Source: Candidatus Adlerbacteria bacterium GW2011_GWA1_54_10
GTDB taxonomy: Bacteria > Patescibacteriota > Minisyncoccia > Phycocordibacterales > SBAW01
DNA length: 37,079 nucleotides
Direction of reading: 5' to 3'
NCBI GenBank assembly: GCA_001004665.1
Contig: LCRO01000005.1
Location: forward strand, 1 to 37,079
Positions within the stretch are counted from its first letter, which is position 1, and each line of letters starts with the position of its first letter. Positions 1 to 37,079 of the stretch are shown here, in pieces. The translations under genes were made by a program, and so were the position numbers. The notes under the pieces are model-generated. The model saw only the letters and a list, made by a program, of their open reading frames with translations. It was not told where the DNA came from and searched no databases.

Positions 1-142
1 TCGAACCTCTTTCTTGGCGAAAAAACAGTCCGTCCCGCCGAAGGCGGGAATCCGAATTCGTTAGGAAAATTGGGGGGAAATCAGTGGGACGCGCTTCGCG
101 CGTCCCACCAAAAAGTCGGTCTTTTGTCTGAAACTCGGATTC

Positions 143-218
143 TGGAGCCAGAGGCCGGGATCGGACCGGCGACCCCCGCTTTACGAAAGCGGTGCTCTAC
201 CAACTGAGCTACTCTGGC
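143..218 (-). tRNA. tRNA-Thr (anticodon CGT), CCA encoded
   Basis: The reverse complement folds as a cloverleaf: acceptor GCCAGAG/CTCTGGC, D arm GCTC-AGTTGGTA-GAGC, anticodon arm CCGCT-TTCGTAA-AGCGG, T arm GCCGG-TCCGATC-CCGGC, discriminator T, then CCA. The T-loop has C where U55 is normally found. Confidence 0.85.
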
Positions 219-219
219 G

Positions 220-292
220 AGCCAGCGGCCAGAATCGAACTGGCGGTCTCTCCCTTACCATGGGAGTGCTTTACCGACTAAGCTACGCTGGC
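220..292 (-). tRNA. tRNA-Thr (anticodon GGT), no encoded CCA
   Basis: Reverse complement is GCCAGCG-TA-GCTT-AGTCGGTA-AAGC-A-CTCCC-ATGGTAA-GGGAG-AGACC-GCCAG-TTCGATT-CTGGC-CGCTGGC-T. The T-loop is canonical. It lies 1 nt from the neighbouring tRNA-Thr. Confidence 0.85.
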
Positions 293-483
293 GATACAAC
301 TTATAACGTACAACAAACGGCATGGATTTCAAAATCAAAAATTTTATTGCGTTTATAAAAAACACAGAGTTCAGGCGGGCTTAATCTTCCCTCGCGTACG
401 TTTTAGAAGTGTACGGATTTTTGAAGCTAAATTTTTTAGGAGCACTTCAGTAACGCGCGGTAAGTGCGCGCGTCAATGTTGCC

Positions 484-1611
484 ATGAGAGAAAACGCGAT
501 ATCAATAGTCATCCCCGCATACAACGAGGCAAGACGCCTTGGCGACACCCTTAGTACCATCGTCGAGTACATTGAAGGGAGGTTCCGTATGCACGAGATA
601 ATAATCGTCGACGACGGCAGCCGCGACCGCACCGCGGAGGCGGCCCTTTGGCTCTCGGAGAGTCGGCGCGATATCAAGGTCCTGCGGCAGTCCCCGAACC
701 GCGGCAAGGGAGCGGCGCTTCAGCGCGGAGTTTTGGAGAGCACCGGCGAGTACGTTCTGTGCACCGATGCGGACCTCTCGACGCCTATAGAGGAGATAGA
801 AAAACTGTTTCCGCGCCTGCAACGCGACGGCTATGACGTTGCAATAGGCTCGCGCAAGTTAAAGACAAGCCGCACGGTGCAACCACTCCACCGCAGGCTC
901 TTTGGCGACTTGAGCAATCTCTTTATCCGCTTAATGCTCGGGCTCCCATTCCGAGACACGCAGTGCGGATTCAAGCTCTTCCGCCGCAACGCGGCTGTGA
1001 GGCTCTTTAAGCCGCTAAAAATGCAGCGCTTCAGCTATGACTTCGAGGTTCTCCTGCGCGCGCAAAAACTGGGCATGCACGTCGCCGAGGTCGGTGTGCG
1101 CTGGACTCACTCGCCGCAGACAACGGTTACCGCACGCGACGCGGTACAGTCCTTCTTTGACGTTTTCCGCGTGCGCTTCGGGCTTACAGAGGAATTCGGC
1201 TCCCCGCTCCCATCTCTCGAACTTCTCAAATTTATGGCAGTCGGCGTCGTAAACACTCTCGTGGACGCAGGAGTGTACGTTGCGCTTACGCGCGCCATCG
1301 CAATCTTCGCAGGAGCACCTGTTACGGCAAAATTCTTTTCCTTCGTTTGCGCGACGATATCCTCGCTGATACTCAACCGATATTGGACCTTCGACATCCG
1401 CGCTCCTCTTACACTCGGCGAGGTAGCGCGCTTTTATGCCGCGGTATCGGCGGGGCTTGCCGTCAACGTCGTCGCCATGTACGTCTTCGTGCATATTTTC
1501 GGAATATACGACCTGCTTTCGCTCGTGCTTGCGACTGCATTCACTTTCACCGTCAACTTTACGCTGTCGAAATTCTGGGTGTTTAAAAACCAATTAGCCG
1601 CACGAATATGA
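484..1611 (+). CDS. Family 2 glycosyltransferase (polyprenyl/dolichyl-phosphate sugar transferase-like) fused to a C-terminal GtrA-like membrane domain
   Basis: N-terminal GT-A motifs are present (SIVIPAYNE, IIIVDDGSRDRT, CTDADLS). The C-terminal roughly 130 aa has 4 hydrophobic helices with GtrA-type LNRYWTF and LSKFWVF motifs. Confidence 0.85.
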   Translation: MRENAISIVIPAYNEARRLGDTLSTIVEYIEGRFRMHEIIIVDDGSRDRTAEAALWLSESRRDIKVLRQSPNRGKGAALQRGVLESTGEYVLCTDADLSTPIEEIEKLFPRLQRDGYDVAIGSRKLKTSRTVQPLHRRLFGDLSNLFIRLMLGLPFRDTQCGFKLFRRNAAVRLFKPLKMQRFSYDFEVLLRAQKLGMHVAEVGVRWTHSPQTTVTARDAVQSFFDVFRVRFGLTEEFGSPLPSLELLKFMAVGVVNTLVDAGVYVALTRAIAIFAGAPVTAKFFSFVCATISSLILNRYWTFDIRAPLTLGEVARFYAAVSAGLAVNVVAMYVFVHIFGIYDLLSLVLATAFTFTVNFTLSKFWVFKNQLAARI

Positions 1612-1826
1612 ACTTCGACACGAACCAAGGCCTAATAACATCTGCGGGATATGCGACCCCCCAGAACATTTATGAGAAGAATGCCCTACCCCTCGATACA
1701 GCGCAGTTGCTGCTTGCCATTGCGCTCTCGCTTGTGATTTTAGGCGCGCTCCTTGTTGAGCAGAAGACCCTGCGCAGGGTCTCCGGCTATTTGGGATTCT
1801 CGCCAAGGGAGGCCAGAGCTCACTGA
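1608..1826 (+). CDS. Small hypothetical membrane protein (one TM helix)
   Basis: ATGA start/stop overlap with the upstream gene, and it ends 3 nt before the next start. There is a single hydrophobic stretch, LLLAIALSLVILGALLV. I recognise no family. Confidence 0.45.
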   Translation: MNFDTNQGLITSAGYATPQNIYEKNALPLDTAQLLLAIALSLVILGALLVEQKTLRRVSGYLGFSPREARAH

Positions 1827-1828
1827 AC

Positions 1829-3103
1829 ATGGGACCGCGGCTTTTAGGATTTGCACTGCTCGGCATCGCCATAGTGACAACGTTTGGTGTCTGGTATCTA
1901 AGCAGCGACCGCTCCGAGATTCCGCTCGTTTTCTCTCCCGTGCAGATGATAGGGGCGACTTGGGAGAGATATAAGGAAAATTATCTTGAGAAAGACACGC
2001 GGCGCACCATTGATCGCGGACGCGGCGATGTTACGACCTCGGAGGGGCAAAGCTATACGATGCTCCGCGCAGTATGGATGGGGGACAAAGAGACTTTTGA
2101 CGCCTCGCACCGCTGGAGCAAGGATAATCTGTGGCGCCGCGAGGACAGGCTACTCGCGTGGCTTTTCGGAAAACGCTCGGACGGCACGTGGGGAATACTC
2201 GCGAGCGAGGGCGGTTATAACGCCGCAAGCGATGCCGACACCGACACCGCGCTCGCATTGATCTTTGCCTACGCGCGCTGGCAGGACGACACCTATCTCG
2301 GCGATGCGCTCGCCATGCTCGATTCCATTTGGGAAAAAGAGGTCATAGAGGTCCGTAGCAGGCCATACCTAGCCGCGAACAATTTGGAAAAATTCTCCGG
2401 TGACGAGTGGGCGCTTATAAATCCATCCTATTTTAATCCCGCCGCGTATCGGATTTTTGCAAAGATCGATCCCAGCCACCCGTGGGAAACTCTGGTGGAA
2501 AGCTCGTATGACCTGCTTGAGCGCGGCATGGAATCGCCGCTTCAGGGTGGAAAGAGTGCCGTACTGCCTCCAGACTGGCTATTAATAAACAAAAGTACAG
2601 GCGAACTTGCCGCGCCCGGCAGGGGCCTTACGACGAACTTTGGCTACGACGCTCTGCGCTCTCCATGGAGACTCGCGCTTGACATAGAGTGGTTTGGCAG
2701 TCCGCGGGCGCGCGAGCTCCTGCAAAAAATGTCAGCCCTCTCCGCGAATTGGGAGAGGGACCGCTCCCTGGTCTCCATATACACGCACCAGGGCGCACCC
2801 GCGAGCTCTGTCGAGAGCCCGGCGCTCTATGGCGGAGTTCTTGGACATTTTATGGAAAAGGATCCGAAGATGGCCGAGGAAGTATACAGGCAGAAACTCC
2901 AATATCTCTTCGACCCGGGAAGGAACGACTGGAAAGAAAGACTCTCGTATTACGACGACAACTGGGCCTGGCTGGGCATTGCGCTCTACAATCGCTTGCT
3001 CCCCAACCTGGCCGCGCCGCTTATCGCGAAGGGAACCAACTTCGTCCTACCGCACACATCGCGTACGCCGGGCTTCGCCATCCCTTCATTATCAGCCTTG
3101 TAA
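1829..3103 (+). CDS. Glycoside hydrolase family 8 endo-beta-1,4-glucanase (BcsZ-like), membrane-anchored or secreted
   Basis: N-terminal hydrophobic anchor. TTSEGQSYTML matches the catalytic Glu region. ASDADTDTALALIFAYARW matches the GH8 signature A-[ST]-D-[AG]-D-x2-[IM]-A-x-[SA]-[LIVM]-[LIVMG]-x-A-x3-[FW] except at one position. Confidence 0.9.
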   Translation: MGPRLLGFALLGIAIVTTFGVWYLSSDRSEIPLVFSPVQMIGATWERYKENYLEKDTRRTIDRGRGDVTTSEGQSYTMLRAVWMGDKETFDASHRWSKDNLWRREDRLLAWLFGKRSDGTWGILASEGGYNAASDADTDTALALIFAYARWQDDTYLGDALAMLDSIWEKEVIEVRSRPYLAANNLEKFSGDEWALINPSYFNPAAYRIFAKIDPSHPWETLVESSYDLLERGMESPLQGGKSAVLPPDWLLINKSTGELAAPGRGLTTNFGYDALRSPWRLALDIEWFGSPRARELLQKMSALSANWERDRSLVSIYTHQGAPASSVESPALYGGVLGHFMEKDPKMAEEVYRQKLQYLFDPGRNDWKERLSYYDDNWAWLGIALYNRLLPNLAAPLIAKGTNFVLPHTSRTPGFAIPSLSAL

Positions 3104-3111
3104 TTTAAATT

Positions 3112-4668
3112 ATGAACAACCAATACGACGAATTGCCGGACCCCAAGAAAGCGTTCCTGAATACGGACTCGCCGCGCGGTTTATTGGCGCTTAATGCCAT
3201 CATCGCCGCGATTTATTTTTACGTGCTGGTGTTCCACTTTACGCCGGGTAATCCGATACTCTTTACCCTCCTTGTCATCGGGCAGATATTCAATCTCTGG
3301 CAGGTATTCACATTTATATACACGGTCTGGGATACGAGCTACGAGGCGCCGCGCAATCCCGCTTATCACGCCGCGGTTGACGTCTTTATCACCGTGGCGG
3401 GCGAGCCAACCGCGCTCGTGCGCGAGACCGTGCGCGCAGCCGTTGCTATGCGGCATCCGGCGAAAAGGGTATACATACTCAACGACGGGTACGTGACAAA
3501 AAAAGAAAACTGGCGAGACATGGAGGCGCTCGCGGCGCTCGAGGGAGTGCAGTGCATTACGCGCACGGTCCCTGGCGGAGCGAAGGCCGGCAACATCAAC
3601 AACGCACTTCGGCTTACGAGCTCGCCGCTTGTCGTCATCTTCGACGCGGACCATGTGCCTCATCCCGATTTTTTGGAGAAGACCGTGCCTTACTTTGCCG
3701 ACCCAAAAGTCGGCTTCGTGCAGACGCCACAGTTCTATAAAAATTTCGCGCAAAATTACTTGACGCAGGGCGCGTGGGAACAGCAAGAGCTTTTCTTCGG
3801 CCCCATTTGCAAGGGCAAGAACCGGCTCAACTCCACCATCATGTGCGGCACTAACATGGTTTTGCGCCGTGAGGCGCTGTTTGCAGTCGGCGGTATGTGC
3901 ACGGAATCCATTACCGAAGATTTCGTGACGGGCATGTTCATGCACGAGAAAGGTTATAAGAGCGTGTACCACGGAGAGGTTTTGGCGGAGGGACTCGCGC
4001 CGGAGGACTTTCTCTCCTACACGCGCCAGCAGTTCCGCTGGGCGCGCGGGTGCCTGGACGCCATCTTCCGCTACAATCCGATATTCCGCAGCGGACTTAC
4101 CTTCGCCCAGCGCATTCAATATCTGTCCTCCGCCAGCTTCTTTCTCTCCGGCTCCATCGTCCTGATGCATTCTATACTGCCCATAATATTTCTCTACACC
4201 GGCGCGGTACCCGTCATTATATCCGGCATGTTGCTTACGGCGGTATTCCTGCCTTACATATTCTTGACGCTGTACGCAATACAGCGCTCGAGCAACTTTA
4301 CCTTCACCTTTCCCTCCCTCGCGCTCGCAATGGGCGCCTTTACCATCCAGCTTAAGGCACTCTATGGGGCTCTACTGCGGCAAAAGACCTCCTTTACCGT
4401 GACTCCGAAGGAGGCTGTGACGGGCAACTTCGTAAGGCTCGCGAGTGTGCACATCATATATATCGCCGTCGCCGTCTTCGGCGTGCTGGTCGCGTTCGCG
4501 CGCGAGGGGCTTTCTGCGTCGCTCGTCAACAACCTTGCGTGGGTGATATTCTCCGTCGCGATATTCATACCCTTTATCCGCGCCTCTCTGCCTCCCAAAA
4601 AAGCCGCGGCATTGTCCGTGCCGGAAAAGGAGCGCGCCGAAAAACAAGCTTATGAGCGCCATTTTTAA
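3112..4668 (+). CDS. Processive family 2 beta-glycan synthase (cellulose synthase catalytic subunit BcsA/CelA-like), without a PilZ domain
   Basis: The D,D,D,QxxRW set is present: ILNDG, KAGNINNAL, VVIFDADHVP, FVQTPQFY, TEDF and QQFRWARG. It has N- and C-terminal TM helices. The protein ends about 30 aa after the last TM, so there is no room for a PilZ domain. Confidence 0.9.
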   Translation: MNNQYDELPDPKKAFLNTDSPRGLLALNAIIAAIYFYVLVFHFTPGNPILFTLLVIGQIFNLWQVFTFIYTVWDTSYEAPRNPAYHAAVDVFITVAGEPTALVRETVRAAVAMRHPAKRVYILNDGYVTKKENWRDMEALAALEGVQCITRTVPGGAKAGNINNALRLTSSPLVVIFDADHVPHPDFLEKTVPYFADPKVGFVQTPQFYKNFAQNYLTQGAWEQQELFFGPICKGKNRLNSTIMCGTNMVLRREALFAVGGMCTESITEDFVTGMFMHEKGYKSVYHGEVLAEGLAPEDFLSYTRQQFRWARGCLDAIFRYNPIFRSGLTFAQRIQYLSSASFFLSGSIVLMHSILPIIFLYTGAVPVIISGMLLTAVFLPYIFLTLYAIQRSSNFTFTFPSLALAMGAFTIQLKALYGALLRQKTSFTVTPKEAVTGNFVRLASVHIIYIAVAVFGVLVAFAREGLSASLVNNLAWVIFSVAIFIPFIRASLPPKKAAALSVPEKERAEKQAYERHF

Positions 4669-6226
4669 GTCGCCGCCCATCCTGCTGACTGCGCTTGTTA
4701 TATTCGCGGGCGGTCTTTCGCTTTTCTTCTTTTCCTCGCAGTCCCTGCGGCTGGACGAGGCACAAAGCCTTTGGCAAACCTCTCGCGCGCCGGTCGACAT
4801 CGCGACAATAGTCGCCAAGGACGTCCATGTGCCGCTTTATCATTTCCTGCTTTACGGATGGCGGCTCCTGTTCGGCGGCGGTGTAGAGACGGCGCGCATG
4901 CTTTCCCTGCTGTTTTATCTCCTATCGATACCCGCGCTATATGCACTGGGGAAGCTTGCCTACAACAAAGAGGCCGGGCTTTTTGCCGCGGCGCTTTTTG
5001 CGATCTCGCCTTTTATGAACTGGTATGGTAATGAGATACGCATGTATACGCTGTTCACACTGCTCGTGATATTGAATCAATACTTCTTTATAAAACTGTG
5101 GAAATCCGCGCGTCATACTGACAGCGCGTCGAGCGGAGCAGCGCTTTATGCCGTAACCGCCATTCTTGGAATGTATTCGCATTATTTCTTCTTTCTTGTC
5201 CTTGCAGGACAGGCTGTATTTTATTTTTTGCGGCGGCAGATTTTCCCGAGAGGCACACTGCGCAAACTAATAACAAGCTGGATGCTGGTCGCCCTAGCTC
5301 TCCTGCCATGGGGTTATTATGTGTATTCCATAGGCGAGGTGCAAAACCAGGAGCCGTTGCTGCAAGCTCCCACAAGTATTATCCTCTTTAACGCCTTTTC
5401 GCAATTCCTCTTCGGCTTTCAGGCCGATCACATAAACACCGTGTTTCTTTCGCTCTGGCCGATAGCCGTCATACTTGCGTTCCTCGCCTTACGCAAGCGC
5501 CACGGTGGCATCTCTCCGGAAACAGAATACTTTTTCCTAACAGTAATGCTCTCGACGGCGCTGGCGTTCGGGATAAGCCTGACATTCCATCCAGTGTTCA
5601 CCAGTCGTTATCTTATCCTAGCGGTACCTTCGCTTTACTTGCTCGTAACCAGCGTTTTTTCACTGTACCCGGAGCGCGCCGCGCGCTTTGCGCGCGGCGC
5701 GGCCCTCTTTGTAATGGCCGCGACGCTCATAATAGAGCTTTTCTCGCCCACGACACCGGTTAAAGAGAACTATCGCGAGGCTGCGCAGTACCTCACGGCA
5801 CATGCGGGAGGCGCCGACGTGATACTGCTCTCCGCCCCCTTTACCATTTATCCGATCGAATACTATTATCGCGGCGCGGCGCCCATCAGGACCTTGCCTC
5901 TGTGGAATCGCTACGCCTTCGGCCCCATACCTCCTTTCATCCCCGACAAATTCCCCGGCGAGGTAGCGCAAGCCACGCAAGCGAACCAAAACGCATGGAT
6001 CCTGCTCTCTTACGACCAGGGGTACCAGGAGGACATCAGACTTTATTTCGACACGCACTATCAAAGAACCGACGAGCGCGTTTTCTCGCCTGGCCTCACT
6101 CTTTACAAATACAAACTGCGCTACGACACCCCGCTTTCGGAGCGAAGCAAAAAATCCATCGAAAAAAGTCTAGGCGGGGACGTGCCAAAATTTGCGGAGC
6201 AAATTTTGGGGTTAAGGACTTTTTAA
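4652..6226 (+). CDS. GT-C fold membrane glycosyltransferase (GT39/ArnT/PMT_2-like)
   Basis: There are more than 10 predicted TM helices. A first-loop acidic motif, LRLDEAQSLW, is typical of the ArnT/PMT family. The C-terminal soluble domain is not recognised. It overlaps the upstream synthase gene by 17 nt. Confidence 0.75.
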   Translation: MSAIFKSPPILLTALVIFAGGLSLFFFSSQSLRLDEAQSLWQTSRAPVDIATIVAKDVHVPLYHFLLYGWRLLFGGGVETARMLSLLFYLLSIPALYALGKLAYNKEAGLFAAALFAISPFMNWYGNEIRMYTLFTLLVILNQYFFIKLWKSARHTDSASSGAALYAVTAILGMYSHYFFFLVLAGQAVFYFLRRQIFPRGTLRKLITSWMLVALALLPWGYYVYSIGEVQNQEPLLQAPTSIILFNAFSQFLFGFQADHINTVFLSLWPIAVILAFLALRKRHGGISPETEYFFLTVMLSTALAFGISLTFHPVFTSRYLILAVPSLYLLVTSVFSLYPERAARFARGAALFVMAATLIIELFSPTTPVKENYREAAQYLTAHAGGADVILLSAPFTIYPIEYYYRGAAPIRTLPLWNRYAFGPIPPFIPDKFPGEVAQATQANQNAWILLSYDQGYQEDIRLYFDTHYQRTDERVFSPGLTLYKYKLRYDTPLSERSKKSIEKSLGGDVPKFAEQILGLRTF

Positions 6227-6247
6227 GAGGGATTTTTTGCGAAGCGT

Positions 6248-7708
6248 TTACGGAACCAGCGAGAGAGCGAAGTCCGGCCACCAGGTGCCCGCGGACGGAC
6301 CGCCGTTGCAGTTACCGTCGGACTCGCCCGGGACCTTGAGCCACAGGTATCCGTCTACAAGCCCGTTGCCTGTTTGCGAGGTCGTGCGCTCGCCTATCTT
6401 GCGCCCCCACGGATTGCACCATGTGTCGCCCGGCCCCGAACCATTGCGTGCAGTGTCCACGACAAAGTGCTTGCCGCCTATTTTTTGCGAGATCTGCGTT
6501 CCATAATTTATTTCGCTGTTCGTCCAGTTGAAGTTCGATACATTGACCGAGAAGCCGTCTGCCTTAGATACGCCCGCCCTCTCAAGTCGCCCCGCCATAG
6601 TGTCTGCGTCCTTCCAATTGCTGTGGCCAGCATCCAGATATACTTTGGTGTTGCCATTAGATTTAAGTATCGAGATTGCGTTTGAGAGCATGTCCATGCG
6701 GATTTCTTGATCTTTTTTGGAGAGGCAGTCGAGCGATGCCAGCGCGTCGGGCTCGAGTATTACAACTGCCGCATTGGAGCCTATACCGCGCGAGAGCGCG
6801 CCTATCCAGTTATTGTAAGCATTTTTAGAGTCCGCACCGCCCGCGGAGTACCCGCCGCAGTCGCGGCCGGGCACGTTGTAAGCAATGAGCATGGGTGCCG
6901 AACCCTGCGCCCTTGCACCGTCTATTATCTGCCGCACAGCCTGCTCCACGTCGCCGCTCCAGCCGCCAAGCCAGCTTGCGGTCGCGGTTTGCGCAAGGAG
7001 ATCCATTTTTGTGGCATCTGCGGGACGCGACGCTCGCCACACCTGCGCTTGCGCCGCCGCGGAGGAATTTGGATTTACATAGAGCCTAAGCCCAAGCAAC
7101 GTGTTGTTTGCCGGTTGCACAGTATTTACATTCGTCGTTTGAGATGAATTCTCAATGACGGAAGTCGGGCTAGTACTCGATTGTTGATTGTCAGTAGTCG
7201 ATTGTTGGTTATTTATTGTCGATTGCTGTACCGGCAGTCCGTTGTCGATGTATATATTGACCGACTGCTCCGCGATTACCGATCCGCCCTGCTTGGCTAC
7301 AAAGTTTATTGCGTAAGGCCCGCTACCCTTCCATGTCCAGCCAGAAAGATCTACAGCAGCCTCTTTGTGCGGATAATCGTGATAATCGTTCCACATCGAG
7401 TTAAGCTGCCCGCTGTCGACTTGCCAATACATTTCATATTGCTCGACAGCTATTCCCTCTACCATCGCCTTAAACGGCTGAGTCCCCGTAACGTGAGCGC
7501 CGTTTGTCGGCCACCAAACATTAACGGAAGCCGCCCTGACAAGACTCCACGATACATCAATGGGAAGAAGGAGCATCCCTGCAAGAGAAACGCTGGTAAA
7601 AAGCAGCTTCAGCGAATTAGTAGTAATGAGAAGCCGAATCGGATTAACGGATTTACGAGTAGACTTATAAGTAATCGGGGAACGCGAACGAATTTCTTTT
7701 CCGATCAT
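6248..7708 (-). CDS. Secreted glycoside hydrolase family 6 (endoglucanase/cellobiohydrolase) with an N-terminal beta-sandwich domain and a Q/S/T/N-rich linker
   Basis: Both GH6 signatures are present: IAYNVPGRDCGGYSAGG (pattern V-x-Y-x2-P-x-R-D-C) and VVILEPDALA. YLDAGHSNW and WLKVPGESDG are also present. There is an N-terminal hydrophobic signal/anchor and a linker QQSTINNQQSTTDNQQSSTS. Confidence 0.9.
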   Translation of the reverse strand: MIGKEIRSRSPITYKSTRKSVNPIRLLITTNSLKLLFTSVSLAGMLLLPIDVSWSLVRAASVNVWWPTNGAHVTGTQPFKAMVEGIAVEQYEMYWQVDSGQLNSMWNDYHDYPHKEAAVDLSGWTWKGSGPYAINFVAKQGGSVIAEQSVNIYIDNGLPVQQSTINNQQSTTDNQQSSTSPTSVIENSSQTTNVNTVQPANNTLLGLRLYVNPNSSAAAQAQVWRASRPADATKMDLLAQTATASWLGGWSGDVEQAVRQIIDGARAQGSAPMLIAYNVPGRDCGGYSAGGADSKNAYNNWIGALSRGIGSNAAVVILEPDALASLDCLSKKDQEIRMDMLSNAISILKSNGNTKVYLDAGHSNWKDADTMAGRLERAGVSKADGFSVNVSNFNWTNSEINYGTQISQKIGGKHFVVDTARNGSGPGDTWCNPWGRKIGERTTSQTGNGLVDGYLWLKVPGESDGNCNGGPSAGTWWPDFALSLVP

Positions 7709-7833
7709 TCGCCAAGTACTGTAACGGGTACTGTGCGATTGACTTCAAGCTTGCTTTTATCCCCGAATGAATATTTTCTGAAATTCTCTTGTCCAGCAAC
7801 TCATTTCTTCTTCATGAATCGCGAGTGAAGGTT

Positions 7834-8400
7834 TCAATTATTTAACTGGACAAAGGGTATCCAGTCGTAAGCATAGACCGCCACTAGTGCGAGCCCTGTA
7901 TTGAAAATCGTCGTGCCTATGGCAAGCGGTATCATCACCCGGAGAATCGGATATTTTAGAAAACCCATCGGGATAGTAATGACGTCATTCGAGAACGGCA
8001 CCAGCGCGCCGTATAGGAAAAAGACAGAGGGCAGGAGTCTCGGGTGCGCCTCTTGTATGCGAGAGAGTCTTTGCATCGCGTTTTGTAGCCGAACAGGAAT
8101 TATTTCGCGCCCAAAGTAGCCTATAAGATAAGACGTGCAGTCGCCGAGCGAGACGGCAATTGCCGTTAAGGGGCCGAGTATCCACGGATTAAGTCCGCCA
8201 GCCGCAAACCCGATGAGAACAAGATGATAAGGGATGCCGCTAAAGGTCGTGAGCCCGCCCAAAAATGCGAGAACAAAAATAAGCACATACGCATTTTCAA
8301 TTCCGATATACGCAACGATTTTTCCCGGCGTTAAAAACAGGAACAAAAGCGAAACGCCGACAAAAGTCACTACCGGCAAAAACCGCAAATATTTTTTCAT
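7834..8400 (-). CDS. Integral membrane protein, DedA/VTT (SNARE-associated) family-like
   Basis: Five to six TM helices and about 188 aa. The GIPYHLVLIGFAAG and FLYGALVPFSNDVITIPMG regions resemble VTT-domain proteins. The assignment is from memory only. Confidence 0.45.
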   Translation of the reverse strand: MKKYLRFLPVVTFVGVSLLFLFLTPGKIVAYIGIENAYVLIFVLAFLGGLTTFSGIPYHLVLIGFAAGGLNPWILGPLTAIAVSLGDCTSYLIGYFGREIIPVRLQNAMQRLSRIQEAHPRLLPSVFFLYGALVPFSNDVITIPMGFLKYPILRVMIPLAIGTTIFNTGLALVAVYAYDWIPFVQLNN

Positions 8401-8741
8401 CGCGGTTTTTCCGGCGGAAGAGGACCTTTATTATCTAAAATCCTGATAAGCACCGCATCTATGGAACCGTTTTCATTCTTGCCAATTACCATCAATCGGT
8501 CGCCGACCTCGGGCGGGCCGACGGTCGTTCGGCCTTTCCGGATTACGGTCTGTTCGCTCATGCGCACTGTGCGCTCCCTTCCACGAACATCCGAAATGAC
8601 GATCCGGTCCTCCGCGGCGCTTACGACCTCTCCGATGTGTTGCTGCTCGCGCCACTGCGCCTGCCGATATGCCGACGCGGCAAGAAAAAAAGCCGCGATT
8701 ATCGCAATAACGCTTAAAAATACGACGGCGCTACGCTTCAT
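8397..8741 (-). CDS. Hypothetical small membrane-anchored or secreted protein
   Basis: The ORF-track start at 8825 runs through tRNA-Asp. The internal ATG at 8741 gives MKRSAVVFLSVIAIIAAFFLAASA, which is signal/anchor-like. ATGA overlap with the downstream gene. Confidence 0.5.
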   Translation of the reverse strand: MKRSAVVFLSVIAIIAAFFLAASAYRQAQWREQQHIGEVVSAAEDRIVISDVRGRERTVRMSEQTVIRKGRTTVGPPEVGDRLMVIGKNENGSIDAVLIRILDNKGPLPPEKPR

Positions 8742-8766
8742 ATATCTACACGATACACCAAAATTG

Positions 8767-8841
8767 CGCGAGAGACGGGATTTGAACCCGCAACCTCCGC
8801 CGTGACAGGGCGGCGCTCTAACCAAGTTGAGCTACTCCCGC
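8767..8841 (-). tRNA. tRNA-Asp (anticodon GTC)
   Basis: Reverse complement is GCGGGAG-TA-GCTC-AACTTGGTTA-GAGC-G-CCGCC-CTGTCAC-GGCGG-AGGTT-GCGGG-TTCAAAT-CCCGT-CTCTCGC-G. Confidence 0.9.
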
Positions 8842-8935
8842 AGACAAAAGAAGTTTAGCCCATTTTCCATTACTGTTCAATAATTAAATTTTTGTGCTAT
8901 GATTAAAAACAGATGAAGGAGGTGGGGAGGTTGTC

Positions 8936-9352
8936 ATGTCCAAACCTGTACGGAGGCATCGCCGACCATATAGAAACGGCTACGTCAGACAGCATTCGCG
9001 CGGCACACGCGCGGAGCGGCGCTTTTTTGAGGCGATACGCAGATATCGCAGACTTTTTCCGCAGTGGCTTTTCGATATCCGGCAAGCCACGCCCGAGCTC
9101 GACAGGGCGGGAGTGGACGCGGTTATTTATACCACCGAAGCGATTTTCTACCCGAACATAAAAAGCGATGCCGACGGAGAGTCCGTGCGGTATCATATGT
9201 TCAAATACCCCTTAATTCCATACATTGTCGTCCACTCGGAGGAAAACTATCAGCAAATTTTTGACCGCACGGTCGAAACCGCGATGGCCCTGCGGGAAGA
9301 ATTTTTCGCCCGGCAATGCTCCGCGCAATCGCCCCGACGGCAGTCCCAGTGA
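8936..9352 (+). CDS. Hypothetical protein with a basic N-terminus
   Basis: A strong SD (GAAGGAGGTGGGGAGG) lies just upstream of the ATG. Amino-acid composition is protein-like. I recognise no family. Confidence 0.5.
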   Translation: MSKPVRRHRRPYRNGYVRQHSRGTRAERRFFEAIRRYRRLFPQWLFDIRQATPELDRAGVDAVIYTTEAIFYPNIKSDADGESVRYHMFKYPLIPYIVVHSEENYQQIFDRTVETAMALREEFFARQCSAQSPRRQSQ

Positions 9353-9376
9353 CTGCCGTTTTTCACTTCATTAGTG

Positions 9377-9450
9377 TGTCGGCGGGAGGACTTGCACCTC
9401 CGACCTTGGCTTTATGAGTGCCATGCTCTAACTGCCTGAGCTACGCCGAC
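9377..9450 (-). tRNA. tRNA with CAT anticodon (elongator Met, or Ile2 if lysidine-modified)
   Basis: Reverse complement is GTCGGCG-TA-GCTC-AGGCAGTTA-GAGC-A-TGGCA-CTCATAA-AGCCA-AGGTC-GGAGG-TGCAAGT-CCTCC-CGCCGAC-A. It has an A-A mismatch at 31:39 and G at T-loop position 55. Confidence 0.7.
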
Positions 9451-9527
9451 TTGTCCGCCCGTAGCTTCATACGAAGGAGGACGTAGCTAAAAAAATACTA
9501 CATTTTTTGGATATTTGCGAACACTTG

Positions 9528-9599
9528 TTGCGGGGGCGGGATTTGCACCCGCGACCTTCAGGTTATGAGCCTGACGAGCTACTACTGCTCCACCCCGCT
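9528..9599 (-). tRNA. Initiator-like tRNA-fMet (anticodon CAT)
   Basis: The reverse complement, A-GCGGGG-TG-GAGC-AGTAGTA-GCTC-G-TCAGG-CTCATAA-CCTGA-AGGTC-GCGGG-TGCAAAT-CCCGC-CCCCGC-A-A, is nearly colinear with E. coli tRNA-fMet. The 1:72 pair is mismatched (A.A). The D-loop lacks GG and the T-loop has G at position 55. Confidence 0.75.
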
Positions 9600-9615
9600 A
9601 TTGCACGGCAGTATA

Positions 9616-10197
9616 TCAAATCGCGAGAAATTCCTCAAACACACGGCGATAGTAGTCTATCGTCGCGCGCACGTCGCGCTCGGTCAGCTGAAGAACCTCG
9701 CCCTCATGCGCGATATCATTGCGCATTTTGTGCGCCTTCCACGCGAGGTCGAGCGTTGTCATCTGCAGAGGATTGGCCATCTTTAGCTGGTCGCCCACAA
9801 CAGGGCCTGCGTAGCCCTGATTATCCAAAACATCGCCGAGCATAATATCGGCCTCGAGTATCGCTCGCCGCCAATCGCTTTGGCTGGGCGAGTCCGCAAG
9901 CAGGATAATACGCTCCCAGCGCTCGTTTTTGCCGATATTTTTCGTCCCTTGCGTCTGCGCGGACCGCAACTTCTCTTCGAACCTTTGATATCCCTCGTGC
10001 TGTACCTGCACAAGCCGGATGTTGGCGTATACGATAAGCGCGAGGAGGATCAGCGTAAGAATTATTCCAGTAATAACAATTATGCCGGCAAGCGAGGCTA
10101 TCCAACCGGGGATGTTACCAGCGTCCACGCCCGAAAAAATGTCATAGACCCGCAGGAGCAAATATTCCAGATTTAAATAGCGCACCTCTTGCATCAC
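9616..10197 (-). CDS. Membrane-anchored hypothetical protein with a C-terminal HEPN-like (DUF4145-type) R-x4-H motif
   Basis: One long TM helix (IASLAGIIVITGIILTLILLALIVY). The C-terminal helical region contains AWKAHKMRNDIAHEG, in which RNDIAH fits R-x4-H. Confidence 0.55.
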   Translation of the reverse strand: MMQEVRYLNLEYLLLRVYDIFSGVDAGNIPGWIASLAGIIVITGIILTLILLALIVYANIRLVQVQHEGYQRFEEKLRSAQTQGTKNIGKNERWERIILLADSPSQSDWRRAILEADIMLGDVLDNQGYAGPVVGDQLKMANPLQMTTLDLAWKAHKMRNDIAHEGEVLQLTERDVRATIDYYRRVFEEFLAI

Positions 10198-10198
10198 T

Positions 10199-11599
10199 TT
10201 ATTTTACCTCCTTACCGACTATAAAGAGAGCGGACTCATCCCCATGCGCGGCGGTAAACTGTATGCCGACGGGCAGACTTTTTCCCTCGCGCGCTACGAC
10301 GCCCATCGGTATTGAGATAGCGGGATTTCCGGTCAGATTCGCCGTCACGGTAAAAATATCGGACAGATAGGCGGACAGAGGATCTGATTTCCCGCCTATT
10401 TTCCATGCGGGAGTGGGCATGGTTGGAGTCGCTATAAGATCTACAGACTCTAACGCTTTTTCGAATTCCATCCGGAGTTTTGCTCTTGCGGCAACGGCTT
10501 TTTCATAGTATGCATCGTAATATCCGGACGAAAGCACATAGGTACCGAGCATGATGCGGCGGCGCACTTCCAGTCCGAAACCGGCGCCGCGTGTTTTTGC
10601 ATAGTCATCTTGTAAATTTTCTCCCCGCAGTGAAAGTCCATAGCGAACACCGTCGAACCGCGCAAGGTTAGCCGAGGCTTCCGCCGGCATGATTATGTAG
10701 TAGACGGCCAGTGCAAGCCCCGCTGACGGCAATTCAATATCCGCTATTTCGCAGCCTTTTTGCTTCAGGTCTTTGAGCGTCGCTTCGAACCGCTCCAGCA
10801 CATCCGCGTCCATCCCTTGCGCAAACAGGTGCCGCGGAACTCCGATTCGAAATTTGGAAATTGAAAATTGTGAATTGGAAATTTCTCTTGACGTGCTGTC
10901 GAGCGGATCGTGTCCGCTAATTGTATTAAAAATTAGTTCCGAGTCTTCAGCCGTTTTTGCAAGCACACCGATCTGGTCGAGCGAGGAACCCATTGCAATG
11001 AGTCCGGAGCGCGACACGGCGCCGTAGGTAGGCTTGAGTCCCACAACGCCACAAAAGCTCGCAGGGTCGCGGACAGAGCCGCCGGTATCCGACCCTAAGG
11101 CTCCAAGAGCCATGTGCGTCGCCACGGCGGCGGCGGAGCCGCCGGAGGAGCCGCCCGCGACACGCGAGGCGTCATGGGGATTCCTGGCCGGTCCGAAAGC
11201 GGAATTCTCATTGCTGCCGCCCATGGCAAACTCGTCGCAGTTGGTGCGGCCAAGAAATACCGCGCCCGCATCCCTCAATTTTTTTATCACTGTCGCGTCA
11301 TAGGTCGCGATATAGTTCTCGAGCATCTTGCTCGCCGCCGACGCGCGCCGCCCCTCTATCAAAATGTTGTCTTTGACCGCAAGCGGAATGCCGAGCAGGG
11401 CATGATTCTCGCCGCTTGCGCGTCGCACGTCGGCGGCTTGCGCTTGTTCCTTTGCATCGCTAAAAACCTCCAAATATGCATTCAACTCCGGATTATTTTT
11501 TTCTATTTCCTCAAGGCACGCACCCGTAAGCTCCACCGCAGAAATTTCTTTTTTCCGCAATTTATCCGCGGCTTCCGTTATGGAAAGCTCATTCAGCAT
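10199..11599 (-). CDS. gatA: Asp-tRNA(Asn)/Glu-tRNA(Gln) amidotransferase subunit A
   Basis: Amidase signature GGSSGGSAAAVA, a KDN motif (LAVKDNI), 466 aa, and it lies immediately downstream of gatC with an 11-nt overlap. Confidence 0.95.
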   Translation of the reverse strand: MLNELSITEAADKLRKKEISAVELTGACLEEIEKNNPELNAYLEVFSDAKEQAQAADVRRASGENHALLGIPLAVKDNILIEGRRASAASKMLENYIATYDATVIKKLRDAGAVFLGRTNCDEFAMGGSNENSAFGPARNPHDASRVAGGSSGGSAAAVATHMALGALGSDTGGSVRDPASFCGVVGLKPTYGAVSRSGLIAMGSSLDQIGVLAKTAEDSELIFNTISGHDPLDSTSREISNSQFSISKFRIGVPRHLFAQGMDADVLERFEATLKDLKQKGCEIADIELPSAGLALAVYYIIMPAEASANLARFDGVRYGLSLRGENLQDDYAKTRGAGFGLEVRRRIMLGTYVLSSGYYDAYYEKAVAARAKLRMEFEKALESVDLIATPTMPTPAWKIGGKSDPLSAYLSDIFTVTANLTGNPAISIPMGVVAREGKSLPVGIQFTAAHGDESALFIVGKEVK

Positions 11600-11921
11600 C
11601 TTTTTGTATTACCTTTCGCACGACGGCAAAATCGCCATACCGTTTGGGCAAGGCCGCCAGCAAAGCCTCTCTTTTTCCGGAAATAGGCGTGTTTTCGTAT
11701 AAAACATCCTCCCGCATCACATTCTTAAGCAAGCAAGGCGAAACCTTGCTATCAGACAGCAAGGTTTCGCCTTGCTTGGATCCTTGACCCGATACCGCGC
11801 TAATCTGCCCAACATAGTCAAGAATGCTCGATATATCCTTTTGAAGATTCTCTTCCTCTGCTTCAGTCAATTTGAGCCTTGCCAATTGCGCCAAGTTGCG
11901 TATCTCCTCCCTCGAAATCAT
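11589..11921 (-). CDS. gatC: Asp-tRNA(Asn)/Glu-tRNA(Gln) amidotransferase subunit C, with an internal extra segment
   Basis: ISREEIRNLAQLARLKLTEAEEENLQKDISSILDYVGQI and NVMREDV are typical of GatC. At 110 aa it is longer than usual, and the extra segment coincides with a perfect DNA palindrome. Confidence 0.85.
   Translation of the reverse strand: MISREEIRNLAQLARLKLTEAEEENLQKDISSILDYVGQISAVSGQGSKQGETLLSDSKVSPCLLKNVMREDVLYENTPISGKREALLAALPKRYGDFAVVRKVIQKDAE
11730..11778. repeat. Perfect 21-bp inverted repeat with a 7-nt loop, inside the gatC coding sequence
   Basis: CAAGCAAGGCGAAACCTTGCT (11730-11750), loop ATCAGAC, then AGCAAGGTTTCGCCTTGCTTG (11758-11778). The arms are exact reverse complements. 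Confidence 0.95.
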
Positions 11922-11935
11922 CCTACAATAGTAGC

Positions 11936-13995
<2,060 letters not shown>

Positions 13996-14018
13996 TCGGA
14001 GACCGCAATACCCGCAGG

Positions 14019-14480
14019 TTAGTAGTGTACTTGGAGTGCGCGCTCAATGCGTGCGGTGCCTGTCGCACAGGTGTTGCGCCCGTAGGATGTTACTGTTGTC
14101 TGCGGAGGATTTCCGCTTTTTGCCAGGGTTACGGTAACGCAGGATGATTGTGGCGCGAGGGTTAATGAAAACGTTGTTGTTGCGGCGCTCGCATTCGACT
14201 CTATGGTCCACGAGGAGCTGACGGTCTGTCCGTTGCATACCACACCCGAGCCCCAGACGCCGCCGCTCGAAGTGCCGAAGGCGCTCCCTTGCCCGCCGTA
14301 TTTATTGTCCCAGTAAAGTGCGCATTCCGCGCCGGAGTCGGCGGCGTAAATGGCGTACTGTGATTGCGTTGCGGTTGCGGAAAGATCAAGTTCCCGCACC
14401 GTAAGGTCGTAAATCGCAAGTCCTATGCTTAAAGCAAGCGCTCCGACAAGCATCGCAAAAAATATAGTGAATCCTTTCAT
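14019..14480 (-). CDS. Pilin-like protein with a degenerate class III signal (no Glu at +5); putative minor pilin or PilX-like
   Basis: The N-terminus MKGFTIFFAMLVGALAL resembles the prepilin G/F junction but has F where E5 is expected. It is the last gene of the minor pilin run. Confidence 0.5.
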   Translation of the reverse strand: MKGFTIFFAMLVGALALSIGLAIYDLTVRELDLSATATQSQYAIYAADSGAECALYWDNKYGGQGSAFGTSSGGVWGSGVVCNGQTVSSSWTIESNASAATTTFSLTLAPQSSCVTVTLAKSGNPPQTTVTSYGRNTCATGTARIERALQVHY

Positions 14481-14481
14481 G

Positions 14482-15078
14482 TTATTGCCAATTCGTTATA
14501 TGCTCGCGCACGGTGACAGAGCGCGTTAAGAGGCCCTGGTCCTGCCAGGCAACCGTTACCGTGAGCGCCGCCTCGCCCGCGCTCCCGCTTACCGGCGTCT
14601 CAATCTTGACAGTGCGAGTAAATTTCTGCGGGGTTTGCACGCCAGTGTCGTAATTATAAGCGCGCGTCGAAGGATCATATTTCATTGCGCCGCATGCACC
14701 GCCGCAGGAGAAAACGCCTGTCTGCATGGAATCGAAATAGCACAATGCCGATCCGTCGGTGCTTACGCACGGGGTTAGGACAACACCTCCGGTGCCGCCG
14801 GCAAGCCAATCGTAATTATTGGGATTAAGCCTGTTGGTCGCGCGGGCAAACTGCACGAATTCCACGGCGTCTTGTGCGAGAAAAAAAGCAGTTACCTGGT
14901 CCCTTGCGACGAGCGCGCCTTGGAAGCCTTGCGCCGCTATGGAAAGCGGGCCTGTTATGGCACCGGTTAAAAGCAGAACAGATACTAGCGCCTCTATCAA
15001 ACTAAATCCTCTCAAGGGCGATGTTTTGGAGAGCCTGTCTTTAAGGCGTCGCGTTGTTTTAAAGAATTTACTGATCAT
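14482..15078 (-). CDS. Prepilin-type N-terminal cleavage/methylation domain protein (minor pilin)
   Basis: Contains ...SPLRG/FSLIEALVSVLLLTG. The leader is unusually long (about 24 aa) if the annotated start is used. Confidence 0.75.
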   Translation of the reverse strand: MISKFFKTTRRLKDRLSKTSPLRGFSLIEALVSVLLLTGAITGPLSIAAQGFQGALVARDQVTAFFLAQDAVEFVQFARATNRLNPNNYDWLAGGTGGVVLTPCVSTDGSALCYFDSMQTGVFSCGGACGAMKYDPSTRAYNYDTGVQTPQKFTRTVKIETPVSGSAGEAALTVTVAWQDQGLLTRSVTVREHITNWQ

Positions 15079-15616
15079 AAAGCCTTTGGGTTACGCTAGT
15101 CTCCAGATTGAATCCCGACGAGGAATCGGCATCTATCTGGACCGAGCCGGAGAGCAGAATGGTCACTTTGGGCTGAATCGCCGCTGACTCCGCGCCAGTA
15201 ACATAGAATAGAAGGCCCGATATTGAAACCTCGGGCGAGGTTATCTGCGAATAGGCTCCGCCGTTAACGGAGCGCAGAATCGCCGCGCCGCTCGAACTGC
15301 ATGAGCTCCCTTCCCCCCGGCAATAGACAATCTGCTGACGGTCGGCGTCGAGGAATGCGAGAGAGGTCGCTCCAGAATTGCAGTCGCGCGGCGATGTTAT
15401 AGGATTCGCATTAATATCGCAGTGATAGACAAAACCGGTACGTATCGTGCGCGACATGCTCTCGAGCGAGAAATTCAGGTTATTGACGGCAACTTTGAGG
15501 GTCTGCGCCCTGCGGTCGCTCTCGGTCATTATAAGGAGCGCGCTCAATGCCATAGTCATTACCACGGTAAATATCGCGACCGACACCAGCATTTCGATCA
15601 GGGTAAAGCCTTTCAT
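15068..15616 (-). CDS. Prepilin-type N-terminal cleavage/methylation domain protein (minor pilin)
   Basis: N-terminus MKG/FTLIEMLVSVAIFTVVM. Confidence 0.85.
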   Translation of the reverse strand: MKGFTLIEMLVSVAIFTVVMTMALSALLIMTESDRRAQTLKVAVNNLNFSLESMSRTIRTGFVYHCDINANPITSPRDCNSGATSLAFLDADRQQIVYCRGEGSSCSSSGAAILRSVNGGAYSQITSPEVSISGLLFYVTGAESAAIQPKVTILLSGSVQIDADSSSGFNLETSVTQRLYDQ

Positions 15617-16251
15617 ATTCCTAATGCGCCGACTGATATCTGTCCGGTATTGGTTACGGTAACTCTGCGAGTCGTTCCATCCAGCCCCTGCAGTTGAACG
15701 TACGCGCTTGAATAATTCTCCCCCGATTGGCTGGAGGAAAAAAGAGCATCGGGATTTGGGCGCTTAAAGTACACCGCAAGCCACGTTAGCGGCGCCTCGC
15801 TGTCGCTGCATCGCTCGCCGCCGCTCGTGATGGCTGCACAGAACTTTTTTATGGAAAAGCCGTTGCGTATCACGTAAGCCGGCAAGTCTTCGCTACCGTC
15901 CGGAGCCCGCGAGCCGTCATTATTGATATCCGCAAAAAGGTAGTAGCGCCCCGTGTCTCCCGAACCGAAGTACACCCCGTAGCTCTTGCCGAACTGCCCG
16001 CTGCCCGCCGCGCTCTCACGGACGGATGTGCCGTACACTTGAGCCTGCCTGAAGGTAAGCGCCACACTGTAGGAAAGAGAGCGCAGAAGTGTCGAGGAAG
16101 AGAAACGTTCTTGCCGAAAAAGAAGGAGAGCCGTAATGACGGTAATGATGGCGAATACTATGGTCAGCTCTATTATGGTAAACCCCCTAAAAGAGTGACG
16201 GGAGCGATGGGAAGAAATCAACATGGAAAAAGTGAACGGCCGCGGCTCCAA
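15613..16251 (-). CDS. Prepilin-type N-terminal cleavage/methylation domain protein (minor pilin)
   Basis: Contains ...SFRG/FTIIELTIVFAIITVI. The annotated start overlaps the pilD 3' end by 65 nt, and a later start (ATG at 16224) is possible. Confidence 0.7.
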   Translation of the reverse strand: MEPRPFTFSMLISSHRSRHSFRGFTIIELTIVFAIITVITALLLFRQERFSSSTLLRSLSYSVALTFRQAQVYGTSVRESAAGSGQFGKSYGVYFGSGDTGRYYLFADINNDGSRAPDGSEDLPAYVIRNGFSIKKFCAAITSGGERCSDSEAPLTWLAVYFKRPNPDALFSSSQSGENYSSAYVQLQGLDGTTRRVTVTNTGQISVGALGI

Positions 16252-16930
16252 GGATAAGGAACGGCGCGAGCGGTACCTCGCTCTTCATTGTATATCGTTT
16301 TTGGCTTAGCAGGAGGGCGATACCAACAACGCCGCCCGTCCAGAATGCGAGCATAAGCGCGGTGAGCCCTGCGGAGAGGCCGAGGAGCCATCCGAGAGAC
16401 AGTTCCAGAAAACCATCCCCAAACCCCATAGCGCGGCCGCGGGAGAGTAGAGACGCTACAAAAAGCGGTGCAGAGAGCATAATACCGGAAAAGAAAGTCC
16501 CCTGCATTGCCGCAAAGCCGAGCGCCAGAGCGCCAAGCGGCAAAAAGGCGGACGCGGAAATAATTTTATACCGCGTGTCGTATGCGGCGATGAACAAAAG
16601 TATCATCCAAACTAACAGCCAAAAACTAAAAACTAAAAACCCCGGATGCTGCAGGTAAATAAGCAAAGCGAGAACTGCGGCGGCGATTTCTACAACAGGG
16701 TATTGGAAAGAAATGTGCGAGCGGCAATAACGGCATTTGCCGCGCAAAAATACATAAGAGAAGACCGGCACAAGATCGCCTGCGCGTAAAGCAGTTTTGC
16801 AGTGCTGGCATTGCGAGCGGCCGCGCAGCGAGGATTTTCCCGTGCCGAACCTGAACAGAACCACGTTAAGATAACTCCCGAGCGCCGCTCCAAAGACAGC
16901 AGAAAGCGCCGCAAAAAACGTGGGCGTCAC
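16187..16930 (-). CDS. pilD: Prepilin peptidase (A24 family)
   Basis: Cys cluster CQHCKT...CRYCRS, multiple TM helices, and Asp-containing motifs AAYDTRYKII and AMGFGDG. Confidence 0.9.
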   Translation of the reverse strand: MTPTFFAALSAVFGAALGSYLNVVLFRFGTGKSSLRGRSQCQHCKTALRAGDLVPVFSYVFLRGKCRYCRSHISFQYPVVEIAAAVLALLIYLQHPGFLVFSFWLLVWMILLFIAAYDTRYKIISASAFLPLGALALGFAAMQGTFFSGIMLSAPLFVASLLSRGRAMGFGDGFLELSLGWLLGLSAGLTALMLAFWTGGVVGIALLLSQKRYTMKSEVPLAPFLILGAAAVHFFHVDFFPSLPSLF

Positions 16931-17493
16931 GGTCTAAGGTCGTAGCAGGAGTCTGGAGCGGCTGGAGAAGTGCCGACGCATCCCTGCGCGTTGCCGTCGA
17001 AGGTGGGATTCGGGACGCCGGTAGTGCACGCGGTATATCCGGAAATAGTCGCAGAAGTATCGAGATCCTGTGCAAGATAGGTGTTTACCGTATCTTCGAT
17101 GGGCGCGCCGATATGATAAGTTACCGGGGGCATGCCCGCATTACAGACGCTGGAGCCGGTACCGGACTTGAAAGAGATGTATTTATAGCAAGCGGCTTCA
17201 GCGCCAGTGCACGCGCCGCTCTGGTTCGGGTCAGTGGGCACGCGGGGCAGGTAGGTTGGGGCGAGTCCCGAGTCCGGAGCCGAGGCGCCGCTGCCGTAAA
17301 TATTTTTGGGGTACATTCCGTTGTCTGTGTAATACATCCTAAGCGAAACTTCTATGGTTTTTATGTCGGCGATGCGGCGCGCATCGCGGCCTTTGGCGCG
17401 GGCACTTGTAAGCGAGACCGTAACGATGGAAGCAAGCAGACCGATTATGGCGACGACGACCAGTAATTCTATCAAGGTAAATCCTCGACGCAT
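16927..17493 (-). CDS. Type IV pilin (major pilin paralogue 2)
   Basis: N-terminus [45 protein letters not shown], with several Cys in the C-terminal part. Confidence 0.9.
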   Translation of the reverse strand: MRRGFTLIELLVVVAIIGLLASIVTVSLTSARAKGRDARRIADIKTIEVSLRMYYTDNGMYPKNIYGSGASAPDSGLAPTYLPRVPTDPNQSGACTGAEAACYKYISFKSGTGSSVCNAGMPPVTYHIGAPIEDTVNTYLAQDLDTSATISGYTACTTGVPNPTFDGNAQGCVGTSPAAPDSCYDLRP

Positions 17494-17524
17494 AAAGAAG
17501 ACATTTTACAGTATACCCCAATTT

Positions 17525-17554
17525 AAAATCCCCGGCAGAAATGCCGGGGATTTT
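17525..17554 (-). terminator. Intrinsic terminator (symmetric, potentially bidirectional) after the first pilin gene
   Basis: AAAATCCCCGGCA-GAAA-TGCCGGGGATTTT forms a 9-10 bp GC-rich stem with a U-run on either strand. It starts 22 nt downstream of the pilin stop codon. Confidence 0.65.
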
Positions 17555-17575
17555 ATGGAAAACCAGCTTTCGGAA

Positions 17576-18094
17576 TCAGTTGCAGTGCGTGGCGTCGTCC
17601 TGGAATATGGTGGTGTCAATGCTGCTGATGCAGATTTTCCCCGTGGTTAGCGTGCCGCTGCCGGCCTCGAGATAACTCCTTATTTGCCAGTTTTGCGTGG
17701 TCGCGCCGGCGGAGCCGTCGGACTTGCTAACGGAATATTGGCAGGTAGCGGCCGAGGTGCCGTCGCACGCCGCGCCGGCAACGCCCGCTGACGGGTCCGC
17801 GAAACTCGTAAGATTCGGGGTAGTGCAGGTATTGGCCTTGGCGTTGGCCGCCGTACAGCCCGCAAAAGCGATCGCCGGATCGGCATCCGCTATCGCTATA
17901 GCACGGACCATTTCCTGAAGCTCGGCAACGCGGCGCGCATCGCGGCCCTTGGCGCGGGCGCTGTTTAGTGAGACAAGCACGACTGAAGCGAGGATGCCTA
18001 TAATAGCAATGACGACCAAGAGCTCAATGAGCGTAAAGCCCTTGGCCATAGCCGAACGGGCAAGGCTCCGCGTAAACTTTTTATGCATAATCAC
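17576..18094 (-). CDS. Type IV pilin (major pilin paralogue 1)
   Basis: Contains ...[45 protein letters not shown]. An alternative start at 18049 would give the short leader MAKG. A terminator follows the gene. Confidence 0.9.
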
Positions 18095-18119
18095 CGTAAG
18101 TTAATAATTATTAAAATGC

Positions 18120-19331
18120 TTATAAGGCACTCGCTGTATTATAAATAGGCATCAGCACCGCCGCAAGCAGGAAACCCACACCCAGCGCAAGAACGACTAT
18201 GAGAGCCGGCTCTATCATGGAAACCAGCGTGTCGACCGCCGCCGTAACCTCTCGGTTATAGAATTTGGCCAGCCTCTCGAGTATATTGCCCATCTCGCCC
18301 GTCTCTTCGCCGATCTTCAGCATCTGGACGAAAATCGGCGGCATCTCGCCATGCCGCGCGAGCGACTGCGACAGTGCGGTGCCGCTTTTGACTTCCTCGA
18401 CGGCCTCGCGCAATAAGGCCTCGTAAGTCGCGTCCCCAACCACATCCGCGCTTATCTCGAGCGCTCTCACGGCCGCTATTCCGGAGGTGAGCATTACGTG
18501 CATGTTGTCGGCTATGCGGGCCAGATACAGCTTTTGATAAAGCGAGCCGATATACGGGACGGACAGCTTAAAGCGCGACACTGCGAGAGACCCCTGCCCG
18601 CTCTGCGCATAGCGGAACAGAAAATAAATCCCAACCACGGCCGCGATAAGTAGAAAAATCCCGTAGTCGACCAAAAAGCCGCTAAGGTTCAGTATCGCCT
18701 GCGTGTAGAACGGAAGCTTCTGCCCAGAGTCGCTTAGTATATCGCCTATTTTGGGGATGACCACAGTGAGCATGAGAGTCATAACCGCGACAAAGGTAAC
18801 AAGAATGAAAGACGGATATATAAGTGCGTTGCGCGCCTTGGAAGTAAGCTCGTAGGAACGCTCGATATAGTCGGCCAAAAAGAGAAAAGTCTGGTCGAGC
18901 TTGCCGGACTCCTCGCCGGCCTTGACCATGTTCACGTAAAAGTGCGAGAAGATTTTTGGATGCTTTTCGAGTGATTTCGAGATGGATGTGCCGCCCTGCA
19001 GGTCGTCGGCGACAATAGTGAGAGTCTCGCGCAGATAGGGTTTTTGCGCCTGCTCTGCAAGAAGACGGAAAATGCGCAATGCCGAGACCTGCGCCTCAAA
19101 GAGCGTTGCTATCTGGCGCGAGAGCAGAGTAAGTTCGCGGCCGGACACCCCGCCTAAAAAAGAGACTTTTTGCAGTCTCTCCAAGAGACTTCCGCCCTCC
19201 GATCCCGAGATAGAGGTTATGGTCAGCCCGCGGCGCTGGAGCGAGGCTATGGCCGTGTCCTGCGTCGCAGCCGCTATCACTCCGGCAGTCGCTTTTCCTT
19301 GATTGTCCAGCGCTTCGTACTTGAATTCCAT
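18120..19331 (-). CDS. pilC: Type IV pilus assembly platform protein (GspF/PilC family)
   Basis: 403 aa with two GspF-type repeats, 3 TM helices and typical motifs (FYVNMVKAGEESGKLD, FVQMLKIGEETGEM). Confidence 0.92.
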   Translation of the reverse strand: MEFKYEALDNQGKATAGVIAAATQDTAIASLQRRGLTITSISGSEGGSLLERLQKVSFLGGVSGRELTLLSRQIATLFEAQVSALRIFRLLAEQAQKPYLRETLTIVADDLQGGTSISKSLEKHPKIFSHFYVNMVKAGEESGKLDQTFLFLADYIERSYELTSKARNALIYPSFILVTFVAVMTLMLTVVIPKIGDILSDSGQKLPFYTQAILNLSGFLVDYGIFLLIAAVVGIYFLFRYAQSGQGSLAVSRFKLSVPYIGSLYQKLYLARIADNMHVMLTSGIAAVRALEISADVVGDATYEALLREAVEEVKSGTALSQSLARHGEMPPIFVQMLKIGEETGEMGNILERLAKFYNREVTAAVDTLVSMIEPALIVVLALGVGFLLAAVLMPIYNTASAL

Positions 19332-19369
19332 GTTCTAGAGAGTGAGCGAAATAAAGTTTACTTTTACTT

Positions 19370-20434
19370 TTAAAGGAGCCTCTCCAAAAGCTTCGGATTA
19401 AGCGAACGGCTGTAGGCTGACTCGACGGATATCTGCCCCGTGCGCACCAGCTCCGAAAGAGAGCGGTTAAGGTCCACCATCCCCTCCTCAGCGCCGGTCT
19501 CTATAAGGGTCTGTATCTCGTGAGTGCGCTTTTCCCGTATCAGGTTCGCTACGGCGGTGGTATTGAACATAAGCTCGTAAGCCGGTACCAACCCGCCGGA
19601 TATGCGAGGTAAAAGCCGTTGGCTGAATATCCCCGCCAAGGACCCCGCGAGCTGGACCCGTATTTGGTCCTGCTGGAGAGCCGGAAATGAGTCTATGATG
19701 CGGTCTATGGTCTGCACCGCGTTGTTGGTATGGAGCGTCGAGAATACCAGATGTCCCGTCTCGGCCGCGGTCACCGCCGCGGCCATTGTCTCCGGCGTGC
19801 GCATCTCGCCTATCATTAAAACGTTCACGTCCTGCCTGAAGACGCTTTGCAGGGCGCTCATAAAGTCGCGCGTGTCGGTGCGCACCTCACGCTGGTCTAT
19901 CAGCGATTTTTTGTTCTCGAAAAGATACTCTATCGGGTCCTCGATCGTTATTATATGCTCGGCGCGCTCGTTGTTTATTTTTTCTATAAGCGCGGCCAAG
20001 GTAGTGGTCTTGCCCTGCCCCACGGGTCCGACGACGAGAAAGAACCCCTGCTCTTTTGCGGCAAAATTTTCTATCTGATCCGGCAAGTTAAGCTCCGCCA
20101 CCCCGCGTATGGCGCGGGGAATAAGCCGGAGGGCAACGCCGATGCGTCCGCGCTCGATGTAACTGTTGCCGCGGAATCGCCCCGCGTCGTTCGCGCTGTA
20201 GGAAAAATCTATCTCTTGCGACTCCTCAAAGCGTTTTTTCTGCACGGGAGTGAGTAACACTTCAAGCGTCCCCAGCATGTCCTCGCGAGTAAGAATATTT
20301 TCCTGAAGAAGCGGCGTGAGAACCCCAGAAACGCGCACCAAGGGCCTTGCGCCCTCGCGCAAGTGCAGATCGGATGCGCCTTGAGCTATAGCTGTCCCCG
20401 CCAGATCGGGCAATTTTTTTGCGTAATCACTCAT
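19370..20434 (-). CDS. pilT: Type IV pilus retraction ATPase (PilT/PilU family)
   Basis: 354 aa with ASDLHL, a Walker A-like GPVGQGKTT, ITIEDPIEY, an Asp box/Walker B (MIGEMR) and a His box (GHLVFSTLHTN). Confidence 0.9.
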   Translation of the reverse strand: MSDYAKKLPDLAGTAIAQGASDLHLREGARPLVRVSGVLTPLLQENILTREDMLGTLEVLLTPVQKKRFEESQEIDFSYSANDAGRFRGNSYIERGRIGVALRLIPRAIRGVAELNLPDQIENFAAKEQGFFLVVGPVGQGKTTTLAALIEKINNERAEHIITIEDPIEYLFENKKSLIDQREVRTDTRDFMSALQSVFRQDVNVLMIGEMRTPETMAAAVTAAETGHLVFSTLHTNNAVQTIDRIIDSFPALQQDQIRVQLAGSLAGIFSQRLLPRISGGLVPAYELMFNTTAVANLIREKRTHEIQTLIETGAEEGMVDLNRSLSELVRTGQISVESAYSRSLNPKLLERLL

Positions 20435-22293
20435 ACTTCTTCTGCTTTCGTTTTTTCTGCACCTTCCGCTTTGGGTTTTTCCTCACCATCATCCGAGATC
20501 TCGGTTGTCTCTTGTTTTGATATAGGCGGAGCGGCATCGTCAAGCTCGAACTCCCCGCCCAAAGTGTTGACCTCCTCAAACGGCACAAGTCCGGTTGCGG
20601 ATTTAATGATAGCATCCTCCTTCATCGTCAGCATGCCGCCCCTGCGCACGATGGCGAAGAGATCCTCCTCGGGCTTCCCCGCCAAAATAGTGCGCTCGAG
20701 CTCCTGCGTCATGTCAAAGGCCTCGAAGCACGCCACGCGCCCCTCCGTCCCGCTTGGACACTCCGGAGTAGGCTCCATGCGATGCACGTACTCGAGCGAC
20801 GGAATATTTTTTTGATACTCTTTGGGCAGGTCCGAGAACTGCTCCCTCAGCATCGCCTCCATCGAACCCTCAACCTTTATTTTCTTCCCGCCACCCGGGC
20901 AAAGCGTGCGCACAAGCCGCTGTGCGACGCCTAAAATCAAGACCGGAGGAATAAGATAAGGTTCGACGCCCATATCAAGGAGCCGCGGCACTATGCCGAT
21001 AGCATTGTTGGTGTGTATCGTTGAGAGCACGAGGTGGCCGGTCAGCGCCGCCTGCACGGCAAGATTCGCCGTTTCGCTGTCGCGGATCTCGCCGACCATT
21101 ATGATGTTCGGGTCCTGCCGCAATGTAGTACGCAGGCCGTTGGCGAAAGAGTACCCTATTTCGGGCCGCACCTGGCTTTGCGAAACGCCGGCTATGGTGT
21201 ACTCGACCGGATCCTCCAGCGAAAGAACGTTTTGCCGATCACGGTCCACCTCGTTTAAAAGAGTGTATAGCGTCGTAGACTTGCCGGATCCCGTGGGCCC
21301 TGAAATGAGTACCATTCCATACGGTTTTTTTATTGCGGCGCGAATTAAAGCGAGATTGCGGTCCGAAAGGCCGAGGCCATCAAGCTTCCAGTCCTTGGTC
21401 TGACTTCCTAAAATGCGCATCACCACCTTCTCGCCCCAGTAGGTCGGGAATGTCGAGACGCGCAGGTCTATCTTCGAGCCGCCAACACGGGCGGAAAAGC
21501 GCCCATCCTGCGGCTTGCGCTTCTCGTCGAGGCGCATGTTGGAGAGCACCTTTATACGCGCCACAACGGCCGCATGCACCTTTTGCGGCAGGGTGATGTT
21601 GGTGAGCAGAACTCCGTCAATGCGGAAGCGCACCCGCGTCTGGTCCGCCATAGGCTCTACATGGATGTCGGACGCGCGTCCTTCGGCCGCATGCCGGAGA
21701 ATAGTAGCCACTATCTTGGTGACCGGCGCTTCCTCGCTTATTGTCTCGGTCTCTGCTATCTCGTCTTCGAGAAGTTTGGAGATTTTTTTATCCTCCTTTC
21801 CGCCGCCTTTTGAGGACTCCATGATAAGCTCGGTCTCGAGTTCCGTAAGAGCCTTTCCTACCTCGCCGGAGAGGCCTTTATACTGCGTAAGGAGCCGGTT
21901 GAAATCAGTTTCCGATATAAGGAATAGCTTGTACGGCACTCCTATTTTCGCGGAGATGAAGGTGAGCGCGTCGCGCGCCTCGAGATTGTCCGGGTCGAGC
22001 ACGCCGACTTCCAGCACGCCGTCTTTAATGGCAAGCGGTACGAGCTTGTAGTGGCGCGCGGACTCCTCGGGTATGTATCGCAAGGTGTCGAATGGGACCG
22101 GATTCTCGCCTATTTCCCGCGCGGGCACGCCAAAATACTCGCTCTTTGCTTTGAGAATGTCGGGGAGCGCGACGCCGTTTTTCTGCAGGACCGCTTCTTC
22201 CGAAGCGTCCGGCTTTTGCAATTCCTTTTCTATTTGCGCCGCGCGTTCCCCGTCGAGCACTTTTTCCTTGACCAAAAGCGAAAGTATATCCAT
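20431..22293 (-). CDS. pilB: Type IV pilus assembly ATPase (GspE/PilB family) with an acidic C-terminal tail
   Basis: GSPII_E N-terminal domain, Walker A GPTGSGKSTT, LEDPVEY, MVGEIRD and GHLVLSTIHTN. The C-terminal tail is about 40 aa and E/K/D-rich. Confidence 0.93.
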   Translation of the reverse strand: MDILSLLVKEKVLDGERAAQIEKELQKPDASEEAVLQKNGVALPDILKAKSEYFGVPAREIGENPVPFDTLRYIPEESARHYKLVPLAIKDGVLEVGVLDPDNLEARDALTFISAKIGVPYKLFLISETDFNRLLTQYKGLSGEVGKALTELETELIMESSKGGGKEDKKISKLLEDEIAETETISEEAPVTKIVATILRHAAEGRASDIHVEPMADQTRVRFRIDGVLLTNITLPQKVHAAVVARIKVLSNMRLDEKRKPQDGRFSARVGGSKIDLRVSTFPTYWGEKVVMRILGSQTKDWKLDGLGLSDRNLALIRAAIKKPYGMVLISGPTGSGKSTTLYTLLNEVDRDRQNVLSLEDPVEYTIAGVSQSQVRPEIGYSFANGLRTTLRQDPNIIMVGEIRDSETANLAVQAALTGHLVLSTIHTNNAIGIVPRLLDMGVEPYLIPPVLILGVAQRLVRTLCPGGGKKIKVEGSMEAMLREQFSDLPKEYQKNIPSLEYVHRMEPTPECPSGTEGRVACFEAFDMTQELERTILAGKPEEDLFAIVRRGGMLTMKEDAIIKSATGLVPFEEVNTLGGEFELDDAAPPISKQETTEISDDGEEKPKAEGAEKTKAEEV

Positions 22294-22303
22294 GTTGCCA
22301 TGT

Positions 22304-22600
22304 TCAGCGCCCTATTGGCGCAAATGGGTTGCGCCTGCCGACGCTCTCCTGCGGTATTGACGTGGACGAGTCGACGAGAGAGGTAAAGATCGGGTCCTCG
22401 AAAAGCGACGGGTCAAGCACTATTTGCCGCAGGTTGCCCAGGGTCAACAATATTTCCTGCGAGGCGGGCGAAGGCGCTTGGGGTATGCTTAGGAGCGGTC
22501 CCGCATCCGAGGATGCGTACCAAAAGTATCCGAGCGCGATTACGGCGGCTATCACGCCCCACTGGATTATCTTGCTGTTTTTAAGCGCGCTTAGTCCCAT
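22304..22600 (-). CDS. Small membrane-anchored hypothetical protein in the pilMNO operon
   Basis: One TM helix (IQWGVIAAVIALGYFWY). It sits between the pilO-like gene and pilB. No family recognised. Confidence 0.45.
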   Translation of the reverse strand: MGLSALKNSKIIQWGVIAAVIALGYFWYASSDAGPLLSIPQAPSPASQEILLTLGNLRQIVLDPSLFEDPIFTSLVDSSTSIPQESVGRRNPFAPIGR

Positions 22601-22601
22601 G

Positions 22602-23150
22602 TTAGTGAAGCCAATACGTCCTTATGGTTACTTTGTAATCGCCCAGATCCCCATCCGGTTTTACGGATATCTTTTCGACGTCCACAAGCCGCAAACTGCT
22701 CTCGAGGTCCTGCATGAACGCCACAAAGTTGTCGTAGCCGGCGGTTACAGAGAACCCGAGTTCGACCGAGCCTATGGGATCCCCGGAAGAGCCCACCGCA
22801 AGAGCGGAGCGCTCGCCGCTACGGCCTCCCAAGTTGCCGATTTCCACGTTCTTGAGCGTAAGCGACCGCCGCGCCGCGATGTTGTTTATATCTATGATGA
22901 GCCGGATATTGTCCACGTTGTCGGGGAGCAGGTACTCAAGGCGGCGCTGGTTCTCATTGGAGAACGTGTTCCGTTTTTTTATGAGCTCGTCGCGCTTTTG
23001 GCGCAGTTCCTGCGATTTGTTAAGCGCGTCGTCATAGCTGGCGGCCTCCGCCGACAGAACTTTGACCTCTTGATAAGCCGGGTTGATATACATCACAAAG
23101 AGTCCTATGGCGAGGGCGACGAGCATTGCCGGTATAAGAAGCCGTGTCAT
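22602..23150 (-). CDS. PilO-like pilus assembly protein
   Basis: N-terminal TM helix, then a coiled-coil (EVKVLSAEAASYDDALNKSQELRQKRDELIKK), then an alpha/beta C-terminus. Its position follows the pilN-like gene. The call rests on architecture and context. Confidence 0.55.
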   Translation of the reverse strand: MTRLLIPAMLVALAIGLFVMYINPAYQEVKVLSAEAASYDDALNKSQELRQKRDELIKKRNTFSNENQRRLEYLLPDNVDNIRLIIDINNIAARRSLTLKNVEIGNLGGRSGERSALAVGSSGDPIGSVELGFSVTAGYDNFVAFMQDLESSLRLVDVEKISVKPDGDLGDYKVTIRTYWLH

Positions 23151-23815
23151 GGTGTTTGGTTTGAACTGGTCGCGGTTTGCGGTTGAGGTTGCGTTTGTTG
23201 CCGCGGTTGCTGATCGCCGGTCGTTTGTTGTTGATTGTTTGTTTGTTGTTTGCTCCCGTATCGCAACAGTGACGGATCAACTGCCGACTTAACCGCAAAG
23301 TTGACGCCTCCCTGCTCGCTTACCGCTATCCCGCTGAAGATTACGTCGCGCATGACCTTGCTCGCGGAGAGCTGATCGGACTGAAGCGCCAGCACGGAAA
23401 AGCTCGCCGCTCTGCCCTCAAGCGAAAGCGAGGCGGACCCGTCGGGATTGAGTGCGTACTCAAAGGAAGTAAACTGCACGCGCTCCAGAGTCTCGCGCTC
23501 AAGCAACCCAAAAATGGCCGACGGCGCCACGTGCGCGCGCAGTAACCCGCGACCCTCCGTAAGCCGCGCCTCCAGCCGCACAAGGTCGCGTATGGTGGCG
23601 GATTCGAAGGCTCCTTCGGCTTTTTTAAGGTCCGCGTCCTTGCCCTCGATGTCTATCTTTAGATAACGTCCGTAACCGAAGACCGCCCCGGCCGCAAGAA
23701 GAGAGACGACAAAAATGAAAAGCGCTATAATCATCAAAAGCCCCATGCTGGCGCCGCGCGGGCTTGCCGCAAGAGATGCCTTCGGAATAAAGGAGCCTTG
23801 GATTTGAGGATCCAT
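23147..23815 (-). CDS. PilN-like pilus assembly protein with a Q/T-rich C-terminal tail
   Basis: A short cytoplasmic N-terminus is followed by a TM helix (LLMIIALFIFVVSLLAAGAVF) and a periplasmic-type domain. It is directly downstream of pilM. The tail reads QQTNNQQQTTGDQQPRQQTQPQPQT. Confidence 0.55.
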   Translation of the reverse strand: MDPQIQGSFIPKASLAASPRGASMGLLMIIALFIFVVSLLAAGAVFGYGRYLKIDIEGKDADLKKAEGAFESATIRDLVRLEARLTEGRGLLRAHVAPSAIFGLLERETLERVQFTSFEYALNPDGSASLSLEGRAASFSVLALQSDQLSASKVMRDVIFSGIAVSEQGGVNFAVKSAVDPSLLRYGSKQQTNNQQQTTGDQQPRQQTQPQPQTATSSNQTP

Positions 23816-23865
23816 CTCTTTAAGTATATATTCGATTTTTTTGCAACCTGGCGTTTTTCAACAAT

Positions 23866-24936
23866 TTAAGCCTCCTGCAAAGCGCGGAGCGCCAAGCCCA
23901 CGGCAACGCTGAACTCCGGACCTGCATCCTTGAGTATAGCCTCAAGGAACGCGGGCGCCTGCGTTTTGCCGAACGGGTCCGCAAGCCGTATCTCGTTCTG
24001 CATTTTACTCTGCATAAATTCCTTAAGCCCGCGCAAGGTCGCGCCGCCGCCGGTAAGAACGATCGCCCCGAGGCTCGCGTTGTTGCGCTGTTCAAAGGAA
24101 ACGGCCGTGCGCGCCATCTCCGAGACAAGAGGCGAGAGGCTAATCTCCAGCGAGTTGCGGAAGCCCGCGGAGCCGTTTTCCATAAGACCCGTCTTGCGCT
24201 TGCGTTCCTCGGCCTGCACGACGGATATGCCGAGGGAGCGCGAGGCGGCAAGGGTCAGATCCTGAGCGCCCTGGCTTAAAATGTGGCTCTCTCGGATAAG
24301 CCCGCGCTCGACCACGTAGAACTTTGTAGTCGCGGCGCCCATATCGACAACGGCGACGGGCGCGACCCCACGCTCGAGCGCGGCGCGAACCGCGGAAAAT
24401 ACCTCTATCTCGAAGAATTCCACCGCAAGCGCGGCATCCGAGGCGATGTTTTTGAATTTGGAAATGGTGTCGTTATGGATGGCGACAAGGAGCACTTCTA
24501 TCTTGTCCTCTTTTTTTTGCGAGCCTCCGGAAACTGGGAACCAATCGAGCAGAACTTCATTAATAGGCACCGGTATGTACTTGCGCGCCTCTATCGGCAC
24601 GACTTGTGCGAGGTCCTTCTCCACGGCCGAGGGGAGCTTGATAAGCGAGATGAGCGACGAGCTATACGGTATGGAGACCGCGGCGTTTGCCGTTGTCACG
24701 TTTGCCTCGCGGATAACATCCTTAAGCGCTTCTGCGATTTTTTCCGCCGGCAGGGATGTAGCGCGGCCTATCTCGACGCCGGCATAAGGCCCGAGCGCGA
24801 TAGCGCCATAGGTCTCGAGTACGACCGAGCCGCGCTCTTTGCGAAGCTGCACGACCTTGACGGCCGAGGTACCTATGTCCACCCCTAGTACGCTTTTAGA
24901 CTCTTTCTTGAACAGATCAGAGAAAAAAGAAGTCAC
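23866..24936 (-). CDS. pilM: Type IV pilus assembly ATPase-fold protein PilM (actin-like)
   Basis: VLGVDIGTSAVKVVQL phosphate-1 motif, VVDMGAATT and LTGGGA motifs, 356 aa, GTG start. Confidence 0.85.
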   Translation of the reverse strand: MTSFFSDLFKKESKSVLGVDIGTSAVKVVQLRKERGSVVLETYGAIALGPYAGVEIGRATSLPAEKIAEALKDVIREANVTTANAAVSIPYSSSLISLIKLPSAVEKDLAQVVPIEARKYIPVPINEVLLDWFPVSGGSQKKEDKIEVLLVAIHNDTISKFKNIASDAALAVEFFEIEVFSAVRAALERGVAPVAVVDMGAATTKFYVVERGLIRESHILSQGAQDLTLAASRSLGISVVQAEERKRKTGLMENGSAGFRNSLEISLSPLVSEMARTAVSFEQRNNASLGAIVLTGGGATLRGLKEFMQSKMQNEIRLADPFGKTQAPAFLEAILKDAGPEFSVAVGLALRALQEA

Positions 24937-24954
24937 GATACTATATATATTAAC
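24937..24954. promoter_or_regulatory. 18-nt AT-rich spacer (GATACTATATATATTAAC) between the divergent pilM and comF start codons; candidate shared -10 region
   Basis: It is the only noncoding DNA between the two start codons. The TATATA/TATAGT hexamers lie 4-8 nt from each start, and there is no room for an SD. Confidence 0.3.
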
Positions 24955-25701
24955 ATGCTTGGAGCTTTGGTTTCGGGCTTTGCAGACTTTTTGGTGCCAC
25001 CGCGGCGCACGGAGAAGCTCGTTCGCTCTCTAACCATTGACGCGCTCCGAGACCTTTATATCGGAACACCGTCCCGGGATATCGCTCTTCTGCCTTACCA
25101 TGACCCACGGGTCACGGCGCTAATTTGGGAGATCAAATATTACGGCAACAACCGCGCCGCCGCGCTTGCGGGAGAAATCCTTGGGGAAGAGCTCCTCGCC
25201 ATCGCGGGCGAGGAGCTGGGCAAGCCGCTTTTAGTGCCGGTACCGATGCACAGCGCGCGGCGGCGCGAGCGCGGGCATAATCAGACGGAACTGCTGTGCG
25301 AAACCGCAATGCGAAATTTAAATTCCTCCTTTGAGTACGCGCCGCACGCGCTTATGCGCGTGCGGGCGACGCCGCGACAGCAGGGACTCGAGAGGACGAA
25401 GCGGCTGAAAAATATAAAGGGGGCGATGGCCGTTGCTCGCCCTGAGCTTGTCGAGGGGCGCGTCTGCGTCGTCGTTGATGACGTAATGACAACGGGCGCG
25501 ACGCTCGATGAGGTGCGGCGGTCATATCGTCCACTTCGCGCTTTGACGGTATCGGCTCTCCGGAGTGCTTTTCCTCAAAGTGCGCTCCTATCGCGCCTTT
25601 ATCCATCATGTTTCGGAATTTTGAGACCGCCTCATCGCGGCTCTCGGCGTCGGTTGTCATCGTGTCCCCGCACGTGCATATCATTGAATACGTCTGTGTA
25701 A
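24955..25701 (+). CDS. comF: ComF-family phosphoribosyltransferase-fold protein (ComFC-like); the 3' end is doubtful
   Basis: VPVPMHSARRRERGHNQTE and the PRPP loop VCVVVDDVMTTGATL are present. After about 25518 the frame becomes S/R/L/P-rich and is antisense to a protein-like small ORF. No stop codon occurs until 25701. Confidence 0.7.
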   Translation: MLGALVSGFADFLVPPRRTEKLVRSLTIDALRDLYIGTPSRDIALLPYHDPRVTALIWEIKYYGNNRAAALAGEILGEELLAIAGEELGKPLLVPVPMHSARRRERGHNQTELLCETAMRNLNSSFEYAPHALMRVRATPRQQGLERTKRLKNIKGAMAVARPELVEGRVCVVVDDVMTTGATLDEVRRSYRPLRALTVSALRSAFPQSALLSRLYPSCFGILRPPHRGSRRRLSSCPRTCISLNTSV

Positions 25702-25711
25702 TGGTTTCCAT
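25352..25711 (-). CDS. Small hypothetical protein (about the first 63 aa look genuine); the 3' end is doubtful
   Basis: METITQTYSMICTCGDTMTTDAESRDEAVSKFRNMMDKGAIGAHFEEKHSGEPIPSKREVDDM has balanced composition. Downstream of about 25523 the frame is R/P/S/A-rich and antisense to the comF catalytic core. Confidence 0.4.
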   Translation of the reverse strand: METITQTYSMICTCGDTMTTDAESRDEAVSKFRNMMDKGAIGAHFEEKHSGEPIPSKREVDDMTAAPHRASRPLSLRHQRRRRRAPRQAQGEQRPSPPLYFSAASSSRVPAVAASPARA

Positions 25712-25854
25712 GTTTTTTTGGGTTAGTCGCGGCTAATATAGAGAAGTGTATGAGCCGTACGATGAAATTATGAGGAAGCTACTACTGACGTTCCGGCTTT
25801 CGCCCAGAAGGTCTATTAGGATTTCCCTTATCCACAGATAACGATAAATACATA

Positions 25855-25882
25855 TTGACAAACGATAAGCTCTAATTAAGAT
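25855..25882 (+). promoter_or_regulatory. Candidate sigma70-type promoter for the DUF2975/XRE operon
   Basis: TTGACA (25855-25860), a 16-nt spacer, then TAAGAT (25877-25882), about 29 nt upstream of the ATG at 25911. This is a sequence match only. Confidence 0.3.
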
Positions 25883-25910
25883 GGAAATATAAAAATTATA
25901 AGCATCACCC

Positions 25911-26390
25911 ATGAAAAGAGGCTCAACAACATTTCTTCAAATAGTTATTGTGCTCATCGGCATTGTGGCGTTGGCCATCATGATCCGGTTCCCCTTGACC
26001 GAGGGGAGAGCCGCGAACTTAGACCTGTTTAGTATTTACTCTGATCCGTTCATCTTGTATGGGTACTTAGCGTCTATCGCATTTTTTGTTGCCCTGTATC
26101 AGGCGTTTAAATTACTCGGATATATCGGGCAAAATAAAGTATTCTCACTAGACTCTGTAAAGGCTTTAAGGACTATAAAATATTGTGCAATCGTCCTCGG
26201 CATCTTAATTGTGATGGCAGGACTATACATAAGGATATTTCATGCTGGAGATGACGATCCGGCGGGTTTTCTTGCCGTGTGTATTGTGACTACTTTTGTT
26301 TCTATCGTCATCGCCACTGCCACGGCTGTATTCGAGAAGCTCTTACAAACTGCCGTAGAGATGAAGTCGGAAAATGATTTAACGGTTTAA
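25911..26390 (+). CDS. DUF2975-like four-TM membrane protein
   Basis: Four hydrophobic helices, about 159 aa, followed by a 67-aa YozG-type HTH gene. This gene pairing is characteristic of DUF2975 loci. The family was recalled from memory, not searched. Confidence 0.6.
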   Translation: MKRGSTTFLQIVIVLIGIVALAIMIRFPLTEGRAANLDLFSIYSDPFILYGYLASIAFFVALYQAFKLLGYIGQNKVFSLDSVKALRTIKYCAIVLGILIVMAGLYIRIFHAGDDDPAGFLAVCIVTTFVSIVIATATAVFEKLLQTAVEMKSENDLTV

Positions 26391-26399
26391 AAAAATAAT

Positions 26400-26603
26400 A
26401 TGGCAATAATAATTAACATAGACGTGATGCTGGCAAAAAGAAAAATGAGCGTCACCGAGCTTGCCGAGAAAGTCGGAATCACCATGGCCAATATTTCCGT
26501 GTTGAAAAACGGCAAGGCAAAAGCGATCCGGTTATCGACCTTGGAGACGATTTGTAAGGCGTTGGAGTGTCAGCCCGGTGATATTTTAGAATATAAAAAG
26601 TAA
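26400..26603 (+). CDS. XRE/Cro-C1 family small HTH transcriptional regulator (YozG-like)
   Basis: MAIIINIDVMLAKRKMSVTELAEKVGITMANISVLKNGKAKAIRLSTLETICKALECQPGDILEY is a near-textbook example of this 67-aa family. Confidence 0.85.
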   Translation: MAIIINIDVMLAKRKMSVTELAEKVGITMANISVLKNGKAKAIRLSTLETICKALECQPGDILEYKK

Positions 26604-26645
26604 GAACAGGTGTTTGTCGGGCTCAAAAAGCCTTGCAGTTGCTGC

Positions 26646-26669
26646 GGTTCAAAGTTGGAAATCTGGCGG
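26646..26669 (+). repeat. Direct repeat copy A (GGTTCAAAGTTGGAAATCTGGCGG)
   Basis: Identical 24-mer to 28779-28802. Confidence 0.95.
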
Positions 26670-26846
26670 GCACGATCTCCGGAACTTTGAACCGAGGAAG
26701 TGGCTCAAATTCGAGGATCTTGATAAAAGTATACAGGAACTAAGAGCTATCTACAAAGTTCACCCTGAATGGTTTGAAGTGCCGAAACCAAAATCGAATA
26801 AAGGACAAAATGTAGCGGATTATCCAATAGATTAAAATTTTAATAA

Positions 26847-27254
26847 CTAATTTGCTGGTTCAAATCCTATAACGGAACTTCTTTTTAATTTGTATTTTTC
26901 AAATAGTTTATTATTTAAAAAATTGCTAACTATATATGCATTATGTATTTCTTTCATCAAATCATCGCGTAATTTGTCAATCTCATTTTGAGAAAGGCCT
27001 TTTCTTTTAAAAATGTCGTGAGCAAGTTTATTTCTTATCTTTCTTATATTATTAAATACACAAAATTCCGAGGAATTTATTTTTTGTGAGCAAAGCAGAA
27101 ATTTGTTTGCTGAATCGAATTTATCCATTCCGCTCTCATTTGCTAAAATACCCTCAATAATTGAAGAGTGGACAAAAACATTGCGATAACTACTTTTTAA
27201 GTATTTACCAAATTGTTGTTTAACCCAATCTTGGTGGCTTAAATTTTTAGCCAT
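26847..27254 (-). CDS. Small HEPN-motif protein (R-x4-H: IRNKLAHD)
   Basis: 135 aa, all-helical in appearance and AT-rich in codon usage. NNIRKIRNKLAHDIF carries the R-x4-H motif of HEPN RNase domains. No adjacent MNT or antitoxin-like ORF is visible. Confidence 0.5.
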   Translation of the reverse strand: MAKNLSHQDWVKQQFGKYLKSSYRNVFVHSSIIEGILANESGMDKFDSANKFLLCSQKINSSEFCVFNNIRKIRNKLAHDIFKRKGLSQNEIDKLRDDLMKEIHNAYIVSNFLNNKLFEKYKLKRSSVIGFEPAN

Positions 27255-27263
27255 ATTTTATTA

Positions 27264-27784
27264 TTATTCCGCTATCTCAAAAATCTTTTTCACAAATGCC
27301 GTGCGTGCGTAAAATGCACGGCTAATTGAGCCGTGCCCGGGACCTTTTGTGCGAGCTTGTATCCATTTCCCGTCTTTTCCTGTTAAAGCTTCGAACCCTT
27401 GCTTAACAAGTTTGTTGCGAATGAAATCATAATCAACTTTGATTTCTTTTATCAATTCATCGTCCTCTGCAAAATCCAAACTTGTAACTTTGAGTAATTT
27501 TGCTTCCTCGGAATTTGTCCCGTTCCACTCAACCGCGCAAAAGATAATGGTTTTGAGCTTTGCCCAACAATGGCTTTCAAAAAATGAATTGGTTAGCGTA
27601 GCCATAGCTGAAATTCAGGATAAGTTTCCTTGTCGTAAAATTGTAGATGTTTGTCGTCTTTCCAAACAAGCTCAGTCAAATTTTCGTAATCATCGCTGTA
27701 TCCTCGGCACACAACCAAAAGACGATTGAAAGGATTTAATCGCAGAATAAGTTTTGCAAAAAATGGTAAGAGTTGTATTTTCAT
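27264..27784 (-). pseudogene. MutH/Sau3AI-family-like GATC endonuclease homologue, split into two overlapping ORFs (63 aa and 113 aa) by a frameshift near 27593-27605
   Basis: The 113-aa ORF aligns by eye with the E. coli MutH C-terminal half: FFESHCWAKLK vs WETSHVRHKLK, IFCAVEW vs LWIPVEG, DYDFIRNKLVKQGFEALTGKDGKWIQARTKG vs [31 protein letters not shown], and SRAFYARTAFVKKIF vs PRGFYLKKNFTSALL. The upstream 63-aa ORF has DDYENLTELVWK in the position of the MutH D-x6-E-x-K region. The two frames overlap by 13 nt. Confidence 0.4.
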
Positions 27785-27786
27785 AA

Positions 27787-28557
27787 TTATTTGAGTCGAT
27801 AATTCCCTCGGCTGGTAAATTCGAGATAACCTTTGTCCCGCAATACTTGGAGTTGCTGTCGAATCTTATCTTTGATGTGGCGGTTATCAGGATGTTTTTT
27901 GCTCAAATCATTTCCAAATGTATACATCTCATCAAGCGAAAATTCTTTGTGACCTATTTTCTCAACGCACAACATGGTATCTAATAGCCAACCTTTTGCA
28001 CTGATTTCTTTTTCATCACGCAGGAAAAGAGTTTTTTCCCAGTCCGCGAGAACTTTTTCCTTTGCTTCAGTCTGTCCGTCTCTAACAAAGAATATCTTCC
28101 CCGTTTGTGGAATATGATTGAGTAGTATATTGCAACCAATCCAGCCCGCCCGTCTGGCAGTTGGCGAGAGCGGTTTTCGTTTTTCAATTATTTCTGGAAC
28201 AAAAAAATGTTTTGGAATGACAAGAAAATTCAGGACTTCAAAACTTTTCAAGTCGTAATTCAGCAGGAAAAAATTGGGATTGTTGCTACTTTGTAATCGT
28301 TCAATCATTGTGCGATATGCACCGTCCACAATTTTTACGCCAACGCTATTCTGCTTACTTTTTAATTCATACTCCTCTTTACAGTTCGAGCAATAAAAAT
28401 CTGCGACTGGCTGATTATTTGGATACTTATCAATATCCAAGTGTCCGCAGTTCGGACAAAAAATTGCACCATCAACCCACGCCTCACTTAAAATGCGAAT
28501 CTTCTGTGATTGGCTTGTGTAATTATCCGCAAGTTGTGTATCAAATGATAACTTCAT
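27787..28557 (-). CDS. DpnI-family methyl-directed (G-m6A-TC) type IIM restriction endonuclease
   Basis: It is colinear over its full length (256 aa) with S. pneumoniae DpnI as I recall it: SQSQKIRILSEAWV, CPNCG, PVADFYCSNCKEEYELKSK, DGAYRTMIERLQSSNNPNFF, RKPLSPTARRAGWIGCNI, and the C-terminal winged helix HIKDKIRQQLQVLRDKGYLEF. Confidence 0.9.
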   Translation of the reverse strand: MKLSFDTQLADNYTSQSQKIRILSEAWVDGAIFCPNCGHLDIDKYPNNQPVADFYCSNCKEEYELKSKQNSVGVKIVDGAYRTMIERLQSSNNPNFFLLNYDLKSFEVLNFLVIPKHFFVPEIIEKRKPLSPTARRAGWIGCNILLNHIPQTGKIFFVRDGQTEAKEKVLADWEKTLFLRDEKEISAKGWLLDTMLCVEKIGHKEFSLDEMYTFGNDLSKKHPDNRHIKDKIRQQLQVLRDKGYLEFTSRGNYRLK

Positions 28558-28759
28558 AATTTAATCCGTTGCTTTTGTCCCACTCGCCTTTATTAACACT
28601 AACGCGTCGTCCGGCATGAACCGTAAAGCCGCCATTCGAAAGAAGATAAGGCGGATCAGCAAAAACCATATCAACCGAATTTTCTGGAAGTTTAGCTAAC
28701 AACTCCAAGCAATCTGCTTGGTAGAGTTTGAATTTTGGTTTTTCGTAATATGGTTGCAT
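28541..28759 (-). pseudogene. 5' stub (about 63 codons) of a DpnA/M2.DpnII-like N6-adenine DNA methyltransferase
   Basis: KPKFKLYQADCLELLAKLPENSVDMVFADPPYLLSNGGFTVHAGRRVSVNKGEWDKS matches the DpnA N-terminus including DPPY motif IV. Similarity ends where the DpnI start codon overlaps it. The SAM-binding motif I region is absent. Confidence 0.75.
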
Positions 28760-28778
28760 AACCGCCTTATTTTACCTT

Positions 28779-28802
28779 GGTTCAAAGTTGGAAATCTGGC
28801 GG
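28779..28802 (+). repeat. Direct repeat copy B (GGTTCAAAGTTGGAAATCTGGCGG), overlapping the last 6 nt of tRNA-Ser
   Basis: Identical 24-mer to 26646-26669. Positions 28797-28802 are the CCGCCA 3' end of the tRNA on the minus strand. Confidence 0.95.
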
Positions 28803-28887
28803 AGGAGGTGGGACTTGAACCCACAAGGGAGTTTTTGGCCCCCTACGGATTAGCAATCCGCTGGCTTACCATTCGCCGCACTCCTCC
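28797..28887 (-). tRNA. tRNA-Ser (anticodon GCT), long variable arm, CCA encoded
   Basis: The reverse complement runs GGAGGAG-TG-...-GCGGA-TTGCTAA-TCCGT, then a long variable arm (GGGGGCCAAAAACTCCCT), then GTGGG-TTCAAGT-CCCAC-CTCCTCC-G-CCA. Confidence 0.9.
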
Positions 28888-28993
28888 AGTCAGCAGTAGA
28901 CTATCATTTTTGGATTCTATAATAAAGACCATCGCATTAAAAATCAGTAAAGGTAGACCTTACTGATAAACAGGCGGCAAGGAATATATTTTC

Positions 28994-30031
28994 TCATAGT
29001 TTCGGGATCTGTATTTTCATCTCTGTCTTTTCCTCGTCAAGGATTGGCAAGATGAACTCGCCGTCGAATTTTTTGTGCGCCTCGAGCAGCGCCGACAGCT
29101 TAATTCCTATTTTGAAAGCCCCGGTGTAGTGCAGTGCCGCCTCGGCGTATGCGCTGGCGTCAAACTGGACTTCGCCGCTCGATATTTCCTTGTCCGCAAG
29201 AGCAAACTGCTCATCAACGCGCGCCGATGTCGCATCGTCGAGCGCTTTTGCATCCTTGAATTTTTCGCGTGCATCCTTGAGCGCTCGGGTGGCTTTATTC
29301 CTCAGTGTCATCGCGGCTTTCTCCGACATTTCGTCCCTCTCTGCATCTTGAGCGGCGTGATTCTCGTCCCTTGCGGCGGTCGTCGAAACAGCCACGATAC
29401 CGGACTCTCCATTAAACTCAACACTCCTACCCGATATCGAGCGCACCTTTTGAGCAAGCGCTATTGACCGATCGCGTGTCTCATCGTCTTTGCCGCCGCC
29501 GATGCGCGCGAGTATTCTGCCGCGCGCATCGGCGGACGCCTCCAATTTTATTTTAACCCCCACGGCGATGCCGGGCTTCTGCGCTTCCGCAACTTCCGCA
29601 AACTCCTGCGCGCTCGCGGCACTGGCGGCGAAGCGCGCCTCGAGCTCCGCTTCCTTTTGCGCGTCGAGAGCACCGCGCGAGGCGAGCTGCTGCGCCTCAT
29701 CGAGCCGCCGCTCCGCGAATTTGGCATAAACTTCGGCTCTAGCGGCCGGCCCGCGCGCGAGCGCGCTCTCGATTTTTTCGTTAACCGAGACTTTGATCGG
29801 GTAAAGCAGGTCGCCCGGCGCGCTGTCTTGCGCAGCGCTCGCGGTGCCTGTGCCGATAAGCAACACAAGTACAAGGGACGACATGACGACAGAACGGATA
29901 GAGAAAGAGAAAGACACATAGGGACTCGGTGAGGACAAATTGAAAATTCGCGAGAGCAGAATGCTCTTCTCCGCATCACTCATGCGGATCTTATTTGCTT
30001 CTCTTTTTATGTTGTTGAGTCCGTTATTCAT
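28994..30031 (-). CDS. Membrane-anchored anti-sigma-like protein (DUF5667-type Ala/Glu-rich extracytoplasmic domain)
   Basis: Short cytoplasmic N-terminus, one TM helix (VVMSSLVLVLLIGTGTASA) and a long helical A/E/K/R-rich domain. It overlaps the upstream ECF sigma gene by 8 nt. Confidence 0.6.
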   Translation of the reverse strand: MNNGLNNIKREANKIRMSDAEKSILLSRIFNLSSPSPYVSFSFSIRSVVMSSLVLVLLIGTGTASAAQDSAPGDLLYPIKVSVNEKIESALARGPAARAEVYAKFAERRLDEAQQLASRGALDAQKEAELEARFAASAASAQEFAEVAEAQKPGIAVGVKIKLEASADARGRILARIGGGKDDETRDRSIALAQKVRSISGRSVEFNGESGIVAVSTTAARDENHAAQDAERDEMSEKAAMTLRNKATRALKDAREKFKDAKALDDATSARVDEQFALADKEISSGEVQFDASAYAEAALHYTGAFKIGIKLSALLEAHKKFDGEFILPILDEEKTEMKIQIPKL

Positions 30032-30563
30032 GATCTGGTTCCAAAATCGCGCGCAGTTTTTTTAGACCTCGATGTATGCGCACCGACACCGCATTTTCGC
30101 TCTCGCCGACTATGTCCGCAATCTCCCCAGGCGACAGCTGGTCGATATACCGCAGAACTATCGCCTCGCGATAAGGCTCGGGTAGCTTCTGCAGAGCCTC
30201 GAGTGCCGTTGCGCCCTCGTGTCGCTCCACGGCGCGCTCGAGAGTGTTGCTCTCGTCAGGCGGGAGCAGGTCGTCCACCACTGCCTGTGCGTCCTCCGCC
30301 ATTTTTTCCAGCGAGACAATCCCGCGCTTTCGGTACTCGTCGATAATGAGATTCCGGAGCGTCTTGTACAAAAACGGCCTCGGATCGCGTATCTCGCCCC
30401 CCTTTTTTGCGTACTGCATGGAGCGCAGAAAGCACTCTTGCGTCAGCTCTAGAGCCCGCTCGCGGTCGCGCATGCGCAAAGCGCAATGGCGGAACAGTTC
30501 GTTGCCGTACGCCTCGAACGCCTCGCCAAACATCTTATTCAATGTTTTGTCTGCAACTCCCAT
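30024..30563 (-). CDS. ECF-type RNA polymerase sigma-70 family factor
   Basis: Region 2 (ELFRHCALRMRDRERALELTQECFLRS, FLYKTLRNLIIDEYRKR) and region 4 (LPEPYREAIVLRYIDQLSPGEIADIVGESENAVSVRIHRGLKKLR) are both present. The ORF-track start at 30656 overlaps the malic enzyme gene, so the ATG at 30563 is preferred. Confidence 0.85.
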   Translation of the reverse strand: MGVADKTLNKMFGEAFEAYGNELFRHCALRMRDRERALELTQECFLRSMQYAKKGGEIRDPRPFLYKTLRNLIIDEYRKRGIVSLEKMAEDAQAVVDDLLPPDESNTLERAVERHEGATALEALQKLPEPYREAIVLRYIDQLSPGEIADIVGESENAVSVRIHRGLKKLRAILEPDHE

Positions 30564-30621
30564 AGTCAAGACGGATGAATCGGTGATCTCTTTCAGATCA
30601 TAGAGTGGTTTATCATGAGTC

Positions 30622-31758
30622 CTATCGAATGGCTCTGGAGACCGCCTCTGCAACACCTTTTTCGAACGGACCCGGCACTATTTTCCGCGACGTAGGATTT
30701 TTTACCAGTGCGGCGAGATTTCTCGCCGCGCGCAGCTTCATCTCGTCGGTTATTTTGGCGATCCGGTTTTTAAGCGCACCGCGAAAGACTCCGGGGAATA
30801 CGAGCGAGTTGTTTATCTGGTTCGGATAGTCCGACCGGCCGGTGCCTATGACCGCCGCACCTCCCTCCACTGCCTCCTCCGGCATTATTTCCGGCACCGG
30901 GTTCGCCATGGCGAAGACGATGGCGCGCGGCGCCATTGTTCGCACGTCGTTTGTGCGCAGCAGGCCGGGGCCAGAGACACCGACAAACGCGTCGGCGCCG
31001 CACAGCGCCGCGCGCAGTCCTCCTGAAATTTTTCTCGGATTCGTATTTCGTGCAAGTTTTTTCTTGTGCTTCTCCTTTCTGTCCCCTGAAATTATTCCGC
31101 TGCTATCGAGAACAATTATGTCTTTTACTCCGGACTTAAGCAGGAGTTTTGCAACCGCTGTGCCCGCCGCGCCGGCTCCGGAAATGACGATCTTTAATTT
31201 TTTAAGGTCCTTTCGTACGGACTTGGCCGCGTTAATGAGCGCAGCGAGCACCGCTATTGCCGTACCGTGCTGGTCGTCATGCATTACCGGAATGTCGAGT
31301 CGACTCTTTAATTCTTCTTCTATATAAAAGCACTTGGGCGCGGCAATGTCCTCCAAATTGATGCCGCCGAATGCGGGCGCGATGCGGACTATCGTTTCTA
31401 TAATTTCTTCGGGTTCTTGCGTATCTAAAACAATAGGAAAAGCGTCTACTCCCGCAAAAATTTTAAACAACGCGCACTTTCCTTCCATTACCGGCAAGGC
31501 CCCGTAGGGTCCGATATTGCCTAGCCCCAAGACGGCGGAACCATCGGATATGACGGCAATCATTTTGCCTTTTATCGTATAGTCGCGGGCCTGTTTTTTG
31601 TTTTCCGCCAAGAGAGAGGACACCGCCGCTACCCCCGGCGTATATACAAGAGAGAGAGCCGTTCGGTCTTTTACCTCAATGGCCGGCATGATCCGAATTT
31701 TTCCACCGAGCTTTTTGTGCAAAAGCAGGGCTTTTTCCGCTATCGCTTTCTTTGCCAT
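30622..31758 (-). CDS. NAD(P)-dependent malic enzyme (short, about 380-aa form)
   Basis: LSLVYTPGVA, VISDGSAVLGLGNIG, PVMEGKCALFK, GGINLEDI, HDDQHGTAIAVLAAL and a Rossmann GAGAAG motif. The ATG at 31758 (MAKKAIAEKALLLHKK) is preferred over 31821. Confidence 0.9.
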   Translation of the reverse strand: MAKKAIAEKALLLHKKLGGKIRIMPAIEVKDRTALSLVYTPGVAAVSSLLAENKKQARDYTIKGKMIAVISDGSAVLGLGNIGPYGALPVMEGKCALFKIFAGVDAFPIVLDTQEPEEIIETIVRIAPAFGGINLEDIAAPKCFYIEEELKSRLDIPVMHDDQHGTAIAVLAALINAAKSVRKDLKKLKIVISGAGAAGTAVAKLLLKSGVKDIIVLDSSGIISGDRKEKHKKKLARNTNPRKISGGLRAALCGADAFVGVSGPGLLRTNDVRTMAPRAIVFAMANPVPEIMPEEAVEGGAAVIGTGRSDYPNQINNSLVFPGVFRGALKNRIAKITDEMKLRAARNLAALVKNPTSRKIVPGPFEKGVAEAVSRAIR

Positions 31759-31774
31759 TCGGGCAGTGTACCAT

Positions 31775-33985
31775 ATGGCAATGCGGCTTAATGATGAGTT
31801 GAACGACACTTTCCGGCTCACGGAAGCGCAAAAAAACGCGCTTAAAAAATTGGGGGTGCGGACGGCAAAGGACCTGCTGTATCACTTTCCTTTCCGATAT
31901 GAGCAGGGAGGGAGCGAGAGTACCGTCGCCGGATTGGCCGCAGGGCAGGAGGCAAGCATCATCGGTACGCTCGAAAAATTGGAAACCAAAAAAAGCTGGA
32001 GGCGCAAAATCCCCGTGAGCGAAGGCTACATACGCGACGCTACCGGACGCATAAAGTGCCGGTGGTTCAATCAGCCCTACATAGCGAAAATGTATTCGGA
32101 AGGAGTTGTGGTCAAGGCGACTGGCAAAGTGAGCGGCAGCGGCGAAAAATTGTATTTGGCGAATCCGCAATTGCAGAAAATCTCTCCGACTGAAACCGGG
32201 CTGTTTGCTTCGCAGGAACATTCTTCAAAAAAGTCCTCGGGTCGGCCTTCGTCCTCAACCAGAATATTTTCTCAGAATGTTCCCGCTGCACCCGGCTTAT
32301 TTGCGATATATCCCGAAAGCCGCGGGATCTCGTCATTGTGGTTCCGGAGCGCGATAAAAAAACTGCTATGGTCTATCAAGGACGATACTTTACATAAAGA
32401 CCCCGTACCGGCGGATATGCTCAAAAAATATAATCTGCCGACCCTTAAGACGGCGCTTGTTTGGATACACCAGCCGAATGAAATAAAGCAGGCCGAGGCC
32501 GCGCGGAAGAGATTTGCGTTCGAGGAGGTTTTTTTGATACAGCTGGAGCGCGGAATACAAAGACAGACCGCGGAGAAGGAAAAAAGTTTTATTGTGGAGG
32601 CGGAAGTTGGCGATTTTGTTAGAGATTTTCCGTTTAGCGCAACCAGCGCCCAGACGCGGGCGATAGGAGCAGTATTGCAGGACATGCACTCGGGCCATCC
32701 GATGGGCCGGTTGCTCGAAGGCGATGTCGGGAGCGGCAAGACGGCGGTTGCCGCAACCGCCGTTTACGCCGTCGTATGCACAAGGCCCGAGGGACAAAAT
32801 TTTGGGACTCTTCAGGCCGCTTACATGGCGCCTACGGAAATTCTGGCGAAACAGCATTTCGACTCATTTATAAAATTTTTTGAGCGTCATCCGATAAACA
32901 TAGGCCTTATCACGGGCTCTGGATGTTATAAGTTCCCTTCAAAAGTTTCCAGGGACAAAATTACGAATATCTCGCGTGCGCAGCTCCTCAAGTGGGTGGC
33001 GGGTGGCGAGATACCCATACTGCTCGGCACGCACGCGCTTATACAAAAATCCGTGCAGTTCAAGCATTTGGCGCTCGTAATAATCGACGAACAGCACCGC
33101 TTTGGCACGAACCAGCGCAGAAAATTAGCGCGCAAGGAAAAAAGGCTACCGCACCTGTTGTCCATGACCGCAACGCCGATCCCGCGTACGCTCGCGCTAA
33201 CGATATACGGCGATCTCGATTTGACACTGCTCGACGAGATGCCTCCCGGCCGTAAGCCGGTTATCACGGAAATCGTGGCCCCAAAAAAAAGAGAGGGAGC
33301 GTATAAAAAGATGCGCGAGGATCTCGCGGAGGGTAGACAGGCATACGTGATTTGTCCGCGCATCGAGGAACCCGATACCGAAAAGGCGTTCGCGCTTCAG
33401 GCAAAATCGGTAAAAGAAGAAGCAAAAAGATTAAAGAAAGAAATTTTTTCGGAGTATGAGATAGGCATCCTGCACTCGAAACTTAAGACAAAAGAGAAGG
33501 ACGAAATCATGCAGAAGTTCGCGAACAAGGAAATAGACATCCTCGTTGCTACGAGCGTCGTCGAGGTTGGGGTCAACGTGCCCAATGCCACCATGATATT
33601 TATCGAAGGCGCGGAGCGGTTCGGCCTCGCCCAGCTCCATCAGCTACGCGGGCGCGTGGTGCGCTCCGAGCATCAGGCGTATTGCTTCGTATGTCCGGAG
33701 AGCAGGGGCGAGCAGACGCTCGCGCGCCTCAAGGCGCTCACGGCCGCAAAAAACGGCTTCGAGCTTGCCGAGCAGGATTTGCTCCAGCGCGGCGCGGGCA
33801 CTCTCGCGGGCGGTAAGCAATGGGGCATCTCGGACGTGGGAATGGAAGCATTAAAAAACTTGAAGCTAGTCGAAGCCGCGCGCGCGGAGGCGCTGGAAAT
33901 GATCAAAAAAGATCCCGCTCTATCTCGCCACCTACTCCTCGCCGAGGTGTTGCAAAATAGAGATCAGCAACTGCACTTTGAATAA
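31775..33985 (+). CDS. recG: ATP-dependent DNA helicase RecG
   Basis: N-terminal wedge region (LKKLGVRTAKDLLYHFPFRYE) and helicase motifs GDVGSGKTAVA, DEQHRFG, MTATPIPRTL and QLHQLRGRVVR. The start at 31775 or 31781 is preferred over the ORF-track start at 31598. Confidence 0.93.
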   Translation: MAMRLNDELNDTFRLTEAQKNALKKLGVRTAKDLLYHFPFRYEQGGSESTVAGLAAGQEASIIGTLEKLETKKSWRRKIPVSEGYIRDATGRIKCRWFNQPYIAKMYSEGVVVKATGKVSGSGEKLYLANPQLQKISPTETGLFASQEHSSKKSSGRPSSSTRIFSQNVPAAPGLFAIYPESRGISSLWFRSAIKKLLWSIKDDTLHKDPVPADMLKKYNLPTLKTALVWIHQPNEIKQAEAARKRFAFEEVFLIQLERGIQRQTAEKEKSFIVEAEVGDFVRDFPFSATSAQTRAIGAVLQDMHSGHPMGRLLEGDVGSGKTAVAATAVYAVVCTRPEGQNFGTLQAAYMAPTEILAKQHFDSFIKFFERHPINIGLITGSGCYKFPSKVSRDKITNISRAQLLKWVAGGEIPILLGTHALIQKSVQFKHLALVIIDEQHRFGTNQRRKLARKEKRLPHLLSMTATPIPRTLALTIYGDLDLTLLDEMPPGRKPVITEIVAPKKREGAYKKMREDLAEGRQAYVICPRIEEPDTEKAFALQAKSVKEEAKRLKKEIFSEYEIGILHSKLKTKEKDEIMQKFANKEIDILVATSVVEVGVNVPNATMIFIEGAERFGLAQLHQLRGRVVRSEHQAYCFVCPESRGEQTLARLKALTAAKNGFELAEQDLLQRGAGTLAGGKQWGISDVGMEALKNLKLVEAARAEALEMIKKDPALSRHLLLAEVLQNRDQQLHFE

Positions 33986-33989
33986 TTAT

Positions 33990-34920
33990 AATTCACGCTA
34001 TAGCTGAAATTATACGCGGTTCCTTTCTGGTGAGTATCTACAACGCTGCTCGAACCTATTTTAGCACCAACTCCTGATCTCGCGCGCTCCGCGCGCGCTG
34101 TGGCTTTGACCTTCGCATCACGATTCGATTCTGTGGTACTTCTCTCGGGCGCGCGTGCTCGCGCGCCCTCGCAGCCCCCGCCCCGCCGCACACTCCCTCC
34201 ATCGTTTTTAATCTCGCGGGGGAATCCATTTGAGCGGATGGGCGGCGGGGCGGCGGCCAAACGGCTCACTTCTTCCCATTTGAGCCGTTGGCTCGGAAGG
34301 AGTGAGCCGTTGAAATCCAAGAATCCAAAATGCAAATCCACTGCGGATGCCACGGGTTGCGAACAGTGCCTTCGTATAGATGTTGAATTACTACCCGCCA
34401 TCCGGCGGGCAGGGTATCTCGCTAGGGCTCGTCCGGCAGTATCGGTGCGCCTACGGCGCGCTCATTGGGTGGGGTGGGCGCACCCACCCCCCGCTACATC
34501 ACGCTAGTGCTCCAAAAACCCTCGTTTATACTTGAGTTGCTCGCGGTGCGTCCGTTCGCTTCGTCTTTTATCGGTTTCAGGTTTGCTATCTTGCAGCAGG
34601 TCTCATTTATCCGCCGCTCCGTTCGTGTTCGTGCCTCGGCTTTTGGAGCCTCCTAGCGCACTGCAGCTCCCCCCACCCGCGGTCAGTATTTCACTTCCGA
34701 TTTCTCGTACATAGTTGGTTATCCGCTTGCGCGGGCCGGCCTCGGTCCAGCATTCCCTAGCGAGATACCTGCCCGCCAGATGGCATCCATTCACGCATGC
34801 GCCTGTCTGGGTCAGGCGCATGGGTCAGCCGCGCTTCTCGCGGCTGCGCGTCGTTTGTATATCGCATTTCACATCCGATTTTCTGCCTCCTTGCATACAA
34901 CAACCAAATTCAAAAATATC
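33990..34920. ncRNA. Candidate large structured noncoding RNA (or decayed palindromic element); family unknown, strand undetermined
   Basis: This 931 nt has no ORF of protein-like composition. It contains at least 8 perfect local hairpins and three nested long-range complementarities (12, 15 and 23 bp), detailed in the findings. I recognise no Rfam-type motif. Confidence 0.35.
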
Positions 34921-35373
34921 TCAAGGCTTTGTGTAAGTTACCGCTTTTCCGGTTTTCCCGACTTGTTTTATTTTTCCTTGCTTCTCCAATTCAGACAGAT
35001 ACCGAGTTGCTGTTGCGTCGGAGACGTGGAGGAGTTTCTCCACTTCGTCGTTCGTGATTTTTCCTTTCGCGTTCAGCGCTTCCAGAATCTTTTCGAGTTT
35101 CCTTTGCTTTCGGGATTGAATCGCGGCGCGAGCTTTGTTGAGGAGATCGCGGGCGAAGTTCGTACTTGGCGGTGGCGCGTTGCTTGGTGACGTTGGCGCG
35201 GGAGTTTGAGGCGTTGGTTCAGGAGGCAACGGCTCATTGGCTGGTATTTGAGCCGTTTGGGTTTCGGGCGCTTGCTGCGGCTCTGGTGGCGCGGAAGATT
35301 CAGACGCAGACTCGCTCACCGGCTCCGCCGGTTCGCTCGATGGTGCAGATTGAGATGGATTTTCGTCTGACAT
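34921..35373 (-). CDS. Winged-helix DNA-binding protein with a Pro/Glu/Ser/Gln-rich disordered N-terminal half
   Basis: The C-terminus KILEALNAKGKITNDEVEKLLHVSDATATRYLSELEKQGKIKQVGKTGKAVTYTK is a DeoR/Fic-associated type wHTH. The ATG at 35373 is preferred. The upstream part of the 335-aa ORF overlaps a better membrane-protein ORF in another frame. Confidence 0.65.
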   Translation of the reverse strand: MSDENPSQSAPSSEPAEPVSESASESSAPPEPQQAPETQTAQIPANEPLPPEPTPQTPAPTSPSNAPPPSTNFARDLLNKARAAIQSRKQRKLEKILEALNAKGKITNDEVEKLLHVSDATATRYLSELEKQGKIKQVGKTGKAVTYTKP

Positions 35374-35387
35374 ATTTAAATGGTAGC

Positions 35388-35425
35388 AGAAAAAAGAACA
35401 TCGCCGCGCAAGTGGTGGCGGCGAT
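35388..35425 (-). terminator. Putative intrinsic terminator after the membrane protein gene
   Basis: On the minus strand, ATCGCCGC-(10 nt loop)-GCGGCGAT is followed by GTTCTTTTTTCT. Confidence 0.5.
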
Positions 35426-35453
35426 GGTATTCGATGGCATGATCGGCAGTTGA

Positions 35454-35885
35454 TCACGCGAGGTAGAGATACGCGAGCAGCATGAGGATCACGACCACTC
35501 CCACAGCCCATGCCCAAATGCAGAGGACGAGCGAACGGGGCAGGGGTACGTAATAGTCGGGCATAAACTTCGCTGCGATTTCCCGCTCCCTCGCGTTCCG
35601 CCAGATTTGTGCCACGCCTTTGCCGATGATGAGGTAGAAGGCATAAATCAACGGCGGCAGCGTGAGGGCGAGGACGACGAGAATGAGAATCTCGTAGTCC
35701 TGCATAAACTTGCGGCCGATGGCGACGAGGTCTGACCGGCCTGCGACGGCTGCCGTGATGAGGCAGAAGATTGGCACGAGAATCATGACGAAGAACGGCA
35801 TCATCAGCCGCATCGCCATATCGCGATCCTTTTGCCGAATCTGTTCGCGGTCGTCCGTAAGTGGTAGTCCAGACGTATTGCGCAT
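35454..35885 (-). CDS. Hypothetical integral membrane protein (about 4 TM helices)
   Basis: Hydrophobic helices MMPFFVMILVPIFCLITAAVA, ILILVVLALTLPPLIYAFYLII and LVLCIWAWAVGVVVILMLLAYLYL. No family recognised. Confidence 0.6.
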   Translation of the reverse strand: MRNTSGLPLTDDREQIRQKDRDMAMRLMMPFFVMILVPIFCLITAAVAGRSDLVAIGRKFMQDYEILILVVLALTLPPLIYAFYLIIGKGVAQIWRNAREREIAAKFMPDYYVPLPRSLVLCIWAWAVGVVVILMLLAYLYLA

Positions 35886-36069
35886 GGTCTTTCTCCCTGA
35901 AGGAACTGCGTGAAAACTCGATGTGCATTATACCCTCTCGTTAGAGACTTGTCAAATGTTATGCTTTGCGCTGTCAGGGATTTTGTGGCATAGTAGCGCT
36001 CGTTTTGTTCTATCGGGCTTATTCCCCGCAACGCCCCCGGCGATATGTGGAGGCAAGGAGATCAGTGTG

Positions 36070-36510
36070 ATGAACAAGCAGAAGAATCTGCGAGCCCCTA
36101 ACGCGGCAGTGCCGGAACTTCAAAGGCAACAGGGAGAGCGTCTCAAGAAGTTGCGCCTTCACCGCGGCTTTAAGACGGCAAGCGACGCTGCGCGAAAATT
36201 TGAGATCGCTGGCCCGACGTACCTTGCTCACGAGAACGGGACGCGAGCTATTCGTACTCACATCGCCGAGTACTACGCCAAAGAATTGGGATCTTCCGCA
36301 TCATGGATCCTGCACGGCGAAGGCGCGGCGACCGTCGACGGCTCGGAGTTCGGCCCGCGTTCCTTCACGGTGGTCAGCGGCGACGACCTCGTTGCAGAGG
36401 TAGCGAGCGTTCTCAGCAAGTTGGAGGGAGCAGCATCGAAGCTCACCCCCGCTGCCAAGGCGATGATCTTGTCGGGTCTCGAACGCACGAAGGGTCTGCT
36501 GTCGTCTTAG
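36070..36510 (+). CDS. XRE/cI-like HTH transcriptional regulator
   Basis: An SD (GGAGGCAAGGAG) lies upstream of the ATG at 36070. GERLKKLRLHRGFKTASDAARKFEIAGPTYLAHENGTR is a typical HTH_3 motif. The C-terminal roughly 60 aa is not recognised. Confidence 0.75.
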   Translation: MNKQKNLRAPNAAVPELQRQQGERLKKLRLHRGFKTASDAARKFEIAGPTYLAHENGTRAIRTHIAEYYAKELGSSASWILHGEGAATVDGSEFGPRSFTVVSGDDLVAEVASVLSKLEGAASKLTPAAKAMILSGLERTKGLLSS

Positions 36511-36542
36511 CGTCGCCAGCATCCCAAGATTGGAATATCGGC

Positions 36543-36570
36543 GCCTCAGCGATTCTGAGGCTATTTTTTT
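36543..36570 (+). terminator. Intrinsic terminator after the XRE gene
   Basis: GCCTCAG-CGATT-CTGAGGC followed by TATTTTTTT. It overlaps the stop codon of the convergent GNAT gene. Confidence 0.6.
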
Positions 36571-37051
36571 ATTCTCGTTCCGACTCTTTAGCAGATTTAT
36601 TCAATAGATTGTCGCGTTCAAGAATATTTCTGATCAACTCTGGATCCTGCGAACCGTATATAACATACGATGTCATCGAACCGTCCGAACGCACTACGCG
36701 AGTCCAGCCTGGTCGTCTTTCATAAAACCCCACGGATTGTGCGTTTTGTTTTTCGCGCTCTAAATCTGTCCCATCATTCAGAACTATAGGCTTTCCACTA
36801 TCTCTACTCTTCTTTTCTGCCGCAGCCATTAATTGTGAGGCGAACCCTTTCCCTTGATCTTCCGGTTTGTAAACCATGACATCAGCGAGAAAGTAGCAAT
36901 TTTGGAAAACGGGACTTTCCGCGAGTGTAGCTTGCGCAACAATATCGTCTTTAGTTCCCAATCTTTTTATTTGAAAACCATCCTCAAACTCGATTACTTC
37001 GCCGAATTCCTTTTGTGTCGGCATACCCTCATTCATAGAGCAATAGTACAT
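36569..37051 (-). CDS. GNAT-family N-acetyltransferase
   Basis: 160 aa with the acetyl-CoA binding motif A region VYKPEDQGKGFASQLMAAAEKKSRDSG (the Q/R-x-x-G-x-G/A pattern). Confidence 0.8.
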   Translation of the reverse strand: MYYCSMNEGMPTQKEFGEVIEFEDGFQIKRLGTKDDIVAQATLAESPVFQNCYFLADVMVYKPEDQGKGFASQLMAAAEKKSRDSGKPIVLNDGTDLEREKQNAQSVGFYERRPGWTRVVRSDGSMTSYVIYGSQDPELIRNILERDNLLNKSAKESERE

Positions 37052-37079
37052 CAGTTTCCTACTTCGCGGCGGCGGCAGA

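What the first reader, a model, noticed from the sequence alone, without database searches (positions are those of the whole stretch)
27787..28759. A methylase stub abutting a methyl-dependent DpnI may be a fossil of a switch in restriction-modification polarity
The 72-codon ORF at 28541-28759 matches the N-terminus of DpnA-type GATC m6A methyltransferases through the DPPY motif. It loses similarity exactly where the DpnI-homologue start codon (28557) overlaps it, and everything needed for SAM binding is missing. A working GATC m6A methylase would be lethal alongside DpnI, which cleaves G-m6A-TC. The arrangement is what one expects if a DpnI gene replaced the 3' four-fifths of a methylase, and possibly its partner nuclease. 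This is a sequence-level snapshot of a host flipping from methylating GATC to attacking methylated GATC.
Basis: partly seen in the sequence, partly recalled or inferred. Interest (0 to 1): 0.65.

Follow-up and report, generated by a model that had tools for sequence, protein, structure and literature searches.

The report
DpnI cassette replaced a GATC restriction-modification pair
In this ultra-small groundwater bacterium, a gene pair encoding a DpnI-type nuclease (which cuts methylated GATC) sits where the middle of a GATC methylase-plus-nuclease system used to be; broken stubs of both old genes remain, and the same swap recurs across many related bacteria.

Summary
It can be extended.

- **Stub:** the 72-codon ORF (28759..28541, minus strand) is the first 66 codons of a DpnA-type beta-class N6-adenine methylase. 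It includes DPPY and lacks motif I.
- **Junctions:** intact versions of the locus exist in about 60 Patescibacteria genomes: a roughly 270-aa methylase followed by a 206-aa MutH/Sau3AI-like nuclease. DNA homology to these stops at 28560 and resumes at 27592.
- **Insert:** the 967 nt between the junctions is exactly an intact DpnI homologue plus a conserved 63-aa partner ORF.
the 113-aa ORF (27605..27264) is the C-terminal 107 residues of the old nuclease. Its catalytic half is gone.
- **Specificity:** the closest characterised methylase is the DpnA-like second methylase of the DpnII-type GATC system on pSRQ700 (52% identity, against 43-44% for CcrM-type). GATC specificity of the lost system is therefore well supported but still inferred.
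- **Not a one-off:** stub-DpnI arrangements recur in at least 15 lineages with nested breakpoints. Arms and cassette have discordant histories, which implies recombination.

The closest precedents are the pneumococcal DpnI/DpnII cassettes and Neisseria drg replacing dam. This is a new member of a known kind.

The parts
28797..28887 (-). tRNA-Ser(GCT). Its 3' end points at the island, and the methylase start codon lies 37 nt downstream.
   Evidence: ARAGORN. The same tRNA-Ser(GCT)-plus-spacer context occurs in intact-type loci L017, L022 and L070 and in DpnI-type L091.
28779..28802 (.). Copy 1 of a perfect 24-nt direct repeat: the last 6 nt of the tRNA plus 18 nt of spacer.
   Evidence: the repeat finder.
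28541..28759 (-). Methylase stub ORF (72 codons). Codons 1-66 (28759..28560) come from a DpnA-type beta-class N6-adenine methylase. The last 6 codons and the stop are read out of frame from the start of the DpnI gene.
28646..28657 (-). Motif IV (DPPY, stub residues 35-38).
   Evidence: Translation and alignments.
27593..28559 (-). The replacing segment (967 nt): DpnI gene plus 63-aa ORF. Intact alleles carry about 901 nt here, encoding methylase codons 67-271 and nuclease codons 1-~99.
   Evidence: blastn against about 60 intact loci stops at 28560 and resumes at 27592/27589/27587.
27787..28557 (-). Intact DpnI homologue (256 aa), a type IIM nuclease predicted to cut G-m6A-TC.
   Evidence: Residue roles come from PMC3424567 and PMC4117772.
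27593..27784 (-). Conserved 63-aa partner ORF of DpnI (o63), function unknown. Its stop codon is the right-hand end of the cassette.
   Evidence: - It follows DpnI by 4-14 nt in about 30 of 80 DpnI loci.
- 66 protein clusters, all about 63 aa, with no Pfam match.
- The AF2 model has pLDDT 83 and no fold match.
27264..27605 (-). Relic of the MutH/Sau3AI-like restriction nuclease. This 113-aa ORF carries the C-terminal 107 residues (homology from 27592 downstream). The N-terminal half with the E48 / N62 / E67-x-K69 catalytic motif is missing.
26847..27254 (-). 135-aa ORF inside the island, with an R-x4-H (RNKLAH) motif and a weak HEPN-type match. It is not part of the replaced genes.
   Evidence: PADLOC CARF_HEPN 2.4e-4. 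No homologue in the other loci.
26614..26835 (+). Conserved distal end of the island (the 'o73' region). It is shared with intact-type loci, and conservation ends at ...CCGCCA.
26646..26669 (.). Copy 2 of the 24-nt direct repeat.

Best explanation
**Ancestral state (shown by comparison).** A small low-GC island lay next to tRNA-Ser. It carried a two-gene type II restriction-modification system: a roughly 270-aa DpnA-type beta-class N6-adenine methylase, overlapped by 4 nt by a 206-aa MutH/Sau3AI-like nuclease.

**Event (shown).** The stretch from methylase codon 67 to nuclease codon ~99 (about 900 bp) was substituted by a 967-bp two-gene module, dpnI plus a 63-codon ORF.
- Its left end lies 2 nt before the dpnI ATG.
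- Its right end is the stop codon of the 63-codon ORF.
- One substitution therefore destroyed the methylase (motifs after DPPY, including the SAM-binding motif I) and the old nuclease (its catalytic half). It installed an intact nuclease that retains every DpnI catalytic, zinc, methyl-pocket and winged-helix residue.

**Consequence (inferred).** The cell went from methylating GATC and cutting unmethylated GATC to leaving GATC unmethylated and cutting G-m6A-TC DNA. A single replacement that removes M and R together is the only viable route. M with DpnI is suicidal, and R without M is suicidal.

**Expression (inferred).** dpnI now sits behind the old methylase start region. Its ATG lies inside the stub ORF, 17 nt before the stub stop, so it is probably transcribed from the old methylase signals and may be translationally coupled to them.

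**Spread (partly shown).**
- The DpnI-type allele is not private to this genome. It occurs with the same 3' junction and a nested series of 5' breakpoints in many Patescibacteria.
- Its arms are mosaics that are closest to intact alleles.
- The allele has therefore been exchanged or converted by homologous recombination through the retained gene fragments, much like the pneumococcal DpnI/DpnII cassettes.
For: **Intact locus.**
- 61 loci carry a methylase of at least 250 matched codons (mostly 260-293 aa), and 28 loci carry a full-length MutH-like nuclease, 27 of them next to an intact methylase.
- L037 and L070 are read in full.
- Pfam N6_N4_Mtase 1e-58; MutH 1.3e-9; NCBIfam Sau3AI 3e-14 and MutH 1.6e-12; PDB MutH 1.8e-6.

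**Breakpoints.**
- Homology to intact loci ends at 28560 and resumes at 27592 in dozens of loci.

**Same context in both allele types.** tRNA-Ser(GCT), the spacer and the distal 'o73' region are shared.

**DpnI is intact.**

**GATC assignment.**
- The best annotated relative is the second methylase of pSRQ700. That plasmid carries a D12/Dam-class methylase, an N6_N4 methylase and a DpnII-family nuclease.
- Identity is 52% over 257 aa. CcrM-type hits reach 43-44%.
- The partner nuclease belongs to the MutH/Sau3AI family. All characterised members known to me act on GATC (own knowledge).

**Recurrence.**
- At least 15 of 80 DpnI loci have stubs ending at methylase codons ~32 to ~181.
- Eight loci share the 3' junction.

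**Recombination.**
- The window's arms are 91.4% and 87.6% identical to intact L017, but 84.5% and 74.8% to L091.
- WIN against L113 is 89% identical in the cassette but only 74% and 78% in the arms.
- pN/pS of the arms stays low. WIN against L017 shows 4 nonsynonymous and 11 synonymous changes in the stub, and 9 and 23 in the nuclease relic.
- Intact alleles co-occur in the same groundwater samples: loose ends at 27589 read into MINP.ELKA.

**Other methylases.** No other methylase motif IV occurs in any ORF of the window.
Against: - **Specificity not measured.** Neither the specificity of the lost methylase nor that of the nuclease has been measured. 52% identity to a GATC enzyme does not prove GATC, and CcrM (GANTC) is the best solved-structure match.
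- **Site-avoidance statistics do not discriminate.** GATC O/E is 0.64-0.77 in R-M-type loci, DpnI-type loci and the window alike. GANTC is somewhat low (0.78) in the M+R set, together with many other palindromes.
- **Variant catalytic motif.** The nuclease family has an invariant Asn where MutH has catalytic Asp70.
- **A possible co-occurrence.** One MAG holds both a related intact methylase (L088, divergent subfamily, no adjacent nuclease) and a DpnI (L094) on different contigs. This may reflect binning or a different specificity.
- **Limited genome coverage.** Only 37 kb of the genome could be checked for a second GATC methylase.
- **Origin of the junction unresolved.** The junction-proximal 90 nt of the 5' arm is nearly identical to intact L017 rather than to other DpnI-type alleles.
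  - It is therefore open whether the shared junction reflects one event plus arm conversion, or repeated events.
- **Survival of the first recipient unexplained.** How a fully methylated recipient would survive the first expression of DpnI is not known.
Confidence: 0.8

Rival explanations
1. The replacement is real, but the lost system did not act on GATC (for example GANTC, like CcrM/HinfI). In that case DpnI landing there is incidental and no 'polarity flip' occurred.
For: - CcrM is the best solved-structure and NCBIfam match of the intact methylase.
- GANTC O/E is 0.78 in M+R loci against 0.92 in the other sets.
- Intact beta-class methylases can sit directly beside DpnI (L110/L115).
- DpnI plus o63 also occurs in many contexts with no methylase remnant.
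Against: - The methylase is closer to the DpnA-like enzyme of a DpnII-type system (52%) than to CcrM-type enzymes (43-44%). It also lacks CcrM's C-terminal domain (about 270 aa against 366).
- The partner nuclease is in the MutH/Sau3AI family.
- The GANTC dip is not specific, because TCGA, ACGT, CTNAG and GTAC drop more in the same set.
- A replacement that removes M and R in one step is what selection would demand only if M conflicts with DpnI.
Confidence: 0.13
2. The 72-aa and 113-aa ORFs are not mere fossils. They are retained under selection for their own function: as promoter, leader or translational-coupling elements for dpnI, or as homology arms that keep the locus switchable.
For: - Stub ORFs stay open in nearly all DpnI-type loci.
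- pN/pS between stubs is 0.21, against 0.17 between intact genes.
- More than 100 clusters of 63-126-aa stub proteins exist.
- The dpnI ATG lies inside the stub ORF.
Against: - Breakpoints vary from codon ~32 to ~181, and some loci keep no detectable stub.
- Older stubs (L097, L102, L144, L163) show roughly equal nonsynonymous and synonymous counts against their nearest intact allele.
- L113 has lost the stub start codon, and nuclease relics are deleted or frameshifted in L078 and L113.
- Low pN/pS is equally explained by recent derivation from, or conversion by, intact alleles.
Confidence: 0.15
3. The arrangement is an assembly or binning chimera that joins a methylase fragment from one organism to a DpnI gene from another.
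For: The arms are multi-copy in the community. Depth over the arms is 5-100 times that of the DpnI core at 85% likeness, which is a situation prone to misassembly.
Against: - The same gene order appears in 23 contigs from independent assemblies and samples.
- A single Logan contig spans both junctions with 2 differences (record 13).
- The same junction is present in other species' genomes.
Confidence: 0.02

Closest known systems
Pneumococcal DpnI / DpnII alternative cassettes (Lacks et al. 1986; reviewed in PMC3812788, PMC3573125)
   Same: - Mutually exclusive alleles occupy one chromosomal position. One allele methylates GATC and restricts unmethylated GATC. The other encodes DpnI and restricts methylated GATC.
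- A DpnA-type methylase is involved.
- Exchange by homologous recombination in naturally transformable bacteria is the likely route. The window itself carries ComF-like and type IV pilus genes.
- DpnI is followed by a small second gene.
   Different: - The methylating allele here has one methylase and a MutH/Sau3AI-like nuclease, not DpnM + DpnA + DpnII-family nuclease.
- The homology arms lie inside the M and R coding sequences, so truncated gene stubs remain.
- The small partner gene gives no match to the Pfam DpnD-PcfM family.
- The hosts are Patescibacteria, and the locus is a tRNA-flanked island.
Neisseria 'dam-replacing gene' drg (NmeBII) at the dam locus (PMC516771, PMC4269198; Pfam PF06044 'Dam-replacing family')
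   Same: - A low-GC DpnI-family gene sits at the locus of a GATC adenine methylase.
- dam+/drg- and dam-/drg+ are mutually exclusive.
- The gene spread by horizontal exchange, and some copies are frameshifted. L113 shows the same here.
   Different: - In Neisseria the gene displaced is an orphan alpha-class Dam. Here it is a beta-class methylase together with its cognate nuclease.
- Here the insert is a two-gene module.
LlaDCHI (pSRQ700) / DpnII-type three-gene GATC systems
   Same: The second methylase is the closest annotated relative of the intact Patescibacteria methylase (52% over 257 aa) and of the stub (56% over 61 aa).
   Different: The nuclease family differs (DpnII PF04556 against MutH-like), and the Patescibacteria locus has no Dam-class first methylase.
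MutH / Sau3AI nuclease family
   Same: The 206-aa partner nuclease matches MutH over almost its full length and has E...E-x-K in register. The window's 113-aa ORF aligns to MutH residues ~113-204.
   Different: It is paired with a methylase as a restriction-modification system, not with MutL/MutS. It has an invariant Asn at the position of Asp70 and a shorter C-terminus, so the equivalent of Tyr212 could not be assigned.

Membership tests
R.DpnI (type IIM, PF06044 + PF17726) | N-terminal PD-(D/E)XK domain with E25, D53, E64, K66 | tested here: met
   All four residues are identical at the same numbering in the full-length alignment to 4esj. Roles come from mutagenesis in PMC3424567.
R.DpnI (type IIM, PF06044 + PF17726) | Zinc site formed by two CxxC motifs | tested here: met
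   C34-x2-C37 and C56-x2-C59 are present.
R.DpnI (type IIM, PF06044 + PF17726) | Methyl-binding cleft and GATC contacts (N48, R126, L129, R135, W138, G140) | tested here: met
   The sequence ...RKPLSPTARRAGWIGC... aligns to RKPLAPTANRAGWIGC. Roles come from PMC4117772.
R.DpnI (type IIM, PF06044 + PF17726) | C-terminal winged-helix domain with K229 and R231 | tested here: met
   DpnI_C 7.6e-32. The sequence ...DKIRQQLQVLRDK... is conserved.
R.DpnI (type IIM, PF06044 + PF17726) | Cleaves only N6-methylated GATC | not testable with these tools
   Needs an enzyme assay or a dam+/dam- toxicity test.
DpnA-type beta-class N6-adenine methylase (the stub) | N-terminal motif IV (DPPY) and family-level similarity | tested here: met
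   - DPPY at residues 35-38.
- 56% identity over 61 aa to the pSRQ700 DpnA-like methylase.
- 74-93% identity to intact Patescibacteria methylases.
DpnA-type beta-class N6-adenine methylase (the stub) | C-terminal SAM-binding motif I (FxGxG) and target-recognition region | tested here: not met
   The ORF ends after residue 72 and homology ends at residue 66. Motif I lies at residues 220-229 of intact relatives. The stub is a fragment, not a functional member.
DpnA-type beta-class N6-adenine methylase (intact relatives) | Methylates the adenine of GATC | tested here: inconclusive
   The closest annotated relative lies in a DpnII-type system. Site-avoidance statistics do not decide the question. 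There is no methylome.
MutH/Sau3AI nuclease (the 113-aa ORF) | Catalytic E / D(N) / E-x-K motif in the N-terminal half | tested here: not met
   The window retains only the part after residue ~99. The motif (E48, N62, E67, K69) is invariant in 28 intact relatives.
MutH/Sau3AI nuclease (the 113-aa ORF) | C-terminal DNA-binding half | tested here: met
   91-93% identical to the C-terminus of intact 206-aa proteins. These match MutH at 1.8e-6 and Pfam MutH at 1.3e-9. The ORF alone matches MutH residues 113-204 at E 0.057.
DpnI/DpnII-style alternative cassettes | Two mutually exclusive gene sets occupy the same chromosomal site between shared flanks | tested here: met
   The same tRNA-Ser(GCT), spacer and distal region hold M+R in L017, L022 and L070, and stub-DpnI-o63-relic in the window and L091.
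DpnI/DpnII-style alternative cassettes | Exchange between strains by homologous recombination | tested here: inconclusive
   Arms and cassette have discordant similarities, and intact alleles co-occur in the same samples. No within-population dimorphism was shown and no transfer was observed.

The most novel reading that the evidence does not exclude
**Dimorphic locus.** Patescibacteria carry a widespread, recombination-driven dimorphic locus. One allele methylates GATC and restricts unmethylated GATC. The other is unmethylated and restricts methylated GATC.
- The truncated M and R fragments act as the homology arms that let lineages flip polarity repeatedly.
- Such a locus would shape phage defence and gene flow among these naturally competent, episymbiotic bacteria.

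**Link to mismatch repair.** The methylating allele pairs a DpnA-like methylase with a MutH-sized nuclease. It would be a living example of the kind of restriction-modification system from which the Dam/MutH strand-discrimination pair is thought to derive.

**The 63-aa partner.** It might moderate DpnI during establishment in a still-methylated cell.
Probability: 0.35. Interest if true: 0.65.

Novelty: new member of a known kind. Interest (0 to 1): 0.5.

Why it matters
**What is already known.** Replacement of a GATC methylase by a DpnI-family nuclease has been described in Neisseria, and an alternative-cassette system is known in pneumococcus.

**What this locus adds.**
- The same evolutionary solution has arisen in the Candidate Phyla Radiation, against a different methylating system (DpnA-like methylase plus MutH-like nuclease).
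- Nucleotide-exact junctions are visible, and relics of both lost genes survive.
- The arrangement recurs in many lineages with nested breakpoints and mosaic arms.

**Why that is useful.**
- It gives a natural series for studying how cells survive a switch between mutually lethal epigenetic defence states.
- It points to a conserved, uncharacterised 63-aa partner of DpnI.
- It identifies a compact MutH-like restriction enzyme family worth characterising.

**Practical point.** The more than 100 'hypothetical' 63-126-aa proteins in databases that match methylase N-termini are mostly such stubs and should be annotated as pseudogene fragments.

Tried and rejected
- **Pfam on the stub alone** gave only sub-threshold hits. 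Its identity came from PDB, homologues and plasmid searches.
- **The homologue search for the stub** returned only short proteins. This first suggested a conserved small protein. The genome-locus scan then showed that most relatives are full-length methylases, so the short-only list reflects how candidates are collected, plus the abundance of DpnI-type alleles.
- **Site-avoidance statistics** (GATC and GANTC against all 4-mer and interrupted palindromes, by allele type) are inconclusive.
- **Assigning the MutH Tyr212 equivalent** (the methyl sensor) in the Patescibacteria nuclease failed, because the alignment is ambiguous at the shorter C-terminus.
- **The 63-aa partner:** no Pfam, NCBIfam or PADLOC match. 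The AF2 model is confident (pLDDT 83), but the best Foldseek hit in the PDB has E 1.4.
- **Direct repeats bracketing the island in other loci:** only the window has the 24-nt perfect repeat.
- **Wider synteny:** flanking housekeeping genes are not shared with the intact-type loci. Only the island is shared.
- **The MAG holding both L088 (intact related methylase) and L094 (DpnI):** the two contigs share no sequence, so they are not alleles of one site.
- **Reads:** only assembled contigs were available. Strain-level dimorphism and methylation could not be assessed.
- **Literature:** a search on restriction-modification and GATC methylation in Patescibacteria listed no paper describing this locus.
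Full report
**1. What is in the window**

On the minus strand the order is as follows.

| Feature | Coordinates (minus strand) |
|---|---|
| tRNA-Ser(GCT) | 28887..28797 |
| 72-codon ORF | 28759..28541 |
| 256-codon ORF | 28557..27787 |
| 63-codon ORF | 27784..27593 |
| 113-codon ORF | 27605..27264 |
| 135-codon ORF | 27254..26847 |

- The region from about 25.7 to 28.8 kb has G+C of 0.25-0.44, against 0.5-0.65 in the flanks.
- The genome is a groundwater Patescibacteria (CPR) assembly (GCA_001004725.1).
- The identical DpnI protein occurs with the same neighbours on 23 independently assembled contigs.

**2. The DpnI homologue is complete**

- It matches Pfam DpnI (2.7e-81) and DpnI_C (7.6e-32), PADLOC 'type II methyl-directed restriction enzyme' (5.9e-117) and the solved R.DpnI structure 4esj (1.8e-88, residues 1-254 against 4-255).
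- In that alignment these residues are all conserved:
  - the catalytic residues E25, D53, E64 and K66;
  - both CxxC zinc motifs;
  - the guanine and methyl-cleft residues N48, R126, L129, R135, W138 and G140;
  - the winged-helix residues K229 and R231.
- Their roles are taken from PMC3424567 and PMC4117772.

**3. The 72-codon ORF is a methylase stub**

- It carries DPPY at residues 35-38.
- It matches the N-termini of beta-class N6/N4 methylases in the PDB: CcrM 4.7e-7, RsrI, and a protein deposited as 'DpnA' at 2.5e-4.
- A scan of one genome per species found at least 559 loci encoding a relative.
- In the best 80 loci, similarity to the window's ORF nearly always covers residues 2-66 and then stops.
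- Extending those reading frames shows that about 60 of the 80 encode full-length proteins of 260-293 aa.
- L037 and L070, read in full, encode a 270/271-aa protein with Pfam N6_N4_Mtase at 1e-58 and motif I (DPFTGSSTTG) at residues 220-229.
- The window's ORF is therefore the first 66 codons of such a gene, followed by 6 out-of-frame codons read from the start of dpnI.

**4. The partner nuclease and its relic**

- In the intact loci the methylase is overlapped by 4 nt by a 206-aa ORF. That ORF matches Pfam MutH (1.3e-9), NCBIfam Sau3AI (3e-14) and MutH (1.6e-12), and solved MutH (1.8e-6 over residues 14-194).
- Across 28 intact copies, E48, P61-N62 and E67-L-K69 are invariant. The Asn sits where MutH has Asp70.
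- The window's 113-aa ORF is 91-93% identical to the last 107 residues of this protein. On its own it aligns to MutH residues 113-204. The catalytic half is absent.

**5. The breakpoints are exact**

- blastn of the window against the loci shows homology to intact alleles ending at 28560 and resuming at 27592 (27589 or 27587 in some loci), in dozens of loci.
- The 967 nt in between are dpnI plus the 63-codon ORF, from 2 nt before the dpnI ATG to the stop codon of the small ORF. Intact alleles have about 901 nt there.
- 5' junction alignment: intact ...AACGGATTAAAGAAAGATTTTGAA... against window ...AACGGATTAAATTATGAAGTTATC....
- 3' junction alignment: the stop codon of the small ORF is followed immediately by ...CATTTTTTGAAAGCCATTGTTGGGC..., which encodes SFFESHCWA of the nuclease.
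- An independent Logan contig spans 27546-28688 with 2 differences. Both junctions are therefore real.

**6. Same site, two alleles**

- Intact-type loci L017, L022 and L070 have the same tRNA-Ser(GCT) and a conserved 35-nt spacer upstream of the methylase, as do the window and DpnI-type L091.
- The same conserved roughly 190-nt region lies at the far end of the island, and its conservation ends at ...CCGCCA.
- Housekeeping flanks are not shared. What is shared is a small mobile island.
- In the window this island is bracketed by a perfect 24-nt direct repeat made of the tRNA's last 6 nt plus 18 nt of spacer (26646-26669 and 28779-28802).

**7. Was the lost system GATC-specific?**

- A translated search of annotated plasmids puts pSRQ700 of Lactococcus lactis first, at 52% identity over 257 aa.
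  - There the hit is the second methylase of a three-gene unit: a D12/Dam-class methylase, an N6_N4 methylase and a DpnII-family nuclease.
  - This is the DpnII-type GATC architecture. From my own knowledge it is the LlaDCHI system and the gene is the DpnA homologue.
- A second such unit on a Staphylococcus plasmid scores 48.5%.
- CcrM-type genes of alpha-proteobacteria score 43-44%.
- The stub alone is 56% identical over 61 aa to the pSRQ700 enzyme.
- Together with the MutH/Sau3AI family of the partner nuclease, this makes G-m6A-TC the most likely product. It remains an inference.
- Word statistics did not help:
  - GATC is under-represented to the same degree in R-M-type loci (0.67-0.77), DpnI-type loci (0.64, the lowest palindrome there) and the window (0.72).
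  - GANTC is modestly low (0.78) in M+R loci, along with several unrelated palindromes.
- No other ORF in the 37-kb window carries a methylase motif IV.

**8. The insert is a two-gene module**

- Among 80 DpnI loci from other genomes (63-91% protein identity), the 63-aa ORF follows DpnI by 4-14 nt in about 30, in many unrelated contexts.
- It forms a family of 66 clusters, all about 63 aa, unnamed and without a Pfam domain.
- An AlphaFold model is confident (pLDDT 83; beta-alpha-beta-beta-alpha-beta) but matches no solved fold (best E 1.4).
- It gave no match to the Pfam family of pneumococcal DpnD. Its function is unknown.

**9. The replacement recurs**

- At least 15 DpnI loci have a methylase stub directly upstream. 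The stubs end at methylase codons of about 32, 42, 42, 56, 62, 66, 67 (four loci, including the window), 74, 77, 78, 78, 96, 97, 126 and 181. Three more loci keep only 15-30-nt traces.
- Eight loci share the window's 3' junction. In two others the nuclease relic starts later, at codons 115 and 164.
- This nested pattern fits one or a few founding replacements followed by deletions that trim the dead DNA. Repeated events cannot be excluded.

**10. Arms and cassette have different histories**

- Every stub and nuclease relic is closest in nucleotide sequence to an intact allele, not to another relic.
- The window's arms are 91.4% (5') and 87.6% (3') identical to intact L017. They are 84.5% and 74.8% identical to L091, whose DpnI is 90% identical in protein.
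- Window against L113 is 89% identical in the cassette but 74% and 78% in the arms. Window against L143 is 70% in the cassette but 84% in the 5' arm.
- The junction-proximal 90 nt of the 5' arm differs from L017 at only 3-4 positions.
- Synonymous sites between alleles are saturated, yet pN/pS stays low: 0.21 for stub against stub and 0.17 for intact against intact.
- Against the nearest intact allele, pooled pN/pS is 0.16 for stubs against 0.11 for intact genes. The excess comes from a few old stubs (L097, L102, L144, L163).
- The window's own stub shows 4 nonsynonymous and 11 synonymous changes, and its nuclease relic 9 and 23.
- The window's relics are therefore young relative to allele divergence, or are refreshed by conversion from intact alleles.
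- Intact alleles at 85% identity or more are abundant in the same groundwater samples. Contigs leave the window sequence exactly at 27589 and read on into the intact nuclease.
- The window also encodes ComF-like and type IV pilus proteins, consistent with natural transformation. That link is an inference.

**11. Mechanism**

- *Shown:* one substitution removed the C-terminal four-fifths of the methylase and the catalytic half of its nuclease, and installed an intact DpnI gene plus a partner ORF behind the old methylase start.
- *Inferred:*
  - The cell changed from methylating and protecting GATC to attacking methylated GATC.
  - Removing M and R together is required, because M with DpnI and R without M are each lethal.
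  - dpnI is probably expressed from the old methylase signals. The promoter scan found nothing convincing, and the gene may be co-transcribed with the tRNA.
  - The retained fragments serve as homology arms for exchange.
- *Unexplained:* how a fully methylated recipient survives the first DpnI expression.

**12. Comparison and novelty**

- The phenomenon is known from the pneumococcal DpnI/DpnII cassettes (PMC3812788, PMC3573125). It is also known from Neisseria, where drg, a low-GC DpnI-family gene, occupies the dam locus, with dam+/drg- and dam-/drg+ mutually exclusive (PMC516771, PMC4269198).
- The differences here are these:
  - the methylating system differs (a single DpnA-like methylase plus a MutH-like nuclease);
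  - the arms lie inside coding sequences;
  - the small partner gene differs;
  - the host group is new;
  - a breakpoint series is visible.
- A search on restriction-modification and GATC methylation in Patescibacteria listed no paper describing this locus.
- I file it as a new member of a known kind, with moderate interest.

Noticed in passing
window 26646-26669 and 28779-28802: A perfect 24-nt direct repeat (the last 6 nt of tRNA-Ser, CCGCCA, plus 18 nt of spacer) brackets the 2.1-kb low-GC island that holds the stub, DpnI, o63, the nuclease relic and the 135-aa ORF. It looks like att-type duplication, yet no integrase lies between the copies. Related loci lack an exact repeat.
   Followed up: partly
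window 26847-27254 (-): A 135-aa ORF with an R-x4-H motif (RNKLAH) and a weak PADLOC CARF_HEPN match (2.4e-4). It may be a small HEPN-type RNase. It has no homologue in the other loci fetched.
   Followed up: partly
window 27593-27784 (-); L091-L170: A conserved 63-aa protein family (invariant C26, G28, Y29, W41, D43, D44, W61) is tightly linked downstream of DpnI homologues in many contexts. It has no domain or fold match.
   Followed up: yes
window 25911-26603 (+): A DUF2975 membrane protein followed by an HTH_26 regulator, also in low-GC DNA, just beyond the distal repeat.
   Followed up: no
L110 3213-4949 and L115 (same layout): An intact 263-aa beta-class methylase (41-42% identical to the L037 methylase and to the pSRQ700 DpnA-like enzyme) directly abuts DpnI+o63. 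If that DpnI is active, this methylase cannot be GATC-specific.
   Followed up: partly
L127 6014-7582 (-); L139 3385-4020; L100; L121: A 522-aa protein fuses a LexA DNA-binding domain and S24 peptidase to a C5 cytosine methylase. Stand-alone LexA-like genes lie directly upstream of DpnI in several loci.
   Followed up: no
L037 6807-7427 and 27 other intact loci: The MutH-like restriction nuclease family has an invariant Pro-Asn where PD-(D/E)XK enzymes, including MutH, have the catalytic Asp. It is nevertheless under strong purifying selection (pN/pS 0.14 in the N-terminal half).
   Followed up: partly
L113 (= L038) 3745-5288: A decaying DpnI-type locus. The stub start codon is lost, DpnI is split by a frameshift near codon 42, and the nuclease relic is frameshifted.
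   Followed up: partly
L091-L170 pooled; window: GATC is the most under-represented 4-nt palindrome around DpnI genes (O/E 0.64). It is also low in the window (0.72, 97 sites against 134 expected).
   Followed up: partly
L011-L090: The methylase-nuclease pair sits immediately downstream of a tRNA gene (Ser with four different anticodons, Gln, Val) in 8 of 60 intact loci. Truncated loci L137/L028 (Lys) and L027 (Ser) show the same placement. The pair is far more conserved (73-93% protein identity in the methylase N-terminus across candidate phyla) than the surrounding genes, which suggests frequent horizontal transfer.
   Followed up: partly

Follow-up and report, generated by a model that had tools for sequence, protein, structure and literature searches.

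Positions 34905 to ~34026 on the minus strand of the window (the whole stretch of 37,079 nucleotides of DNA that was analyzed) probably encode a member of an as yet uncatalogued RNA family of Paceibacteria. The RNAs of this family are structured, ~0.6–0.9 kb in length (~0.75–0.9 kb for the putative RNA of the window) and lie after a gene for a winged-helix (wHTH) protein. Judging from the sequence comparisons presented here, we put the probability of this reading at about two in three (~0.68). The element does not code for protein and evolves under purifying selection. Its architecture consists of a closing helix (P1) around a ~330-nt multi-hairpin domain, then a GGAU hairpin and a 3′ domain ending in a GC-rich hairpin. 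In the wider family, P1 is among several helices that covary, and wobble pairs there point to the wHTH-sense strand.

An earlier reading of this DNA, made from the letters alone (the sequence-only reading), had listed a series of stems between 33990 and 34920. All of them were found at their coordinates, both by direct reading of the sequence and by independent inverted-repeat finding (Table 1). The two nested long-range pairings that it described are also real: 34397–427 pairs with 34755–784 (31 nt, one bulge) around 34502–20/34638–58. The folding energy of the 935-nt stretch was −380.6 kcal/mol for the plus strand and −416.7 kcal/mol for the minus strand, compared with means of −320 and −334, respectively, for 20 dinucleotide-preserving shuffles (z = −9.9 and −10.5), and none of the 20 shuffles folded as well on either strand. 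The region had also been called GC-rich, but its GC content (57–60%) exceeds that of the surroundings (~55%) only slightly, making this a weak descriptor.

Table 1 Features of the putative RNA, its neighboring gene and the cassette, in window coordinates.
Feature	Position	Strand	Details or basis
Local stem	34081–87/34091–97		Sequence reading
Local stem	34147–55/34160–68		Sequence reading
Stem	34178–89/34242–53		Within a 26-nt, 81% arm pair (34174–99/34232–57); inverted-repeat search
Stem	34260–76/34295–311		Sequence reading
Stem	34394–99/34404–09		Sequence reading
Stem	34471–78/34483–90		Sequence reading
Stem	34797–805/34813–21		Sequence reading
Stem	34826–33/34839–46		Sequence reading
wHTH gene (139 aa)	34921–35340	−	Directly upstream of the putative RNA, same strand; stop at 34921
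5′ segment of window-type RNA	34785–34905	−	AAGGAGG and two hairpins
P1 closing helix, 5′ arm in RNA sense (GCCAUCUGGCGGGCAGGUAUCUCGCUAGGG)	34755–34784	−	Pairs with 34397–34427
P1 closing helix, 3′ arm (CCCUAGCGAGAUACCCUGCCCGCCGGAUGGC)	34397–34427	−	Wider-family nhmmer match starts here
Interior domain within P1 (~327 nt)	34428–34754	−	Helix 34502–20/34638–58 and hairpin 34471–78/34483–90; fold prediction
GGAU-loop hairpin (CCCGCC-GGAU-GGCGGG)	34394–34409	−	Overlaps the outer end of the P1 3′ arm
3′ half, common by sequence to the wider wHTH-associated family	34179–34429	−	Iterative nhmmer
Nested AACGGCUCA...UGAGCCGUU hairpins, a small palindromic unit	34260–34311	−	Inverted- and direct-repeat search
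Terminal GC-rich long hairpin (A2)	34174–34257	−	Conserved in the wider family; inverted repeat and breakpoint
Outer hairpin module (A1)	34026–34173	−	GCGCGC hairpins 34081–97 and 34147–68; outer end of the conserved, mobile unit
Invertible segment	34253–37079	.	RNA core, wHTH, 143-aa membrane protein, HTH_19 protein, GNAT

The absence of a protein-like open reading frame (ORF), also claimed from the letters, was confirmed. The ORFs that overlap positions 33990–34920 reach 145 aa (some are of 135–145 aa) and are Arg/Ser/Gly/Ala-rich, and six-frame tblastn found no relatives of them in 80 related loci. Homologues of the element are separated by many frame-breaking indels of 1–2 nt and do not conserve its reading frames, so that a test for a protein-coding gene or pseudogene found neither a conserved frame nor protein similarity. 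The tblastx-type check that had been proposed for a decayed gene, carried out as six-frame tblastn, returned no similarity beyond the end of recG. On the minus strand of the region, no sigma-70 promoter or intrinsic terminator stood out, and no U-tract was found.

Among the Rfam covariance models, a comparison also proposed earlier, only those of tRNAs reached their gathering score anywhere in the window. The region itself, even at E ≤ 10, gave just sub-threshold microRNA and sRNA noise against Rfam 15, with no match to OLE, ROOL, GOLLD, HEARO or raiA, and ten loci of the wider family had no match either. The lack of any Rfam 15 match, with no tmRNA found by ARAGORN, bears out the statement that no RNase P, tmRNA, SRP, 6S, rRNA or group I/II intron is recognizable here. 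Together with conservation and purifying selection in ~75 loci, it supports the earlier suggestion of a large structured RNA of no known class.

By its RecG, the window belongs to the CPR (Patescibacteria), with 'Adlerbacteria'/Paceibacterota MAGs as the nearest relatives at 72% identity. Homologues had been expected downstream of recG, and this expectation failed: searches of 35 related CPR genomes with blastn, nhmmer and six-frame tblastn found none there. The element is therefore not syntenic with recG, and the absence of DNA or six-frame conservation after that gene argues that it is neither a syntenic spacer nor a decayed gene. Exact 20–21-mers from the region were present in 12 GTDB genomes (7 + 5; Kaiserbacteria, Paceibacterota) and 64 metagenome contigs. 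In all, ~75 Kaiserbacteria/Paceibacteria loci carry the element at 80–92% identity, the blastn matches at this identity running across window positions 34026–35270, i.e., the non-coding stretch and the C-terminal domain of the wHTH protein. The non-coding core showed a median identity to the window of 89%, whereas the wHTH domain was only 62% identical at third codon positions (87% and 91% at first and second positions), which points to purifying selection on the core. Conservation as high as that of first and second codon positions extends over ~560 nt outside the repeat.

A lack of compensatory substitutions among homologues had been named beforehand as evidence against an RNA. This lack is what the close homologues show, where the minus strand has 2 compensated pairs and the plus strand 1; covariation is present only in the more distant family. 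Wobble counts in the close homologues pick no strand (77 G-T vs 74 A-C), and an all-against-all column scan for covariation among them was too noisy. Covariation is uninformative at this distance because the helices are almost invariant. A profile built from the close homologues alone did not reach the wider family; single-linkage links through locus L160 were discarded, as they ran through the end of the wHTH gene and not the RNA.

The protein encoded beside the element has a disordered Pro/Ser/Glu-rich N-terminus and a C-terminal winged helix (HTH_24/DeoR-like; Pfam HTH_24, 6.5e-08, and HTH_DeoR, 5e-07), and its identity by codon position (~0.87/0.91/0.62) is a coding signature. The gene adjoins the element in 55 of 73 loci, and no other neighbor is constant. 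Some copies of the element lie 230–545 nt away from the gene, and five have no wHTH gene upstream (loci L083, L086, L100, L132 and L134). Public gene calls miss the wHTH gene and report antisense ORFs instead. An exact-protein look-up gave no record of the protein because the gene is not called in public data, and comparison with NCBIfam, PADLOC and PDB sequences gave only generic sub-threshold wHTH matches (Csa3, CasR, SoFic C-terminal domains), with no solved relative among the PDB sequences. A search of GTDB genomes with the wHTH domain yielded 80 loci across Paceibacteria at 63–88% identity, and many of their contigs end a few hundred bases past the gene.

In 57–63 of these 80 wHTH loci, a conserved non-coding element lies directly past the wHTH stop on the same strand, and the family spreads in Paceibacteria from Kaiser-, Nomura-, Yonath-, Zambryskii- and Lloydbacteria to Minisyncoccia. 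An iterated nhmmer model of 548 positions matched the window with positions 328–548 (E = 2.9e-33), corresponding to 34429 to 34179 on the minus strand, so that the window covers only the 3′ 40% of the model. With the other members, the window shares its position immediately after the wHTH gene, in the orientation of that gene, and a closing helix ..CGCUAGGG / CCCUAGCG.. around 300–400 nt, then a GGAU-loop hairpin. Both subfamilies also have the GGAU hairpin after the 3′ arm, the AACGGCUCA...UGAGCCGUU hairpins and the terminal GC-rich long hairpin in common.

Covariation was evaluated on an alignment of the RNA body (A5) comprising 36 full-length members, with the structure given by RNAalifold. 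P1 and the GGAU hairpin have their counterparts there in columns 72–92/508–527 and 531–540. Of the 41 predicted pairs, 17 showed compensatory changes, with 73 compensated cells compared to 13.6 ± 3.2 in shuffles (0 of 500 reached this value), and a control in which the partners were slid gave 3–6 pairs. The best-supported helix is a 17-bp long-range stem of ..AUUUCCGCUAGGG with CCCUAGCGGAAAU.. around 300–400 nt, whose equivalent in the window is GGUAUCUCGCUAGGG with CCCUAGCGAGAUACC. Its ..AUUUCCGCUAGGG arm, the homologue of the P1 5′ arm, has 7 compensated pairs. Between the subfamilies, 5 of the 7 P1 pairs outside the shared CGCUAGGG/CCCUAGCG differ, and all 5 are compensated. The homologue of the 34404–27/34755–77 helix of the sequence-only reading thus shows compensatory changes both within the wider family (36 sequences) and between subfamilies, which supports that reading.

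Members of the wider family begin with a 5′ domain 5–35 nt past the stop, in which AGGGAG...GUGCACGCACGGGUGGG and a variable hairpin are followed by CUGGGGCAAGCAC. In this domain (alignment A6), 11 of 17 pairs were compensated (60 cells vs 15.4 ± 3.6, with 0 of 500 shuffles reaching this count). Its characteristic order, GUGC..GGGUGGG, variable hairpin and GGGGCAAGCAC, is absent from the window, and covariance model R1, built for the domain, found 19 places in related loci but none in the window. Window-type RNAs start with an invariant GCAAGGAGG in place of this domain, which would make the window a member of a variant subfamily. Some members of that subfamily have the 5′ domain fused just upstream of the GCAAGGAGG motif. 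The wHTH-associated RNA family is modular, and the window is a variant of it.

The types of pairs also carry information on the strand. In A6, ~36 cells were G-U/U-G and none A-C, and in A5 the corresponding counts were ~22 vs 7; this bias indicates that the folded strand is the wHTH-sense strand, i.e., the minus strand of the window. The interior of P1 is not alignable between the subfamilies, so that homology over the 5′ two-thirds is carried solely by the architecture and the P1 arms. RNAalifold gave no consensus structure for the nhmmer alignment of the shared 3′ half, as this alignment is not structure-aware.

Conservation of the window-type RNA begins at ~34905, 15 nt past the wHTH stop. 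Its 5′ segment contains an invariant purine-rich AAGGAGG (34886–34892, minus strand), after which a short ORF was not conserved among homologues, and two hairpins (34826–33/34839–46 and 34793–805/34813–25), both conserved. The loop of the 34826–46 hairpin reads AGAAG in some loci and its reverse complement CTTCT in others. P1 is 15–31 bp long; its inner 15 bp are invariant in 26 sequences, and changes at its outer end among close homologues are often mismatches. The interior domain is optional: loci L107, L120 and L141 lack exactly 34401–34768, with the junction at a repeated GGCGGG, and locus L084 lacks 34480–34599. The GGAU hairpin has a counterpart at the same place in the wider family (GGC-GGAU-GCC, 2 compensated sequences), and between subfamilies its loop is kept and its stem sequence is different. 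The AACGGCUCA...UGAGCCGUU unit comes and goes, varying in position or being absent across the wider family, and a further copy lies inside the wHTH coding region (35228–35257). A likeness of the AACGGCUCA hairpin to domain V of group II introns was considered by eye and dropped.

Besides being the 3′-terminal module of the putative RNA, the terminal hairpin A2 forms the inverted repeat of an invertible cassette and contains its breakpoint. Among the loci that extend far enough, 35 of 41 carry the left third of the element (34026–34257, A2 with A1) again in inverted orientation 2.1–9.4 kb beyond the wHTH gene. These inverted repeats are 80–230 nt long and hairpin-rich. A1 is repeated inverted in several loci, with a third, direct-orientation copy in L086 and L094. 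Four contigs (L238–L241) encode the GNAT protein of the window. One of them, L240, is collinear with the window at 100% identity, and L239 and L241 carry the recG flank of the window at 99.9–100% identity with the segment from 34253 to beyond 37079 reversed. The inversion breakpoint is at 34238–34252, inside the A2 hairpin, and the right end of the segment is ~30 nt beyond the window. The fourth contig, L238 (NCBI MEWY01000002.1), carries a 99.6%-identical cassette within another flanking context, and its homology to the window begins at 34026. The two orientations and the second context indicate that the RNA core, the wHTH gene and the genes for the membrane protein, the HTH_19 protein and GNAT form an invertible, recently mobile cassette. 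As in segments inverted by serine recombinases, inverted repeats surround a segment found in both orientations. The isomers could in principle be assembly errors at the 230-nt inverted repeat; the reversed form occurs in two independent assemblies, and the form of the window occurs in the window and L240.

Variable cargo lies between the copies and includes type III restriction-modification (ResIII and N6_N4_Mtase), a reverse transcriptase and a MazF-like protein; in one contig, it consists of argG-argH flanked by identical inverted ends of 141 nt. At least 15 close loci encode a large serine recombinase (Resolvase, Recombinase and Zn_ribbon_recom domains) immediately past the far copy, whereas only 6 of the 80 wider-family loci have one within 6 kb. 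The window has no recombinase and ends before the far repeat. In 7 loci, a tRNA-Thr(CGT) gene lies just past the 3′ end of the RNA on the same strand, and several loci have tRNA-Thr or prfB-ftsEX farther along this strand, downstream of the element. The idea that the outer module contains an att site made of a tRNA fragment was considered by eye and dropped. At least 5 MAGs contain two copies of the element. Contigs and assemblies often break at it. A scan of IMG/VR for an invariant 20-mer gave no match, and hence no viral contig with the element. No transposase gene was found in a test for a MITE or insertion sequence (IS), and internal 20–21-mers did not occur at dispersed unrelated sites: two of them, searched in 185,579 genomes, matched in the same context in all cases except one chance match.

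We propose that the RNA would be read through from the wHTH gene or start at the wHTH stop codon, as suggested by the conservation that begins 5–35 nt past the stop. The near-perfect P1 duplex might be an RNase III-type processing site, cleavage of which would release the enclosed domain. The 16S and 23S rRNAs are flanked by RNase III stems in which distant sequences form a long near-perfect duplex around a structured RNA. The P1 arms, several hundred nucleotides apart and predicted to form a near-perfect duplex enclosing a domain, could be comparable, although the element is not an rRNA operon. The RNA may be a stable scaffold with the wHTH protein encoded beside it, and the wHTH-RNA pair may represent a constant core shared by a whole family of invertible or mobile cassettes. 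As the terminal module is duplicated inverted, the RNA would keep the same 3′ end in either orientation of the cassette.

Among the other explanations, a purely DNA-level element appears from these comparisons to be the main rival, with a 3′ UTR or insulator, a pile of REP- or MITE-like repeats and a dead gene being progressively less likely. A DNA-level element would have no RNA product and would consist of recombination or inversion sites, or of a single-strand origin or transfer site of the mobile cassette, its cruciform or single-stranded folds being used, like those of integron attC, by the serine recombinase or by host recombination. The terminal module as the inverted repeat bracketing the cargo, the two observed orientations with a breakpoint inside a hairpin, the same cassette in another context, the large serine recombinase beyond the repeat in at least 15 loci, the hairpin loop flipped between loci, the frequent contig breaks at the element and the conservation of helix sequence on both arms in close homologues would all fit, and G-T wobbles and covariation would also be compatible with a folded single strand of DNA. 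However, the duplex sites of large serine recombinases measure about 40–50 bp, not 600 nt, and ~560 nt are conserved outside the repeat. Moreover, orientation and start at the wHTH stop are fixed in 57–63 loci, most of them without a recombinase within 6 kb, and helices of 8–17 bp with many compensated pairs and a strong gene-sense G-U bias are the usual signature of a transcript. We therefore consider the DNA-level explanation unlikely. Less likely still is a long structured 3′ UTR with a terminator or insulator of the wHTH mRNA, acting only in cis, either on the stability of the mRNA or as a block to read-through between the variable cassette and downstream housekeeping genes or tRNA. It would explain why conservation starts 5–35 nt past the stop codon, why the region ends in long GC-rich hairpins, why tRNA-Thr or prfB-ftsEX follows on the same strand in several loci and why the cargo ends in the same hairpin module on its other side, but a covarying multi-domain fold of 600–900 nt far exceeds the needs of termination, no U-tract is present, and several copies lack an upstream wHTH gene or lie 230–545 nt away from it.

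The RNA might also be active in the recombination of the cassette, specifying or scaffolding the inversion, capture or movement of cargo that lies between copies of its own terminal module; it would then act by itself or together with either the wHTH protein or the large serine recombinase. The closest conceptual parallels to such a role are IS110 bridge RNAs and the folding of integron attC sites. If true, serine recombinases would have a type of RNA-dependent cassette system that has not been described for them, but we regard this as quite improbable. A pile-up of selfish palindromic REP- or MITE-like repeats in a permissive gap, functionless as a whole, is more doubtful yet. The AACGGCTCA...TGAGCCGTT units at varying positions, even within the wHTH coding region, are suggestive of such repeats, as is the MITE-like combination of a 31-nt inverted repeat with a short flanking direct repeat around a segment absent from three loci. 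Against this, 20–21-mers of the inverted-repeat-bounded segment occurred only in the same context (185,579 genomes), order and spacing are conserved, the core is under purifying selection, and the arms of the supposed MITE are those of P1, which covaries in the wider family. A protein-coding gene, decayed or mis-called, to which the overlapping ORFs of 135–145 aa could be ascribed, is hardly credible, as there is no six-frame similarity to related loci beyond the end of recG, the homologues differ by many 1–2-nt indels, the ORFs are Arg/Ser/Gly/Ala-rich, and conservation exceeds that of the synonymous sites of the neighboring gene. With the readings as a decayed gene and as a dispersed IS or MITE failing and G-U wobbles singling out one folded strand, the structured RNA of the sequence-only reading is favored.

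The putative RNA resembles several known systems in part, with OLE on the one hand and ROOL and GOLLD on the other coming closest in size and style. OLE RNA (RF01071), with OapA, OapB and OapC, is a multi-helix RNA of ~600 nt with a ribonucleoprotein working model (PMC9723947, PMC10898510). Both are large, conserved multi-helix RNAs with a partner protein gene alongside, the partnership being a proposed one here. However, OLE is single-copy, found in Firmicutes and membrane-linked, whereas the element is multi-copy, found in CPR, and part of a mobile or invertible cassette with a wHTH neighbor, and the two do not match in sequence or structure. ROOL (RF03087) and GOLLD (RF01998) are ornate RNAs of 0.5–0.8 kb associated with mobile DNA or prophages and with tRNAs (PMC5737381, PMC12286853). 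The element is similar in size class, ornate fold and association with mobile DNA and tRNA genes, but matches neither model and was found on no viral contig, and those RNAs have no fixed protein partner or inverted terminal module around cargo. Hin/hix and Gin/gix invertible segments and shufflons are likewise bracketed by inverted repeats and occur in both orientations, with a serine recombinase beside one repeat, as in many relatives of the window. Unlike in those systems, the repeats here are 80–230 nt long, hairpin-rich and also the 3′ end of a putative RNA gene, and the recombinase is large, phage-integrase-like and absent from most wider-family loci; homologous recombination would suffice for the inversion. 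IS110 bridge RNAs, the omega RNAs of IscB/TnpB and HEARO share with the element a structured RNA at the end of a mobile unit beside its own protein, but no IS110, IscB or TnpB gene is present here, the RNA is 3–5 times larger, no evidence of a guide segment was seen, and HEARO (RF02033) gave no match.

Full-text literature searches found no description of this putative RNA. From its sequence features, it would represent a new class among the large ornate non-coding RNAs of bacteria, with an unusual link to cassette inversion. To our knowledge, only a handful of bacterial RNAs above 500 nt have elaborate conserved folds (OLE, GOLLD, ROOL and raiA), and we know of none from the Candidate Phyla Radiation. 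Each of the known large ornate RNAs became a research problem of its own. On the practical side, public annotations miss both the RNA and the wHTH gene, and assemblies break at the element. The putative RNA is widespread in Paceibacteria, has a dedicated protein neighbor, occurs in multiple copies and lies at the border of cassettes of defense genes that flip and move. These tractable features would make it a new large RNA for structural work and may offer a handle on the organization of genome islands in reduced genomes.

Beyond the variable cargo of the cassettes lies the far inverted module, an opposite-orientation copy of the terminal module. Matches to the covariance model for the 5' domain, the covarying domain of the wider family of wHTH-associated Paceibacteria elements, also occur a short way outside this copy. 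These matches are oriented towards that copy and stand ~180-300 nt beyond it in L113, L096, L121, L133, L135, L097, L151, L109, L238 and other loci. Parts of a second RNA gene therefore appear to flank the cassettes. In two loci (L086 and L094), the RNA's outer module is present in a third copy, which has direct orientation and lies beyond the serine recombinase gene, so that modules enclose even the recombinase there. In L238, one of the contigs with a near-identical cassette, a second pair of inverted repeats (90 nt, 100% identical) adjoins the cassette; the ~1.9 kb between them carry small ORFs and an HTH_31 gene, and this may be another invertible segment.

Features in the window and in related loci
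Feature	Locus	Coordinates	Strand	Remark
tRNA-Thr(CGT) and tRNA-Thr(GGT)	window	143-292		back to back
Palindrome	window	11730-11778		24-nt perfect arms (96% complementary, 1-nt loop)
Direct repeats GGTTCAAAGTTGGAAATCTGGCGG	window	26646-26669; 28779-28802		24 nt, two identical copies
DpnI-family restriction enzyme gene	window	27787-28557	minus	within low-GC stretch
tRNA-Ser(GCT)	window	28797-28887	minus	3' end abutted by second GGTTCAAAGTTGGAAATCTGGCGG repeat
Terminal-hairpin loop motif ATCTCGCGGGGG	window	34211-34222		
P1 arm motif ATCTCGCTAGGG	window	34416-34427; 34755-34766		
Unit AACGGCTCA-N12-TGAGCCGTT	window	35228-35257		one copy, in wHTH gene
Third outer-module copy	L086	3624-3653		oriented coordinates
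Third outer-module copy	L094	9537-9603		
Second inverted-repeat pair	L238	7660-7749; 9632-9721		
Extra bases	L239	1134-1211		78 bases, at window 25521/25522

The RNA element is the immediate neighbour of tRNA-Thr(CGT) in seven other genomes, whereas the corresponding site of the window, at its pair of tRNA-Thr genes, is 'empty'. At tRNA-Ser(GCT), the region 25600-28800 has, between the direct repeats, a GC content of 27-44% vs ~55%, and it holds small HTH genes together with the restriction enzyme gene. The stretch has the appearance of a small integrated element, with the tRNA gene as its insertion site. Elsewhere in the window, a short intergenic gap contains a terminator-like palindrome. 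The contig L239 is 100% identical except for its 78 extra bases.

The wHTH gene next to the RNA is missing from the public gene calls of the three contigs with near-identical cassettes (L238-L240, equivalent to window 34780-35370), where opposite-strand ORFs of 88 aa and 136 aa are called in its place, which explains why an exact-protein look-up of wHTH gave no match. Its low-complexity N-terminal coding part contains the palindromic unit; since this unit is found at varying positions among members of the RNA family, it may represent a very small mobile hairpin, one whose presence disordered protein regions can tolerate. In three or four loci, the gene for a reverse transcriptase (RVT_1, 339 aa) precedes the wHTH-RNA pair at a short distance (directly upstream of wHTH in L118/L159, and also in L163 and L166); it is probably cargo.

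Within the RNA itself, the terminal hairpin has in its loop a motif resembling that of the arms of P1, the long closing helix. A comparable likeness, CCCCCGCGAAAT vs CCCTAGCGGAAAT, was observed in several members of the wider family, though not in all. The resemblance could mean that the RNA pairs in an alternative way, or else that a site for a protein is repeated.
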